Source of the DNA: an uncultured delta proteobacterium | GTDB lineage: Bacteria > Desulfobacterota > Binatia > UBA9968 | Assembly: GCA_963745835.1 (NCBI GenBank) | Contig: CAVUZH010000016.1 | Location: forward strand, 192,001-256,000 | Length of the DNA stretch: 64,000 nucleotides | Reading direction: 5' to 3' | In this document: positions 1 through 64,000 of the stretch, one piece after another | Numbering within the stretch: the stretch's first letter is position 1 | How the letters are laid out: the number at the start of each line of letters is the position of its first letter | Notes under the pieces: generated by a model | Seen by the model: the letters and a program-made list of their open reading frames with translations, nothing else | Database searches by the model: none | Told to the model about the DNA's origin: nothing | Made by a program: the position numbers and the translations under genes

Positions 1-77
1 TGCCGGCGGACAAAATTTTCCAGCCGGCCTCCCGCTTCTCCCGCGCCGATTTTCCAGGTGAGATTCTGGTTGAATCC

Positions 78-106
78 TTGAACCGTCACTTCACCTACCG
101 TAGTAT
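78..106 (+). promoter_or_regulatory. sigma70-type promoter for the manC-trmI unit
   Basis: TTGAAC(78-83)-N17-TAGTAT(101-106), about 30 nt before the ATG at 136. Confidence 0.5.
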
Positions 107-135
107 AGAGCGCATTTCATGAATCACATTCTAAC

Positions 136-1269
136 ATGAGGCAAAAACTTTACAGCGTCATCATCGCCGGCGGCAAGGGAACACGGTTCTGGCCGCTCAG
201 CCGTTCGCGCAAGCCGAAGCAACTGCTTAAGCTCTTCGGCCCTAAGACTCTTCTCGACGAAACCGCGGATCGAGTACTTTCACTCGGGGGAAGCGATCGA
301 ACGCTGATCGTTACGGTAGCCGAACAATTAAACGCGGTGCGTAAAGAGTTGAGCGCGTTGCCGCGAAAGAACTTTCTCGCCGAGCCGGAGGGGAAAAATA
401 CGGCGCCATGCATCGGCCTGGCAGCGTTGGAAGTTATCGGCAGAGATCCTGACGCGGTGATGATTATTCTACCGGCAGATCATTGGGTGTCCGATGTGGC
501 GGCTTTCCGCCGCACACTTAAGGCTGCTGCTGAACTCGCAGCCCGGCACGATCGCTTGGTCACGATCGGTATCCAACCCGCCTACCCGGAAACCGGTTAT
601 GGATACATTGTCAAAGGCAAGCCAGTAGCGGATGCCGAAAACGCAGACGCTTACCATGTGAAAAAGTTCAAAGAAAAGCCGAACGCGAAGATAGCAGGGC
701 AACTACTCCGTCAAGGTTCTCTATGGAATGCCGGCATCTTCGCCTGGAAAGCATCTACACTGCTGGCGCTAATGGAGCAGTATCAGCCGGCAATTCACAA
801 GTCTCTAGAGAAGATTGCCACGGCCGCCGGCGGCAAATCGCTGGCAACCCCGGGTCCAAGGCTGGGTTCTGTGATTGCCCGCGAATATAAAAAAATGCCG
901 AGCATTTCCATCGATCATGCGATTCTCGAGCCAGCCGGCTCCGAAGGCAGAGTCTTGACGGTGCCCGGCCAATTTGGTTGGAGCGATGTCGGTAGTTGGG
1001 CGGCGGTGCATCAGATGTCGCCCCGCGACGCCGACGGCAATGCTGCTACTGGGAACTGGCTCGGCATTGACACGAAGGAGTGCCTGATTCATGCCCCGGA
1101 CCGTCTAGTCGTTCTACTAGGGATGCGTGATGCCTTCATCGTCGATACTCCGGACGCGTTACTTGTTGGAGACCTCAAGCGCTCACAAGAGGTGCGCGAC
1201 TTGGTCGATGAGCTAAATAAGAGAGGCCAGCGCTCTTACACCATTGACGAATCCACATCACGCCGCTGA
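136..1269 (+). CDS. manC: mannose-1-phosphate guanylyltransferase
   Basis: IIAGGKGTRFWPLSR..KPKQ, EPEGKNTAP, PETGYGYI, FKEKP, WNAGIF and WSDVGSW motifs; no C-terminal PMI cupin. Confidence 0.93.
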   Translation: MRQKLYSVIIAGGKGTRFWPLSRSRKPKQLLKLFGPKTLLDETADRVLSLGGSDRTLIVTVAEQLNAVRKELSALPRKNFLAEPEGKNTAPCIGLAALEVIGRDPDAVMIILPADHWVSDVAAFRRTLKAAAELAARHDRLVTIGIQPAYPETGYGYIVKGKPVADAENADAYHVKKFKEKPNAKIAGQLLRQGSLWNAGIFAWKASTLLALMEQYQPAIHKSLEKIATAAGGKSLATPGPRLGSVIAREYKKMPSISIDHAILEPAGSEGRVLTVPGQFGWSDVGSWAAVHQMSPRDADGNAATGNWLGIDTKECLIHAPDRLVVLLGMRDAFIVDTPDALLVGDLKRSQEVRDLVDELNKRGQRSYTIDESTSRR

Positions 1270-1279
1270 TTGTAATCTC

Positions 1280-2101
1280 GTGAATTCCAATTATCCCAGG
1301 GGGCCATTGCGCCAAGGCGAACCTATCGTTCTGCTCGACCGCAAGGACCGAGAGTATCTCGCTCGGCTCGACCTAAACCGGCCTCTAGCGATCCGTGGCG
1401 GCAAAGTGCTCGTTGAAGAACTGATCGGTCGCGATGAAGGTTGCACCGTGCGTTCTTCTGTCAACGAACCCTTCCTCGTTTTTCGCCCAAGTTTGCCCCA
1501 GTTGATTCCCAATTTACCGCGCAACGCGCAGGTCGTTTATCCTAAGGACCTTGGGCCAATTCTTATTTGGGCCGACCTTTTCCCAGGGGCGCGTGTAGTC
1601 GAAGCCGGCGCCGGCGCCGGCGCTCTGAGCATGACCTTGCTGCGCGCCATTGGCAGCTCGGGTCAACTCATTACCTATGAAATCCGCGAAGATTTTGCCG
1701 ATATGGCGCGCAAGACGGTTGCCAAATACTTCGGCCCGGCGCCTAATTGGACATTAAAGTTAGGCGACGTGGAAACCGAATTCGTGGAAACTGATGTAGA
1801 TCGCGTCGTTCTGGATTTACCGGAACCCTGGAAAGTGATCGACCGCGCCTGGAACGCCCTCAGACCTGGTGGCATCTTGCTAAGCTATCTGCCCACGGTC
1901 ATCCAGGTGAAGAGCTTGGTTGATGCCCTGCGCGCCGACAATCGTTTTGCCTGTATCGAAACTATGGAAACACTGATGCGCTTTTGGCACATCAAGGGCA
2001 TGAGCGTCCGGCCGCAACACCGCATGGTCGCCCATACGGGTTTTTTGACTGCGGCGCGCCGCTTAGCAGATGGCGAAAAAGACATTCCCCGAGGTCCCTG
2101 A
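1280..2101 (+). CDS. trmI: tRNA (adenine58-N1)-methyltransferase (GCD14/TrmI family)
   Basis: PRNAQVVYPKD, EAGAGAGALS, LDLPEPW, VRPQHRMVAHTGFL. Start is GTG 1280 or TTG 1244. Confidence 0.9.
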   Translation: MNSNYPRGPLRQGEPIVLLDRKDREYLARLDLNRPLAIRGGKVLVEELIGRDEGCTVRSSVNEPFLVFRPSLPQLIPNLPRNAQVVYPKDLGPILIWADLFPGARVVEAGAGAGALSMTLLRAIGSSGQLITYEIREDFADMARKTVAKYFGPAPNWTLKLGDVETEFVETDVDRVVLDLPEPWKVIDRAWNALRPGGILLSYLPTVIQVKSLVDALRADNRFACIETMETLMRFWHIKGMSVRPQHRMVAHTGFLTAARRLADGEKDIPRGP

Positions 2102-2117
2102 TCGGCGCTCGGGGAAT
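2084..2117. terminator. hairpin between convergent trmI and VOC genes
   Basis: perfect 10-bp inverted repeat ATTCCCCGAG(2084-2093)/CTCGGGGAAT(2108-2117); no clear U tract. Confidence 0.4.
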
Positions 2118-2145
2118 TGCAGATATGATCACTGCGGGATCATGA

Positions 2146-2565
2146 CTAAGGTTTTGACCAAAGCTGAATGTAGTTCATCTCAGGGTCAAAGAAGTAGATG
2201 GCTTTACCTGTAGGGCGCACGACCGGTTTGTCGATGAGCACTTTCACCCCCGCCTTCTTGAGTTCATCTGCCGCCTTGTCGAAATCATCCGAGCTGACTT
2301 CCAGCGCGATGTGCGAGGTTCCCTCGTCGAAATCACCCCGCTCGATTGGCTTCGGCCGCTGAAACAGAACTAAACACATGCCGTCTTCCATGAAGAGACG
2401 GGAGATCTCGGGAAACATCCCGTAAACGTCTTTGTAAGGACCACCACTTTCTGTGTCAAAGCCCACTTTAGTGCACTTCATTCCCAGTACATCGGTGTAA
2501 AACTTGGTTGCTCGTTCGAGATCGTTGCACGGCAAACCGATATGGTAGATCTGCTTTATCTTCAT
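2146..2565 (-). CDS. VOC/glyoxalase family protein
   Basis: HIGLPCNDLERATKFYTDVLG, HIALEV, IYFFDPEMNYIQL; strong RBS AAGGAGGTG. Confidence 0.88.
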   Translation of the reverse strand: MKIKQIYHIGLPCNDLERATKFYTDVLGMKCTKVGFDTESGGPYKDVYGMFPEISRLFMEDGMCLVLFQRPKPIERGDFDEGTSHIALEVSSDDFDKAADELKKAGVKVLIDKPVVRPTGKAIYFFDPEMNYIQLWSKP

Positions 2566-2857
2566 GAGTCACCTCCTTGTCTTCATCCTGTCTATACTGC
2601 AACGCGCGAGGAATTTCCAATAGCTCCAGGTTCTCGGGAACAATTCGTTTGCAGTGGCAGCATCCTTGACAGATCATCATCGGCAAGTCTAAGTATGCCC
2701 ACAGAAAACACCCTGCAGCAGAATAATTAGACATCGACAAGACGGAAACTATAGATGAATTCGACAGTGATCGTACAGCAAATTATGGCTATAGTAGCGC
2801 TGTATCATCAACCACACTATAGCTGCAGATGCGCCGTTAGCGAGGGTAGGGGTTCCC

Positions 2858-3634
2858 ATGGCAGCTTTCATTAAAGCTCACGACGTCTCTCTAGTCTTCA
2901 AAGCCAAGGATCGAGAGCCCGTCACGGCGTTGACTAACTTCAGCCTCGACATTGCCCAGGGCGAGTTTGTCAGTATCGTAGGTCCATCGGGTTGCGGAAA
3001 AAGTACCTTCCTCAATATCGTCTTAGGGCTGATTGAACCAGCCAGCGGCATAATTCAGTTGAACGGCACGCGCATTAGCGGTCCGGGCCAAGAGCGGGCG
3101 ATGGTTTTTCAAGAGTTTGGGCTGCTACCTTGGCGAAGCGTCACCGCCAACGTAGAACTCGGACTTGAGTTGAAGGGCGTTCCGTCTGCAAAAAGAGCGG
3201 CGCGCGCAGCGGAACTGATCAATTTGGTCGGATTGAAAGGCTTTGAAAACCATTATCCGCATGAGCTTTCCGGCGGTATGAAACAGCGCGTCGGTCTCGC
3301 TCGCGCGCTGGCAACCGAGCCGAAAGTACTGCTCATGGATGAGCCCTTTGCCGCCCTAGATGCGCAGACGCGCGACTTGATGCAAACGGAATTGCTCCAG
3401 ATTTGGGAGCGCTCCAAAAAAACCGTGCTCTTTGTCACCCACAGCATCGAGGAGGCAGCCTACCTTTCAGACCGAGTCATCGTCATGACAGCAAGGCCAG
3501 GCCGAACCAAAGACGTCATTCAGATAGATTTGCCACGACCGAGAGATTATGAGATGCGGCTTACGCCAAAATTCAACGATATCAAGCTTCGCATATGGGA
3601 AGTCTTGAGGGAAGAGCTGACCTCCCGAGGATAA
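2858..3634 (+). CDS. ABC transporter ATP-binding protein (NitT/TauT/SsuB type)
   Basis: Walker A GPSGCGKST, LSGGMKQR, LLMDEPFAALD, VTHS. Confidence 0.95.
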   Translation: MAAFIKAHDVSLVFKAKDREPVTALTNFSLDIAQGEFVSIVGPSGCGKSTFLNIVLGLIEPASGIIQLNGTRISGPGQERAMVFQEFGLLPWRSVTANVELGLELKGVPSAKRAARAAELINLVGLKGFENHYPHELSGGMKQRVGLARALATEPKVLLMDEPFAALDAQTRDLMQTELLQIWERSKKTVLFVTHSIEEAAYLSDRVIVMTARPGRTKDVIQIDLPRPRDYEMRLTPKFNDIKLRIWEVLREELTSRG

Positions 3635-3637
3635 AAA

Positions 3638-4426
3638 ATGGCTGCACAAGCGTTTTTTACGGAACACCGGCGGCTGTGGCTCGCACTCTGCTCCGTCTTA
3701 GTCTTGATCGCATCATGGGAATTGGTTTTGACCTACCTCTTCCCAGTAGATCCATTCTTCTTTACCAAGCCTTCACTGATCGGCGCAGCATTTAAAGAGC
3801 AAATCCAAGGGAGCAAACTCTGGCACGACCTCGCGGTAAGCAGCCAGGCTTTCCTCTGGGGCTTCACCTTCGCCGTGATCGTCGGCATCCCTCTTGGCTT
3901 AGTCATGGGTTGGCGCAGAAGAGTCGAATACTCGCTGGACCCGTTCTTAACCGCGCTTTACGCTAGCCCGCTGGTTGCTCTAGCGCCGTTGTTCATTATC
4001 GTTTTTGGCGTTGGCGTGCTCGGTAAGGCAGCGCTGGTTTTCTTACTCGCTGTTTTTCCATTCATCTTCAATACATTTGCCGGCGTCAAATCGACGGACG
4101 CGCTGTTAATCAATGTTATTCGATCGTTCGGCGGGAGTGAGAAGGATCTATACCTTAAGGTCATTCTGCCAAGCACGATGCCCTACATTATCGCTGGCGC
4201 CCGCCTTGCCATTGGCCGAGGTTTGGTCGGTATCATTGTCGGGGAATTCTATGCCGCTTCCGAGGGAATCGGTTTCGCCATTTCCCAAGCGGGCGATACC
4301 TACCGTCTCCCTGACATGTTCGTCGGCATTATCATTCTGTCGCTGATTGCGATTATTCTGACCGAGCTGATGCGCAGGCTTGAGCTCACGGTTGCGCCGT
4401 GGCGTGCGGGCGACGAGGTACGCTGA
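3638..4426 (+). CDS. ABC transporter permease (SsuC/TauC type)
   Basis: multiple TM helices, EAA-like loop, GIIVGEFY motif. Confidence 0.92.
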   Translation: MAAQAFFTEHRRLWLALCSVLVLIASWELVLTYLFPVDPFFFTKPSLIGAAFKEQIQGSKLWHDLAVSSQAFLWGFTFAVIVGIPLGLVMGWRRRVEYSLDPFLTALYASPLVALAPLFIIVFGVGVLGKAALVFLLAVFPFIFNTFAGVKSTDALLINVIRSFGGSEKDLYLKVILPSTMPYIIAGARLAIGRGLVGIIVGEFYAASEGIGFAISQAGDTYRLPDMFVGIIILSLIAIILTELMRRLELTVAPWRAGDEVR

Positions 4427-5223
4427 TGAAACCAGCCAAAATTTTTGCAGAGCACGAATCGTTAATATTCGGTTCCGGTTTTATCGTCCTATTACTTGTC
4501 GTATGGGAAAGCATTCCGCTCTGGTACACCCTGCCAAAGGGAATGGCGCTCTTCTTCACCACGCCCTCGAGAATCGCCGCGGCGTTTTATGAATTGCTTC
4601 TCGATGGGACCATCGAAAAACACTTTTACATCAGCGCAGTCGCCTTTCTGGCGGGACTAGGCTTGTCCATAATTGTCGGACTGCCGTTGGGGCTCGTTAT
4701 GGGAAGGTCAGTGACTCTCGAGCATTTACTGGATCCCTATGTGACCGCAGCCAATGCCACCCCCAGAATCGTCTTTTTGCCACTATTGATTCTCTGGTTC
4801 GGGATCGGCATTTGGTCGAAGATCCTGATCGTCTTTGCTGGCGCAGTTTTTCCGTTGCTCATCAATACCTATATTGGCGTCAAAAACGTCAACAGAGTTC
4901 TGGTGAATGTCGTGAGATCGTTTGGCGCTAATGAATGGCAAGTGATGAAAATCGTGGTGCTGCCGAATTCGGTTCCATACATCATCGCCGGGCTAAGGTT
5001 GGCCATCGGCAGAGCAATCCTCGGGGTCGTGGTCGGCGAATTTTTCGGCTCGAGCCACGGATTGGGTTACATGATCGCTTCCGCCGCTACCAACTACAAG
5101 GTAGACGTCGTCTTCGTCGGCGTCGCAATCTTCATGGCGCTTTCCGTGATCCTAACTCTCGCCGTAAAGCAACTCGAGTCCCGCCTAGCCAGCTGGCGTC
5201 CTGAAGCGGCAAAGAGTTTCTAG
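4426..5223 (+). CDS. second ABC transporter permease (SsuC/TauC type)
   Basis: TGATG stop/start overlap at 4424-4428; paralog of the previous permease (LDPYVTA, VVVGEFF). Confidence 0.92.
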   Translation: MKPAKIFAEHESLIFGSGFIVLLLVVWESIPLWYTLPKGMALFFTTPSRIAAAFYELLLDGTIEKHFYISAVAFLAGLGLSIIVGLPLGLVMGRSVTLEHLLDPYVTAANATPRIVFLPLLILWFGIGIWSKILIVFAGAVFPLLINTYIGVKNVNRVLVNVVRSFGANEWQVMKIVVLPNSVPYIIAGLRLAIGRAILGVVVGEFFGSSHGLGYMIASAATNYKVDVVFVGVAIFMALSVILTLAVKQLESRLASWRPEAAKSF

Positions 5224-5257
5224 AGCTACCGCTCTTTAGTGCTGACTCACCATGTGG

Positions 5258-6268
5258 TTACTTCCCTCCCGGTTTGCGCCCCATTTCCTTGAGAACTTCA
5301 TTAACGATACTACGATCAACGAACTGATTTAGATCCGGTAGCGGTTTGCCCTGTGGCCAGCCGAGTTCGGGGGTGGTTCGGGACTCGAACAGATCTTGGA
5401 TTAGGTCGGGCGGCATTTCGGGGCTGTACTTGTCATATACCTGACTATAAATGCTTTCGACCACTTTGGGATCTTTGATTTCAAAATATTTCTCAATCAC
5501 CTCCATGGTCCCTTTCTTGTTGTTCCTGATGTAATCCTCGGCTTTGATAATACCTCGGGTGAAGCGCTTGACGACATCACGTTTCTCTTTGATGAAATCT
5601 CGATGAGTGAGAAATGTTCCCCCCAAGCGCGGAATATAGTCGCCAGTGCGCATAAGAATCTTCATGCCCTCTTTTTCCGCTCGCGCCGCGTGTGGAAATG
5701 ATAGCACGCCGCCCTGAATCGAGCCTTGGATCAGGGCGGCAATTCGGTCGGGCTCGCCCGTGAAGCTGATCACTCGATAATCTTTGCCGGGCTGCATTTT
5801 GAAGTGCTTACCGAGGGTGATGACAATTTCGCTGTAATCGGCGGAGCCAGGGCGACCCAGGCCCAAGGTTTTGCCGCGAAGATCCTCGACCCGCTTGATG
5901 TCCGGCGTCGTCGTTAGCGTCCACTGTGAGATCAAAGATTCTCCCACGAAAAATACCAATGGCGCGCCCTTGAGCATCGCTTCCGAACCCCCGCCGGGAA
6001 TCGGCGTGAACTCGATCTCTTTGGCAATGGTCGCTCTGACCAGCACACCCGCGGTCGCAGCGATGAAACTGGCATCCAATCCCTCGGCCTTGAAAAGGCC
6101 TTTATCAATGGCGACGTAGGATGGAATGTGAAAGCCACTTCCACCGACGGTTCTTCCGACTTTGACCGATTGCGCGAAGATGGTCGTATGCCCGGCAACT
6201 ATCGTAAGGGTCACGGCTGCGAGAGCGGCAAAGAAATGTTCCCTACAAATCACCTTACGCAGATTCAT
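5258..6268 (-). CDS. ABC transporter substrate-binding protein (NMT1/SsuA/TauA-like)
   Basis: signal peptide, YVAIDKGLFKAEGLD, DLRGKTLG. Confidence 0.88.
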   Translation of the reverse strand: MNLRKVICREHFFAALAAVTLTIVAGHTTIFAQSVKVGRTVGGSGFHIPSYVAIDKGLFKAEGLDASFIAATAGVLVRATIAKEIEFTPIPGGGSEAMLKGAPLVFFVGESLISQWTLTTTPDIKRVEDLRGKTLGLGRPGSADYSEIVITLGKHFKMQPGKDYRVISFTGEPDRIAALIQGSIQGGVLSFPHAARAEKEGMKILMRTGDYIPRLGGTFLTHRDFIKEKRDVVKRFTRGIIKAEDYIRNNKKGTMEVIEKYFEIKDPKVVESIYSQVYDKYSPEMPPDLIQDLFESRTTPELGWPQGKPLPDLNQFVDRSIVNEVLKEMGRKPGGK

Positions 6269-6416
6269 TTAGCTCTCTCCTTTCAAGCAAGCGAAGTGAG
6301 GCGAAATTGAACCTACAATAGGCCCGCCTCTCGTGCTAAGCAAGCTCCATCGCTGCTGTTTGACAGCGCCAGAACACCAACCTAATGTAAGCTTTTGGTC
6401 GTTCAGGAGGCAAAAA

Positions 6417-7367
6417 ATGAATATCCTCATCACTGGCGCAGGACTCATCGGCGCCCACGCAGCCCGCCATGCCGTCGATGCCGGCAATAAAGTTGTTCTG
6501 TACGATTTATCGCCGAATCGAAACTATATTCATGAGATCGTCGGCACCGATCGGGTCGATATGGTGGCGGCCGATATTCGCGACTTGCCGGCACTGCTCA
6601 GCGCGTTAGAACAATATAAAATCGACACAGTGGTTCACACAGCCGGGCTCATCGGATCGCGGGTTCAGGAGAATTCCTATACCGGCGCCACCAACAATAT
6701 TCTTGGGACCATCAATGTCTTGGAAGCAGCTCGGCTGCGGCTACTCCGGCGGGTCGTCTACATAAGCACCTTTGGCGTGTATGATCGTTCGAAGATCGAT
6801 GACAGTGTCGTCCGTGAGAGCCATCCCATCGGCGGCCACAATCTCTATGCGACAACCAAGGTATGCTCCGAGCACCTGGTTCATGCCTACGCGGCCCTGT
6901 ATAAACTTGATACAGCAATCCTTCGACCGGGCGGCGTTTTCGGACGAGGCTTCTACGTCGGCGGTTCCACCGTCGGCAAAATCATGCGCGATCTGGCGCT
7001 CAACATCATCAAGGGCGAGCCTATCTCCCTCGATGCCAACGCCTATGGGCACAACGAGTACGCCTATAGCAAAGATGTCGGGTTGGCAGTCTTTCTCGCC
7101 TGCCAGAAAGAAAATCTGAAGCAGCGAATCTACAATGCCGGCACCGGCGTAGTGACCGGACCTGAAGAGCTCGCCCAAATTATCAGAGAATTATCTCCTA
7201 GCGTCAAAGTCACTGTTTCGGGCGCCGTCAAAGCCGATAGGAACAAGACAATTCCGCTGGATCTTAGCGTGTCGAAGGCCGAGCTTGGCTACACGCCCCG
7301 CTTCCCATTGAAGCAAGCGTTACGAGACTATATGGATGAGTTGTGGAAGCAAGGTTCGCGGGGATGA
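6417..7367 (+). CDS. NAD-dependent epimerase/dehydratase (extended SDR)
   Basis: ILITGAGLIG Rossmann motif, YATTK (YxxxK); RBS AGGAGG before ATG 6417. Confidence 0.88.
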   Translation: MNILITGAGLIGAHAARHAVDAGNKVVLYDLSPNRNYIHEIVGTDRVDMVAADIRDLPALLSALEQYKIDTVVHTAGLIGSRVQENSYTGATNNILGTINVLEAARLRLLRRVVYISTFGVYDRSKIDDSVVRESHPIGGHNLYATTKVCSEHLVHAYAALYKLDTAILRPGGVFGRGFYVGGSTVGKIMRDLALNIIKGEPISLDANAYGHNEYAYSKDVGLAVFLACQKENLKQRIYNAGTGVVTGPEELAQIIRELSPSVKVTVSGAVKADRNKTIPLDLSVSKAELGYTPRFPLKQALRDYMDELWKQGSRG

Positions 7368-7386
7368 GTTAGCTGCTTAATCAGTT

Positions 7387-8097
7387 CTAGTTCTGGAAGC
7401 GAAATCGAAATATGTAATACAGCGCCGAAACCCCGTCTTTCCAAGTAATCTTCTTGCCCTCTTGGTAGGTGCGACCATGATACGAGATCGGCACTTCGTA
7501 GAAGCGGTAACCCTTTTTGGCTAGCTTCATCGTGACTTCGGGCTCGAAGCCGAAACGATTCGATTCCAATCTGATGCTTTTGAGGACTTCAGCCCGAAAC
7601 ATCTTGTAACCCACTTCCATATCCGAAAGGTTCAAGTTGGTCAGCATGTTCGAGACCAACGTGAGCATCCGATTGCCTAACGAGTGCCAGAAGAATAATA
7701 CGCGATGCGCGCCCCCCCCGGCGAATCGAGTTCCATAGACCACGTCGGCAAGACCTCGCTCGATGGGTTCCAACAGCGCCGGATAATCGTGCGGGTCGTA
7801 CTCGAGATCGGCGTCCTGAATGATTATGACCTCGCCGCGCGCGTGATCCAAGGCGACTTTGATCGCCGCCCCTTTTCCCTGGTTATGAGGCTGTAAAAAA
7901 AATTTAAGTTCGTTCAGCGGGTCCGGCGCGCGCTCAGTTTCTACTTGCAGTCGGGTCAGAATTTCCCGGCTTCGATCTTTGGAGCCGTCATCAACCAGGA
8001 TAATTTCTTTGGGTAACTCGATAGAACACACGCGGCGGACAACCTCTTCGAGGGTGCGCTCTTCGTTATAGACCGGGATTAAAACTGACAGCTTCAC
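7387..8097 (-). CDS. GT2 glycosyltransferase (polyprenol-phosphate sugar synthase-like)
   Basis: LSVLIPVYNE, VDDGSKD, QDADLEYDP, FGFEPE, GKKITWKDG. Confidence 0.92.
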   Translation of the reverse strand: MKLSVLIPVYNEERTLEEVVRRVCSIELPKEIILVDDGSKDRSREILTRLQVETERAPDPLNELKFFLQPHNQGKGAAIKVALDHARGEVIIIQDADLEYDPHDYPALLEPIERGLADVVYGTRFAGGGAHRVLFFWHSLGNRMLTLVSNMLTNLNLSDMEVGYKMFRAEVLKSIRLESNRFGFEPEVTMKLAKKGYRFYEVPISYHGRTYQEGKKITWKDGVSALYYIFRFRFQN

Positions 8098-8879
8098 TGC
8101 TCGAATTCGCGCTTTTTAAGCTCACGAATATAGGCAGAGAGCTTGGGGTCGGCATTGACCGCTTCGTTGAGTTTTGCCTGGAAGTCAGCGGCGGCTCGTT
8201 CCAAGGGGCTCATATCGAGACGAATGCCCAGCCATTGGGTAAGCCGCAGCAAGAGCGCCAATGTGCCTCGTGGATTGGGCGACACAGAAAGGTAGTGAGG
8301 CAACGCGGCCCAGAGACTTAAACTGGGTATTGCAGCCTTACGACATACTTCGTTTAGGACACCAATGATTCCTGTCGGCCCTTGATACCGCGACGGTACC
8401 AGATCGAGCTGTTCCATCAGTTTGGGATCTGTAGAGAAACCGGAAAGCGGAACCGGACGCGTGTATAGAACTTCGTCGAGATAGGCGCCCAGGGTGACCA
8501 GCATTCCAACTTGGCACTCGCGGATGAAGCGCAACATCGTTTCGGTAAATGCTCGCCATCGCAACTGCGGCTCTACGCCAACCCCAAACACGAAATCCGC
8601 CTGCGCGCCGATGCCCTCGCCATAAAAGAAATCGTACGAGGGCCAGTGAATCTCGCGTTCTTTGTTATCGTTTAAGCGAACCATAGGGCGCTGCACCGAG
8701 AAGTCATAAAACTCTTCCGGATCGATGCTGGCGAATCTTTTGGCTAGGAGTTGATCGCACATATACCGAGAGGCGGTTGTCGCCGCCGAGCCAGCATCAC
8801 TCCAACCGGCAAAAGATAAAATGAGAATGGGATTTTTTAGACTGGGACGACTCTCAAAGTTGAGAGGTTCGATAACCAT
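8094..8879 (-). CDS. PAC2 (proteasome assembly chaperone) family protein
   Basis: FAGWSDAG, IDPEEFYDF..RP, GVEPQLRW, YQGPTGI, WAALPHY, PNPRG. Confidence 0.85.
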   Translation of the reverse strand: MVIEPLNFESRPSLKNPILILSFAGWSDAGSAATTASRYMCDQLLAKRFASIDPEEFYDFSVQRPMVRLNDNKEREIHWPSYDFFYGEGIGAQADFVFGVGVEPQLRWRAFTETMLRFIRECQVGMLVTLGAYLDEVLYTRPVPLSGFSTDPKLMEQLDLVPSRYQGPTGIIGVLNEVCRKAAIPSLSLWAALPHYLSVSPNPRGTLALLLRLTQWLGIRLDMSPLERAAADFQAKLNEAVNADPKLSAYIRELKKREFEQ

Positions 8880-9141
8880 ATCCGATCATAGCACACTGAA
8901 GCTATTTTATACAAAATTGTTATACGCTGTTCGGGCAAATGTTCTGCCACACGGTTTGCAGGCATGAGATCGATGATCGCCCAGCGATGGGCGCCTTCTG
9001 CCTTCAATATATGGGGGCCGATCGTTTGTCGTAACGGCGACTATAGCACTCGACAGAACAGCAGTCTTCAAGCTTTGCATGCTTAAATCTCTCGAGACTG
9101 GAAGCCGATCGTCAAAAGCTGGTATCATCAGTTTGTCGACG

Positions 9142-9876
9142 ATGGAGAGCAAGGCTGCTTTGATAACCGGCGGCGCCCGCGGCATTGGTCGCGCGGTGGC
9201 CCTGGATTTAGCGTCCCGCGGGTGGTCCGTGGCCATTTGCTATCGCACCAGCGCCAGTGCCGCGCACGAAGTCATCGAATCCATAAGACGCCACGGCACG
9301 GCCGCGCTTGCGTTTAAATGCGATGTCTCGGACCCACGCGCCGCCACTGCGATGGTCCGCGATCTGGAAAATCAATGGGGGCGCCTCGACGCGTTGATTA
9401 ATAGCGCCGGTCCTTATCATCGCATTCCTTTATTGGACGAAACCAACGAAGGCTGGCATTCGATGTTCGACAACAACCTTCATCCGATTTTTTATTTGAC
9501 CAAGGCGGTGGTTCCTTTAATGAAACAACGCAACTGGGGACGCATCATTTGCTTCAGCATGGCGAATGCAGAGCAGCTGATGGCTCAACCGCAACTGACT
9601 GCACATTACATCTCGAAGGTCGGAGTGATCGTTTTGATGCGCTCGCTGGCTCGCTTGGTTGCGCCCTATGGCATCACCGCAAATTGCATCGCGCCAGGGT
9701 ACATAGATTCCGGCAGCGCGCCCAGGGAGGAGTTGGAAGCCGCAGTAAAACGCATTCCGGCCGGTTATATCGGTACGGTCGAAGAGACAGCGGCTGTGGT
9801 GCGTTTCTTAGTGTCTGACGAGGCTCGCTATATCAATGGCGCCAATATTCAGATCAGCGGCGCCTGGGGGGTTTAA
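9142..9876 (+). CDS. SDR family oxidoreductase (FabG-like)
   Basis: TGGARGIG, INSAG, YISK in a YxxxK-like site, IAPGYID. Confidence 0.88.
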   Translation: MESKAALITGGARGIGRAVALDLASRGWSVAICYRTSASAAHEVIESIRRHGTAALAFKCDVSDPRAATAMVRDLENQWGRLDALINSAGPYHRIPLLDETNEGWHSMFDNNLHPIFYLTKAVVPLMKQRNWGRIICFSMANAEQLMAQPQLTAHYISKVGVIVLMRSLARLVAPYGITANCIAPGYIDSGSAPREELEAAVKRIPAGYIGTVEETAAVVRFLVSDEARYINGANIQISGAWGV

Positions 9877-9880
9877 ATCT

Positions 9881-10366
9881 ATGACTTGCTCTGAAGTTCA
9901 TACCAAAGCATTGGAGCTCGTGCAGCGGGCGATGAATCGCCAGATGGCGGGAGAGATCGAGGATTCTATCCGGCTGTACCGGGAATCGATCGCGCTTCAC
10001 CCGACCGCGGACGCGCATACGTACCTAGGCTGGGCATATAGCTTTCAAGGTCGGATTGACGAAGCTATTGCGCAATGCGAAATCGCCATTCAGCTCGATC
10101 CGCAGTTTGGCAACCCGTACAACGATCTCGGTGTTTATTTGATGCAACAGCAAAAGTTCGACGAAGCAATTCCCTGGCTGGAACGGGCAAAGCAAGCACA
10201 ACGTTATGAGCCGCGGCATTTCCCGTACATCAATCTCGGCCGGGTCTATATGATCAAGGGAATGCTTCAGAAGGCAATCGAGGAGTTCCGCGAGGCAGTG
10301 AGACTCAACCCGGCGGATACAGAGCTTGTCCAATTACTGGAAGAACTCGAAACCAAGCTACAGTAA
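9881..10366 (+). CDS. TPR repeat protein
   Basis: tandem TPR motifs AHTYLGWAY, PYNDLGVYL, PYINLGRVY. Confidence 0.88.
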   Translation: MTCSEVHTKALELVQRAMNRQMAGEIEDSIRLYRESIALHPTADAHTYLGWAYSFQGRIDEAIAQCEIAIQLDPQFGNPYNDLGVYLMQQQKFDEAIPWLERAKQAQRYEPRHFPYINLGRVYMIKGMLQKAIEEFREAVRLNPADTELVQLLEELETKLQ

Positions 10367-10503
10367 AGTAAAGAGCGGCTGTCTAAGCCGCGCCGCGGAT
10401 AAAGAGCGGAGCTTCGCCGTCCGCATTGCAGCGCGTGTGATATACCGCGGCTGTCATTTTATGCATGGCTCTCGGAACCTCGCCAAAGTTTCGGGGCATA
10501 GCG

Positions 10504-11826
10504 TTACGCGAGTTCGCTAATCGCCGCGTCGAAGATTTCAGCTGCTGTGGTACTCTCTTCCCGCGTGACGATGAGCGGCGGGCACAAGCGCAGGGTACTC
10601 TCGCCGCAACCGAGCAGGAGTAGACCTTTTTCGAAACAATTCCTCATCACCTTATCGCGAAGCGAGCCGTCGGGCGTACCACTTCCATCGGCGCGGACGA
10701 ATTCCACGCCAATCATCAGTCCCAAACCACGGACATCGCCGATCACCGGGTGCTTGTTCTTCAGTTCATTAAGTTTGTCCATCAAATACGCCCCCACCTC
10801 TGTGGCATTATGCAGAAGTCCTGCTTCGATCACAGCTATGCTCGCGAGCGCCGCGGCGCATGCCACTGGATTACCGCCGAAGGTGGAACCATGAGTACCC
10901 GGAGTCCACGTGCTGATCTCGCTCCGAGCGATCATCGCACCCAACGGCATGCCGCTCGCAATGCCCTTGCCCGCGCAGAGAATATCAGGCTCAATGCCCC
11001 AGTGTTCACAGGCAAACATCTTTCCAGTTCGTCCGAAGCCAGACTGGATCTCATCAGCGACGAGTAGGATACCGTGACGGCGACAGAGATCTTGAAGCAT
11101 CCCCAGGTACTCGGGGGGAGGGACGATATAACCGCCCTCGCCTTGGATCGGCTCGACAAAAATCGCCGCGACCTCCTGCGGTGTCACTTGGTAGCGAAAC
11201 AAAACTTTTTCCAGATAACTCACGCATCCGATCTCACAGGAACCATAATTGAGATGATAGGGACAGCGATGGCAGAAAGCGTAAGGAGCATGATGAACTC
11301 CGGGCACCAGCGGAGAAAACTGCGCCCGGTGCGATGAGCGACTGGCGGTCAGGGATAAGGCACCCATAGTGCGGCCGTGAAAAGCGCCATCGAAGGCGAT
11401 CACATGCTGCCTTCTGGTGGCGAAACGCGCCAGCTTGAACGCGGCTTCGACCGTTTCAGTGCCCGAGTTGGTGAAGAAAACTTTCTTGGTTCCGGTTCCA
11501 GGCGCCAGCTGGCTAAGCTTCTCCGCCAGCTCCATCATTGGTTGGTAGTAGAAGTCACTGCCGCAGATATGCAAAAATTTGCGCGCCTGCTCTTCGATGG
11601 CTTGAACTACGCGCGGATGAGAATGGCCGGTATTTGCGACGGCAATGCCGGCCATAAAATCGAGAAAAAGATTCTCATCGACATCTTCGACCACCATCCC
11701 TCGACCTTGCTTCATGACCAGCGGATAAACGCGCCCATAAGCCGGCGCGGTATACTGGCGATCCTTTTCGATGATTGCCTGCGCCCGGGGACCGGGGAGT
11801 TTCGTCTTGATTAAAGGCACTTTCAT
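10504..11826 (-). CDS. class III PLP aminotransferase (4-aminobutyrate/acetylornithine aminotransferase-like)
   Basis: FHGRTMG, EPIQGEGG, DEIQSGFGRTG, GKGIASG, HGSTFGGNP. Confidence 0.92.
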   Translation of the reverse strand: MKVPLIKTKLPGPRAQAIIEKDRQYTAPAYGRVYPLVMKQGRGMVVEDVDENLFLDFMAGIAVANTGHSHPRVVQAIEEQARKFLHICGSDFYYQPMMELAEKLSQLAPGTGTKKVFFTNSGTETVEAAFKLARFATRRQHVIAFDGAFHGRTMGALSLTASRSSHRAQFSPLVPGVHHAPYAFCHRCPYHLNYGSCEIGCVSYLEKVLFRYQVTPQEVAAIFVEPIQGEGGYIVPPPEYLGMLQDLCRRHGILLVADEIQSGFGRTGKMFACEHWGIEPDILCAGKGIASGMPLGAMIARSEISTWTPGTHGSTFGGNPVACAAALASIAVIEAGLLHNATEVGAYLMDKLNELKNKHPVIGDVRGLGLMIGVEFVRADGSGTPDGSLRDKVMRNCFEKGLLLLGCGESTLRLCPPLIVTREESTTAAEIFDAAISELA

Positions 11827-11883
11827 AGGGTTCTCCGTGGTGTCGCATTGTGAAATCGCAGGCAATCTCGGGCCGCGTGAAAC

Positions 11884-13374
11884 TCATTCCGCATTATCGA
11901 TCTGCGCTTTCTGCAACCTGCCCGAGTAATCTACATAAATCGATTTCCATTCACTGAAGATGTCATAGACGGTGGTGCCGGCTTCACGATGACCGTTGCC
12001 GGTATCTTTAACGCCTCCAAACGGCAGATGCACTTCCGCGCCAATGGTGGGCCCATTGATGTAGGTGATGCCCGCCTCGATATCGCGCATGGCGCGGAAG
12101 GCGCGGTTGACGTCAGCGGTGTAAATCGAACTGGACAGGCCGTAGCGAATGCCGTTTAGCACGGCGATGGCCGCATCAAAGTCCGGCACTTCGATAACCG
12201 AAAGCACCGGTCCAAATATTTCTTCTTGGGCCACGCGCATGTTCGGCGTGACTCGATCCAATATCGTCGGCTGAAAGAAAAAACCGTTCACGCATGCGCC
12301 GATATCATAGGCCGAACCCCCGATTAGCATGCGCGCGCCTTCTTGCCGGCCAATTTCCATGTAGGATTGAACCTTATCGCGCGCCGCCTGGTTGATCAGC
12401 GGCCCGATTTCGACGCTTTCATCCAAACCGTCGCCGATCTTGATCTTCTCGATTCGCGCCACCAGCCTATCGATGAATTCGGTTTTGATATCATGGTGCA
12501 AAATCAGCCGACTGGTGGCGGTGCAGCGCTGTCCGGTTGTACCGAACGCGCCCCACAGCGCGCCCTCGACGGCAAGGCCCAGGTCGGCATCCTCCATAAC
12601 GATCTGGGCGTTCTTTCCGCCCAACTCAAGCGAGACGCGCTTGAGCGACTGACCGCACGCAGCAGCAACCTCCCGCCCCACTGCGGCGGAACCGGTGAAG
12701 GAAACCAACTGCACGTCCGGATGGCGCACCAGCGCGGCGCCGACTTCTTCGCCGCGCCCCTGAACCAGATTGACGACCCCAGGAGGCACACCCGCCTGTT
12801 GGAGAATCTCAAAAAGCTTAACGGCGGTGTACGGCGTATCCTCGGCCGGCTTGAGCACCACGGTGTTGCCGCAAATCAGCGCCGGAAACATCTTCCATGT
12901 TGGGATTGCCATCGGAAAATTCCATGGCGTGATCAATGCGCAAACACCAACTGGCGCACGCACCGACATGGCGAACTTATCGGGCAGCTCCGATGGCGTC
13001 GTTTCGCCGAAAAGCCGCCGGCCTTCACCGGCCACATAAAAAGCAGTGTCGATGCCTTCTTGCACGTCGCCGCGCGTTTCTTTCAAGACCTTGCCCATCT
13101 CTCGGGTCATTATCCGGGCGATCTCTTCTTTATGCGCCCTTAGGAGTTCGCCGACTCGATAGAGCAGTTCTCCGCGTTTCGGCGCTGGCACAAGACGCCA
13201 ACTGGCGAAGGCCTTCTTGGCCGCCGCTACCGCGGTATCGACGTCATCGTGATCCGAAGCTGGAAAAAGACCGACAAGGTCGTCGCGGTTGGCCGGATTG
13301 CGATTCTCGATAAACTGTCCGGCTTGCGCCGGCAGCCATTTGCCATCGATATAGTTTTTAAATACTTCAGACAT
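11884..13374 (-). CDS. aldehyde dehydrogenase
   Basis: [24 protein letters not shown] (catalytic Cys), EEIFGP, PFGGVK. Confidence 0.95.
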
Positions 13375-13614
13375 AACTATTCTCCGCTCCTGGATTGGCT
13401 GGCTTCATCTACCAAGGGTGACGACTGCCGACAACAGCAAACCCATTCTAGAACCGGCCCGGCGCGAACACAACGTCAACGATCTGGTGAGAATTGCTAA
13501 ACCCATGGAATTCGTTGATTTTTGACCATCAATCAGTTAGCTTCTGGCAACTCGCCAGCCGAGAGATAAGCCGATGGGGCGAGCCGTCAACTTTAGCGAG
13601 CAAAAGGAGACTCT

Positions 13615-14640
13615 ATGTGGCAACTTCGTTGTTTGTTCACGGCAGCAGTCGTCGGATTGTTTTCGGTCCAACCGGCCGCCGCCGCGGAAGACTTTTATAA
13701 AGGCAAAACCGTCAGAATCGTTGTCGGGTTTTCCGCAGGCGGAGGATTTGATACTTACGCGCGCGCCATCGCCCGGCATATGGGCAAACATATCCCTGGA
13801 GAACCGGCGATCATCGTCGAAAACATGACCGGCGCCGGCAGCCTAATCGCGGCGAATCACGTGTATAAGGCTGCCAAACCAGACGGCCTCACAATCGGTC
13901 ACTTCATCGGCGGCCTGTTCTTAGGCCAAGTGCTGGGGCAGAAGGCTATAGAATTCGATGCCCGCAAATTCGAATTCATCGGCGCGCCAATTACCGACCA
14001 CGTGGTGTGTGCGTTGACCAAAGCTAGCGGCATCACCAGTGTGGAAGCATGGATGGCATCCAAGACCCCGATAAAAATGGGAGGGATTGCCCCCGGCACC
14101 TCGACCCCCGACAATGCGACGCGGATCTTGAAGGCAGCGCTCGGACTACCAATTCAAATTGTGTCGGGCTACAAAGGCACCGCCGATGTGAGATTGGCCG
14201 CCGAAAGCGGCGAAATCGCCGGCGGCTGTTGGGGCTGGGATTCTGTCAGCGTGACTTGGCAGAAAGCACTCGCCAGCGGCGATGCCGTGGTTGTCCTCCA
14301 GGCCAACCGCCGAAACCATCCAGATCTCCCTAAAGTGCCCCAAGCGATCAAGCTGGCGAAAACAGAAGAGGGCCGCAAAATGATTGAAGTGGCAATCCAC
14401 GGCGATAGTGATATCGTTCGCACCTATACGCTACCGCCAGGGACTCCGAAAGATCGAGTTCAATTGCTGCGTAAAGCGTTCGATGCGACACTAACCGATC
14501 CTGAATTCCTGGCGGATGCAAAGAAGTCGAAATTGAATGTCGATCCTGTGGCCGTCGACGAGGTGGAGAAAGTTATCGGCGGCCTATTCAAGCTCGATCA
14601 GTCGATGATCGGCAAACTGAAAGAGATTCTTTACAACTGA
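13615..14640 (+). CDS. tripartite tricarboxylate transporter substrate-binding protein (Bug/TctC-like)
   Basis: signal peptide, VGFSAGGGFD, VENMTGAGS, KPDGLT, GYKG, LPPGTP. Confidence 0.88.
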   Translation: MWQLRCLFTAAVVGLFSVQPAAAAEDFYKGKTVRIVVGFSAGGGFDTYARAIARHMGKHIPGEPAIIVENMTGAGSLIAANHVYKAAKPDGLTIGHFIGGLFLGQVLGQKAIEFDARKFEFIGAPITDHVVCALTKASGITSVEAWMASKTPIKMGGIAPGTSTPDNATRILKAALGLPIQIVSGYKGTADVRLAAESGEIAGGCWGWDSVSVTWQKALASGDAVVVLQANRRNHPDLPKVPQAIKLAKTEEGRKMIEVAIHGDSDIVRTYTLPPGTPKDRVQLLRKAFDATLTDPEFLADAKKSKLNVDPVAVDEVEKVIGGLFKLDQSMIGKLKEILYN

Positions 14641-14712
14641 AAACTCGGGACTGACCGATCATCAATTAGCGACGACATAGAATTCGCTGTATCGCGTCGA
14701 GGTAGAACCCTA

Positions 14713-16716
14713 ATGGTGGAAATGTTCAGCGCGCTGAGTTTGGGACTCGTTCAAGTTTTCAACTGGTCTACCTTCAGTTTGATGATGATCGGTATCGCCG
14801 TAGGCTTCGTCGTCGGGATTCTTCCCGGCTTGGGCGGCCCCACCGCGATGGCTTTGATGTTGCCGTTCGTTTTCAAAATGAACGCGGTAGAAGCGTTTGC
14901 CTTTCTTCTCGGCATGACGGCGGTTACAGCCACAACCGGAGATATCACGTCTGTCCTGTTTGGCGTCCCTGGCGAACCGACCACGGCTTCGACCATTGTC
15001 GACGGCCACACGATGGCGCGCAACGGCGAGGCCGGCCGGGCGCTGGGCGCAGTGCTGATGAGTTCGTTGGTCGGCGCTATTTTCGCCGCGATCGCTCTAG
15101 CCATTGCTATCCCGATCATTCGTCCTCTGGTTCTCTCGTTCGGTTCTCCTGAGTTTTTCATGCTGGCGATTCTCGGCATCTCGTTCGTCGCTTCTCTTAG
15201 CGGTGAAGATCAGCTCAAAGGGATCATCGCCGGCGGCATCGGTCTGCTGCTCGCCACCATTGGCCTGGATCCGATCTCCGGCATCCAACGTTATACCTTC
15301 GGGCAGTTGTTTCTTTGGGACGGCATTGGTCTCGTGCCGATTACAATCGGCTTTTACGCCATTCCTGAAACCATTGAGCTCGCGGTATTGGGGACCAGTA
15401 TCGCCAAGCAGGAAGTGGGCAAACTCGGCGGCGTCCTGGAAGGGGTGAAAGATACTTTCCGTCACTTTTGGCTGGTAATCCGCTGCAGCGCTCTGGGCTG
15501 CTTTATCGCGATCATTCCAGGCATGGGGGCCGCGACCACACAGTGGCTTGCCTATGCTCACGCGGTGCAGAGCTCGCCCAACAAAGAACGCTTCGGCAAA
15601 GGCGATGTTCGTGGTGTGTTGGGTCCGGGCGCGGCAAATAATTCGACCTTGGGCGGGAGCTTGATTACCACGATTGCTTTCGGTGTGCCCGCCAGCGTTG
15701 TCATGGCGATCTTGCTCGGGGCTTTTATCATTCAGGGAATTGTCCCCGGTCCAGACATGCTGATCCCCCCACCCAAAGGTAAACTGGACCTTACGTTTTC
15801 ATTCGTTTGGGTAATCATACTTTCGAACATCATCACGGTTGCGGTCTGTTTCCTATTTTTAAAGCCGCTCGCTAAGGTGACTCAAGTACGCGGCGGCATC
15901 ATCATTCCGCTGATTTTAGTGCTGATCTATCTGGGCGCTTATGCGGAGAAGAATGCATTTGCAGATATGGTGGTGGTGCTTGTCTTCGGCGCGCTCGGGT
16001 GGGTTATGGAGAAGATGGAATGGCCGCGACCCCCGGTGCTGCTCGGCCTTGTCCTCGGTCCTTTAGCAGAGAATCGCCTCTTTCTCTCCACCGACAACTA
16101 CGGCTTGAATTGGACGAGGCGGCCGGGCGTTATAATCATCTTTGCCATCACCTTATTTGGGATACTTTATCCGATCTACAAGAGTAGGAAAGAACGGCGG
16201 GTTGCCACTGCCACTGGTTCCGCTCCGGTCGAGACACCTGGCCGTGGCGGCATCCATTTCGGCCCAGGCGCGATATTTACTCTTGTCATTGCCGCGACAA
16301 TTGCCGTGGCGCTTTTTGAAAGCCGCAACTTCGGCTTTCGCGCCGGGCTGTTTCCATGGGTTATTGGCATCCCGACTCTGCTGTTGGCACTGGTGCAGCT
16401 CGCGAAAGATGTGACCCGGCCGAAAGAAGCGCGGGCGAGTGGGCATGAGGCGATTTCGCCAGAAGCAGTCCGGCACAGGACGGTCTCGATACTCGGTTGG
16501 ATACTGGGTTGTTTTTTGGCTATTTGGCTCCTGGGTTTTTCGTATGCGGTGCCGCTCTTTATTTTCGTTTATTTGAAGTTCGAAGCCCGCGAAGGCTGGC
16601 TGACGACACTTGCCGTGACATTTTTTTCCTGGCTATTCTTTTACATGCTTTTCGAAAGAATGCTCAATGTCCCGTTCCCCGATCCACTGCTTCTTTCGTT
16701 GTTTAGTGATACCTGA
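14713..16716 (+). CDS. tripartite tricarboxylate transporter permease TctA with fused C-terminal TctB-like domain
   Basis: GILPGLG, GVPGEP, FGSPEFF, GAANNS, LGLVLGP; extra ~170 aa with several TM helices ending LFERMLNVPFP. Confidence 0.85.
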   Translation: MVEMFSALSLGLVQVFNWSTFSLMMIGIAVGFVVGILPGLGGPTAMALMLPFVFKMNAVEAFAFLLGMTAVTATTGDITSVLFGVPGEPTTASTIVDGHTMARNGEAGRALGAVLMSSLVGAIFAAIALAIAIPIIRPLVLSFGSPEFFMLAILGISFVASLSGEDQLKGIIAGGIGLLLATIGLDPISGIQRYTFGQLFLWDGIGLVPITIGFYAIPETIELAVLGTSIAKQEVGKLGGVLEGVKDTFRHFWLVIRCSALGCFIAIIPGMGAATTQWLAYAHAVQSSPNKERFGKGDVRGVLGPGAANNSTLGGSLITTIAFGVPASVVMAILLGAFIIQGIVPGPDMLIPPPKGKLDLTFSFVWVIILSNIITVAVCFLFLKPLAKVTQVRGGIIIPLILVLIYLGAYAEKNAFADMVVVLVFGALGWVMEKMEWPRPPVLLGLVLGPLAENRLFLSTDNYGLNWTRRPGVIIIFAITLFGILYPIYKSRKERRVATATGSAPVETPGRGGIHFGPGAIFTLVIAATIAVALFESRNFGFRAGLFPWVIGIPTLLLALVQLAKDVTRPKEARASGHEAISPEAVRHRTVSILGWILGCFLAIWLLGFSYAVPLFIFVYLKFEAREGWLTTLAVTFFSWLFFYMLFERMLNVPFPDPLLLSLFSDT

Positions 16717-16823
16717 TCTGCCGGAGCAGGTACGAAGATGCTCCGGATTGTGCGCGGCTGTTTGCCCCGTCATTCAGTCGCGGCTATTAGCGATTGACAC
16801 ATGAACCGGATTGAGAAGACGGG

Positions 16824-19115
16824 TTAGTTCGCCGGGTGGAGCGCGCGCCAGACTTTCTCGGGTGTCAGAGGCAAATCATAGAATTGCACTCCAGTGGCAA
16901 CGCGGACGGCGTTGCCAATAGCGGCAGCCACCGGCAGTAAACCACCCTCCCCGGTTCCTTTTGCCCCGAATGGCCCGGGGCCATTATGATTTTCGACCAG
17001 AATGGTTTCAAAATCCTTCGGCAGATGAGTGAAGCTGGGAACCCGGTAATCGACAAGGTTGGGATTCAAAAGCTGGCCGTCTTTGTAAATCATCTCTTCG
17101 AGCAAGGTGTGACCAATCGCGTTCATCACGCCGCCCTCGTCTTGTCCCTCGCACAACACTGGGTGGATTGCCTGACCGACATCGGCTAAAGAGACATACT
17201 TGAGGAGCTTGACTTCACCTGTATCGGGATCGACTTCCACTTCAGCCGCGCCCCAGCTGATTTCCCAGAAAGTCGTCGGTGAACCTAGAGCCGCGTCTTT
17301 GGTCTTAATGTCTTGATAGGCGCCGCGTCCGACGATCTCTCCCGCCCTCGAGAGAAATACCTTTTGCATCAACTCGGGAAAGGATACGCTTGCGCCTTCG
17401 CCAGCGTGAATTCTTCGGTCTCTTAGAATTAGCTGATCCGGTTTGACCTTCAACAGTTTCCCCGCATGACGGAACAATTGCCGTTTTAGATCTTGGGCAG
17501 CTCTTTGCGACGACAATCCCATGACCACGGTCGAGCTGCTGGCGTTGGTGTTGACGTCATAGGGAGTCACGTCGGTGTCCAGTTGCGCCACCGTCACACA
17601 ATCAAACGGAACGCTCAATTCTTCGGCAACAATCTGGCTCAACGCGGTGCGCGCGCCTTGGCCAATCTCGACCGTCCCGGTGAGCAAAACCACACTTCCG
17701 TCTGAGTTCATCTTCACCGCCGCCGAAGAGACCTTATAGGTTCCGCCGCCATCTTTCATGCAGCAGGCAAGACCTTTCCCCCGATTTTTACTCCCGCCGT
17801 TGTCGCCCCAGCCGATTGCTTTCGAAGCGTGGCGCAAGCCTTCGGCCAAATCGCAATCAACCGGTGTGTCACCAGGCGTATAAAGTTCGCCTTTCTTCAA
17901 TAGGTTCTTCAGGCGAAACTCCAAGGGATCCAATCCTAATTTTTCGGCAATGATATCCATCTGTGATTCGTACGCCCAAGTCACCTGTAGCGTGCCGAAA
18001 CCGCGATACGCCCCAGCCGGTACGGTATTGGTGTACACCGTGTAAGCGTCAGCCTTGGTGTGCGGGATGCGATAAGGACCAAACGACCGGTAGCCAGCCT
18101 TCTGTGTCACCCGCGGACCGGCGTCGGCATAAGCGCCGGTCTCCATATGAATCAGGCACTCGCGGGCCACTAAAAGTCCATCCTTGCTGACCCCGGTCTT
18201 AATCCGCACCCGGGCCGGATGTCGGGTCACAGTCTTAAAACTTTCCTCAATGGTGTGAACCAAGCGCACCGGACGTTTGGCCTTGGATGACAAGGCAGCC
18301 GCCAGGGGCTCTGTTTTCACCGCCAGTTTTCCACCATACCCGCCCCCCACATAGGGGACGATGATACGAATCTTATTAAGCGGCACTTTGAATATATCGG
18401 CCAAGTGCTCGCGCAATGTAAACGGCTCCTGCGTTCCCGCCCACATGATGATCCGATCAGCCTCAACTTGAGCCACGGTGGCATGAGGCTCCATCGAGAA
18501 ATGCTGGACGCGGGGAAAGGTAAACGTGTTTTCAAACACGTGATCGGATTTCTTAAACCCTTCGGCAACTTCTCCCTTGGCGTAACTGAAACGGTAGCAA
18601 AGATTGCTGCCGGCAAATTCCTTCGGCGTTTCATAGCGCTGTCCCATCAACTCACCGCCCATCGAAGCCGAATCGTGAACCAACACCGCGCCCGGCGCCA
18701 ATGCCTCTTCCAGTGAAGACACTGCCGGCAATTCCTGGTATTCGACATCGATCAGCGCCAACGCTTCTTCGGCCGTGGCTTCATCGACTGCCGCAACCGC
18801 CGCGACCGGATCCCCGACATAGCGAACCTTATCTACAGCAACAATGGTTTGATCCTTGTAAGCGGCGCCGAACATGCCAAGTTCGCGCTGATCTTCCTTA
18901 GTGATGACAGCGTAAACGCCGGGAAGGCGCTCGGCCTTACTGGAATCTACCCGCACGATGCGCGCGTGCGGGTAGGGGCTGCGCAATACCTTAGCATGCG
19001 CCATCCCAGGCAAATCGACATCGACGGTGTAAACAGCCTTGCCGGTAACTTTCTCTGCGCCGTCAGATCTAGGCTCTGCCCGGCCGATAACCCTGTAGGT
19101 CTGCGAATCGTTCAT
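16824..19115 (-). CDS. xanthine dehydrogenase-family molybdopterin-binding large subunit
   Basis: KVTGKAVY, LRSPYPHA, GGGYGGK, AYRGFG, EIGQG, GAKGTGEG. Start is ATG 19115 or 19154. Confidence 0.92.
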   Translation of the reverse strand: MNDSQTYRVIGRAEPRSDGAEKVTGKAVYTVDVDLPGMAHAKVLRSPYPHARIVRVDSSKAERLPGVYAVITKEDQRELGMFGAAYKDQTIVAVDKVRYVGDPVAAVAAVDEATAEEALALIDVEYQELPAVSSLEEALAPGAVLVHDSASMGGELMGQRYETPKEFAGSNLCYRFSYAKGEVAEGFKKSDHVFENTFTFPRVQHFSMEPHATVAQVEADRIIMWAGTQEPFTLREHLADIFKVPLNKIRIIVPYVGGGYGGKLAVKTEPLAAALSSKAKRPVRLVHTIEESFKTVTRHPARVRIKTGVSKDGLLVARECLIHMETGAYADAGPRVTQKAGYRSFGPYRIPHTKADAYTVYTNTVPAGAYRGFGTLQVTWAYESQMDIIAEKLGLDPLEFRLKNLLKKGELYTPGDTPVDCDLAEGLRHASKAIGWGDNGGSKNRGKGLACCMKDGGGTYKVSSAAVKMNSDGSVVLLTGTVEIGQGARTALSQIVAEELSVPFDCVTVAQLDTDVTPYDVNTNASSSTVVMGLSSQRAAQDLKRQLFRHAGKLLKVKPDQLILRDRRIHAGEGASVSFPELMQKVFLSRAGEIVGRGAYQDIKTKDAALGSPTTFWEISWGAAEVEVDPDTGEVKLLKYVSLADVGQAIHPVLCEGQDEGGVMNAIGHTLLEEMIYKDGQLLNPNLVDYRVPSFTHLPKDFETILVENHNGPGPFGAKGTGEGGLLPVAAAIGNAVRVATGVQFYDLPLTPEKVWRALHPAN

Positions 19116-19122
19116 TGAAACC

Positions 19123-20433
19123 TCAGCTGCGGTATTTTTGTTTGACCCATTCAATTGCCTCCTGGCGGCTGGTCAGTTCACCGCCGAGCTGTGCATCTTC
19201 TACCTGCCGCAAGATTTCGGCGAAGATTGGACCCGGAATATATCCCATTTCGATCAGATCCGTGCCGCGCAACAGCGGCTCAGGGCGGATCTCTTCCTCT
19301 TGCATCTGCGAACGCCGCTCTTGGCAGAAATGATAGTATTGCAAATCTCCGCTGGACGACAAGGCATCGATACGCGCCAATCCTAACAGCTCATCGATGC
19401 CTTCCTCGCGCAAAAAACGCTTAAGCGTGCTCAGTCGCATCTTAGGCGCCTGCGTATGACGCAGGTGATTTTTGACCAAGTACGCGACCCGCTCCCAGAC
19501 TGCTCGTTCGCGCTTGAGCCGTTTCAGTATCGCTTCGGCCATTTCCGCGCCACGATCGGTGTGGCCGTAGAAAGTGATACGATCGGCTTCCTTGCGAAAG
19601 CAAACCGGCTTTCCGACATCGTGCAGGAGGCAACCGTACGCCAGGGTTTCCGTCGGCTTTTCGAGATGGCTCAAAGTCAAAAGCGTGTGCTTGAAAACAT
19701 CGCCCTCCGGATGGTGCTCCGCGCTCTGCTCAACGCCCTTCATCTGCTCGATCTCCGGCAGCAGAATCTCCAACAAACCTGTTTCGTCCAACAGCTCGAA
19801 TCCCCTTCGCGCACCGCCTTCGGTGAGGATCCGAGTGATCTCCTCGCCGATTCGTTCGGACGAAATCTGTGTGATCATTGCCGCCGACTGCTTGATGGCG
19901 TCCAGGGTTAAGCTGTCGATATCGAAGTTCAAGCTGGCGGCAAAGCGGATCGCCCGCACCATTCGCAATCGGTCTTCTTCGAAACGTTGCCGCGGATCGC
20001 CGATGGCGCGGATGCAGCGCCTTGCAAGATCTCTCTTGCCTTCGACCAAGTCGATAACCCGATTCTCGACTGGGTCGTATACCATTCCATTGATGGTGAA
20101 ATCACGCCGGAAGATATCTTCTTGCAGAGTTCCGTAGCGTACCTGGCTCGGTCGGCGGCCGTCCAGATAGGGACCATCAAATCGGAAGGACGCGACTTCA
20201 AAAGATTGCCCGTCCAACATCACTAAGACGACCCCAAATTGCGCGCCCACCGGAATAGTTCGAGGGAAAATCCGTTGAACGTCCTCCGGCCTGGCGCTGG
20301 TTGCAATGTCGTAATCTTGCGGGGTCTTGTTGAGCAAAAAATCGCGGACGCATCCGCCCGCTAGATAACTCTCGTAGCCTTCCTCACGGAGCCGCTTAAC
20401 AATAGCAACAGCTTGATGATCCGGTGACATCAT
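19123..20433 (-). CDS. cca: CCA tRNA nucleotidyltransferase / poly(A) polymerase family with HD domain
   Basis: GGCVRD, DYDIAT, RRDFTING, EDRLRMVRAIRF, HHPEGDV..H, LLHDVGKP. Confidence 0.88.
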   Translation of the reverse strand: MMSPDHQAVAIVKRLREEGYESYLAGGCVRDFLLNKTPQDYDIATSARPEDVQRIFPRTIPVGAQFGVVLVMLDGQSFEVASFRFDGPYLDGRRPSQVRYGTLQEDIFRRDFTINGMVYDPVENRVIDLVEGKRDLARRCIRAIGDPRQRFEEDRLRMVRAIRFAASLNFDIDSLTLDAIKQSAAMITQISSERIGEEITRILTEGGARRGFELLDETGLLEILLPEIEQMKGVEQSAEHHPEGDVFKHTLLTLSHLEKPTETLAYGCLLHDVGKPVCFRKEADRITFYGHTDRGAEMAEAILKRLKRERAVWERVAYLVKNHLRHTQAPKMRLSTLKRFLREEGIDELLGLARIDALSSSGDLQYYHFCQERRSQMQEEEIRPEPLLRGTDLIEMGYIPGPIFAEILRQVEDAQLGGELTSRQEAIEWVKQKYRS

Positions 20434-20492
20434 CCGGTCTCTCCAGTTCCAACAGACAATTCAATGAAACCAGAAGTGGAGGCAAAAAACGA

Positions 20493-20879
20493 CTAGGAAG
20501 GACCCGCGTCCCCGCTCTGAGGAAGCAACTCTCGAATCTTGCTCTGCAGCTCAAGAAAGGTGAAAGGCTTGACAATGTAGCTGTTGCAGCCCGCTTCCAT
20601 GCAGGTCTTGAGATCGGAATCGCGAAACATCGCTGTGGCAGCCAGGATCGGGATGTCCTTGGTTTCGGGGTCGGCGCGCACGGCTCGAGCCGCTTCCCAC
20701 CCGTCCATTCCAGGCATCATGATATCCATCAAAATCAACTCAGGCTTTTCCGCAATAGCCTTTTCTATACCCTCTTTGCCGTGCTTCGCTAGAATCGGCC
20801 TAAATCCCATCAATTCGATTTGCCAGCTGAGCAGCTCACGCATATCCGCGTGGTCTTCGATGATTAGAACTTTCTGCAT
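20493..20879 (-). CDS. single-domain response regulator (DivK/CheY-like)
   Basis: IIED, LMDIMMPGMDG, AATA, YIVKPF. Confidence 0.9.
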   Translation of the reverse strand: MQKVLIIEDHADMRELLSWQIELMGFRPILAKHGKEGIEKAIAEKPELILMDIMMPGMDGWEAARAVRADPETKDIPILAATAMFRDSDLKTCMEAGCNSYIVKPFTFLELQSKIRELLPQSGDAGPS

Positions 20880-21003
20880 GGACAAGCCGCTTTCTAGGCT
20901 GGGACAGTGATGATCGAGTTTAGTTAGTCCGGCAGCTACACCGCACAAATATGCCGTGGCAGCTAACCGCCGTCAAGCATTTGTGACCGATCGCACAAAG
21001 AAT

Positions 21004-22323
21004 TTATTTCTCAGCGATGATTGTCTGGTTTCCGACAATGACGGTAATCATTTTTTCCGGCTCCAGGTATTTCTGTGCGACCCGGTGGACATCCTCAATG
21101 GTAATTTTCCGGATCAGATCCGGATAACGCTCGGTATAATCCAGGCCTAGCTCGAAGTATTCCACCTGAGCCAAGAAGTTGGCTACCTTACCCATGGTAT
21201 CGAAGCGCAGCGGGAAGCTGCCAGTCAGATAATCCTTGGCATCGTTAAGCTCGGCCTCGGTAACCGGCGCCTGACGGATGCGGCGGATTTCCTCTTTTGC
21301 GATAGAGATTGCCTGCAAAGCGGTGTCATTTTTTGTCTGCATCACGAACTGGAAAATACCGCGCCCTTTCTCCGCGCTAAAATAGCTGTAAACCGAATAT
21401 GCCAGGCCACGCTGATTGCGGATGGAATCCATTGCCCGCGACGAGAATCCGCCGCCGCCGAGAATGTAGTTCATCACTTGCAGCGCGTAGTAGTCGGGGT
21501 TTTCCCGGCCGACACCGCGTTGACCCAGAATTAGATTCGCTTGAGTGAGATCCTTATGGACTCGGATCGTGCCGATTTCCGGCGCCGCCGGTAGTGCCAA
21601 TGGCTTGGGCGGCGGCTCACCTTTGTTCCAAGAGCGAAAGGCCTGATTGAGTGCCTCGGTCATTTCTTCATGCGAGATATCGCCGACAATTGCCATGATC
21701 GAGCGATTCGGACGGTAATGCCGTTGATAAAACTCTCGTAAGCTTGCCTGCGGTATTGCCCTCACCGATGTCTCGGTCCCCTCGACCGGCCGGCCATACC
21801 GCGTCTGCGGAGATACCGCCGCCGCAAATCGCATGTCGGCAATTTCACCCGGCTGCTCTTGCTTGGCTCGAATCGATGCTATGACCGCTTGCTTTTGCCG
21901 CTCAATTTCTTCTGGCGGGAACACCGCGTTCGTCAACACTTCCGCCAGCAGTTCCAAACCCGCAGGAAGGTCTTTTTTGAGAACCGTCAAACTAACACTC
22001 GCGAGATCTTCGCCGCTGCGCGCCGACAGGCTGGCGCCAAGAAAGTCCAAGCTTTCACTGATTTGCAAAGCAGTGCGCCGCTTGGTGCCCTCGGTGATCA
22101 ATTCGGCGGTCAAATTGGCAAGGCCATCCTGCTTAGGCGCGTCATAACGCGCGCCTGCGTGGATCAACATCTCTATCGATACCATCGGCAGAGTTCTCTG
22201 CTCCGAGGTCAGCAACACCATGCCATTGTTCAACACCGACCGGCGCGGCGTCATCGCCGTTTGTCCGAGGCCCGGGGAAACAAGCAGCCCTACAAACAGC
22301 AGCAGAGAAAAAAACTTCTTCAT
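21004..22323 (-). CDS. M16 family peptidase, non-catalytic subunit
   Basis: insulinase fold motifs (LNNG, GGGGFSSR, RGLAYSV) but no HxxEH; signal peptide. Confidence 0.88.
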   Translation of the reverse strand: MKKFFSLLLFVGLLVSPGLGQTAMTPRRSVLNNGMVLLTSEQRTLPMVSIEMLIHAGARYDAPKQDGLANLTAELITEGTKRRTALQISESLDFLGASLSARSGEDLASVSLTVLKKDLPAGLELLAEVLTNAVFPPEEIERQKQAVIASIRAKQEQPGEIADMRFAAAVSPQTRYGRPVEGTETSVRAIPQASLREFYQRHYRPNRSIMAIVGDISHEEMTEALNQAFRSWNKGEPPPKPLALPAAPEIGTIRVHKDLTQANLILGQRGVGRENPDYYALQVMNYILGGGGFSSRAMDSIRNQRGLAYSVYSYFSAEKGRGIFQFVMQTKNDTALQAISIAKEEIRRIRQAPVTEAELNDAKDYLTGSFPLRFDTMGKVANFLAQVEYFELGLDYTERYPDLIRKITIEDVHRVAQKYLEPEKMITVIVGNQTIIAEK

Positions 22324-23642
22324 GGGGTCTTGGCTTTGACGGGCATCAGCGTACCGACGGTGCGGCGCTCGCGATCGAGATACTGCTTGGCGACTCTACG
22401 AATGTCTTCCCGGGTCACTTTTCTAATACCTTCGAGATAGCGGTCCATCAGCCGCCAATCGCCCGCGATCTCATAGAATCCGATTTTCATGGCTTGGCCG
22501 AAAATCGAGTCGCGACTAAAAATGAATGCCGCTTCGACCTGATTCTTGGCCTTCTGTAGCTCCCGCTCGCTGACCAAATCCGCTTTGACCTTCTCAATCA
22601 GGCCATCGATCTCCCGCTCGATCGGTGCGGGATCCTTACCCGGCAACAGTTGCGCTGTCACGGAGAAGATCGTCGGATCGATGGAAGCTCCACTGTAATC
22701 GGCATCGACCGCCCGCGCCAACTGCTTTTGGTAAACCAGGTTCTGATGCAGCCGAGAGCTGCGCCCGCCAGCAAGTACCACTGTGAGCAGGTCCAGAGCG
22801 AAGTTATCTTTGCTGATCAAATTAGGAGCATGATAATACGCGCTGACAATCGGCAGCTCCGCTTCTTTTTTCAAAATGGCTCTACGTTCGCCTAGTTGCG
22901 GTGGCTCTTTGGCGTGAACCTTAGGAGGTTCAGTGCCGCGCGGGATTTTGCCATAAGCAGCTCTAATCTTGGGCAAAATCTCTGCAGTGGAAAAATCTCC
23001 GGTGACAACAATGAAGGCGTTGTTAGGCGAGTAGTAAAGCTTGTAGAAATCGACCAAATCCTGCCGTGTAAGATTTTCGATATCGTACATCCAACCGATC
23101 ACCGGACGACGATAGGGATGAACCATGTATGTGACGGCGCCGGTCAGCTCGCCCAGCGCCGCAGCTGGATTGTCGTCGACTCTCAGACGTCGCTCTTCTT
23201 GAATAACTCTCTTTTCCGCTTCGAAATACTCCTCACCCAAAAGCGCATTCACCATCCGATCCGCTTCAAGCTCGAGCTGAATATGGATTTTGTCTCGGCT
23301 CATGGTGGCGAAGTAAACTGTCACATCGGCAGTTGTAAATGCATTTGCTTGGCCACCGTTTTTGGCGATGATTTGGGAATACTGTTCCGGCCCGGTCGTT
23401 GGGGTGCCCTTGAACAACATGTGCTCGAGAAAATGCGCTAAACCGCTCTTGCCGTCTTGTTCATTGCGTGAACCAACCCGGTACCAAACCTGAAAGGTTA
23501 CCGCCGGACTCTTGTGATCCTCGAGAAGAAGAACCTTGAGACCGTTATCGAGCGAGAATTCTTGAACATCGGCGCAAGAGTCTTGTGCGGACGCGGCGAG
23601 CAGCAAGAGAGCAAGAATCAAGTCAGAGAACAATCGCCGCAT
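22320..23642 (-). CDS. M16 family zinc peptidase, catalytic subunit
   Basis: GLAHFLEHMLFKGT (HxxEH), NAFT, EERR, HPY; signal peptide. Confidence 0.92.
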   Translation of the reverse strand: MRRLFSDLILALLLLAASAQDSCADVQEFSLDNGLKVLLLEDHKSPAVTFQVWYRVGSRNEQDGKSGLAHFLEHMLFKGTPTTGPEQYSQIIAKNGGQANAFTTADVTVYFATMSRDKIHIQLELEADRMVNALLGEEYFEAEKRVIQEERRLRVDDNPAAALGELTGAVTYMVHPYRRPVIGWMYDIENLTRQDLVDFYKLYYSPNNAFIVVTGDFSTAEILPKIRAAYGKIPRGTEPPKVHAKEPPQLGERRAILKKEAELPIVSAYYHAPNLISKDNFALDLLTVVLAGGRSSRLHQNLVYQKQLARAVDADYSGASIDPTIFSVTAQLLPGKDPAPIEREIDGLIEKVKADLVSERELQKAKNQVEAAFIFSRDSIFGQAMKIGFYEIAGDWRLMDRYLEGIRKVTREDIRRVAKQYLDRERRTVGTLMPVKAKTP

Positions 23643-23850
23643 GCCGTTACCGTAAAGGAAGTCAGCTTTAACTTCAAGGAATCTCGGAAGCACCTGCCGA
23701 TCACGTGTGCCGTCGTTGGCGCAAGAGTTCGGTGCGCGGTGTCGATCAAAGTCGAAGGCGCAAAGATGATTCTGATCGATCGAAATTACCGATGCAGGAT
23801 TCTTCGAATAATCTAGTAGGCCCGGCCCAAACTCGAATTTTGGCGTTCAT

Positions 23851-23879
23851 TTGACTAGCTCTGATCACCACAATAGTAT
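23851..23879 (+). promoter_or_regulatory. sigma70-type promoter for the UbiD-family gene
   Basis: TTGACT-N17-TAGTAT, followed by RBS AGGAGG and ATG 23903. Confidence 0.6.
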
Positions 23880-23902
23880 GACCGCAGAATTAGGAGGACA
23901 TC

Positions 23903-25336
23903 ATGACCGATGTGACCGACATGCGAGGATACGTGGAGTTGCTGGAGGAGATGGGCGAACTGCGAAGACTCGAGGGCGTAGATCTTGACCTGGAAGTTGG
24001 CGCGCTCACCGAGCGTGCGGCGGAGAAAGAAGGCGCGGCGCTGCTGTTTAGCAATTTCAAAGAATTCCCAGCCGGCTTTCGCGTCATCTCCAATGTTTTC
24101 CGTACTTGCAGGCGCACCGGCCCGGCCATGGGCATCGATCCCGAGCTCAATGGCGTCGATTACCTGAACGCATGGCGGAAGAAATTGGCTGCTTACAAAC
24201 CGGTGCCGGTCCAGCAAGTCGAAGGCGGTCCGGTGTTTGAAAACCAAATGGTTGATGATCAGGTGGATCTGTATAAATTTCCCGTCCCCAAATGGCACGA
24301 TCTCGATGGCGGACCTTATATCGGGACCGGCTGCGGGGTAATCACCAAAGACCCAGAAACCGGCAAGATTAATATTGGCACGTACCGGGTGATGGTCCAG
24401 AATAAAAACACCCTTTCGGTGAAGATGAACATGGGCAAGCACGGCCGATTGGCGTTCGAACGCGCCCGCGATGCTGGCAAGCCGTTACCGATCGCCATCA
24501 CATTCTGCCAGGGACCGGCGATTTTCCTCGCAGCTCAGATGCCACTGCCGCCCGACGTCAATGAGTTCGAATTTGCCGGTTATCTTCAAGGCTCACCAGT
24601 GCCCGTGGCGCGCGGAGCCGTCACCGGGCTGCCGATTCCGGCAAATGCGGAAATTGTCGTTGAAGGCGAACTCCCGCCAATGAAGGACCAAGACATGCCC
24701 AAGGAAGGGCCGTTCGGCGAGTGGCCGGGTTACTTTACCGAAGAGAATGTCGGCGAAACGCCGATCATGAACGTTAAACGGATCTATTATCGAAACGATC
24801 CTATCATTCTCGGCGCTCCGCCGCTCAAGCCGCCGGCAAGCTATTTGCCCATCCCGTTGGGTGCGGCGACGCTTTGGGAGCAACTAGAGAAAGCGGGAAT
24901 TCCGGAGGTCAAAGGCGTTTGGGGTTTCGTTTATGGCGGTCAGCCTGGCCCCTTTACCGTCATATCCATCAAGCAGCGTTATGCCGGCCACTCGAAACAG
25001 GCGTTGTTGGTTGCCGCCGGCGCACGCGCCGGAGCCTACGGCGGAAAATTCGTTGTGGTGGTGGATGATGACATCGATATCGCCAATCCCGCCGACGTGA
25101 TTTGGGCGATTGCTACTCGTTGTCACGTTCGCGAGGGCCTCGATGTCGTCAAAGGCGTTTGGGCATCCGTATGTGAGCCGGCATTGCCGCCCGAGGAAAG
25201 ATCACCCCGCGGCTACACCTCTGACCGGGTGCTGATCGATGCTTGCCGGCCATTTAAATGGATGGATCAATTCCCACCGGTCAACGCGTTTACCAGTGAA
25301 TTCAAAGATCGCATCGAAAGTAAATTTAAAATTTAG
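23903..25336 (+). CDS. UbiD family (prFMN-dependent) decarboxylase
   Basis: DGGPYIGT, NIGTYR, EGPFGEWPGY, VVDDDID, WAIATR, IDACRP. Confidence 0.9.
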   Translation: MTDVTDMRGYVELLEEMGELRRLEGVDLDLEVGALTERAAEKEGAALLFSNFKEFPAGFRVISNVFRTCRRTGPAMGIDPELNGVDYLNAWRKKLAAYKPVPVQQVEGGPVFENQMVDDQVDLYKFPVPKWHDLDGGPYIGTGCGVITKDPETGKINIGTYRVMVQNKNTLSVKMNMGKHGRLAFERARDAGKPLPIAITFCQGPAIFLAAQMPLPPDVNEFEFAGYLQGSPVPVARGAVTGLPIPANAEIVVEGELPPMKDQDMPKEGPFGEWPGYFTEENVGETPIMNVKRIYYRNDPIILGAPPLKPPASYLPIPLGAATLWEQLEKAGIPEVKGVWGFVYGGQPGPFTVISIKQRYAGHSKQALLVAAGARAGAYGGKFVVVVDDDIDIANPADVIWAIATRCHVREGLDVVKGVWASVCEPALPPEERSPRGYTSDRVLIDACRPFKWMDQFPPVNAFTSEFKDRIESKFKI

Positions 25337-25421
25337 CAATTCAGCAGGCCAGAGTAATCTGTTTTGCGACGATCTTTAGATCGAGGCAATCAACCCGTCT
25401 CGTCAAGACGATAGGTGCATT

Positions 25422-26048
25422 ATGGGCAGTATTGAAGCGTTGAGCCTGGCAATGGGAACAGCTTGGACTGCCGGCATCAACCTGTATGCCACTGTGGCGG
25501 CTTTGGGGCTGGCAGGACGCTTCGAAATGATCCGCTTGCCACAAAGCCTGGAGGTGCTCACCAATCCCTTCGTCATCGCAGTTGCGTGCATCATGTATGC
25601 GATCGAATTTTTCGCCGACAAAATCCCTTTTGTCGACAACGGTTGGGACGTGTTACACACGTTCATTCGAGTACCCGCCGGCGCCATCCTAGCAGCGCGT
25701 TCGTTGGGTGACATGAGCCCGGGCTTGGAATTCGCCGCCCTGCTGGCTGGCGGCAGCATTGCGTTGGCAGCGCATGGCACCAAGGCAACCAGCCGTTTAG
25801 CAATCAACTCCAGCCCCGAACCATTTAGCAACTGGATCGCCAGCTTTGTTGAGGACATCGCGGTTTTGGGCGGCATTTGGATCATCTTCAATTATCCATG
25901 GCTGATGCTCGTGTTAGTTGTTGTTTTCCTGGCGCTGATGCTTTGGATTGTGCCAAAAATATTTCGCTTGGCTAAGCGTGGGTTTAGCATGCTGCGCGCG
26001 CGACTCGGCGGGATCAAACCGGGGCAAGCAAGCACGAGTACCCCCTGA
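25422..26048 (+). CDS. DUF4126 family membrane protein
   Basis: AGINLYAT, EFFADKIP..D..WD..HTFIR.PAGA, SPEPFSNW..S..ED. Confidence 0.85.
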   Translation: MGSIEALSLAMGTAWTAGINLYATVAALGLAGRFEMIRLPQSLEVLTNPFVIAVACIMYAIEFFADKIPFVDNGWDVLHTFIRVPAGAILAARSLGDMSPGLEFAALLAGGSIALAAHGTKATSRLAINSSPEPFSNWIASFVEDIAVLGGIWIIFNYPWLMLVLVVVFLALMLWIVPKIFRLAKRGFSMLRARLGGIKPGQASTSTP

Positions 26049-26115
26049 GGCGCTTTCAGACGCGCTCATAATTCATCGCCAACACAAGCCGACGAGCACA
26101 TGTAAACTCGAGGAT

Positions 26116-27006
26116 ATGGAAGAAGACGTTGACAAGCTAACAGCCGATCTGCCGCCAACACCACTGACTCTCGACGGCTCTTATCTACTGCACCAAATGT
26201 TTCGTGTGCGCTGGGCCGCTTGGCGCGCGCTCAGTGCTGCCGAGCAAGAGGCGCTTCTCAACCAAGCCACGGCGATATTTCGCGGCATGGAAGACAACAA
26301 ACAGGAAGCCACCGGATTGTTCGCCATGCTCGGTCACAAAGGCGACCTGATGTTGGTGCATTTTCGCAAAGCCTTAGACGCCTTGAACCTCGCCGAACTC
26401 GAGCTCGCGCAATTAAGACTGCTCGATTTTCTCGAGCCGATGACATCCTATCTTTCGGTTGTCGAGCTTGGACTCTACGAAGCTTCGGTAAAACTGTACG
26501 CCGAGCTAATGGCCCGAGCTCTACGGCCCGGCACCGCGGAGTGGAACCGGGAAGTGGAAGCCGAATTGGCCAAGCAGCGGCAGGCAGCGGCGCCGCGCCT
26601 GTGGCCGGAGATTCCGCAGCGCCGTTATTTGTGTTTTTACCCGATGAATAAGTTTCGCGGCGAAGCCAGGAATTGGTACAACGAGCCAATCCGCGAACGG
26701 CAACGAATGATGCGCGAGCACGGCATGATCGGACGCCATTATGCCGGCCGCGTCAATCAGATTATTTCAGGCTCCATAGGCTTCGACGATTGGGAATGGG
26801 GAGTCGATCTCTTCGCCGATGACCCGCTGGTTTTCAAAAAACTCGTTTACGAGATGCGCTTCGATGAAGCCAGCGCGATTTACGGCCTGTTCGGCACGTT
26901 CTACATCGGGCTGCGCTTTCCTGCCGATCAACTTGAAAAACTTTTTTCACGGCGAAGCGCCTACATTTCGCTAAGCCAGTTCGCGTTGAGACATCGAATG
27001 GTTTGA
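26116..27006 (+). CDS. hemQ: coproheme decarboxylase (HemQ/ChdC, chlorite dismutase superfamily)
   Basis: GHKGDLM, SYLSVVEL, FYPMNK, MREHGMIGR.Y, GFDDWEWGV, YEMRFDEASA. Confidence 0.8.
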   Translation: MEEDVDKLTADLPPTPLTLDGSYLLHQMFRVRWAAWRALSAAEQEALLNQATAIFRGMEDNKQEATGLFAMLGHKGDLMLVHFRKALDALNLAELELAQLRLLDFLEPMTSYLSVVELGLYEASVKLYAELMARALRPGTAEWNREVEAELAKQRQAAAPRLWPEIPQRRYLCFYPMNKFRGEARNWYNEPIRERQRMMREHGMIGRHYAGRVNQIISGSIGFDDWEWGVDLFADDPLVFKKLVYEMRFDEASAIYGLFGTFYIGLRFPADQLEKLFSRRSAYISLSQFALRHRMV

Positions 27007-27027
27007 TACTTGACGGCCGGAGGCGCC

Positions 27028-27789
27028 ATGAGATTGCACAACAAAGTCGTGGTTATTACCGGCGCCGCGCACGGTATCGGCAAGGCCTATGCGCGCAGGT
27101 TCGCCGAAGAAGGCGCCCAGGTGGTGGTCGCCGATATCGATAGCCAAGGCGGCCGCACAGTCGCACAAGCGTTGACGGATTTAGGATTCTGCGCATGGGC
27201 GCGCGCTACCGACGTCACAGACTATTTAGATGTCCAAGGTTTGATGCTGGAGACGGCCGAAAAGTTCGGCGTCATCGATGTGCTGCTCAACAACGCGGCG
27301 ATCTACGTCACGCAAAAACTTTGGAAAGGACCGGTCGAAGATCTTGATCTGGCGGAGTGGGACCGAGTTATTGAAGTAAACCTGAAAGGCGTTTTCCTCT
27401 GCTGTAAGGCGGCGATCCCAATCATGAAGCGGCAACGCAGTGGCAAGATCATCAACATTGCCTCGGGCACGTTTTTCAGCGGCTCCGGCAACATGCCGCA
27501 TTACACAACCGCAAAAGGCGGCGTGGTCGCGCTAACGCGAGTCATGGCCCGACAACTGGGAGCATGGAACATCAATGTCAATTGCATGACCCCTGGCTCG
27601 ACCATGAGTGAGGATTCGGTCACCGATGATGTGCTCAAGCGGCGCGAGGGCAGTATGGATAAACGCGCTTTCCGTCGCGTCGAAACGCCGGCGGACATCG
27701 TCGGGACGGCGCTATTTTTGGCTAGTTCCGACAGCGATTTTATTACCGGACAGTTACTCGTAGTGGAAGGTGGCGGCATCATGCATTGA
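27028..27789 (+). CDS. SDR family oxidoreductase
   Basis: TGAAHGIG, NNAA, YTTAK, FITGQ. Confidence 0.9.
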   Translation: MRLHNKVVVITGAAHGIGKAYARRFAEEGAQVVVADIDSQGGRTVAQALTDLGFCAWARATDVTDYLDVQGLMLETAEKFGVIDVLLNNAAIYVTQKLWKGPVEDLDLAEWDRVIEVNLKGVFLCCKAAIPIMKRQRSGKIINIASGTFFSGSGNMPHYTTAKGGVVALTRVMARQLGAWNINVNCMTPGSTMSEDSVTDDVLKRREGSMDKRAFRRVETPADIVGTALFLASSDSDFITGQLLVVEGGGIMH

Positions 27790-27833
27790 ACCGGTGCCCT
27801 CGATCGGCAATCGACAGTGACCCTCAACCGATC

Positions 27834-28343
27834 TCAAGCCGACTGCCCCATGACACCGTAGACATGTCCGCACTCGCTGCAGAAAACAACGCTGAAGGGC
27901 GCAAGAACGAATTGCTTGCCGCGGGATGATCCGGCCCCGCCTTTACGCGAGACGATGTAATCCGTGCCCAGCGCGGAGCATTGCGGGCATTTAGGTTGCG
28001 GTTCAGTTTTGGATTGTGATTCAGCCTTTCCTTTGAAATCGTACGAGTGGTTAAATCCTTGATGAATGTGCTCGCCAAACTGCTCGGCCTGTGGCTTTTC
28101 TTCCTGCGGCTCTTCTTCACCGGGTGGGCGTGTCGCCCGATCGTAGATGCTGCGCTTGCTGCTGTCGGATAAAATACCATAAGCCTGTAACACTTGTGTG
28201 AATTTTTCCGCCGCCTGTTTATCGTCGGGATTTCGGTCAGGGTGATAGCGAAACGCCATCTTCCGGTATGCTTGTTTGATTTCGGCTTCGCTGGCGTTTC
28301 GTTTAAGGCCCAGCAAAGAGTAAAAATCAATTAGATTCTCCAA
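27834..28343 (-). CDS. DnaJ (J-domain) protein with C-terminal zinc-ribbon-like domain
   Basis: YHPDRN J-domain; CPQC...CSECGHVYG. Confidence 0.82.
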
Positions 28344-28399
28344 AATCGCCTCACAAAGATTTTTCTCGCTCGCCGCCCTACCACTGCGCGATGGGAAGT

Positions 28400-28900
28400 T
28401 TAGCGGCCGTGGCTGGGAAGCTTCACCGAATGATCAACTTTACGGCGTTGTTTGTACATGCTGACGCACATGTCATAAATGGCACTACCGTCTCGATCGT
28501 CCACAATTCGCTCGCCCTCCTTGGTCTCATATTCGACTGAAAAAGAAGGGCTGCTGCCCGGCGCTTCGTTGTTTGAAATGCGGATAAGCCGGGCTTGATT
28601 TTTATCGAGGTAGCCGCCAATGGCCCGGAGAATCTGGACAAGGCTAACGAACTCTTTTGTCGGTGAAGATGTTCCGCGCTGCTCCTGGCCGGCGCTATCG
28701 AGCTCGAGAATTTCCCCCGGCGTATATTGAAGGCTTACCGGCATCGGCGCCGGTGGAGGTTGGTAGCCCGCCAGCACAATGTACCCGGTAGTGTCCAAGA
28801 TGATATCAAGCGTGCGTAATCCCCGGCTTTCGAGATCCTGACCAATACATCGAAGAGCCGTTGAATAATTGACGGGATGCAGCCGTGCCAGCCTTCTCAT
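28400..28900 (-). CDS. hypothetical protein (paralog of 29080-29517)
   Basis: clean 166-aa ORF; shares ALRxIGQDLE and LRxxGGYxD motifs with its neighbour. Confidence 0.7.
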
Positions 28901-29079
28901 ACCTTCCCAAAAATCCTTATAACGGGGTTATGATCGAGAAGGGAAATGGTACGAATAGTGTTCGGAAAAATCAACCGAATTCTTGCGCGCCAGGTGGAGT
29001 CTCCCGCCACCGAAATCACCGCACGGTGAGGACACATCCATCTTAATTCACTCCGCCGATTTCTTGCGCGGCCGAGTAG

Positions 29080-29517
29080 TCACTTCCTCTGTTGGCGCAA
29101 AGAGTTAGTGATCTCATCGAGCGCTGGCTTCGACAGAGTGTTCTCCACTTGGCTGCCATCGGGCAATGCAAATTCAACCCGGTAAGCGATCTCTGGCCCA
29201 AACAAATCATAATTAGCGACACGCAGCAGCCGGCCCTTCTCCCGATCTACATACCCTCCCAGGCTTCGGAGAGTGCCAGGGAGCGATTCCGCGCTGATAA
29301 CAGAAAAATCGCCGGTACGTTTCAACTGGCCCATGAAATCTATTTGTTCGAGAATTCTGCTGGTATAACAAAGAGACAGAAGATTACCTGGCGGCGGCAG
29401 ATCGCAGTCACATTGAACCCGGTACTCGGATTGCTTGACGCTGATATCATAGACCAGCGCGCCATGGCCCTCTAAATCTTGGCCGATGGCGCGCAGAGCC
29501 TGCCCATATGTCAACAT
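29080..29517 (-). CDS. hypothetical protein (paralog of 28400-28900)
   Basis: YGQALRAIGQDLE, TLRSLGGYVD; starts about 22 nt after the hydratase alpha/gamma stop. Confidence 0.7.
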   Translation of the reverse strand: MLTYGQALRAIGQDLEGHGALVYDISVKQSEYRVQCDCDLPPPGNLLSLCYTSRILEQIDFMGQLKRTGDFSVISAESLPGTLRSLGGYVDREKGRLLRVANYDLFGPEIAYRVEFALPDGSQVENTLSKPALDEITNSLRQQRK

Positions 29518-29539
29518 TAAGACAAAGAAGAAGGGATAA

Positions 29540-30169
29540 CTAAGTTTCCGGCAACTTCGCGAGCGCATCCATCACGCCGATCATGCTGTCGCGCGTGACC
29601 AGCCTCGCTAGCTCCGTCTCGCTCAATCCTTCGGTCCCTTTCGGACGCAGTGGCAAAACCAAATAGCGGATATCCGCGGTGCTATCGTGCACCCGCACTT
29701 CGACGTCGTCGGGGAGTACAAGACCGAATTCACGCATCACGCCACGGGGGTCGTTTACCGAGCGCTGACGATAGTTGAAGCTCTTGTACCAATCGGGCGG
29801 GCGCCCCAGAATCGGACGTGGATAACAGGAGCACAACGTGCAAACCACCATGTGGCGAACTTTCTCGGTATTTTCTAAAACGACAAATTCGTTAAGCGCG
29901 GTAGCGTCGATTCCGAGCTCGGCGCAAGCCGCTTTAGGGTCGGCAATCAGACGCTCCTTAAACGCCGGGTCGACCCAGGCGCGGGCGACGATCTTCGCGC
30001 CATTGGCCGGAGAACGCGCTTCCTGATACTCGATTTGACTTTGAATATCCTCCTCAGTGATGACGCCTTTCTCTAGCAGTAAATCCCGGATCGCATAGAT
30101 TCGCTTAGCCTGCGGGCTGAGTTCATGCTGGGGATGTTCGTGTCCGTGCCCGTCAACTGATGTGCTCAT
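29540..30169 (-). CDS. Co-type nitrile hydratase alpha / thiocyanate hydrolase gamma (ScnC-like) subunit
   Basis: GAKIVARAWVDPAFK, VVCTLCSCYP metal motif (Thr = Co type), PPDWYKS, VHDSTAD.RY.VLP.RP; His-rich N-terminus. Confidence 0.92.
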   Translation of the reverse strand: MSTSVDGHGHEHPQHELSPQAKRIYAIRDLLLEKGVITEEDIQSQIEYQEARSPANGAKIVARAWVDPAFKERLIADPKAACAELGIDATALNEFVVLENTEKVRHMVVCTLCSCYPRPILGRPPDWYKSFNYRQRSVNDPRGVMREFGLVLPDDVEVRVHDSTADIRYLVLPLRPKGTEGLSETELARLVTRDSMIGVMDALAKLPET

Positions 30170-30479
30170 CCTTCTGTCCTCCGTACCCTGCCGGTTCCAA
30201 CCAATGATCGTAAATGTCAACGCACACTTTGTCGCCCGGCGCTTGCGTCGCTCCCCAGACATCGGCATGATTGAAGGCAACAAGATAGAGCGTTCGCCTC
30301 GGCAATCCGTCCCCGCCAAAGGCAAGCGATTCGGGGTTTAAGAAGTCGCCATAGACTCGCTCCACCCGGCCGGTCTTGCCGCGAATATAATACGGTGTGC
30401 GAATGTGTCCAGGGCGATGCTCGTTCAACACTCGCACGGCATCACCCGGCCGGAATCTGCCGGTTGCCGGGTGGATCAT
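30153..30479 (-). CDS. nitrile hydratase beta C-terminal SH3-like subunit (ScnA-like)
   Basis: FRPGDAVRV, GHIRTPYYIRGKTG, LYLVAF, DIYDHWLEPA. Confidence 0.85.
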   Translation of the reverse strand: MIHPATGRFRPGDAVRVLNEHRPGHIRTPYYIRGKTGRVERVYGDFLNPESLAFGGDGLPRRTLYLVAFNHADVWGATQAPGDKVCVDIYDHWLEPAGYGGQKDEHIS

Positions 30480-30787
30480 GGCTCTCCCCACTTTTTCTCG
30501 AATTCGACGACCCTCTTGTCGATCTCATCTTTTGTCAGAATGCCTTTTTCGATCAGGATAGTCTCCATGCTGGCAATCCAACGCTCGTAATAATTCATTT
30601 CGCGATAGGCATCGGAATCCATCTCCTCGCGGGCGCGCCGCAGTTCATCGGTTCGCTTGACTCCCCTGGCGCCCAACGCTTGATTGATCGCGTCTGCCAG
30701 AATCTCCCAATCTGAAAGCTCGTGCTGCGATTTTTCGATCGGTCCGGCCCCGGGTAGCCCGCCGATGTCGTGATGTCCTCTTTGCAT
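30476..30787 (-). CDS. nitrile hydratase beta N-terminal subunit (ScnB-like)
   Basis: HDIGG, WE, DELRRAREEM, YYERW, LIEKG. Confidence 0.85.
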   Translation of the reverse strand: MQRGHHDIGGLPGAGPIEKSQHELSDWEILADAINQALGARGVKRTDELRRAREEMDSDAYREMNYYERWIASMETILIEKGILTKDEIDKRVVEFEKKWGEP

Positions 30788-30800
30788 GACTCTACTCCAA

Positions 30801-32573
30801 TCAACCCTTCAGTCGTTCGGCCAAGGCTTTGTGTTCTTCCTTGATGCCGCTCGGTAGGTGGTCACCGAATTTATCGAAATATTCACCTTGGCTTTTTAAA
30901 TTCGCTTTCCATGCGTCGCGGTCGACAGTCACTAACTGTTCAAGATCCGATTTAGAAACATTAAGTCCATCGCCGTTGAGGCTCGAAGTCTTGGGAACAT
31001 AGCCGATCGGCGTCTCATCGGCTTGACCGCCGCCCTTTGAGCGTTCGACAACCCAGCGCAGTACCCGCAAGTTCTCGCCGAATCCCGGCCAGATAAATTT
31101 TCCTTGATCATTCCGTTGAAACCAATTGACGCGAAATATTTTCGGCGGATTGCTGGCTCGCTTCGCGATGGACAGCCAATGGCCCCAATAGTCGCCCATG
31201 TTGTAACCACAAAACGGTAGCATCGCCATGGGATCGCGCCGCACAACTCCGACCGCGCCTGTGGCCGCAGCGGTAGTTTCCGAAGCTAAAGTGGCACCGA
31301 GGAAAGTGCCGTGTTGCCAATCAAAGGACTGGTAAACCAGAGGGACCACTTTATTGCGGCGGGCGCCAAATAAAATTGCGCTGATCGGCACCCCTTCCGG
31401 TTTTTCCCATTCGGGAGAGTACGTTGGACACTGTTTCAGTGACACTGTGAATCGGGAGTTCGGATGCGCCGCCGGATGACCGCCCTTCGGATCCCACGCC
31501 TTGCCGCGCCAATCAATTGCGTTGGCCGGCACCGGATCATCGTGTCCTTCCCACCACACTGTGCCGTCGGATCGAAGCGCCACATTTGTAAATATCGTGT
31601 CCCTTTGAACGGTTTTCATCGCATTGGGATTGGTTTTAGATCCGGTCCCCGGCGCTACGCCGAAGAAGCCGGCTTCAGGATTAATCGCCCACAATCTACC
31701 GTCCGAACCGACCCTGAGCCAGGATATATCATCGCCCACGGTGTGGATCTTCCATCCCTTCATACTCGCCGGCGGAACCAACATGGCGAGGTTGGTTTTT
31801 CCGCATGCGCTCGGGAAGGCCCCGCAGATATAATGAATCTCGCCGTCCGGGCTCTCGACGCCTACGATCAGCATGTGCTCGGCGAGCCAGCCTTCTTTTT
31901 CACCGAGTTTACTGGCGATTCGCAGCGCCAAACATTTTTTGGCAAGCAAGGCGTTGCCACCATATCCGGAGCCGACACTCCAGATTGTATTATCTTGAGG
32001 ATAGTGGCAGATAAACCGCCGGTCCATGTCGAGATCAGCTTTGGAATGAAGACACCGGGTGAAATCGTTGGAGCTGCCTAGATGGTCGAGAGCCACTTTG
32101 CCCATCCGCGTCATGATGCGCATATTGAGCACCACATAGACGCTATCCGTGAGTTGCACCCCAACCTTACTGAAGGCGGAACCTTCCGGCCCCATGAGGA
32201 AAGGAATGACATACATCGTTCGACCGCGCATCGCGCCGGCAAAAATCTTGGCAAGACGGTCATAAGACTCAGCCGGCGCCATCCAGTTGTTGTTGGGCCC
32301 GGCTTCCTCTTCCGTTGGGGTGCAGACGAAGGTTAGATTTTCAGTGCGGGCGACATCGTTGAGAGCGCTTCGATGCAAATAGGAACCCGGCAATTTGTTT
32401 TGGTTCAACGGCATCAAATCGCCGATTTCAACAGCGACTCCTGTAAGTTGCTCCCGTTCTGATTCGGAACCGTCACACCAAAAGACGTTGTCAGGTTGGC
32501 ACATCGCTGCCATGTCCTTTACCCACTTTTGAATATGAGGATTTGCCGGTGCCTTTCCTGTTGAATTACTCAT
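30801..32573 (-). CDS. pckG: phosphoenolpyruvate carboxykinase (GTP)
   Basis: GSGYGGNALLAKKC, FPSACGKTNLAM, VGDDISW, AHPNSRF, DPMAMLPFCGYN. Confidence 0.96.
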   Translation of the reverse strand: MSNSTGKAPANPHIQKWVKDMAAMCQPDNVFWCDGSESEREQLTGVAVEIGDLMPLNQNKLPGSYLHRSALNDVARTENLTFVCTPTEEEAGPNNNWMAPAESYDRLAKIFAGAMRGRTMYVIPFLMGPEGSAFSKVGVQLTDSVYVVLNMRIMTRMGKVALDHLGSSNDFTRCLHSKADLDMDRRFICHYPQDNTIWSVGSGYGGNALLAKKCLALRIASKLGEKEGWLAEHMLIVGVESPDGEIHYICGAFPSACGKTNLAMLVPPASMKGWKIHTVGDDISWLRVGSDGRLWAINPEAGFFGVAPGTGSKTNPNAMKTVQRDTIFTNVALRSDGTVWWEGHDDPVPANAIDWRGKAWDPKGGHPAAHPNSRFTVSLKQCPTYSPEWEKPEGVPISAILFGARRNKVVPLVYQSFDWQHGTFLGATLASETTAAATGAVGVVRRDPMAMLPFCGYNMGDYWGHWLSIAKRASNPPKIFRVNWFQRNDQGKFIWPGFGENLRVLRWVVERSKGGGQADETPIGYVPKTSSLNGDGLNVSKSDLEQLVTVDRDAWKANLKSQGEYFDKFGDHLPSGIKEEHKALAERLKG

Positions 32574-32698
32574 GCGCCACAATTCTCCCTTTCAAAACGA
32601 CGCGAAGGTCGAGTCATCCTAGAACCCGCGGAATTTCTGGTCCGGCTAGACGACGAACCGAATCAAAAGCCAGACCGGCAAGCATTGCTCCAATAATA

Positions 32699-32728
32699 AA
32701 ATTAGCCGATGAAAAGCGGCAATGTCAA
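32699..32728 (-). promoter_or_regulatory. sigma70-type promoter for pckG
   Basis: minus strand TTGACA-N18-TAATTT, about 125 nt before the pckG start. Confidence 0.45.
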
Positions 32729-32866
32729 CTGAGTTGGGGGGCGGGCGCGTGATCGTAACGAGCGATGCTCATCTAGCTTTTCGAGAAGAGTCGACGATAA
32801 GGGACTTCGAAACAGTGAAACTCGCATCGAGCCGGCGTCGACGTGGACGCCGATCCCGCACGGAGG

Positions 32867-33778
32867 TTATTCTTTGAACACGCGCAGTAACCGCCAACCG
32901 CCGCTAGGAATATCCTCGTTCCAGCCGATCAAGGCGACCAGATCACCGCGCGCATCCAGTAAGCGTACCAGCTCCAGTTTTTCAAGAGGCTTGCCGATCT
33001 GGCTCAAGCATTCCTGCTGGCCCATACGGAGGCGGGCAAGCCAGCGGTGATCCCAAGTGATCCCTCTTAGATGGCTAAGCGCACTGCTCAACGAAATCAT
33101 CGCGCTCTCTGCTCGGGTGCTAAGTCGCTCAAGCTCATCGAGGCTCACCGCCCGCTCTATTGTTAGATGGCCGCAAGCGATTCGCCGCAAACTCTTCAAG
33201 TGCGCCCCGCAACCGAGCGTTTCACCCAGATCTGCAGCCAAGGTCCGCACATAAGTCCCTCGCGAGCAGGTAACGTCGATACCAACTTCCGTACAATTGA
33301 TCTGACGCAATTGGATAGAATCGATTTGGATTGTTCTCGGCAGCCGCGGCACTTCTTTGCCCTGCCGCGCCAGTTTGTACAGCCGCACTCCGTCTCTTTT
33401 TAGCGCCGAGAACATCGGCGGAGTCTGCTGCAGCTCGCCGCTGAACCGTTGCTCCAGAACACGCAGCTCACGGTCGCCAAGCGACGGAACCGGGCGCGTC
33501 TTCACCACAACGCCGGTGGAGTCCTGCGAATCGGTTGCTACTCCCAGGGTCACAACACCGCGGTAACTTTTCGGCGCGCGCAAAAAAATGTCCGAGATCT
33601 TAGTCCCTTCGTTTATTCCTAACAGTAGCAATCCCGAGGCAAAGGGATCGAGGGTGCCGAGATGGCCTACCTTTTTGGCGCCGAGAGAAACCTTTGCCCT
33701 GTGCACGATATGCGCCGAAGAAGGCCCTTCCGGCTTATCGACCAAAAGAAGACCGCTTTTTATCATCGATTTTTGCAC
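32867..33778 (-). CDS. truB: tRNA pseudouridine(55) synthase
   Basis: VDKPEG, GHLGTLDPFASG, QTPPMFSALK, CSRGTYVRTL; follows rbfA. Confidence 0.95.
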   Translation of the reverse strand: MQKSMIKSGLLLVDKPEGPSSAHIVHRAKVSLGAKKVGHLGTLDPFASGLLLLGINEGTKISDIFLRAPKSYRGVVTLGVATDSQDSTGVVVKTRPVPSLGDRELRVLEQRFSGELQQTPPMFSALKRDGVRLYKLARQGKEVPRLPRTIQIDSIQLRQINCTEVGIDVTCSRGTYVRTLAADLGETLGCGAHLKSLRRIACGHLTIERAVSLDELERLSTRAESAMISLSSALSHLRGITWDHRWLARLRMGQQECLSQIGKPLEKLELVRLLDARGDLVALIGWNEDIPSGGWRLLRVFKE

Positions 33779-33826
33779 GTTGGGAAAAACTTGAAGATGA
33801 GAGTTGCGGCTTTAAGCGAGACTAGG

Positions 33827-34171
33827 TTACTGCTTTACTTGCCTGAGAAGCTTCTCGATGCGCTCTGCCTCGTCGACAGAATCGTCGTAGAAAAATTCGA
33901 TAGCCGGAACGAAGCGAAGTTTGAGCTGTTTGCCGATTCTGGCACGGATAAATCCCAAGGCGCTCTTCAATCCCGCTAGCACCGCGTCCTTGTTCTCAGA
34001 AGCGCCGCCTAAAATGGTGAAGTAAATCCGCGCCTGCCGCAAATCCTTGGTTACCTTGGCAGCGGTAATCGTTACCGCAGTAACCCGAGGGTCGCGAATG
34101 TCTTCGCGCAACACGTCCGCGATAACTTCGGTGAGCAGTTCACCGACCCGTTCTGATCGCTGATAATCCAT
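33827..34171 (-). CDS. rbfA: ribosome-binding factor A
   Basis: RSERV, DPRV..VTIT, DLRQARIY, LRFVP.IEF..D. Confidence 0.95.
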   Translation of the reverse strand: MDYQRSERVGELLTEVIADVLREDIRDPRVTAVTITAAKVTKDLRQARIYFTILGGASENKDAVLAGLKSALGFIRARIGKQLKLRFVPAIEFFYDDSVDEAERIEKLLRQVKQ

Positions 34172-34183
34172 GCATTGGAAGAG

Positions 34184-34468
34184 TTAGCAATAGAAGAACT
34201 CGATATCGGAATCGGCGACTTGGGCTAATCCGAGCTCATCAACGAAGTCGACGATTTTGTTAAGAGTTTTCTCAATGATTTCTTTATGGGTGCCGATCAA
34301 GCCAAAGCCCAGCACGGCGCTTTGCCATAGATCCTGATCGCCACATTCGGTCACTGACACGTTAAAGCGGTTGGCGACGCGCGCCTGAATACGTTTAAGC
34401 ACGCCGCGCTTGCCTTTCAACGAATGATTCTCGGGAAGTAGAAGATTCACCTTCAGAACCCCGACCAC
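34184..34468 (-). CDS. DUF503 (YlxP-like) protein
   Basis: HSLKGKR, RFNVSVTE, QDLWQ; conserved position between infB and rbfA. Confidence 0.9.
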   Translation of the reverse strand: MVGVLKVNLLLPENHSLKGKRGVLKRIQARVANRFNVSVTECGDQDLWQSAVLGFGLIGTHKEIIEKTLNKIVDFVDELGLAQVADSDIEFFYC

Positions 34469-34509
34469 GGCGCTCGGAGTCGGATCTCGAGAATGCTTAC
34501 GGCCGATTG

Positions 34510-37293
34510 CTATCTCCCGGCATAATGGGAGGCTTCACGACCGCTTTGAACCGGGCTGATTCGCCGCACCACCGCAGTTCGCTCGTAAGCCTCGACGACA
34601 TCACCTTGCTTGATGTCCTGAAACCCTTCGATCGACAGACCGCATTCATAGCCGGCGGACACTTCCCGCACATCATCTTTGAAGCGTTTCAAACTGGCGA
34701 GTTTGCCCTCGTGCACGACCACATGGTCTCTCAAGATTCGCACTAAATTACCGCGCTGAATCTTGCCCTCGGTGACATAGCAGCCGGCGATGGTGCCGAC
34801 CCCTTGGATATTGAAAATCTGCCGGATATCGACTCGACCTTGGGTTTGCTCGCGGAAGGTGGGCTCCAACATGCCCTCCATCGCGGCCCGGACATCGGCC
34901 ACGGCCTCGTAAATGACCGTATAGAGGCGCACGTCGACACCTTCCTGCGACGCCAAAGCTTGGCCTTTAGATTCGGGACGGACATTGAAGCCAATCACGA
35001 TTGCGTTGGAGGCTGCGGCCAAAAGAATATCGCTCTCGGTAATGCCGCCAACCGAACCATGAAGGACTCGCAACTTTACTTCAGCTGTGGACATGCGCGT
35101 CAGCGCATCGGTAAGCGCCTCAACCGAACCTTGCACATCGGCTTTGACCACCACCCGTAGCTCCTTGACATCACCGGTCTTGATCTGATCATAAAGTTCT
35201 TCCAGCGACACTTTGCTCGATTTGACCAGCTCGGTTTCTCGTTGCTTAGTATGACGATGTTCGGCAACTTGCCTTGCCTTGGACTCGTCGGCCACCGCGA
35301 TGAAAGAGTCGCCGGCCTGCGGCACGCCTTGCAAACCGAGGATTTCGACCGGCGAAGAGGGCGGGGCGATCTCAACCTTCTGACCAAGATCGTTGATCAT
35401 AGCGCGCACTTTTCCATGGAACACGCCGCAAACGAACGCATCGCCGACGCGCAGCGTTCCTTCTTGAACCAGCACGGTGGCAACCGGCCCGCGTCCGCGA
35501 TCCAACTTTGCCTCAACGATCGCCCCACGCGCCAGCTTGTCGGGATTGGCTTGGAGCTCGAGAATATCCGCTTGCAACAGCAACATTTCCAGCAGGTGCG
35601 GAATTCCCTCCTGAGTTTTTGCCGAGACCGGAGCAAACACGGCATCGCCGCCCCAGTCTTCCGACACCAGACCATGTTCGGAAAGTCCCCGCTTCACACG
35701 CTCCAGATCTGCGTCTGGCTTGTCGATCTTGTTGACGGCAACGATGATCGGCACCTCCGCCGCGCGAGCGTGATTGATCGCTTCAACCGTTTGCGGCATG
35801 ACACCGTCATCAGCCGCCACAACCAGGACAACTATATCGGTGACTTTAGCGCCACGCGCCCGCATCGCCGTAAAAGCTTCGTGACCCGGCGTATCCAAAA
35901 ATGTGACACTGCGGCCATCAACCTGAACGTGATAGGCGCCGATGTGCTGCGTAATCCCGCCATGTTCCTGGGCCGTGACATTGGTGCTGCGAATGGCATC
36001 GAGCAGCGAGGTTTTGCCGTGGTCGACATGACCCATAATCGTCACGACAGGAGGGCGTGACACCAGCATCGATTCTTCTTCCACATGCTCGACTTCCAAA
36101 ACGCTCTCGGCATCGAAAGCAACATTTTCCACCTGATAGTCGAAATCGGCCGCCACCAACGTCGCCGTGTCAACATCCAACACCTGATTGATGCTGGCCA
36201 TCATGCCGAGACTCATTAGCTTCTTGATCACATCACCGGCCTTGATGCCCATCTCACGCGCCAAATCTCCCACCGTAATAACTTCTGAGATCCGGATGAC
36301 GCGTTTACTGGCGCGCGGCACGGTGATTTCAGTTTTTCGCTGTTCTTTGCCTGGCAGAGCGCGTTTCTTCTTTGGAATTCGGCCGGAGCGGAGCTCTTTC
36401 TCCCGAAATTCCAAGACATCTTGTTTTTTAACGACTCGTTTCTTGTGGCGGCCGGCTTTAGGCTTCTCGGCTTCTCCGGCAGCAGGTTTGGCTGCTTCGC
36501 CATCGCGCGCCGGCCGTGCTGCCTCATTTGCGGCTGGCGGAACTCCGGGCGATCCCGGCACCGGACGCCGTGGCGCAGACGGTGCCGCCGGAGCGATCGT
36601 GACGGTACGCTTTAAATCGATGCGGCCGAGAACTCGCGCGCCGCGTGGGGCTTCCTTCGGCGCCGCAGCTGGCGCTGCCACTGTCTGGGCTTGAGGCGGC
36701 GGAGCAGAAGGGGACGACACTGGCGGTCGATCGCGTACCGGAACTGGCTGCGCTTGCCTCTCTTCCGCTGAAACCGGCTCCTCGATTTCACCCGGCATCT
36801 CTTCCGCTTCTTCATGATGTGAAACATCGCCCTCGGGCACAATCGCGTTTAAAGCCGAATCATCCTCATAGAAAGGCATGGTGGCGGCTAGGTCTTCGAA
36901 ATCGGCACTGGGTTGTGGGATGGGCGTGGAAACCGCTTCGGCTTGACTTGAATCGGCCTCATGGGTTTCTGCCTGAACCTCGACTCGACTCGTCCTTCGA
37001 CGAATCACGTTGGCGCGAACGCGGCGTTCAACGATGGTCTCGCGGGCCTGGATCTCGCCTAAGCTTTCGTCATCGGCGGTCACAACTCGGTCGGCCACAA
37101 CCTTCTCTTCGCCGACGTGCACGTGCGGTTTTTCCTGTGCCGCTAAAGCAGCGCGCACCCGAGTGACTTCCTCATCCTCGAGGGAGCTTTGGGCCTTGCG
37201 CCCCCTGATTCCCAAACGCTCGAGTTGAGCGACCAGATCCTTGGTCTCCATCTCCAACTCTTTCGCCAATAGATGGACTCGCATTTTTCCCAT
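34510..37293 (-). CDS. infB: translation initiation factor IF-2
   Basis: [40 protein letters not shown]. Confidence 0.98.
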
Positions 37294-37296
37294 CTG

Positions 37297-37587
37297 TTAC
37301 TCCCGATAACCCTCGCTCAAGATCTGAATAAGCTTTTGTTTTGCTTCTTTGCTGATGTTCACACGAAATGCCCGGTGCGTGTTCTTGCGCCGGAGGAACG
37401 CTTGCCAGCAGTCGTGCCGGTGATGAAGATAACCGCCGCGCCCGTATCCTCTTGAATCGGTGATTAACTCGCCGTCTGCGCCAATGATGATACGAATAAG
37501 GCTTTTCTGATCGTCCCTAACACCACATCCGAGACACGTTCGCTGCGGACGATGTTCATCCCTTGCCAACGAGCCGTCGATCATCAA
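37297..37587 (-). CDS. ylxR: YlxR/DUF448 RNA-binding protein
   Basis: PQRTCLGC, GRGGY; lies between nusA and infB. Confidence 0.85.
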   Translation of the reverse strand: MMIDGSLARDEHRPQRTCLGCGVRDDQKSLIRIIIGADGELITDSRGYGRGGYLHHRHDCWQAFLRRKNTHRAFRVNISKEAKQKLIQILSEGYRE

Positions 37588-38951
37588 TCCCTTGTAATTC
37601 CTTGCGCCGGATCGGACGCAACCGCTGTGTCGTCAGGCGCCACAGTCTCAGACGGCGCCGTTTCATGCGTGTGCTCAGCCGCGTTGGCCTTTTCTTCCTC
37701 TGCTTTCAAGCGCTTTTCGGCGACATATTCCTTAGCCGATTTGTGCAACGATTCAGCTTTTTCTTTGCTGATGCCTTCGACGTCGAGAATATCCTCGAGC
37801 TCGCTTTCCGCAATTTCCTCCGCCGATTTAAACCCGGCTTGATAGAGTAGCTCAGCAGCAAAATCGTTGATGCCGGGTATCGCGCCGATCGACATACGCG
37901 CGCGGCGCGTCTCTTCTTCGGCCTCCGCTTCGCTGCGAACATCGATGCGCCAGCCGGTCAGCCGCGCGGCCAACCGGACATTTTGCCCCTTCTTGCCGAT
38001 GGCCAACGACAGCTGATCGTCCGGCACAATCACTTCCATGCTGTGCTCGTCGTCGTCGATAATGATCTTGGATACCTTGGCTGGCGCCAAAGCTCGGCAA
38101 ACATATTCCGCTTGGTCCGGTATCCAGTGCACAATGTCGATCTTTTCGCCGCGCAGCTCCTGAACAACCGCCTGAACACGAGTGCCTTTCATGCCAACGC
38201 AGGCGCCGACCGGATCGACGTCCGAATCATTGGAAATCACCGCGATCTTTGCTCTGCCGCCCGGTTCACGCGCGGCCCCTTTGACTTCAACAATACCCTC
38301 GTAAATCTCCGGTACTTCCTGAGCGAACAGTTGGATCAACATGCCCGGATGGGTGCGCGACAAAACAATTTGCGGACCCCGGCTGGTAATCTCCACACTG
38401 ACGATATAGGCGCGGATCCGATCACCCTGTCGATATCGCTCTCGGGGAACCTGTTCCTTCTCAGGCAGTATCGCGTCGGTGCGCCCTAAATTGACGATGA
38501 TGTTGCGCCGCTCGAACCGTTGCACGATGCCATTGACGAGCTGCCCTTCGCGGCCTTTGAACTCGTTGTAGATAATTTCGCGCTCGGCATCGCGCACACG
38601 TTGGACGATATTTTGTTTGGCTGCCTGAGCGGCAATGCGGCCGAACATGCTGGAATCCAGCTTACACAGCAGCTCATCGCCAATCTCAGCATCCGGATCC
38701 AAGCTCTCTTTGGCCTCGTTCAAGGTGACCTCAACCGCGGCATCGGTAACACTCTCCACGACCGTTTTGGCTTCGAAAAGCTCCACTTCGCCAATTTCCG
38801 GATTAAACTGTGCTTCGATTTTGCGCTGATGACCAAATGTTTTCTTGGCGGCGGAAACCATCGCAGTTTCCAAGGCGGCGATAAGGATCGACTTGTCGAT
38901 CCCCTTCTCTTTGCTTACCTGCTCGATAACCCGGTTTAGATCCTGCTGCAT
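37584..38951 (-). CDS. nusA: transcription termination/antitermination factor NusA
   Basis: FGRIAAQAAKQ, AREPGGRAKIAV, GACVGMKG, AIGKKGQNVRLA. Confidence 0.98.
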   Translation of the reverse strand: MQQDLNRVIEQVSKEKGIDKSILIAALETAMVSAAKKTFGHQRKIEAQFNPEIGEVELFEAKTVVESVTDAAVEVTLNEAKESLDPDAEIGDELLCKLDSSMFGRIAAQAAKQNIVQRVRDAEREIIYNEFKGREGQLVNGIVQRFERRNIIVNLGRTDAILPEKEQVPRERYRQGDRIRAYIVSVEITSRGPQIVLSRTHPGMLIQLFAQEVPEIYEGIVEVKGAAREPGGRAKIAVISNDSDVDPVGACVGMKGTRVQAVVQELRGEKIDIVHWIPDQAEYVCRALAPAKVSKIIIDDDEHSMEVIVPDDQLSLAIGKKGQNVRLAARLTGWRIDVRSEAEAEEETRRARMSIGAIPGINDFAAELLYQAGFKSAEEIAESELEDILDVEGISKEKAESLHKSAKEYVAEKRLKAEEEKANAAEHTHETAPSETVAPDDTAVASDPAQGITRD

Positions 38952-39425
38952 TTACGCGCTCCAATCGTGCTCGTAATTCGATTTTTCAATCATCGAAAAC
39001 GGAATTTCGTACTGTTTGCCTTCGACCTCAACTTTAATCTTCTCGTCGGTTATCTCGCTGAGAATTCCCAAGAAAGAGCGCCGTCCATCGATCATATCGC
39101 CGGTTCGAACACGCACACGCTTGCCGATGAATCGTCGAAAGTGCTCCGGCTTTTTAAGTGGACGGTTGATACCCGGCGAGGATACTTCCAGGGTGTAAGA
39201 TCCCTCTACAATGTCATGAGTGTCGAGAAGCTCGCTGAGTTGCCGGCTGACCCGTCCCAGCTCGTCGATGTTGGGACCGCCGTCTTTATCGAGGTAGAGC
39301 CGTAGAACTCTTCCGCCTCGGCTACCTTCGCGCCTGAGTTCTACGTCGACGACTTCCATCCCTTCACCGTCCGCAATCTGGGTTGCAACTTCCCATATTC
39401 GCGAGACGGTTCGATCTATTACCAT
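38952..39425 (-). CDS. rimP: ribosome maturation factor RimP
   Basis: LRLYLDK, YTLEVSSPGINRPL; first gene of the nusA operon. Confidence 0.93.
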   Translation of the reverse strand: MVIDRTVSRIWEVATQIADGEGMEVVDVELRREGSRGGRVLRLYLDKDGGPNIDELGRVSRQLSELLDTHDIVEGSYTLEVSSPGINRPLKKPEHFRRFIGKRVRVRTGDMIDGRRSFLGILSEITDEKIKVEVEGKQYEIPFSMIEKSNYEHDWSA

Positions 39426-39433
39426 AGCCCAGA

Positions 39434-39460
39434 AACAAAAAAAGCGGGCAGAGCCCACTT
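39434..39460 (-). promoter_or_regulatory. rimP leader hairpin with U tract (attenuator-like)
   Basis: minus strand AAGTGGGC-TCT-GCCCGCTT-TTTTTGTTT ending about 9 nt before the rimP ATG. Confidence 0.65.
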
Positions 39461-39590
39461 CGAGTCGCAACTCCAAAAGTGTAGTTTTTTCTACCACGGA
39501 GCCGCTCATTAATGCAAGCCCCAGCGGCGCTGTAACGGTTGCCTAATAGAGTTTATTTGCTATGCTTTTCCACGCCCGCCAATCCACGTC

Positions 39591-40700
39591 ATGAAAACAA
39601 TCAAGCCGCTGTCCACTCCCCTTGAACGACAGATCTCATGGGAGCAGATTCTATCCAGCGTTGAAGACGGGGTGATTACCCTGGATCGCAGCGGCAAAGT
39701 TTCTTTCTTCAATGAGGCGGCGGAAATGCTCACCGATCTGGCGGCGTCGCGGGCTATGAGCTTGTCATTTCTACGGATCTTTCGCAAAGAAACTTGGCTG
39801 GTGGAATTGATTAAAAAGAGCTTTCCACCAACGCAGGAAAGCGCCAGAGGCGAAGGCGATCTCGTATCGCGGTGGGGGAAAAAGGTGCCCGTAGGCGTTA
39901 CCGTGTCTCCGCTTCTAGAGCCCGATGGCAGCTGCCTTGGCAGCATCCTGCTGGTGCGCAATCTAACCCATCACAAGGAACTGGAAGAAGATCTCAAGCG
40001 CGCAGACCGTCTAGCGATGGTTGGCACTTTGGCCGCGGGATTGGCGCACGAAATTCGCAATCCGCTCGGCGGCATCAAAGGCGCCGCGCAGTTATTGCGC
40101 CGTTCTTTGGATCCCGATTCTTCACTGCTCGAATACACCAACATCATGAATCGGGAGGTCGACCGGGTCAACCTCCTAATCGAGCAACTGCTCGATCTAT
40201 CGCGACCGGCAAAACTGGAGATCGTTTCAATAAACATTCACCAAGTTCTGGAAGAGGTTCTCTCGCTGGAGCTGAAAACGCAAGCCGGACCAACTGTCGA
40301 TGTCAAAAAACGCTTCGATCCAAGTCTGCCGCCGATTCGCGGCGATCGGAATCGGCTCACGCAGGTTTTTCTAAATCTGGTGAAGAATGGCTATCAAGCG
40401 ATGAACGGGTCGGGGACTTTGACGATTACGACACGTCTGGAGACCGATAGGCATGTTCGCGGCCAGGGCGCCGGACGAAGTAGGTTTATCTGGGTGGAAA
40501 TTGCGGACCACGGAGTTGGCATCAAGGACGAAGACCTGCTGCATATTTTTTCGCCGTTCTTCACGACCAAAAACAGCGGCACTGGCCTTGGACTCGCCGT
40601 TTGTTATTGGATTATAAAAGAACACGGCGGAATTATTCGCGTCGAGAGCGTCGAGGGAAAAGGATCCACTTTCAAAGTCTCTTTAGTGGTAGCGGATTAG
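39591..40700 (+). CDS. PAS-domain sensor histidine kinase (NtrB/GlnL-like)
   Basis: PAS domain, AHEIRNPLGGIKGAAQLL H-box, FDPSLP, QVFLNLVKN, GTGLGL. Confidence 0.9.
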   Translation: MKTIKPLSTPLERQISWEQILSSVEDGVITLDRSGKVSFFNEAAEMLTDLAASRAMSLSFLRIFRKETWLVELIKKSFPPTQESARGEGDLVSRWGKKVPVGVTVSPLLEPDGSCLGSILLVRNLTHHKELEEDLKRADRLAMVGTLAAGLAHEIRNPLGGIKGAAQLLRRSLDPDSSLLEYTNIMNREVDRVNLLIEQLLDLSRPAKLEIVSINIHQVLEEVLSLELKTQAGPTVDVKKRFDPSLPPIRGDRNRLTQVFLNLVKNGYQAMNGSGTLTITTRLETDRHVRGQGAGRSRFIWVEIADHGVGIKDEDLLHIFSPFFTTKNSGTGLGLAVCYWIIKEHGGIIRVESVEGKGSTFKVSLVVAD

Positions 40701-40701
40701 C

Positions 40702-42147
40702 ATGGACCAAGGGAAGATTCTGGTTGCGGAAGATGAAGAGTCGCTTCGCTTCGTCTTGAAGAAAGCGCTCGAGGAGGAAGGTTACTGGGTCCAGACCGCG
40801 GTAGATGGATCGGGCGCGCGCCAATCTCTTAGCGACTGCAATTTCGATGTCGCGCTTTTGGACATAAAGCTGCCTGACGTTGATGGATTGACTGTGCTCA
40901 AGAAGAGCAAAGACGACGGCATCGACACGGCTATGATTATTATGACCGCGCAAAGCACCATGCGGAATGCCATCGGCGCGATGAAAAGCGGCGCCTTCGA
41001 TTACATCACCAAGCCGTTTGATCTCGACGAGGTTCTGGTCTTGGTCAAACGCGCGGTGGATAGCCGCAAGCTCACCCGTGATTTCCGCGAGCTCAAGGAA
41101 GAAGTGAAAAAGCGCTTCGAACCCGGCGTCAATATCATCGGCACCAGCTCGAGCATGCAACGGGTTTACAAAATCATCGGCCAGGTTGTCGATAACCAGG
41201 CGACGATCTTGATCCAAGGCGAAAGCGGTAGCGGTAAAGAACTCGTCGCCAAAACGATCCACTACAATTCGCCGCGTTGGAATCAGCCATTTATCCCGAT
41301 CAACTGCGCCGCGATCCCTCGTGATCTCTTGGAAAGCGAGCTCTTCGGCCACGAGCGCGGCGCTTTTACCGGCGCTCTCGATAGAAGAATCGGCAAGTTC
41401 GAGCTGGCCCAGGGCGGCACTCTGTTTCTCGATGAGGTCGGCGATATTCCACTTGAACTCCAGACCAAGCTACTGCGCGTTTTACAGGACCGCGAGTACA
41501 GCCGGATCGGCGGGCGAGAGGTACTGAAGGCCGACGTCCGCATTCTTGCCGCAACCAATCAAGACCTGGACAAAGCAGTCCATGACAAGCGTTTCCGAGA
41601 AGACCTCTATTTCCGCTTGAAGGTGATTCCCATTTACCTGCCGGCGCTGCGAGAGCGTCGCGGCGATATTTCGCTTTTGATCGGCTATTTTATCGACAAA
41701 ATAAATCGCGAGATGGGCATTCAAATTTCCGGGGTTTCGCCTGAGGCGTTACGGCTCCTGGAAGAACACTCATGGCCCGGCAACGTCCGTGAGTTGGAAA
41801 ATACTCTGATTCGCGCTGCCGTACTGTCGTCGGGCCCGATTTTATTTCCCAAAGACTTCAATTTACAAAACCAGCAATCTGCGGCGGTCCCGGAAATCGA
41901 TCAGCTCTCGCTCGAGGAAGTCTTTCGACACAAACTGGAGGACTACTTCCGCCGGACTGAAGGAGTAGAGGTAGACAACCTCTACCCGTTGGTGATCGAG
42001 CGCATCGAACGCCCGCTGATCGAGCTGACCCTCAAGAAAACCCGCGGCAATCAAATTCGCGCCGCCCAGATTCTCGGCATCAATCGAAATACCTTGCGTA
42101 AAAAGATCACTGATCTGCGCATCGAGCTAAAAAAAGAGAGTTCTTGA
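40702..42147 (+). CDS. sigma54-dependent response regulator (NtrC-like)
   Basis: REC domain, GESGSGKE, ELFGHERGAFTGA, WPGNVREL, Fis-type HTH GNQIRAAQILGINRNTL. Confidence 0.93.
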   Translation: MDQGKILVAEDEESLRFVLKKALEEEGYWVQTAVDGSGARQSLSDCNFDVALLDIKLPDVDGLTVLKKSKDDGIDTAMIIMTAQSTMRNAIGAMKSGAFDYITKPFDLDEVLVLVKRAVDSRKLTRDFRELKEEVKKRFEPGVNIIGTSSSMQRVYKIIGQVVDNQATILIQGESGSGKELVAKTIHYNSPRWNQPFIPINCAAIPRDLLESELFGHERGAFTGALDRRIGKFELAQGGTLFLDEVGDIPLELQTKLLRVLQDREYSRIGGREVLKADVRILAATNQDLDKAVHDKRFREDLYFRLKVIPIYLPALRERRGDISLLIGYFIDKINREMGIQISGVSPEALRLLEEHSWPGNVRELENTLIRAAVLSSGPILFPKDFNLQNQQSAAVPEIDQLSLEEVFRHKLEDYFRRTEGVEVDNLYPLVIERIERPLIELTLKKTRGNQIRAAQILGINRNTLRKKITDLRIELKKESS

Positions 42148-42171
42148 CGTGATCTTGCAGAAACCCAGCGG

Positions 42172-42784
42172 GTGACGCTACCAGCGCTGTACGCGATCCT
42201 TGACCCCCAGCAAATCGATACTCGCTCGCCCGAAAAGCGTTCTGTTCCAGCTGCTGCAAGGAGGGGCCAAGATGATTCAGTTGCGCGCTAAAGCAATGTC
42301 ATCGAGAGACTTCCTTCACCTCGCGCAAAAAGCGCGCGAGCTGACGACCCCCTACGATTGCAAATTGATCGTCAATGACCGCATCGATATAGCGCTGGGT
42401 AGCGCGGCCGACGGAGTTCATCTAGGTCAGCAAGATTTGCCCCTACAGGTCGGCAGAAAATTGTTGGGCGACAGGCTCATCGGCATTTCGACGCACAGTC
42501 TCGAGCAGGCGAAAGAAGCGGAAGCAAACGGCGCAGATTACATAGGATTTGGGCCGATATTTGGCACGGCCACGAAAAACACCGGCTACACGGCGCGCGG
42601 TTTGGAGATGCTAGCGCGGATCAAAGCGGCAGTTACTTTACCCATTGTCGCCATCGGCGGGATTACGGAAGCAAACATTCAAAATGTTTGGCAGGCGGGC
42701 GCTGACTCAGTGGCAATTATCAGCGATATTTTAAAAGCCGACGAGGTCGCAGCCAAGGTAAGCGCAATCCTGGCGCGCCGTTGA
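42172..42784 (+). pseudogene. thiE: thiamine-phosphate synthase with a +1 frameshift (real lesion or sequencing error)
   Basis: GTG 42172 frame gives LPALYAILDP..RSPE; the next frame gives QLRAK, VNDRID, GVHLGQ, STHS, GPIFGT, AIGGI. The frames join if one A of AAAA 42233-42236 is removed. Confidence 0.8.
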
Positions 42785-42807
42785 GCTCGAGTACCGCCGT
42801 AAACGAT

Positions 42808-43281
42808 ATGAACAGGAGCAGTTTTCACCAGCCGCCGGAGAATCGTTACTTCGAAGATTACATCCCCGGAGCCGTGCATGAGTTTGGCTCGATCCTTGTC
42901 GATGAGGAGGAAGTCCTCGACTTCGGCAAACGCTATGTGCCGTTGTCTTATCATATCGACAAAGAAACGGCGCAGAAGAGCATCTATGGCGGTCTGATCG
43001 CAAGCGGGTGGCACACCGCCGCGCTGATGATGCGCCTCTATACCGATAACTACCTGTCAAAAATAAACAATTTGGGTTCGCCGGGATGCGATGCATTACG
43101 CTGGGAAAAACCCGTTTTTCCCGGCGACCGGCTGTCAGTTCGGGTGACGGTTTTAGAAGCCCGCATTTCACAGTCCAAGCCGGATCGCGGCATCATCCGA
43201 TCATTTGTCGAAGTTCTCAATCAGAAAGGCGATGTCGCCATGAGCCTGGAAATGGTCAACTTCGTGCGAACTCGAGATTGA
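42808..43281 (+). CDS. MaoC family dehydratase (hot-dog fold)
   Basis: RYFEDY, YHID, GLIASGWHT, GSPG, PVFPGD. Confidence 0.88.
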   Translation: MNRSSFHQPPENRYFEDYIPGAVHEFGSILVDEEEVLDFGKRYVPLSYHIDKETAQKSIYGGLIASGWHTAALMMRLYTDNYLSKINNLGSPGCDALRWEKPVFPGDRLSVRVTVLEARISQSKPDRGIIRSFVEVLNQKGDVAMSLEMVNFVRTRD

Positions 43282-43309
43282 GTTTCAACGCGCCGTCGTA
43301 GAAATTGGC

Positions 43310-44686
43310 CTATGCTTCTTCGGCCTCGTCATAGTAGTCGTCATCTCTCCCCGTATAATTTTCAAAACGCGTGAACTCACTGAGGAACGTTAAATTGATG
43401 GTATCAATAGGACCGTTTCTCTGTTTGGCGACGATGACTTCCGCCACGCCCTTCTTGCTCTCGTCGGATTTGTTGTAAACCTCGTCCCGGTAGATAAAGA
43501 TAATCACATCCGCGTCCTGCTCGATGGCGCCGGATTCGCGGAGATCGGACATCACCGGCCTGCGGTCGCCGCGGTCTTCAACCCGGCGGTTGAGTTGAGA
43601 TAGAGCCATTACCGGCACGTTCAACTCTTTGGCCAACGCTTTTAAAGATCGCGAGATTTCTGAAATTTCCTGTTCCCGGTTATTGGCCGCGCCCATTCCG
43701 CGCATCAGTTGCAAGTAATCGACAACGATCAGCCCGATCTTCTTCGAACGATCGCGTACCAGGCGCCTGGCCTTGGCGCGCAGTTCAAGAACTGAGATGG
43801 CCGGAGTATCGTCGATGTAAATGGGCGCTTCGTGGAGGCGTCCGGCCGCTTTGGCCAGCTGCGGAAAGTCGCGTTCGCCTAAATATCCCGACCGAACTTT
43901 TGAGCTGTTGACATGAGCTTCCGAACAGAGCATCCGCAGCACCAGTTGCTCTTTGGCCATTTCCAGTGAGAACACCGCGGCCCCCACTCCGGTGTAGGCC
44001 GCATTGGTGGCGATATTCAGAGCAAATGCCGTTTTCCCCATGCCGGGGCGGCCTGCCACGATGATTAAATCAGCCGGTTGCAGACCGGCGGTTAATTTGT
44101 CCAAGTCTTCGTAACCGGTTGGAACGCCGGTGACCATTTCCTTGCGCTCATACAGCTTCTCAACTGTCTTGAGCGTGTCTTTGATCATGTCTCCCACTGA
44201 TACGAAGGAAGCCTTGATCTTCTTTTCTGAAATGTCGAAGATCACTTTTTCGGCGGTGTCGAGAAATTCCTCGACGTTGCCCTGTTCTTCGTAACCTCGG
44301 GTGGCTATTTCCGTGGCGGCGCCGATCAAGCTGCGCAGGATCGCCTTCTCGCGCACGATGCGAGCATAGTAGGAGATATTAGCGGCGGTAGGCACGAAAT
44401 CCGCGAGCGATGCCAGGTAAGAAGTCCCACCCACCGCTTCGAGCTCGCTTCTGCCTTTGATAAAATCACTGAGCGTGATCAGGTCCACCGGCTCGTTGCG
44501 GTCTAGAAGCTCGATCATGGCCCGGAAGATTTTGCGATGTGATTCGCGGTAAAAATCTTCGGGCCGTAAAACTTCCAACACCACGTTGATGGCATCGTTT
44601 TCGAGCAGAATTCCGCCGAGAACCGAGGATTCGGCTTCAAGATTCTGCGGTGGAACTTTCCGTAGGTTGTCTTCTAAAGCTGCCAT
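43310..44686 (-). CDS. dnaB: replicative DNA helicase
   Basis: PPQNLEAE, AGRPGMGKT, FSLEM, VDYLQL, LSQLNR, DLRESGAIEQDAD, AKQRNGP. Confidence 0.98.
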   Translation of the reverse strand: MAALEDNLRKVPPQNLEAESSVLGGILLENDAINVVLEVLRPEDFYRESHRKIFRAMIELLDRNEPVDLITLSDFIKGRSELEAVGGTSYLASLADFVPTAANISYYARIVREKAILRSLIGAATEIATRGYEEQGNVEEFLDTAEKVIFDISEKKIKASFVSVGDMIKDTLKTVEKLYERKEMVTGVPTGYEDLDKLTAGLQPADLIIVAGRPGMGKTAFALNIATNAAYTGVGAAVFSLEMAKEQLVLRMLCSEAHVNSSKVRSGYLGERDFPQLAKAAGRLHEAPIYIDDTPAISVLELRAKARRLVRDRSKKIGLIVVDYLQLMRGMGAANNREQEISEISRSLKALAKELNVPVMALSQLNRRVEDRGDRRPVMSDLRESGAIEQDADVIIFIYRDEVYNKSDESKKGVAEVIVAKQRNGPIDTINLTFLSEFTRFENYTGRDDDYYDEAEEA

Positions 44687-44974
44687 GAAAGCCGGAGAGA
44701 GAAATCTAACGCGATAGTGTTTTGAAAAATGTTTTTGAATTTGAACCCAACCCCAGTTAAAAAGCAAGAAATATTTCGCCGCATCGCGAGATTATTCAGC
44801 GCGAGTTCTGCGCCAGAGAATTGTTGAAAACAAATGATCTGGCAATTCTGAATTCGAGGCAACTAGTTGCGAGCCGCCGTGAACACCTTGTGCACACGCT
44901 TATCAACAGCGGGCTGTACAAGCGGATTTTTTTCCACGCGCCGAACTGTTGCCAATTCGCGGATGACACGAACG

Positions 44975-45331
44975 CTAGAGCGATGGGTAACCAGCTGTGA
45001 CAGTGGTGTGAATGCCGCCGCGAATATTGAAATCGCCGACGACGACGATCTTTCGCGGCCGGCATGCTTCGACAAAATCATCGAGGATTCGGTTGATGAC
45101 GTCTTCGTGAAATGCGCCTTCAGCGCGATAAGACCACAGATAGAGCTTTAGAGACTTGAGTTCGACGCAAAGCTGATCGGGTATGTAGCGGATTCGGATG
45201 GTCGCGAAATCCGGCTGACCGGTGCGCGGGCAGACGCAAGTAAACTCCGGGGCTTCCATATTGATTTCATAGTCGCGCACCGGGTGTGGGTTGGGAAAGG
45301 TTTCTAATCGTTTGCTTGGAACAGTCGGCAT
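44975..45331 (-). CDS. queF: NADPH-dependent preQ0 reductase (short, unimodular QueF)
   Basis: [31 protein letters not shown]. Confidence 0.93.
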
Positions 45332-45452
45332 GCAAGCATCCTAGCGCACGGTTATAGGCTTTGCCAATTCACCAGAAATATTGACACCGTCGATAGCCGA
45401 TGATAAACGCGCCATAGATCCAAATCAGCAGACCTGTTCTAAGAGGTAGCAC

Positions 45453-46241
45453 GTGAACAAGCCGCGAGAACCGCGAGCGGGTGAGAAGCTAAGCGCTCAA
45501 GAAGCAAAGGCCTACGTCGAGTATCTCTATTTGACGCTCGCCAAAGCATCGCATGAGAAAATTCACAATGGGCCTTTCATGAGTCAATTGCGCGATGGAA
45601 CTTTACCCCTGCCGGTGATCCGCCAATATTTCAAAAACTGGGGACATTTCTCGATGGAGGCCAATGGCCTGGATGCGGTCTCTTACTACACTCATCTCCC
45701 CTTTTTCGTTCGCAATTTCGACCTGCTGGGACCTTTCTGCGCCAAGGTCGCCGACAGATTGATTTATCCCAAGGCGCCCGGACACGTGCTTCTGCTGTTG
45801 CAGACTGCAGAAGCGTTGGGGCTCAGCCGAAAAGAAATGTTGGAAGACCCTTATCTGCCAGCGGCGCGCGCGATCAATGACTTCTGCCATAAGATTTTCA
45901 TGGATGGATCCATCGCCGAACTCTGGGGTCTCCATGTTTGCGAAGAATCTCTGTCTCGCTGGATGGGCGAATGGTACACCGCTTTGACGGCAAAGTACGG
46001 CTTTATCAGGGAGCAGGCGCTTTACTTTTCCACTCGTGAAAAAGCCGAGGCAAACAGAGGCAATCTACGCGCAGTTGACGACAAAATGGGCGGCGGCGGA
46101 TTTAATCGGACCGTCCTCGAACGCGTCCTCCAGGACCAACTAGAATTTCGCGCCGGCTATACCATCGAATACTGCGCCTTAACGATGATCGAGCTGCACG
46201 CACAAATGCTGCAAGCCGCGATGGACAACCCGTACCCGTGA
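45453..46241 (+). CDS. heme-oxygenase-like (PqqC/TenA/CADD) fold protein, metal ligands apparently degenerate
   Basis: PF...L.DG.L, GHVLLL..AEALGLSR, YGF....YFS pattern; all-helical composition. Confidence 0.65.
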   Translation: MNKPREPRAGEKLSAQEAKAYVEYLYLTLAKASHEKIHNGPFMSQLRDGTLPLPVIRQYFKNWGHFSMEANGLDAVSYYTHLPFFVRNFDLLGPFCAKVADRLIYPKAPGHVLLLLQTAEALGLSRKEMLEDPYLPAARAINDFCHKIFMDGSIAELWGLHVCEESLSRWMGEWYTALTAKYGFIREQALYFSTREKAEANRGNLRAVDDKMGGGGFNRTVLERVLQDQLEFRAGYTIEYCALTMIELHAQMLQAAMDNPYP

Positions 46242-46320
46242 ATGAGGATTGGCGATCAAGATCGCCGTGGTATCGCGGGTTGCGGCAACATCCATGGCAA
46301 TATCGACGATCGCGCCTTAG

Positions 46321-47397
46321 CTAGCGCACCTGGCCGCCAGGCAAGTGCGCAAACGCGCTCATCTCGTTAGGGAAGCATACCGGCGGCGCTTTACATACAT
46401 ATTTTTCTGAGATCTGATCGATTCGGGTTACACCGAGCAGGCCCATATCGATGATCAGCTCTTCTTCGAGCAACTCGAGGACCCGAACCAAGCCGGCTTG
46501 TCCACCGGCCCCTAGACCCCAACCCTGAAGCTTGCCGATTGTTACTGCTTTGCATCCAAGCGCCAACGCTTTCAAAACATCCGTGCCGCGTAAAATACTT
46601 CCATCAAGAATGACGTCGGCCTTGCCGCGCGCGACTTGAACGATCTCAGGCAGCACATCCATGGTTCCGCGTCCATGATCGAGCTGGCGGCCGCCATGAT
46701 TGGAAATATAAATCACGTCAACTCCGTGATCGAGCGCGATCTTGGCATCTTCAGCCGTCGCAACCCCTTTGAGAATAAACGGCAGCCCGGCCATCTTCTT
46801 GATGGCTGCCATCATTTCCCAGGTCAGGGTCGCTTGAAAGTGGCGTGTCGTTTCAGTGCGCTTGTTGGGCGGCAACCAACGATTCATCATCTGGCGCTCG
46901 CGCCGACTGTAATGAGCCGTGTCGACAGTAAGACACAACGCCATGTACCCGGCCCGTTTCACCCGCTCGATGATTTCCTCACACCAGTCCAGGCCACCGC
47001 GAATGTAGAGCTGGAATATCTTTGGATGATTCGTGCTTGCCGCGATTTCCTCCAGACTGGGCTGGGTTACCGAACTGACAAAATTCATCGTGCCGAACTC
47101 CGCTGCGGCTTTTGCGACCGCGACACCGCCTTCCGCGGTAATCGTTTGCAGCGAGCCGATGGGCGCCATCATCACGGGAATTCGCAGCTTCTGCCCCAGG
47201 AAAGTCGTCGAGGTGTCGATCTTCGAAACATCCACGCAGATTCGCGGGCACAACGCGAGACTATCGAATGCGATGCGGTTGCGCCTCATGGTTGTTTCAG
47301 ACTCAGCGCCGCCACTCAAGTAATCCCAAATATCCTGTGTGAGATTGCGCCGCGCCGCTAGAATGATTTCTTGGTTAGTGACAAAATCGATGCTCAT
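46321..47397 (-). CDS. FMN-dependent alpha-hydroxy acid oxidase/dehydrogenase
   Basis: DYLSGGAE, APIG, LTVD, LKG, SNHGGRQLD, RGTDVLKALALG. Confidence 0.92.
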   Translation of the reverse strand: MSIDFVTNQEIILAARRNLTQDIWDYLSGGAESETTMRRNRIAFDSLALCPRICVDVSKIDTSTTFLGQKLRIPVMMAPIGSLQTITAEGGVAVAKAAAEFGTMNFVSSVTQPSLEEIAASTNHPKIFQLYIRGGLDWCEEIIERVKRAGYMALCLTVDTAHYSRRERQMMNRWLPPNKRTETTRHFQATLTWEMMAAIKKMAGLPFILKGVATAEDAKIALDHGVDVIYISNHGGRQLDHGRGTMDVLPEIVQVARGKADVILDGSILRGTDVLKALALGCKAVTIGKLQGWGLGAGGQAGLVRVLELLEEELIIDMGLLGVTRIDQISEKYVCKAPPVCFPNEMSAFAHLPGGQVR

Positions 47398-47628
47398 CAG
47401 AGATCTCCTTTTTCAGTCATGCGAGTTTTGGATCACCTTCAACTCGATCGGCGAGAGATTATCTAACAGGCCGGCCAAGGTCAAACCAGAGATGATTCGA
47501 GTGGACTACGCGATCTACATGGCGGCAAATTGATCATCAAGAGAGATAGTGATGCGCTCTGCCACATGTTAGATTGACGCTGTTTAGGTGATAACAGATG
47601 CTGAAGCCCAATAACGAATCGAGACAAA

Positions 47629-47928
47629 ATGGCGATACCCTGGTTTCAAATCGTTAAACTGGTTCCCGAAATCGTATCCTTATCTAAGCAGCTCCTACAG
47701 CAGACCAGAACCGACCAATCATCCGGGGCTAAGCCGCTTGAGGCTAGGGTCGCCGAGCTCGAGCTCAATGAACGAAAGCAAGCCGAGCTCGTAGCCAGCA
47801 TGGCTCAACAACTAGCGGCGATGACCGATGCCCTCACCGCCCTGCGCAAACAGTTTGCGGCATTTCGACTGATTTCGATAATCTCCCTAATATCAGCCAT
47901 AGGGGCAATCATACTGGCGTTGGCTTAA
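47629..47928 (+). CDS. hypothetical coiled-coil protein with C-terminal TM anchor
   Basis: heptad LEARVAELE..QAELV..MAQQL, hydrophobic C-terminus. Confidence 0.6.
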   Translation: MAIPWFQIVKLVPEIVSLSKQLLQQTRTDQSSGAKPLEARVAELELNERKQAELVASMAQQLAAMTDALTALRKQFAAFRLISIISLISAIGAIILALA

Positions 47929-47963
47929 ATTTCCCGCGTCCTAAACAAGCACCCGCAACAATC

Positions 47964-48566
47964 ATGGAACCCCCCGACACCATCCGCGAATACTGGTTCG
48001 GCACCGCCTTGGAGAATGCCGCTGTCACGGCTCGCCAACGGGCACGGTTGTGGTGGTCGAAAAACCCGGAAGTTGATAATGAAATTCGCCGGCGCTTTGA
48101 GAGCTGGGTAATCAAGGCCGGATCGGGAGAGTTAGACAATTGGGAATTGAATCCGCAGGACCGGCTCGCGCTAATACTGCTTACAGATCAATTTCCCCGA
48201 AGTATCTATCGCGATTCGGCCAAAGCTTTCGCATTTGACAGCAAAGCGTTGTCTCTTGCTCACACCGGCATTGACGCCGGGTTCGATGCTGCCTTGCGCC
48301 CCCTCGAAAAGGTATTTTTTTACCTGCCGCTGGAACATTCGGAATCATTTGCAGATCAACAGCGATCCGTAAGTCTGTTTCAGAAACTGGTCGATGACGC
48401 CAGCCCGGATCAGAAGCCCACGTTTGTAGAATATCTCGACTTTGCCGTGCGCCATCGAGATATCATCAGCCGCTTTGGCCGCTTTCCGCATAGAAACAAG
48501 GCGCTGGGGCGAATCTCAACCCCCGAGGAACTGTCGTTCCTGCAACAGCCTGGGTCAGGATTTTAG
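47964..48566 (+). CDS. DUF924 family protein
   Basis: YWFG, LALILLTDQFPR, FFYLPLEHSE, RFGRFPHRN..LGR.ST.EE. Confidence 0.9.
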   Translation: MEPPDTIREYWFGTALENAAVTARQRARLWWSKNPEVDNEIRRRFESWVIKAGSGELDNWELNPQDRLALILLTDQFPRSIYRDSAKAFAFDSKALSLAHTGIDAGFDAALRPLEKVFFYLPLEHSESFADQQRSVSLFQKLVDDASPDQKPTFVEYLDFAVRHRDIISRFGRFPHRNKALGRISTPEELSFLQQPGSGF

Positions 48567-48632
48567 ATTCTGATTGACGGCCAGCGCATTTCACCCAATT
48601 CATAGGTAAATCCCGCCATCGACTGCTATGGA

Positions 48633-49583
48633 TTAGGGCCGGAGCAAAATCTTTCGCGCTCCGCGGCGCTCGGCATGTTGGATCGCTTCGATGCCATGCT
48701 CGAGCGGATAAACTTGCTCAATTAGAGGCGCCACCGATACGTGGTTGGCGGCGAGCGCTTCCAGCGCGTCAGGAAAAACACCGCAGCGCGAACCTATTAG
48801 ATTGATTTCATTGATCACCACCGGCGCCAACGATACCTGATGAGCTCCGGCAATGGTGCTTTTCAACACGAGTGTCCCGCGCGGCCGCACCGCGCTGATC
48901 GCCAGTTCAAGCCCGGCGGCGGAACCAGTCGCTTCGACGACGACATCGAAAAGGCGGGGCCTCCAATCGTTTAGCAGCATCGTCCGCACTCCGGTCCGCT
49001 TGATCAGATCGAGCTTGTCTTGGTGTCTGCCCAGCGCCGTCACCTTCGCTCCCGTATGCCGCAGGACCTGGGCGCAAAGATTGCCGAGCTTACCATCGCC
49101 GAGGATCAGGATCTCATCGCCCATGCTAATTTGAATTTGTCGAAGTATCTCAAAGGCGGCGGCGAGAGGTTCAGTGAAAACTGCCTGTTCATCACTGATG
49201 GAACTCGGCACTGGATGAAGATTTTCTACCGGCACAGCAACATATTCGGCGAACGCGCCGTCGGCATTGAGAATACCCATGACGGCTCTGTTCGGGCAAT
49301 GGCGGTTTAGATCACGGGCGCAAAATTCGCACTTGCCGCAGCCGAAGTTGATTTCGCCAACGACCCTCTTGTCTAACCATTCTTTGGGTCCCTGACTGAC
49401 CGAGCCGACGAACTCGTGGCCCGGCACCCCGCGAAACTTCATGTAGCCTTTGAAGATTTGCAGATCCGTGGCACAGATACCGGCGAGATGAACTTTGACG
49501 ATTGCGGTGTCTTGGTCAGGAACAGGCAGCGAGTAAGCGGAATCGAGGCTTACTACATTACCATCCCAAAAAATCGCCTTCAT
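48633..49583 (-). CDS. zinc-dependent alcohol dehydrogenase (MDR family)
   Basis: GICATD, GHEFVG, CGKCEFC..HC, GDGKLG, GSRCG. Confidence 0.9.
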   Translation of the reverse strand: MKAIFWDGNVVSLDSAYSLPVPDQDTAIVKVHLAGICATDLQIFKGYMKFRGVPGHEFVGSVSQGPKEWLDKRVVGEINFGCGKCEFCARDLNRHCPNRAVMGILNADGAFAEYVAVPVENLHPVPSSISDEQAVFTEPLAAAFEILRQIQISMGDEILILGDGKLGNLCAQVLRHTGAKVTALGRHQDKLDLIKRTGVRTMLLNDWRPRLFDVVVEATGSAAGLELAISAVRPRGTLVLKSTIAGAHQVSLAPVVINEINLIGSRCGVFPDALEALAANHVSVAPLIEQVYPLEHGIEAIQHAERRGARKILLRP

Positions 49584-49595
49584 GGTGTTGCTGTC

Positions 49596-50411
49596 TCATG
49601 ATTTCTTTAGCTCGCGCGCCCATTTCGTCTTCGGCCGTGGAGTTTCCTGGCCGTCAACAACGATGTCGGCGCCGCGCTCGTGAAAGAAGCAGAGCAAACC
49701 CTTGATTTTCGGACATTCGGGAATCGGTTCCATGTAGCCCCATACCATGTCTTCAAATTGCTGCCCGCCCAGTTTAACCGACCAATAGTCTGCCGGTCCT
49801 TTATAAGGGCAGCGTGATTTGGTCGCGCTTGGAACCAATAGATCCATGCGCACGTCTTCTTGCGGGATGTAATAACGAACCGGGTGATTGGTTTCGAAAA
49901 CAAGGCTGGGCCGGCGAGTCTCCGCCACCAGTTGTCCATCGATAAGGATTCGAATGTGCCGTGAGCTGGGCAAAACGTCGACCCTTTTGTACGGATCGCG
50001 GGCATGAACAAAAATCTCTTCATCTTCCTCCAGCCAATGGTCCATTTTGTTCCATTCGAAGGCGAAGTGACTGCGGATTGCGTCCGCCGCGGGCAGTGGG
50101 TCTTGATAGCTCCAGCTGGCATTCTCGGCCCGTTTGCCGCCTTGCCCGATTGACCAGTAAGAAGCTTCGCCTTTGTAGGGACAGCTGCTTCTGCGCTGGC
50201 TCGGAGATAACAACTCGGTTCGGACATCTTCCTGGGGAAAATAATAAACCGGCAGGACCTCTGTCTCACGGACGAGCTTGGCGTGTTTGCTGTCCGCAAT
50301 CGTTTCGCCGTTGTAAATAACCCGCACGTGCCTTGGGCTTTCGCTCACATGGACCCAGTGCCCGGCATCGCCGGTGACCGGCACACGCTGTTGGGTCACA
50401 TTGCTCTTCAT
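49596..50411 (-). CDS. tandem DUF427 domain protein
   Basis: two copies of E...P.YY.P..DV ... CPYKG.A.YWS ... W.Y..P. Confidence 0.88.
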   Translation of the reverse strand: MKSNVTQQRVPVTGDAGHWVHVSESPRHVRVIYNGETIADSKHAKLVRETEVLPVYYFPQEDVRTELLSPSQRRSSCPYKGEASYWSIGQGGKRAENASWSYQDPLPAADAIRSHFAFEWNKMDHWLEEDEEIFVHARDPYKRVDVLPSSRHIRILIDGQLVAETRRPSLVFETNHPVRYYIPQEDVRMDLLVPSATKSRCPYKGPADYWSVKLGGQQFEDMVWGYMEPIPECPKIKGLLCFFHERGADIVVDGQETPRPKTKWARELKKS

Positions 50412-50419
50412 CGTCGCTC

Positions 50420-51373
50420 CTAACTGAGTTTCGCCAGCTTCTGCAAACAACGAAGCTCCCGCGGCGGCTTTAGATGTTGACCCATAATGGTCCAGGAAAC
50501 CTCGCCGACATAGATATCGCCGCGCGAATCTATGGCAATCCCGTGCGGCGCGATGAATTGACCTGGTGCTTCGCCCGCATTGATATCACCGAGCCGGGCC
50601 AAGCGGTTGCCTGCCTTATTATAGATATCCAGCCGGTGCCCGAGATTCGGCGCATCCTTATTCACCGAATACCCCGGCCCGAGTTCGCCGACATAGCAAA
50701 GCGGATCTTGGCGAGCGCCGTCCATGTAGAGAGCGCAAGGACGATGCATGTTGTTCCATTGGGTTTCGTACTTGCCGTTGGGATCAAATATTTGGATGCG
50801 ATTATTTTCGCGATCCGCGACGTAAACCCAACCGTCTCGATCAGTGCAGATATTATGGACAATGTTGAACTGCCCCGGATCGGCGCCGGACTCTCCCCAG
50901 GACAGCAGCAGCTTCCCGTCGGGTGAATACTTGTGAACCCGCGAGTTGCCGTAACCGTCGGAAACGTAGATCTCTTCCCTGGGAGACAAAGCCACGTGGG
51001 TGCAACGATTGAAAGGCTCGCCACTTTGGTAAGGCGCCGGCTTGCCCGCCATACCGAGGGTAAGGAGAATCTTGCCATCCAAAGTGCATTTGCGCACCGT
51101 GTGATCACCGTCATCGGTAAGATAGATCGTGTCATCGCGCCCCATGGTTACGCCGTGGGCGCGTTTGAACTTGCCCTCGCCCCAGGAACGCAAAAAATTG
51201 CCGTGCCGGTCAAAGACGATCACCGGATGCGCGCCCCGCGTAAAGCAGTACACATTATCGTTCTTGTCGACGCCGACGGAGGCGACTTCATGAAAAGTCC
51301 ACCCATCCGGAAGCTTGCCCCAGCACTCGATTACTTCGTAGCGAAATTCTCCGCTGCCTAAAATGACGCTCAT
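50420..51373 (-). CDS. NHL-repeat beta-propeller, peptidyl-alpha-hydroxyglycine amidating lyase (PAL)-like
   Basis: YVSDGYGNSRVHK, VHNI, VADRENNRIQIFD, APHGIAIDSRGDIYVGEV. Confidence 0.85.
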   Translation of the reverse strand: MSVILGSGEFRYEVIECWGKLPDGWTFHEVASVGVDKNDNVYCFTRGAHPVIVFDRHGNFLRSWGEGKFKRAHGVTMGRDDTIYLTDDGDHTVRKCTLDGKILLTLGMAGKPAPYQSGEPFNRCTHVALSPREEIYVSDGYGNSRVHKYSPDGKLLLSWGESGADPGQFNIVHNICTDRDGWVYVADRENNRIQIFDPNGKYETQWNNMHRPCALYMDGARQDPLCYVGELGPGYSVNKDAPNLGHRLDIYNKAGNRLARLGDINAGEAPGQFIAPHGIAIDSRGDIYVGEVSWTIMGQHLKPPRELRCLQKLAKLS

Positions 51374-51416
51374 AAATCTTTTTCCTGACCGCTATCGATA
51401 AGCGAGCGGCGGTTTT

Positions 51417-51731
51417 TCATTCCGCCTCATGAGCATAGACTTGACGCCATGCTTCGAAACCGCCGCTCATGCTGGCGACATTCTTAAAACCGTTCTCGAT
51501 CAAGTAGGCTGCCGCGCCGAGACTGCTGTTACCGTGATAGCAGTAAACCACGACCGGCTTTTGTTTGTCCGTATTCTGAACGAACTCTTGCACATTGCCG
51601 TCGTGCAGATGCAGCGCTCCTGGAATGTGCGCCGCCTGGTAAGAGCCCGGATCGCGAACATCGACGAAAAACGCGTTTTCCTGATCGAGCCGCTCTTTGG
51701 CTTGGTGAATCTCTATCTGCGGAATCTCCAT
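51417..51731 (-). CDS. glpE: thiosulfate sulfurtransferase (single-domain rhodanese)
   Basis: VDVRD, HIPGA, VYCYHGNSS active-site loop, GGFEAW. Confidence 0.88.
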   Translation of the reverse strand: MEIPQIEIHQAKERLDQENAFFVDVRDPGSYQAAHIPGALHLHDGNVQEFVQNTDKQKPVVVYCYHGNSSLGAAAYLIENGFKNVASMSGGFEAWRQVYAHEAE

Positions 51732-51847
51732 ATCATTTTCCTCGCCTAATGATGTCCTTCTATCAAGGCCCATCGGCACTGTCCACAGCGTTGGGATTTC
51801 CCGGCTTCCATATGCCGCGGGCAACTCAGCTGCTATAATCCGGCGCC

Positions 51848-53044
51848 ATGAAACTTTCCCCGCTCTGGTTTTTTTCTCTCGCTGCGGTGTGTTCGATTGC
51901 GGGTTCATCGGGCGCGGCAATGCTCGCGCCTTTTTCCATGTCGGCCCGTGGCTATTCCGTCGCGCTGGCCGGAATTCCACTGGTTGTCAATGGCGCCGGT
52001 CGGGTCTGCTCAGATTTGTCATCGGGCGTGCTGGCATCGTATTTCAGTTCCGGCATGCTGATCATTGCCGCCTCGCTGTTTGCGCTGATCATCAGCAGCC
52101 TGAGCATTCTCTTTCTTCACACCACCGCGGTTTTTCTCGCCGCTTTTACATTTTTAGGCATGACCGAAGCGATGTTTGCCCTATCGATCCGCAAGATCGC
52201 CTTCGACAAGTCCGAACCAGGACAACAGGGCCGCGCTCAGGGGCAAGTTGCATCGGCTCTCGGTATCGGGTTCGCCATAGGTCCGCTGCTGGGCGGATTT
52301 GCCGGGAAGATTTTTGGACCCGACGCTTTGTTCGTGGTGTATGCCGCGCCGCAACTTTTAAGCTTGTTGTTTCTTCTTCTCGGAGGCGCCCTTCGTTCAG
52401 GCAAGATCACTCAAGAGCCTTCCGTCCGAATCCTGCGCGAAGGTCAGAAGCTGCTCAGCTCTCCGTCCTTCCTGGCCTCTTGCCTGGCGATCTTTCAATC
52501 GTTTCTCTTTCTGGTGGGAGTTACCCGGGTGGCCTTTCCCTTCTTGGCCGCCAATCAACGCGGCTTGGGGCTTGATTGGGTTGGAACCATGGTTTCAATC
52601 TCCCGTCTGGCCGATACAGCCGGGCGTTACAGCGGCGGTTGGTTATGCGATCGTATCAGACCGCAGCGGGTGATTCTGCTGGGTATTCTGATTGGCATCC
52701 CGATGTTTGTCCTGCAGGTTTACGGCCACGGAGTAGCGACACTCCTGATTCCTTTGTGCGTGATGACCATGGGGTTCGGCTACACCAACGTCGGCGCCAC
52801 CACGTTTGCGTTGCAATCCGCCGGCAGCGCCGGCAAAGGGCTGAGCCTCGGGCTTAGCCGTGCGTCCACTTCAATGGGCCAGATGCTGGGCCCGTTGTTA
52901 GCAGGGTTTCTGGTAGAAACGCTCGGCTATGAGCATGGATTTGAAACCATGGCGGCCATTTCCGCGGTGGTGCTGTTTGTCGTCTGGACCGGCCTGAAGA
53001 AAAAACCGGCCGGAGCCTTTACGGACACCGGCCGGTCTAACTGA
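51848..53044 (+). CDS. MFS transporter
   Basis: about 12 hydrophobic segments, GPLLGG, GWLCDRI. Confidence 0.85.
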   Translation: MKLSPLWFFSLAAVCSIAGSSGAAMLAPFSMSARGYSVALAGIPLVVNGAGRVCSDLSSGVLASYFSSGMLIIAASLFALIISSLSILFLHTTAVFLAAFTFLGMTEAMFALSIRKIAFDKSEPGQQGRAQGQVASALGIGFAIGPLLGGFAGKIFGPDALFVVYAAPQLLSLLFLLLGGALRSGKITQEPSVRILREGQKLLSSPSFLASCLAIFQSFLFLVGVTRVAFPFLAANQRGLGLDWVGTMVSISRLADTAGRYSGGWLCDRIRPQRVILLGILIGIPMFVLQVYGHGVATLLIPLCVMTMGFGYTNVGATTFALQSAGSAGKGLSLGLSRASTSMGQMLGPLLAGFLVETLGYEHGFETMAAISAVVLFVVWTGLKKKPAGAFTDTGRSN

Positions 53045-53064
53045 CCAAAGATACTCGGATCGCC

Positions 53065-53856
53065 CTAGCGCAAACCTTTGAAGTCTTCGCCCAGGACAAG
53101 ATCTTTCAGATAGGCGATGCTGTCATTGGCATAGCCCACCTGCCCGGCCTTCTCAGCGCGCCAGGCATCGAGGTATTTGAGAATCTCGTCCAGCGGCAAC
53201 ACGTCGGCATACTTCTGGTTCATGTCGAAAAGATTGATAGCATGACAAGCCTCGTGCCGGTCAAAGACGCACTCTTCGGCAACGATCATGCGCAACCGAT
53301 TGGTCGTTCCATCGACAACGCTGGCGCGCACACAGCCGCTAGTGCTTTCGCCGCATGTGAGCACCGTGTCCACCCCTAGAAAATTTAAGTGGGCGATTAG
53401 GGGCGTACCCCAGAAGGCGCTCGGTGATACCTTTTTCAACACCGTCTCTCCAGGAATCGGCTTAACCTGATCAACGATATCGAACTTTCGCCGCTGTCGA
53501 TCGAGCTGTTCCTGGTTCATGTCAGCTCGTTTAGTCTTGTCGCGCCGAAATGCCCAAGGTTCGATGGCGACGCCGTCCATCCCGGTGATGTGAATAACCG
53601 GAATGCCGACTTCCCGCGCTTTGCCGAGCAGCTTCTGAATGTGCGGCAAGGCATTCCATCCTGCCAGCCCGCAACTTCCCGGCCAGGTTTTGATCGCTTC
53701 TACCACAGGTTCCGGCTTGTCGCCGAAAACCCACCGGTAGAGATCAATCAGCAGCAACGCGGGCCTTTCGCCGAAGCCGATTTTGCGCTCAGCCCTTCCG
53801 ACCAATGTGGCTTTATCTTGTTCAGTTAAAAAACGGTCCCATACTCGCTCAGCCAT
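53065..53856 (-). CDS. isochorismatase-family cysteine hydrolase (N-carbamoylsarcosine/maleamate amidase-like)
   Basis: GFGERPALLLID, K..PSAFWGT, GESTSGCVRASVVD, DMNQKYADV. Confidence 0.88.
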   Translation of the reverse strand: MAERVWDRFLTEQDKATLVGRAERKIGFGERPALLLIDLYRWVFGDKPEPVVEAIKTWPGSCGLAGWNALPHIQKLLGKAREVGIPVIHITGMDGVAIEPWAFRRDKTKRADMNQEQLDRQRRKFDIVDQVKPIPGETVLKKVSPSAFWGTPLIAHLNFLGVDTVLTCGESTSGCVRASVVDGTTNRLRMIVAEECVFDRHEACHAINLFDMNQKYADVLPLDEILKYLDAWRAEKAGQVGYANDSIAYLKDLVLGEDFKGLR

Positions 53857-54027
53857 AGAAGATCTCCTTTGTTTGTTAGAGTGCTCGGTCGTCTGTGATG
53901 ACTGGCAAACTATCACTCACTTCGTGAGAGCGTCAAGAAACCCGTTGTCGCCACAATCACATAAAATTGCCAGGCTCATGTCGACTGACTCGCTGCAGGT
54001 ATTTCAATTCCTACTCGGTCGCTCCGT

Positions 54028-54153
54028 CGTGTTTGGAAGGCGATGTCCGAGATCGCGGCGGGCGCCAATCCTCCAGGGCAGAAGATCACATCACTGGCAT
54101 ATAGCTTACGCTACCTCCTTACGTCTGCCCCGCCCGCGCCCTATTCAGACGCG
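54028..54153 (+). ncRNA. candidate structured small RNA
   Basis: nested stems 54028-37/54144-53 (three G-U pairs), 54058-64/54131-37, 54076-82/54124-30; CCUCC motifs in unpaired regions. Confidence 0.35.
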
Positions 54154-54207
54154 AATCCCCCCTTATCTCTTCGTTTGAAAAATTATCGATTAGGGCGTAG
54201 GTTTTTT

Positions 54208-54236
54208 TTGCCTAAAGCCGGGACCTGCGCTATACT
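54208..54236 (+). promoter_or_regulatory. sigma70-type promoter giving a near-leaderless protease mRNA
   Basis: TTGCCT-N17-TATACT, 14 nt before GTG 54251; no RBS. Confidence 0.55.
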
Positions 54237-54250
54237 GCGCGGCAGTCACA

Positions 54251-55216
54251 GTGCAACTCATCATCCTTTCAATACTCTTCTGGCTCGTACTGGCATCCCC
54301 TGCAAGAGCTAGTTACCTGACCGCTGCCGAACAGCTTAAAGGTATCGGAGCCTCATTTAGCTGGCACGATGTCCGATCCCGAAGCTTAAAGATCGTCGTT
54401 GAATATCAAATGAACGGTGAACTCAAACGAGCCAATCTCGGTTCCGGTTTCCTGATCTCGGCCGATGGACTGTTCGTTACAGCGTATCACGTGATGTCCT
54501 ATTGCTTGCTTAATCAAAAGAGCAAGAGCCGCTTCGCCGAAACCGTTGATTGCTCGATTGCCAATCCGCGGGCGCGCTACAAAGCTCAAAATGGCGATCA
54601 GGAATACGAGATACAGATCCTGTCGCATCTGACGGAAGCGGATTCGACCAGCGGCAAGAAGCAGCATACGCCGGATGAAATCATTAAAAACAGAGACTTT
54701 GTCATTGGCAGGCTCAAGGCCGATGTGCAGACCCGTTTTTCTCATTGGGAGCTGCGGGATTACGAACAGGGCAAAATCAGCCTGAGTAAGCCGCGGGCGG
54801 ATTTCGAATTGAAGCCGTTGCGGCCGCCGAGGAAAGTCTTCATCGTCGGCTACCCCCGCGATGGGGAGTTTGAAATTGCTCATGGATTCTTGAATCTCAC
54901 CGACGAAAAACATCGCGGCTACTTTGCCGCTGACTACAAACTCTACGAACCCGCCTACCTAAAGACCGAGGGAATCGAACCCGACACCAAGTGGGGCATC
55001 GCCGTTGCCAATCACATGAGCGGCGGTGTGGTGGTTGATGCCCTCGGACATCCGGTAGGGGTCGTCGTCAACGGCAACCAGAATACCGCCGGAGTTCTTT
55101 CCATCGAAAATGTATTAGAAACTTTCTTCTCGCGAAAACGCGATTCCGAGTCTCAGCCAAAAGTCATTTTGACGCCTACCAGCACGCCCCTGTTTCTCAA
55201 ACGCGCGCCGAATTGA
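54251..55216 (+). CDS. secreted trypsin-like (S1) serine protease
   Basis: signal peptide, GSGFLIS, TAYHV (His), DFVIG (Asp), HMSGG (Ser). Confidence 0.75.
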   Translation: MQLIILSILFWLVLASPARASYLTAAEQLKGIGASFSWHDVRSRSLKIVVEYQMNGELKRANLGSGFLISADGLFVTAYHVMSYCLLNQKSKSRFAETVDCSIANPRARYKAQNGDQEYEIQILSHLTEADSTSGKKQHTPDEIIKNRDFVIGRLKADVQTRFSHWELRDYEQGKISLSKPRADFELKPLRPPRKVFIVGYPRDGEFEIAHGFLNLTDEKHRGYFAADYKLYEPAYLKTEGIEPDTKWGIAVANHMSGGVVVDALGHPVGVVVNGNQNTAGVLSIENVLETFFSRKRDSESQPKVILTPTSTPLFLKRAPN

Positions 55217-55484
55217 GCGGCGTCGGGTCATAGTACCAGCTCAGAGTATCTGCTTCATAAAAGCTCGCTTCCAGCCAATGCGCCAATCTCGTAAGTAGGC
55301 CCTCCAGGCCAAAGGTCTGGGCGGAGCCGATCTCACCAAATAAAAATCGGCTGTTTACCGACGCGCTAAAGGGCGCATTCAAATTTTTACTGACAGCCTT
55401 TATCCTTAGGAAACTTCTCGATATCTCGTTCAGCACTGCCCAATCCTGTTGAACCTGCGCTTTCGATAGCGCTATAGTCGGCTC

Positions 55485-56000
55485 ATGAAACAGCTCATTC
55501 CGATCGATCTCGCCGCTGTGGTTGACGAAGTCAAGGCTGAAGGAAAAGGACGGCGCGTCTTGTGGCAGGATTCCGAGTCGCTGGCGTTTCTCAGCAGCGG
55601 TCGCAAGGAGCGCAAAGATTTCCACATCGACCCCAGCGATGAGGTCACTTTGCAGCTGAGCGGCGTGCAGAATCTTGTCTATATCGACAGCGAAGGCAAG
55701 CAGCAAACCGCGGTCATCAAAGCCGGCCAGATGCTGCTTTGCCCGGGCGGCGTGCCGCACTCGCCGCGGGTTGAGGAGAACTCCTGGTTTATCGTCTTTG
55801 AAAGAAAGCGCAAAGGCGGCGAACAAGATTACTTTACCTGGTATTGCGACAACTGCGGCGAGAAGATTTATCACGTCGCCATCGAAGTCGGCGATTACCG
55901 CCAGGATCCGGTCTCCCAAGTGCATCGAAGATTTTACGATGACGAAAGGCTCAGAACGTGCACAAAGTGCGGTCATACCATGCCGGTGCCGCCCCCGTGA
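55485..56000 (+). CDS. 3-hydroxyanthranilate 3,4-dioxygenase-like cupin
   Basis: RKDFHIDPSDE (His/Glu), PHSP, ERKR, rubredoxin-like WYCDNC...CTKCG. Confidence 0.8.
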   Translation: MKQLIPIDLAAVVDEVKAEGKGRRVLWQDSESLAFLSSGRKERKDFHIDPSDEVTLQLSGVQNLVYIDSEGKQQTAVIKAGQMLLCPGGVPHSPRVEENSWFIVFERKRKGGEQDYFTWYCDNCGEKIYHVAIEVGDYRQDPVSQVHRRFYDDERLRTCTKCGHTMPVPPP

Positions 56001-56797
56001 GAGCTAAGAACAATCTAATCTCAAATCGATTGGCGCAACAGCTGAACAAGCTGGCGTCGGCTTATGGCGCGGCTGAAGCCGAGGTCGTCGGCGCGTTTTT
56101 CGCCGTGCCGAGACGGAAACAAGACCACCTGCGCTGGCTCAAAGCGCAAGGGTTCAAAGAGTATTCGGCGATCAAGCCGATTTTGGACGCCTTGACTCAA
56201 CTCTATTCGGATATCGATAACGGCATCGCTCGTCATGACTATACCGAATTGACGGAAAAACTCGCCGACGAAACCAAGCATGCACGTTTGGTCATGGACC
56301 TGCTCGAGGAAATCAGCGGCAAGAAAATTAAGCCGCGCGATCTCACATGGCTGCCGCAGGACCGCAAACTGGCCCGGGTGCGGGGCGGCTATTCGAAAAC
56401 CTACGCAGGACTTTTACACGGGTCAGCGAAGGTGACGTCAAAGGAGATGCGTCGCAAAGACGAAGAACTGGAACGCGCCGCCATCACCCTGACAGAAGGC
56501 GGTGGCGGCGCCTTATATCAAGTCTGCGGCAGGCTGAAGAAGCGCGGCATAGAAGAAAAAATCGCGGCAATATTTCGTGAAATTCTCCAGGATGAGCTGG
56601 AACACAAAGACAGCGGTGGCCGCTCATTGGCTACCCTGGTCAAAGATCAAGCCTCATTCCGGCGCGCGGCGCGAATCATTTGCGAAGTCTCGCGCCAACG
56701 TCTGCGGATGCGCAACGAACAGTTCGGCTTTCCACTAAGCGAAGCACAGATGAAGATGCTGGACGAACGCGCCCGGCAATCGGTCGGCGGCCTGTGA
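55997..56797 (+). CDS. ferritin-like (diiron four-helix) protein
   Basis: KE..., DETKH, TE, DELEH (ExxH pairs); GTGA overlap with the upstream gene. Confidence 0.7.
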   Translation: MRAKNNLISNRLAQQLNKLASAYGAAEAEVVGAFFAVPRRKQDHLRWLKAQGFKEYSAIKPILDALTQLYSDIDNGIARHDYTELTEKLADETKHARLVMDLLEEISGKKIKPRDLTWLPQDRKLARVRGGYSKTYAGLLHGSAKVTSKEMRRKDEELERAAITLTEGGGGALYQVCGRLKKRGIEEKIAAIFREILQDELEHKDSGGRSLATLVKDQASFRRAARIICEVSRQRLRMRNEQFGFPLSEAQMKMLDERARQSVGGL

Positions 56798-57666
56798 TGC
56801 TTCTGCTGTTCTTGATCGCTTTCTTAAGCTTGCCGTTTCATTCCGCGTCAAGCGCCGTCGAACTTCCTCCTCTGAACGATACTATCAATGATCTGGCCGG
56901 CATGATGCCCGAGCCCAGCTATCAAGATCTCGAAAAGCGCATGAAGCGTTTCAAGGCCCGGAGCGGCCATAGCGTGGTCGTCATCACGCTACAAAGTCTC
57001 GAGGGTGAAGACCCCGAAAGCTTCGGTGAAAGGGCTTTCCACAGTTTACCTCTGGGAGAATCGGATCTGAAAAAAACGATTTTGCTGATTGTCGCTCGTA
57101 AGGAACATGCGGTTAGTCTGCAAACCGGCACGGAGCTAAAAGAGTTGTTTCCCGAACCCACGGCGCGAGAGAAACTGCAGAAGCATGTCGATTTGTACTT
57201 TAGCGGCATGCGTCCGGACCTGGGAATTCATTCGGCGGTCTTCTTTGTATTTAGAACCATCCGAGGAGAAGTCAAAATGGATCGCTCCACCGAGTTCGAG
57301 AAGCTCGAGGAGGCGTCGACCCAGGGTGCTGAGGCCGGGCCGATCTTCGCGATTTTCTTAGCGCCGTTTCTGGCCTTCTTTATCGGCGCGCTTTGGGGAA
57401 TCTGCTCGACCAACTATGGCGTGCAAACTGCCGTCCGCCTAACCATCGGCGCCGTGCTCGGTGGCGGTACCGCTAAGGTGGTCGCGGGTTTGATGGAACT
57501 AATGGGCGCAGTGAGTGATGGTTTGTGGTATTTCATTCTCATCCTAAGCATAGCTCTGGCAACTTTCGGCAGCCTCACCGAGTTTTGGATGGCAGGCGAT
57601 TGGCGCGGCATACCTAGACTCAAGGATCCCATAGCGCGCAAACCAGAAGACAAGATGGGGATCTGA
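56797..57666 (+). CDS. TPM domain membrane protein
   Basis: signal peptide, INDLAGMM, VVITLQSLEG, ILLIVA; C-terminal TM helices; TGATG overlap. Confidence 0.75.
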   Translation: MLLLFLIAFLSLPFHSASSAVELPPLNDTINDLAGMMPEPSYQDLEKRMKRFKARSGHSVVVITLQSLEGEDPESFGERAFHSLPLGESDLKKTILLIVARKEHAVSLQTGTELKELFPEPTAREKLQKHVDLYFSGMRPDLGIHSAVFFVFRTIRGEVKMDRSTEFEKLEEASTQGAEAGPIFAIFLAPFLAFFIGALWGICSTNYGVQTAVRLTIGAVLGGGTAKVVAGLMELMGAVSDGLWYFILILSIALATFGSLTEFWMAGDWRGIPRLKDPIARKPEDKMGI

Positions 57667-57730
57667 AATGAAGTGCCACGTAACAAGCTGCCAGATATCA
57701 GAACATTGCGTTGAGAATTTACGCCAAAGC

Positions 57731-57809
57731 CGTCACCCCCGAATGTCTTAATCGGGGGGTCCAGCTCCGGTCTCGCCTGGATTCCCGATAGAAGCATTCG
57801 GGAATGACG
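57731..57809. repeat. inverted pair of CGTC-tagged REP-like palindromes
   Basis: CGTCACCCCCGAATGTCTTAATCGGGGGGTCCAG on + and CGTCATTCCCGAATGCTTCTATCGGGAATCCAG on -; each has an internal hairpin. Confidence 0.75.
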
Positions 57810-57855
57810 ACTCTATAACTTCTGAGGCCACCTAAAGCTCTATCGGTCACGCACA

Positions 57856-58839
57856 GTGACTTTACTCGCAATAACCGACAAGCAAACGGCCCGGCCGGAC
57901 GTCACAGAGCGGTTAGCCATTTCCCGGCGCGAGTTGCTGCGGCTCGCCGTCGGTGCCGGAATCTTCATCAGCGCGGGAGGTGCGGCCATGGGAGCAGCCA
58001 CTTCATCTAAACCGATTTTAACCAAACCGATTGCGCGCACGGGCGAATCGCTGCCGGTCATCGGTCTCGGCACTTGGCAGACTTTCGATGTTGGATCGGC
58101 GCAACCCGAACGCGCGCCCTTGCGCGAGGTTTTGCGCGAATTTGTCCGGTTGGGCGGCACGGTGATCGACTCCTCGCCCATGTACGGGCGATCCGAAAAC
58201 GTTGTCGGAGATCTCGCCACCGAACTGAAGCTCGACGGTAAGCTCTTCGTCGCGACCAAAGTTTGGACCAGCGGCCGCGAAGCGGGCATCCGGCAGATGG
58301 AAGAATCCATCCGGCGTTTGCGCGCCAAGCCCATCGACCTGATGCAGATTCACAACCTAGTCGATTGGCGCACCCATTTGACCACTCTGCGCCAGTGGAA
58401 AACAGAGGGGAGAATTCGCTACATCGGCGTGACGCACTACACCGCCAGCGCTTATGACCAACTTGCCCGTGTGCTCGAAAGCGAGGAACTCGATTTCGTT
58501 CAGCTAAATTATTCGATTGCGGAGCGCGAAGCCGAGCAACGGCTTCTGCCGCTGGCAGCTGATCGAGGTGTCGCAGTGCTGGTTAACCGTCCGTTTGCCC
58601 AAGCGCAACTGTTTAGCAAAGTCAGAGGCAAGCCGCTGCCGGCCTTTGCCGAGGAGATCGGTTGCGCAAGTTGGGCGCAATTTTTTCTTAAGTTTGTCGT
58701 CTCCCATCCGGCCGTCACGTGCGCAATACCGGCGACCAGCAAAGTTCAACATTTAGTCGATAATATGCAGGCCGGCATGGGCCAGCTTCCCGCTGAAAAA
58801 ATTCGCCAGCGCATGGCGACGTACGTTGCCGAATTGTGA
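57856..58839 (+). CDS. aldo/keto reductase with twin-arginine-like signal
   Basis: SRRELL, IGLGTW, IDSSPMYG, ATKVW, DLMQIHN, IPATSK. Start uncertain. Confidence 0.88.
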   Translation: MTLLAITDKQTARPDVTERLAISRRELLRLAVGAGIFISAGGAAMGAATSSKPILTKPIARTGESLPVIGLGTWQTFDVGSAQPERAPLREVLREFVRLGGTVIDSSPMYGRSENVVGDLATELKLDGKLFVATKVWTSGREAGIRQMEESIRRLRAKPIDLMQIHNLVDWRTHLTTLRQWKTEGRIRYIGVTHYTASAYDQLARVLESEELDFVQLNYSIAEREAEQRLLPLAADRGVAVLVNRPFAQAQLFSKVRGKPLPAFAEEIGCASWAQFFLKFVVSHPAVTCAIPATSKVQHLVDNMQAGMGQLPAEKIRQRMATYVAEL

Positions 58840-59031
58840 TTCGACGATGAACAGAATGACGGGTCGCTATTTTCATCGACCTGCCATATTCTCGAGCTGA
58901 CTTCACTGGCAAAAACGCTTTACAAGAGCACGAGCGCAGAGTAGATTTCTCACCGGCGCCGACGTTCGATCGGACCCTCCCATATCGATACTATTTTCAC
59001 TAAATGTCAGAATCACTCCGCCGTAGCCCTC

Positions 59032-60717
59032 ATGAATGACATCTTTATCAGCTATGACAGCGCCGATCGGGCGATTGCGCAGAAATTTGCCGACGCTTTG
59101 GAATCGCGCGGCTGGTCGGTCTGGTGGGACCGGGAGATTCCGCTAGGTAAAGCATTCGATCAGGTAATTGAGGAAGAGTTGAATGCGGCGCGCTGCGTGA
59201 TCGTCTTGTGGTCGAATCAGTCGGTGCGCTCGAGATGGGTGAAGACCGAAGCGGCGGCGGCCGCCGATCGAGATTGTCTGCTTCCGGTGTTGATTGAGGA
59301 TATCGCCATTCCGTTCGAGTTTAAACGCATCCAAACGGCAATGCTCATGAACTGGCGCGGAGACGATTCCGATCCCGAGTTCAACAGGCTAATTGCGGCC
59401 ATCGAACAGCTGGCTAGGGAGCCGGCGCGCTCACTTCCGTTCCCAGGTGCAAGCCAGACGAACAAGCCGGCCCGAAGACGAATGCCAACGGCCCGATGGA
59501 TTATTGCCGCTGCGGTTGCTTTGCTGGTCATTGCCGGCGCCGTAGCCGTAAGAAATCTTGTTCGGCAGGCTGACCCGCCGCCACAGCAAATATCGTCCGG
59601 GTCCGGCAACCCTCCCGCGCCGGCAACACAGCCGGCCGGGTCACCCGAGCCTATACCGGAACCCTCCCGCGGCACGGCGAAATCAACCGCATCGCATGGC
59701 GCCTTCTCGATCAAGATTGGTGACAAAATTGCCGACGGCGTTCCAGGAGCCGGCGCCGGCATTATCGAGACGCCGTACGGCCAGGATGTTTATGTATTTA
59801 AGGCTGCTCCCCGGCAAAGAGTTTATTTCCGTCTGCTCGGCCGCAGCACCGGAATGGATTATATCAATTGGAAATTAACCGATGCGGACGGCACCGAGGT
59901 ATTCAACGCTTGCTTGGGATGTTCCGAACCGGGAGTGCGGGCGCTTACCAAGGGCGGCACCTACACACTGACGATCGGCAACGACAAAAATCCCGCCACC
60001 GGAACTTATCAGATTCAGCTGTTCGACGTGCCGCCGCCTAAACAATTTTCGATAAAGATCGGCGATCAGATCAAGGAGGATGTACCGGGTCCGGGAGCGG
60101 GGATCATCGAAAGTCCCGGCGCCCAGGATATCTACACCTTCGATGCAAGGCCGCGGCAAAAAATCTATTTCCGACCTTGGGAGCACAGCGCCGGCATGTC
60201 CTATATTAAATGGCAGTTAACCGATAGCGACGGCACGGTGGTGTTCGATACATGCCTGGGCTGCGGCGAACTTGGAGTTCAGACCCTCACTAAAGGCGGA
60301 ACCTATAGCCTCGCAGTAGGCCATGAGAGTAATCCGGCCACTGGCACGTATCGACTGCAACTCTACGATGTGCCTTTGTCGAAGCAATTCTCGATAAAGC
60401 TAGGCGATCGAATCAGGCCCGGTATGCCGGCTGCCGGAGCCGGAACAATTGAAACTCCGGGAACGGAGGACGTTTATGTATTCAGCGCTACGGCGGGGCA
60501 AAAAGTCTCCTTTCGAATAACAGAACGCAGCAAGGGAATGGATTACATCAACTGGCGCTTAGCCGATGACAACGGCATGGAGCTGTTTAACAGTTGTCTT
60601 GCTTGCGGTGAGCGCGGCGTCCAGACGCTGAGCAAAGGCGGCACTTACACCCTGACGATCGGCAATACCCGAAACCCTGCCACCGGCGATTACGGTTTTG
60701 AGATTGGCGCCCCCTGA
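59032..60717 (+). CDS. TIR domain - single TM - 3x beta-rich CxxC repeat protein
   Basis: DIFISY, WWDREI, VLWS..S..SRWV..E TIR motifs; TM WIIAAAVALLVIAGAVAV; Pro-rich linker; three 114-aa repeats. Confidence 0.85.
   Translation: MNDIFISYDSADRAIAQKFADALESRGWSVWWDREIPLGKAFDQVIEEELNAARCVIVLWSNQSVRSRWVKTEAAAAADRDCLLPVLIEDIAIPFEFKRIQTAMLMNWRGDDSDPEFNRLIAAIEQLAREPARSLPFPGASQTNKPARRRMPTARWIIAAAVALLVIAGAVAVRNLVRQADPPPQQISSGSGNPPAPATQPAGSPEPIPEPSRGTAKSTASHGAFSIKIGDKIADGVPGAGAGIIETPYGQDVYVFKAAPRQRVYFRLLGRSTGMDYINWKLTDADGTEVFNACLGCSEPGVRALTKGGTYTLTIGNDKNPATGTYQIQLFDVPPPKQFSIKIGDQIKEDVPGPGAGIIESPGAQDIYTFDARPRQKIYFRPWEHSAGMSYIKWQLTDSDGTVVFDTCLGCGELGVQTLTKGGTYSLAVGHESNPATGTYRLQLYDVPLSKQFSIKLGDRIRPGMPAAGAGTIETPGTEDVYVFSATAGQKVSFRITERSKGMDYINWRLADDNGMELFNSCLACGERGVQTLSKGGTYTLTIGNTRNPATGDYGFEIGAP
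59704..60717 (+). repeat. three tandem 342-bp coding repeats
   Basis: FSIK(I/L)GD starts at 59704, 60046 and 60388; shared GAG.IE.P, D.Y.F, CLxC, KGGTY, NPATG.Y. Confidence 0.9.
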
Positions 60718-60772
60718 GTCATCAATTGACGCCATCTGGATAACGGTTGACTCGCTTCTATAGGTGATTTAG

Positions 60773-60983
60773 CCCTAATCCGACAATAGTTGAGCACCGT
60801 CAACAGTGAGCGAGGATGGCGAGACCGCAAGCTGTGGGCACCCGAGGGCGCAGTTGGCTCTAAGGCCCGGGAGTAGGAACATCACCGTTAGGGGAATGTG
60901 GGGTGCCCTTCAAGGCACTATCCCATTGCCCACGGCTGTAGGGCTCGCCTGCCTCGCGGCGTTCGAACAATGTCGGATTAGGG
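60773..60983. mobile_element. MITE-like 211-bp element with highly structured interior
   Basis: perfect TIR CCCTAATCCGACA/TGTCGGATTAGGG; TTAG on both flanks (60769-72, 60984-87); nested internal stems; no transposase. Confidence 0.65.
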
Positions 60984-61546
60984 TTAGCTGGTGGACATGA
61001 TCGACTTCTAAGAGGTCTCTTGTTTTTTACCATAACGATCGTCGCTCAGGACGGAAGAGCACATGAGTAAAGTAGCGCTGCGCTGAAGGCACGCTATTCA
61101 GATCGACCCGTTCTCTTTAAAAAGAGATAGTTCAGAAGTAAGCAAACATGATCATTAGTCAGGTCATCTGTTTCGTTTAAACCCGTCGCTCTAGCCTGTA
61201 TTCGAAAGCTTAAAGTGCGATGTAATCCCTTATTCGTCAACTGAAGCCCCCTGCGTCTCTTCGCCGTTTGCAAGGTCTTTAAATTCCTGTCGGTTGATTC
61301 ACCCATAGCGCTTGTGCTATGAACCGCGCCCTCGCTGCGCAGTGACAACCCGCCTTCCTTTGGCAGCCTGTCAAAGGCGCTGCGCTGGCGAGGCCCAAAG
61401 GAGGCGATATGCTAGACCTACGACCTTGGCTTGTATCTCTCGTCATCGGATTGGGTTTTTGGGGTTTTGTTTCTGTCTGCTTATCGTTGCTCATGCACTA
61501 GCGACTGCGCGGCAGGTCACGACCTCTAGGCATGGAGAGAAACATC

Positions 61547-61666
61547 ATGACGGTTCTGATAGTCAATTTCCTCATTGCGGCGCAGTGGTTATTCAGTGCC
61601 ACTCTGCAAGACAAGCGACACTCCCGAGAAGCCATAAGCCACCCGAAGGCCGTCGGTGGGGTCTAG
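61547..61666 (+). CDS. putative 39-aa small hydrophobic protein
   Basis: GGAG RBS, then MTVLIVNFLIAAQWLFSATLQDKRHSREAISHPKAVGGV. Confidence 0.3.
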   Translation: MTVLIVNFLIAAQWLFSATLQDKRHSREAISHPKAVGGV

Positions 61667-61675
61667 CAACCGCTG

Positions 61676-61975
61676 CTAAGCGGACATTCCCGCGTTTGCC
61701 TCCTTGGAAGCAATTCGCTCCCAGTCGTCAATGCGCCCGCGCTGGTATCGGTCATGACCTTCCAGTTTAACCAGCTTATTATACAGGCCAATGATCAGCC
61801 AGGTGGGCACCCACTGAGCGATGAAGTTTCCCCATTTCCCTTTGCCAGCCACTTGGCAAGCCAGTGAGAGCCCCATAGCACCGATAGCGACAGCGAGATA
61901 CCCAGCTGACGGTACAGCGGCTGTGTAAGATTCGATTGTTTTTGTGAACTGGTCTTCAATTGGTCGTGGTTCCAT
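61676..61975 (-). CDS. small membrane hypothetical protein
   Basis: RBS AGGAGGT; hydrophobic segment and GNFIAQWVPTWLIIGLYNKLVKLEGHD. Confidence 0.75.
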   Translation of the reverse strand: MEPRPIEDQFTKTIESYTAAVPSAGYLAVAIGAMGLSLACQVAGKGKWGNFIAQWVPTWLIIGLYNKLVKLEGHDRYQRGRIDDWERIASKEANAGMSA

Positions 61976-62000
61976 TTGACACCTCCTAGGCTGTCACCCC

Positions 62001-62015
62001 GCAATAGCAAGGCCA
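62001..62015 (-). promoter_or_regulatory. sigma54 (-24/-12) promoter
   Basis: minus strand TGGC-CTTGCTA-TTGC with exact GG-N10-GC spacing, just before the RBS of 61676-61975. Confidence 0.55.
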
Positions 62016-62453
62016 GCCTTTGATTGCTTGGGCACGGGATTCTAGATCCTGTTTCTGTGCAAGATGTTGGAAGTCAGGTTGTAAGTGTCTCGGATCTGAC
62101 TCGCTCTCCTCCTAGCGACGCTCGCCTCGACACTCGAAATAGAACCCGACGGCTGGTAAGCTTTTCAGACGGTGCCAACCGCAAAGAAATCAATCGTTGC
62201 ACGGGAGCGGCTCAACGTTATCGAACCGATCTCTGTCACTACAGCCTTACAATTGGACGGTTGCGGCATGACCATCTTGGGTCTAGACTCCGCGGCAGGG
62301 CGTTCCTCAGGGCTCCACGCCTGACAATGCGCGTTATACGCTTCGTTGGCTGTTACGATGCATAAACCGCGTTTCATTGACCACTGCACTGGCGCAGCAG
62401 TCTCCTTATGGGCCCGTCCGCATCAGTTGTAGCCTCAGAAAAAAAGGAGATCG

Positions 62454-63590
62454 ATGAACAGGCAACCAGAAGAGATGAATCGGGACTCGCAAACCGAAAT
62501 GGCCGACAGCGAACGCAACCTAGAAAAGCTCCAGCATAGCGAGGAACAATTTCGGTTGCTAGTGGAAGGCGTTAAAGATTACGCCATTTACATGCTGAGT
62601 CCGAAGGGTATTGTTACAACCTGGAACTCCGGGGCACAACGTATCAAAGGCTATCGAACCGAAGAAATCGTTGGACAGCACTTTTCGTGTTTCTTTACCG
62701 CACAGGACCGTGAGGCCGGTAAGCCGAAAAAAATATTGGAAATAGCGGCAGCAGCGGGAACATTTGAAGAAGAAAATTTGCGGGTCCGAAAGAACGGCTC
62801 GGTATTTTGGGCCAATATATTGATCACCGCGCTCTACAATAATGGCGGAGAGTTGTATGGATTCGCCAAGGTTGTCCGCGACATTACCGAACGCAAAGAG
62901 GCGGAGCAAAAACTTCGTGAGCATGAACGACTAGCCGCCTTGGGAACTACAGCCGCTGTTTTTGCGCATGAGATCGGCAATCCTTTAAATGGTCTTTCAA
63001 CTTCACTGCAAATTGTTAGTAAGTTTCTCGCCGGGTCGGCCGATCCGGTGGTCGAAGAAACACTTGAAATGTCGCGTCAAGAACTTCAGCGGCTGACTAC
63101 ATTACTAAATGAGTATCGTTCGTTTGCCAAACCTCAAGGCGTAAACATTGAAATGACGGATGTGCGACAACTTTTTGAGGAGGTTCTCGCTCCTGCGATC
63201 TCACACTATGAAGATTGTGGCATCAACGTCGAGCTCGAATTTAATACCAAGTTGCCACTGATCCCAGTTGATCGAGAGAAGATCAAGCAGGTCATTCTAA
63301 ATCTCTGCAAGAACGCCGTTGAAGCGATGCCCGAGGGCGGCAGCCTGAGGTGCCGGGGTTACCAGAGAGCCGACCGTATGATCATAGAAGTTGCCGACAC
63401 CGGGACGGGCATCCCTGAAGGGCTCAACGTTTTTCAGCTGTTCAAAACCACCAAGCCCCAAGGTACCGGGTTGGGGCTTCCCATCGTAGAGCAGATTATA
63501 AGCGAGCACCACGGAAGCGTGCATCATGTTACTGAGCTTGAAAAAGGCACTGTGTTCATAGTCTCACTTCCGCTAGACCATACTAAGTAG
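62454..63590 (+). CDS. PAS/PAC sensor histidine kinase
   Basis: VKDYAIYML..G...WNSGA, FAKVVRDITERK, AHEIGNPL, NLCKNA, GTGLGL. Confidence 0.92.
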   Translation: MNRQPEEMNRDSQTEMADSERNLEKLQHSEEQFRLLVEGVKDYAIYMLSPKGIVTTWNSGAQRIKGYRTEEIVGQHFSCFFTAQDREAGKPKKILEIAAAAGTFEEENLRVRKNGSVFWANILITALYNNGGELYGFAKVVRDITERKEAEQKLREHERLAALGTTAAVFAHEIGNPLNGLSTSLQIVSKFLAGSADPVVEETLEMSRQELQRLTTLLNEYRSFAKPQGVNIEMTDVRQLFEEVLAPAISHYEDCGINVELEFNTKLPLIPVDREKIKQVILNLCKNAVEAMPEGGSLRCRGYQRADRMIIEVADTGTGIPEGLNVFQLFKTTKPQGTGLGLPIVEQIISEHHGSVHHVTELEKGTVFIVSLPLDHTK

Positions 63591-63625
63591 ATCAAGGCTC
63601 TAAGTCGAAGCTAGGTTGTACGTCG

Positions 63626-64000
63626 ATGAAGAAGATCTTGATTGTCGAAGATCATCCTGGCATGCGTGAAGCCCTGCGGCGACAAATCCAATCCTGGGGC
63701 TTTGCTGCTATCACAGCAAGAAACGGTAAGGAGGGCGTCGCGACCGCGCTTAAGGAAAAGGCCGACCTAATTATGATTGACTTGATGATGCCTGAGATGG
63801 ATGGCCTACAGATGACGGAAATACTGCGATCAAACCCCGAGACCAAAGAAGTGCCCATTATAGCTGTACCGTCCTATAGCTGTGACCGCAGCATTTCGGC
63901 GACAAGACAGACAAAACTGCATGGGAGTGGGATGCAACGACTACATAGTCAAGCCGTTCAAGCTTGAGGAACTGCAGAAAAAAATCAACGCTCTTGTCCA
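63626..64000 (+). pseudogene. response regulator disrupted by a 16-nt insertion; runs off the window end
   Basis: VEDH, IDLMMPEMDG, PIIAV; the C-terminal CNDYIVKPFKLEEL lies in another frame after duplicated TATAGCTGT. Confidence 0.8.

Follow-up and report, generated by a model that had tools for sequence, protein, structure and literature searches.

TIR domains with the glutamate considered below are effectors in the Thoeris, CBASS, Pycsar and retron systems, and the ThsB proteins of Thoeris are cytoplasmic. To our knowledge, the bacterial TIR systems described so far all detect their triggers within the cytoplasm. In the accessible part of a comparative genomics study, Kaur et al. (2021; PMC8195603) describe lectin-like sensors (NPCBM, FGS) fused to TIR domains or to S/T/Y kinases, and the available text on amoeba TirC (PMC13142454) describes a TIR NADase carried on a single transmembrane (TM) helix that restrains its activity.

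We have analyzed a gene within a 64,000-nucleotide stretch of DNA (the window) from an uncultured delta proteobacterium. The initial annotation of this gene had proposed a receptor-like protein, and the layout described here agrees with that proposal: a predicted cytoplasmic TIR domain, one TM helix, and extracytoplasmic repeats with paired cysteines, the same TM and repeat module being found behind Hanks kinases. The architecture, the topology signals, the fold of the repeats, their conservation, the exchange of kinase and TIR outputs and the stand-alone context of the gene are reported below as results. We put at roughly 0.5 the probability that the product is a one-polypeptide transmembrane sensor controlling a TIR NADase, whose activity, activation by clustering, ligand and role we infer.

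Gene structure and expression

The features of the gene are summarized in Table 1. The ORF of 561 amino acids is a real gene: 110 of the 120 homologs listed cover at least 99% of the protein at 48-99% identity, and the start Met is common to all aligned orthologs. The upstream intergenic region contains one weak sigma-70-like match at 58919-58947, and this single match does not exceed the 1.7 expected from shuffled sequences. This region has no match to an Rfam family, and Rfam and tRNA searches across 58-63 kb were likewise empty. Short contigs from four RNA libraries, generated in four studies, match parts of the gene with 90-99% likeness. They cover 9-16 of 30 bins per run, with the bins at 58840-58971 uncovered in all four runs, and are weak evidence that the gene is transcribed, carry-over of DNA being possible.

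Table 1. Features of the TIR-TM gene and its upstream region (positions are those of the window)
Feature	Positions	Strand	Residues	Basis or remark
Upstream intergenic region, 192 bp	58840..59031	+		after aldo/keto reductase gene
Whole gene, TIR - TM - stalk - 3 PPC-like repeats	59032..60717	+	1-561	561 codons + stop
Predicted cytoplasmic TIR domain	59032..59421	+	1-130	PF13676 match, solved-chain alignment, model
Glu73 codon, candidate catalytic Glu of W69-x-x-x-E73	59248..59250	+	73	alignment with solved TIR chains
Juxtamembrane linker with basic patch	59422..59493	+		low conservation, low pLDDT
Single predicted transmembrane helix	59494..59559	+	~155-176	hydrophobicity, model
Pro/Ser/Ala-rich stalk, predicted disordered	59560..59703	+	177-224	composition, pLDDT
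Repeat 1, PPC-like beta-sandwich	59704..60045	+	225-338	Cys294/Cys297 at nt 59911-59922
Repeat 2, PPC-like beta-sandwich	60046..60387	+	339-452	Cys408/Cys411 at nt 60253-60264
Repeat 3, PPC-like beta-sandwich	60388..60714	+	453-561	Cys522/Cys525 at nt 60595-60606

The TIR domain

An N-terminal TIR domain retaining the glutamate of an RWVKTEA motif had been claimed, and both parts of this claim were borne out. Residues 4-120 match TIR_2 (PF13676) with 87.9 bits against a gathering cut-off of 28 (E 9e-25), and strands and helices alternate in the model, with pLDDT values of 67-90 per 10-residue block (~83 on average). Sequence likeness to solved bacterial TIR chains is weak (E 3e-5 to 7e-3); E73 is aligned in these comparisons to the WxxxE glutamate of 7uxr, AbTIR (7uwg/8g83) and TIR-STING (6wt6). 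In AbTIR, this glutamate is the catalytic residue. E73 and W69 are kept in 79/79 relatives; neither residue was part of the patterns by which these were collected. The intact WxxxE glutamate suggests a TIR of the NAD-cleaving type, with a predicted NADase activity. All domains of the protein are under purifying selection, and the TIR, with a mean pairwise identity of 0.72 among 31 homologs and an omega of 0.06-0.13, is its most highly conserved part. The predicted complex of two copies of TIR residues 1-135 (score 0.00, mark 0.42) was uninformative on self-association.

Membrane segment and topology

A basic RRR patch before one TM helix, and a Pro-rich stalk after it, were found as first described. 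The RRR patch (residues 148-150, nt 59473-59481) lies directly on the N-side of the sole strongly hydrophobic segment, which has a mean Kyte-Doolittle value of 2.35 over 19 residues and is modelled as a helix at 157-177; the stalk has 11 Pro among its 48 residues. Both the juxtamembrane linker and the stalk have pLDDT <50, with mean identities of 0.17 and 0.21, respectively, and the protein is least constrained across linker, TM and stalk (omega 0.29-0.42, identity 0.17-0.27). An NCBIfam anti-sigma factor model (NF052375) matches residues 125-191, that is, linker and TM only, with 20.9 bits against a cut-off of 100. We rejected identity with a single-pass anti-sigma factor because this match is far below the cut-off and falls in a region of low complexity.

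The protein has no signal peptide. Lys and Arg are in excess on the N-side of the TM helix relative to its C-side in 85 of 116 orthologs (the opposite holds in 11); among 61 other TIR-TM relatives, 47 have the same bias, 6 the opposite one and 8 equal numbers. This charge bias and the absent signal peptide argue that the TIR is cytoplasmic, and a type II (N-in) single-pass inner-membrane protein with extracytoplasmic repeats is supported by the sequence signals. The initial annotation had arrived at the same orientation, with the repeats placed outside; that word has to be read as the periplasm, since the host is a diderm whose genome encodes Omp85 outer-membrane proteins, and the repeats would thus not reach the exterior of the cell. 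Direct contact with phage particles or external glycans, suggested earlier, is unlikely for a periplasmic ectodomain in such a host. Confinement to the periplasm also leaves fewer possible ligands, which is a point against a sensor function.

The PPC-like repeats

The C-terminal part had been described as three exact repeats of 114 amino acids. The period is exactly 114 (repeat starts at residues 225, 339 and 453), but the sequences are only 52-64% identical (73/114, 66/109 and 57/109 residues in the pairwise comparisons; 61-65% in DNA), and the third copy, at the C-terminal end of the protein, has 109 amino acids. BLASTP of repeat against repeat gives E values of 4e-50 and 2e-45, far above chance. 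Tandem Repeats Finder detected no DNA-level array between 59000 and 60800, the repeat being visible in the protein only, which suggests that the triplication is old.

The beta-rich character of the repeats and the C-L-x-C in each of the three, both noticed at the outset, were confirmed, the AlphaFold models of the repeats being all-beta with pLDDT >90. Repeat 2, modelled as a single domain (pLDDT 92), matches the PPC domain 5sv5 with a Z score of 10.5 (rmsd 2.3, 95/105 residues aligned) and the ColG/ColH collagen-binding domains (1nqd, 5iku, 3jqw) with Z scores of 9.7-10.0, so that the original guess of a PPC- or CBM-like fold proved a good one. GOLD and PliG domains match about equally (Z 9.4-10.3); judged from the models, the fold class of the repeats is clearer than their family. 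The single-repeat model was used in place of the whole 561-aa model, with which Foldseek returned multi-domain CUB matches (cubilin, neuropilin, MASP) at TM-scores of just 0.10-0.23. The PPC family PF04151 is absent from the Pfam matches of the whole protein at E<=0.01 and is not matched by repeat 2 alone at E<=1; only 6 of 31 repeats in the alignment match it (best E 0.014). A profile of the repeat found 3985 representative proteins at E<=1e-3. Among 52 of these that were scanned, 13 match PF04151 at E<=1e-5 (best E 4e-21) and many have Big, cadherin, He_PIG or FG-GAP adhesin-type domains.

The repeats contain the CxxC pair and, in addition, a signature of their own, P-G-x-G-A-G-x-I-E-x-P-G. 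Both cysteines are present in 322 repeats and neither in 22, with no repeat containing a single one. This all-or-none pattern is the one expected of a disulfide in an oxidising compartment, and the bond probably staples each repeat and is probably dispensable. Metal or redox sensing through CxxC, as proposed earlier, was rejected as a conserved function because both cysteines are missing from every repeat in 8 of the 120 homologs listed. The repeats are under purifying selection (omega 0.08-0.18).

The repeat family is seen mainly in adhesin-like surface proteins that are very large (up to 7273 aa) and contain 2-28 copies, and animal TIR domains are commonly adaptors, according to the available part of one source (PMC7075850). 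These observations would fit a non-enzymatic envelope protein in which the PPC repeats attach to an envelope polymer or give it order, the TIR being only a cytoplasmic module for protein-protein interaction or oligomerisation. We regard this as very improbable, given the invariance of E73 and W69 in all 79 relatives, the position of the TIR as the top conserved part, which is unexpected in a mere scaffold, and the lack of a conserved cytoplasmic partner gene. Were the TIR inactive or constitutive, the finding would reduce to the annotation of an envelope protein family.

The TIR-TM class and exchange of output domains

Relatives of this TIR subfamily are encoded in 491 of 549 genome stretches that matched the search patterns, and the architecture was surveyed in 79 of the 491. 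A TM-like segment just C-terminal of the TIR (residues ~141-225) is present in 72 of these 79. Outside the ortholog group, the C-terminal domains of 56 scanned proteins include PDZ (5), FGE-sulfatase (2), SLT (2), YARHG, pYEATS, Lcl_C and WD40 (1 each), and others. The class is spread over numerous bacterial phyla from soil and water; the source genome itself has three further TIR-TM proteins, one with FGE-sulfatase. The protein does not stand alone in its architecture; it is a member of a large class with interchangeable extracytoplasmic binding domains. No described class of bacterial TIR-TM receptors was found in the literature searched, a set with most subscription journals outside it. The subfamily also has soluble members, namely L035 with TIR and FGE-sulfatase, L059 with SWIB and L036 with PP-binding, and the TM is thus not obligatory for TIR function.

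In two proteins, P0176 and P0264, a Pkinase domain and a TM are followed by three such repeats. The ectodomain of P0176 aligns to the one described here without gaps over 355 residues, at 42% identity (E 2e-105). Pfam finds no Pkinase match in our protein, and only the ectodomain is shared with the kinases. The alignment shows a three-repeat ectodomain apparently exchanged between TIR and Hanks Ser/Thr kinase outputs. This natural exchange on one ectodomain provides an experimental handle (chimeras, shared ligand, forced clustering).

The kinases also bear on a different reading of the membrane anchor, in which TM and ectodomain keep the TIR dispersed and inactive until it is set free, by damage to the envelope or by a regulated cut in stalk or TM such as anti-sigma factors undergo, to self-assemble and deplete NAD+. 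The accessible text on TirC (PMC13142454) reports that the protein is toxic instead of tolerated when its N-terminal TM helix is removed, and its authors propose proteolytic release. The weakly constrained linker, TM and stalk, predicted to be disordered, resemble what is often seen in cleavable tethers, 5 of the 56 scanned class members outside the ortholog group have a PDZ ectodomain, and there is the weak anti-sigma match. That match, however, is the one set aside above, no conserved protease gene lies beside the gene in distant orthologs, and three well conserved binding-type domains exceed the needs of a tether. The same ectodomain is moreover found on kinases, which signal by dimerisation and not by release. 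We consider such a release unlikely.

Genomic context and the question of defence

The neighbouring genes encode an aldo/keto reductase, a TPM protein, a PAS histidine kinase and others, and the setting is one of housekeeping, two-component and chemotaxis genes rather than defence genes. No defence island or mobile element surrounds the gene, and the DNA that carries it is not that of a phage. The initial annotation had seen no partner defence gene adjacent to it, and none was found at the locus. It had also called for a comparison of homologs and their neighbourhoods. The homologs gave the TM count reported above, and at 12 ortholog loci the only conserved neighbours are upstream genes common to the three own-genus loci (L020, L021, L024). 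The one SIR2_2 match in the genome that might serve as a Thoeris-like partner is unlinked (contig C3) and broken across two frames. There is no linked downstream effector either, and a signalling output would lack an identified receiver, which is an observation against the sensor model.

The gene has a match in 9 of 41 genomes of relatives (a tally that includes the unpublished genome G018), and in a sister species it has been deleted down to remnants. The gene is dispensable, since most relatives lack a match and the sister species retains only these remnants. This dispensability and the missing TM of some subfamily members also speak against the sensor model. Searching 2.9 million viral contigs gave 12 pattern matches, 0 of them encoding a relative.

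A patchy distribution with a deleted copy would fit a stand-alone receptor of abortive infection, in which binding of a phage component by the repeats sets off the depletion of NAD+. TIR domains with this glutamate are established defence effectors, PADLOC and NCBIfam models match such TIR parts here, and the available part of one report (PMC11350192) describes single-gene TIR systems, one with a TM domain, that protected E. coli. We nevertheless consider an anti-phage receptor quite unlikely: the ectodomain would be periplasmic in a diderm host, no relative was found in the viral contigs, and the PADLOC matches cover the TIR core only. The purifying selection on the repeats and the surroundings free of defence islands and mobile elements disfavour a receptor engaged in an arms race with phage. 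The lack of diversifying selection in the ectodomain and the non-defence locus weaken an immune role, and not the idea of a sensor as such. We favour envelope surveillance over direct binding of phage.

Proposed mechanism

The preferred reading is a transmembrane sensor of the envelope. The short basic linker would hold the cytoplasmic TIR close to the membrane, and the flexible Pro-rich stalk would carry the three PPC-type beta-sandwiches in the periplasm. A multivalent periplasmic or envelope ligand, or a change in the state of the envelope, may act on the PPC repeats and cause the receptors to gather. The cytoplasmic TIR domains could then form active oligomers and cleave NAD+, resulting either in depletion and growth arrest or in a signal derived from ADP-ribose.

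More tentatively, and with less than even odds, the class as a whole may be a widespread family of bacterial transmembrane receptors with a TIR NADase output in place of a kinase. The periplasmic domain (PPC repeats, PDZ, SLT, FGE-sulfatase, YARHG and others) would govern TIR assembly, so that an envelope cue leads to NAD+ depletion or to an NAD-derived messenger, and one ectodomain would be exchangeable between TIR and Hanks kinase outputs. If true, bacteria would possess a new way of signalling across the membrane, with a type of output beyond histidine kinases, Ser/Thr kinases, cyclases and anti-sigma factors. With a TIR sensor that spans the membrane, TIR/NAD+ signalling would be open to stimuli arising in the cell envelope.

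Comparison with known systems

The TIR core, with its aligned W-x-x-x-E glutamate, is shared with AbTIR (7uwg/8g83), 7uxr and TIR-STING (6wt6). Those proteins are soluble or fused to cytoplasmic sensors such as STING, whereas here the TIR is membrane-anchored with a predicted periplasmic C-terminal part. In Thoeris, the TIR protein ThsB is the sensor of the system, and the Pfam ThsB_TIR model matches residues 5-80 here with 26 bits against 21.2; however, there is no adjacent ThsA (SIR2, Macro or TM domain with SLOG). The NCBIfam model of Thoeris type III ThcB4 scores 33.7 bits, below its cut-off of 220. Matches to ThsB in PADLOC (E 7e-6 to 5e-3) are confined to the TIR core, as are all the PADLOC matches, that of SAVED_TIR covering residues 3-78 only. 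Unlike the TIR effectors of CBASS and Pycsar, the protein has no fused SAVED, STING or cNMP-binding domain and no neighbouring cyclase.

The fusions in the accessible part of PMC8195603 combine effector (TIR or kinase) and sensor in one polypeptide, as here, and FGE-sulfatase occurs in this TIR class too. The sensors described there are intracellular, whereas a TM helix splits the TIR from the sensor in the 72 TM-bearing proteins of our survey, and that part of the text makes no mention of PPC-type repeats. Amoeba TirC, as far as its available text describes it (PMC13142454), is eukaryotic, with the TM helix N-terminal to the TIR and no ectodomain; the order here is the reverse, with an ectodomain. 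The repeats have the fold of PPC domains (PF04151) and of the collagen-binding domains of clostridial and Bacillus collagenases, but fall below the Pfam cut-off and have a CxxC of their own. The Hanks kinases P0176 and P0264 follow the same plan of cytoplasmic output, one TM, stalk and three CxxC repeats, with a kinase as the output.

Toll-like and IL-1 receptors are alike in their single pass, ligand-binding ectodomain and cytoplasmic TIR, and ligand-driven association is the logic that we propose to be shared. Their TIR is C-terminal (type I), while here it is N-terminal (type II), and their ectodomain is built of LRR or Ig domains, while here there are PPC-type beta-sandwiches, no LRR, and a TIR that keeps the enzyme-type glutamate. 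The relation is one of analogy and not of membership, homology being confined to the TIR. If the proposed function is correct, the protein would follow Toll-like receptor logic in prokaryotic form, as an analogue with enzymatic activity.

Gene organization and the TIR domain

The features of the TIR-TM-repeat gene are summarized in the table below, together with three further TIR-TM proteins of the same genome. The initial annotation had described a TIR domain, an RRR patch before one TM helix and a proline-rich stalk, all confirmed by Pfam and by hydropathy and composition; of its three exact 114-residue repeats, the period holds and the sequences have diverged. The copies share 73/114, 66/109 and 57/109 identical residues in pairwise comparison (61-65% identity at the DNA level) and match one another in BLASTP with E values of 4e-50 and 2e-45, while Tandem Repeats Finder detected no array in the DNA of the gene. 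Since the copies are clearly alike by BLASTP, yet diverged and invisible to Tandem Repeats Finder, the triplication is, judged by sequence, real yet old. No Pfam family exceeds its cut-off in the C-terminal 340 residues. The full-length AlphaFold2 model, built from a full-length alignment, has a mean pLDDT of 82.6; the repeats are all-beta with pLDDT >90, the TM helix spans residues 157-177, and confidence is low at 134-156 and 174-221.

Features of the TIR-TM-repeat protein, and TIR-TM proteins encoded elsewhere in the window's genome (G000; C numbers are contigs)
Feature	Position	Strand	Remarks
TIR-TM-repeat gene	59032..60717	+	ORF confirmed, 561 residues
TIR_2 domain	residues 4-120		Pfam E 9.4e-25, 87.9 bits, cut-off 28
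Basic patch RRR	residues 148-150		N-terminal to TM segment
TM segment	residues ~155-176		mean Kyte-Doolittle 2.35 (script); sole strongly hydrophobic stretch of the protein
Stalk	residues 177-224		11 Pro in 48 residues
Three repeats	start residues 225, 339, 453		period exactly 114 aa
Cys pairs	residues 294/297, 408/411, 522/525		one pair per repeat
L003	G000 C13:566126-566515		TIR-TM protein
L005	G000 C8:70816-71136		TIR-TM protein
L006	G000 C19:272843-273265		TIR-TM protein

A phmmer search of PDB sequences aligned residues 3-92 with the bacterial TIR chains 7uxr and 7uwg/8g83 (AbTIR) and with the TIR-STING fusion 6wt6. The glutamate in RWVKTEA, E73, noted initially as retained, does fall on the Glu of the W-x-x-x-E stretch of these chains, which we take to be the catalytic residue in AbTIR. 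Conservation among 31 aligned full-length homologs is highest in the TIR, at a mean pairwise identity of 0.72 (repeats, 0.59-0.63; linker, TM and stalk, 0.17-0.27). PADLOC and NCBIfam matches (SAVED_TIR, ThsB, retron-TIR, ThcB4) cover the TIR core only and score far below the curated cut-offs.

Repeat fold and exchange of output domains

Repeat 2, modelled alone from an alignment of 31 repeats (pLDDT 92), was compared structurally with 48,161 representative PDB chains. Of the PPC/CBM-like or new folds considered at the outset, the model is PPC-like: its top match is 5sv5, a Bacillus collagenase PPC domain (Z 10.5, rmsd 2.3 Å, 95 residues, 21% identity). The ColG/ColH collagen-binding domains match at Z 9.7-10.0, scores are similar for GOLD domains and for PliG, a periplasmic lysozyme inhibitor, and Foldseek gives the same picture with CUB domains in addition. 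By sequence, the query's repeats do not reach PF04151, which 6 of the 31 aligned repeats match (best E 0.014). A repeat profile search found 3985 representative proteins at E<=1e-3, 715 of them at E<=1e-30, having 2-28 copies each and lengths of 246-7273 aa. Among 52 of the best 150, selected for Pfam scanning by length <=1335 aa, 13 contain PF04151 at E<=1e-5, three TIR_2 and two a protein kinase domain; many contain Big, cadherin-like, He_PIG, FG-GAP or Laminin_B domains. Structural matches, profile relatives and their co-occurring domains thus identify the repeat as a divergent PPC-type module, typical for extracytoplasmic proteins. The repeat family (for example P0122-P0269 from this search) is large and poorly covered by Pfam; its giant members reach 7273 aa and as many as 28 tandem copies, many of them with adhesin-type domains, and the signature P-G-x-G-A-G-x-I-E-x-P-G is conserved.

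P0176 and P0264, two Hanks-type Ser/Thr kinase proteins, consist of Pkinase, one hydrophobic helix, a stalk and three repeats of the query's type, CxxC included. The P0176 ectodomain aligns with that of the query gap-free over 355 residues at 42% identity (E 2e-105). The ectodomain is common to both, whereas the output is Pkinase in one and TIR in the other. By this identity and the shared layout, one TM-plus-ectodomain module serves a classical receptor-kinase output in some bacteria and TIR in others, and no other result speaks as strongly for reading the ectodomain as a sensor and the TIR as its output.

Membrane topology and the cysteine pair

The protein begins right at the first TIR strand, and no signal peptide was found at its N-terminus. 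In 85 of 116 orthologs the 15 residues preceding the TM helix contain more K+R than the 15 following it (the reverse in 11), as they do in 47 of 61 other TIR-TM relatives (6 reverse, 8 equal). The absence of a signal peptide and the N-side excess support an N-in protein whose repeats lie outside the cytoplasm. Two Omp85-family genes in the genome indicate a diderm organism, which would place the repeats in the periplasm. The predicted topology of the initial annotation, TIR inside and repeats beyond the membrane, therefore stands, its "outside" being the periplasm.

Both cysteines are replaced in all three repeats of seven homologs in the 31-sequence alignment. Over 121 proteins (the query and 120 listed homologs), a motif search recovered 344 repeats, spread over 120 of them: 322 with both cysteines, 22 with neither and none with one only; 112 proteins are all-Cys and 8 are without any repeat Cys. 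This all-or-none pairing argues for a disulfide and points to an oxidising compartment. Metal or redox sensing through CxxC, suggested earlier, is not borne out as a conserved function: the joint loss and the 8 Cys-free proteins argue against an indispensable site of either kind.

Orthologs and gene distribution

A word-indexed protein search gave 401 matches at E<=1e-3 among 8000 candidates scored. For 110 of the 120 matches listed, the alignment spans at least 99% of the query, with identities of 48-99%; Candidatus Binatia, Deltaproteobacteria and Burkholderiales MAGs are among the named sources. In several JGI records such homologs are wrongly labelled "eukaryotic-like serine/threonine-protein kinase", for which kinase homologs with the same ectodomain may be the source. 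Repeat number varies: in the motif search 105 of the 121 proteins have three copies, 11 two, three one, one four and one none. Two repeats are found in P0227 and in the ortholog L025 (8001-9314, Acidiferrales label); the ortholog L023 (8001-9669) is broken into two frames past the second repeat, through frameshift or assembly error.

Nine of 41 related genomes have any match at E<=1e-5, a tally that includes the window's genome and the unpublished G018 (weak TIR match only). Full-length orthologs are found in G006 (93%), G005 (80%) and G003 (64%), and the G024 copy matches query residues 1-444. At the syntenic position of G007, which again lies downstream of the aldo/keto reductase gene, mere remnants are left. 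In this sister species of the same genus, contig C134 (L015 1501-1910) keeps the first ~42 and last ~27 codons, so that ~1.4 kb has been lost through internal deletion.

A wider class of TIR-TM proteins

Two TIR peptide patterns scanned over one genome per species (185,579 species) gave 549 matches, 491 of them encoding relatives of the TIR, and the best 80 of the 491 (79 loci) were fetched. The TIR-TM-repeat architecture occurs in 12 of the 79 loci (L020-L031), labelled Binatia or "delta proteobacterium", Syntrophobacteraceae, Acidiferrales, Terriglobia, Chthoniobacterales and Burkholderiales. With proteins read from the match start, a hydrophobic segment (KD>=1.6) lies at residues ~141-225, right behind the TIR, in 72 of 79; that of L079 scores 1.51, under the threshold. 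The WWD and FISY motifs were in the retrieval patterns, and their conservation among the 79 is by construction. E73 and W69 were part of neither pattern and are present in all 79 relatives, which speaks against the rival reading of a non-enzymatic envelope protein.

The Pfam scan covered 58 class proteins, 56 of them non-orthologous; the other 11 of 67 non-orthologous proteins comprise six truncated at a contig boundary and five equal in length to a scanned sibling. A C-terminal domain is recognisable in 17 of the 56: PDZ in five, FGE-sulfatase in two (one also with PG_binding_1), SLT in two, YARHG, pYEATS, Lcl_C, WD40, SWIB and PP-binding in one each, and CarboxypepD_reg and DUF3108 in one each, both under their Pfam cut-offs. 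The SWIB, the PP-binding and one FGE-sulfatase protein have no TM, so soluble versions of the class exist.

The window's genome has six TIR_2 matches, including the query gene and the three TIR-TM proteins of the table. Judged by eye, one of these three has a charged coiled-coil linker followed by one PPC-like domain; of the remaining two, one has an FGE-sulfatase domain (Pfam E 2e-55) and the other a short Pro/Ser/Gln tail. Two other TIR proteins, L002 and L007, have unrecognised N-terminal domains and no TM. The genome's only SIR2_2 (PF13289) match (G000:C3:473216-473583; L100, L101) is divided between two frames and contains a stop codon; it may thus be a pseudogene.

Genomic context, selection and occurrence

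The neighbourhood was covered for 20 kb upstream (DnaB, dehydrogenases, MFS transporter, isochorismatase, trypsin-like peptidase, 3-HAO, TPM protein, aldo/keto reductase) and 18 kb downstream (PAS histidine kinase, response regulators, CheB/CheR proteins). No defence gene lies within this range, in agreement with the initial annotation, and no mobile-element gene either; PADLOC gave TIR-core and protease-core matches and nothing else. Homologs of the same architecture keep no conserved neighbour when distant: of the 12 ortholog loci, only L020, L021 and L024, of the same genus and tied to G006, G005 and G003 by matching contig coordinates, have flanking genes in common with the window. No relative was found in the viral contigs searched.

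Measured pairwise with six orthologs by NG86, dN/dS comes to 0.06-0.13 in the TIR, 0.08-0.18 over the three repeats combined (0.06-0.27 when each is taken singly) and 0.29-0.42 across linker, TM and stalk. TIR and repeats are both conserved, and nothing in these values points to a sensor under diversification. Soil and rhizosphere metagenomes from 10 studies contain the stretch. In four RNA libraries from four studies, short contigs cover the gene in part at 90-99% likeness, which is compatible with transcription, though DNA carry-over may also account for it.

The trypsin-like peptidase (54251-55216; Trypsin_2, E 1e-8) has a hydrophobic N-terminus and weak PADLOC matches to RT-Protease_XI, protease part only. 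The ~960 bp downstream of the gene (60718-61675) hold no convincing ORF and no Rfam family match, and their G+C drops to 0.52 as against 0.57; next comes a 99-aa hydrophobic ORF without a Pfam match (61676-61975, minus strand). In L099 3760-5509 (G000:C16:258760-260509), a PAS/HisKA ORF (3760-5229) overlaps an HATPase_c ORF (5018-5509) in another frame; this looks like a single histidine kinase gene split by frameshift or sequencing error, and a 665-aa CheB-CheR fusion ORF lies immediately upstream.

Proposed mechanism and comparison with known systems

A one-polypeptide transmembrane sensor-effector best fits these results, with periplasmic PPC repeats that would bind a ligand and a cytoplasmic TIR as output. 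A putative ligand bound by the repeats would cluster the receptor, and clustering would switch on the predicted NAD+ cleavage. Two points prompt this proposal: TIR NADases (SARM1, plant TIRs, Thoeris, TIR-STING, TIR-SAVED) are activated by oligomerisation, and signalling by single-pass receptors proceeds through their association. The rival tether-and-release model would instead have the TIR held at the membrane and set free.

Envelope modules among the class ectodomains are SLT, PG_binding_1, PDZ, FGE-sulfatase (described as lectin-like in excerpts of PMC8195603) and PPC. Given these many envelope-type ectodomains, and repeats that are conserved rather than diversifying, an envelope or periplasmic polymer, or damage to it, is favoured as the cue over direct phage binding. 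The external phage ligand first considered, on which the rival reading of a dedicated anti-phage receptor turns, is accordingly disfavoured.

Full-text searches of main papers outside the subscription journals turned up no account of a bacterial receptor class built as TIR - TM - ectodomain. TIR sensor-effector fusions are already known; the membrane-spanning subclass with periplasmic sensors, with its kinase/TIR swap, appears uncharacterised so far. Excerpts of a survey (PMC7075850) note but do not review the diverse architectures of prokaryotic TIR groups; excerpts of two other papers describe E. coli TIR defence systems, one having a TM domain (PMC11350192), and an amoeba TIR NADase held in check by a TM helix (PMC13142454). 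Kaur et al. 2021 (PMC8195603), as excerpted, describe caspase proteins with extracellular sensors beyond TM helices, and the intracellular lectin-like sensors NPCBM and FGS fused to TIR or S/T/Y kinases. The lectin-like sensors of those TIR and kinase fusions are intracellular, whereas the sensor repeats of the present protein would lie in the periplasm, beyond the TM helix.
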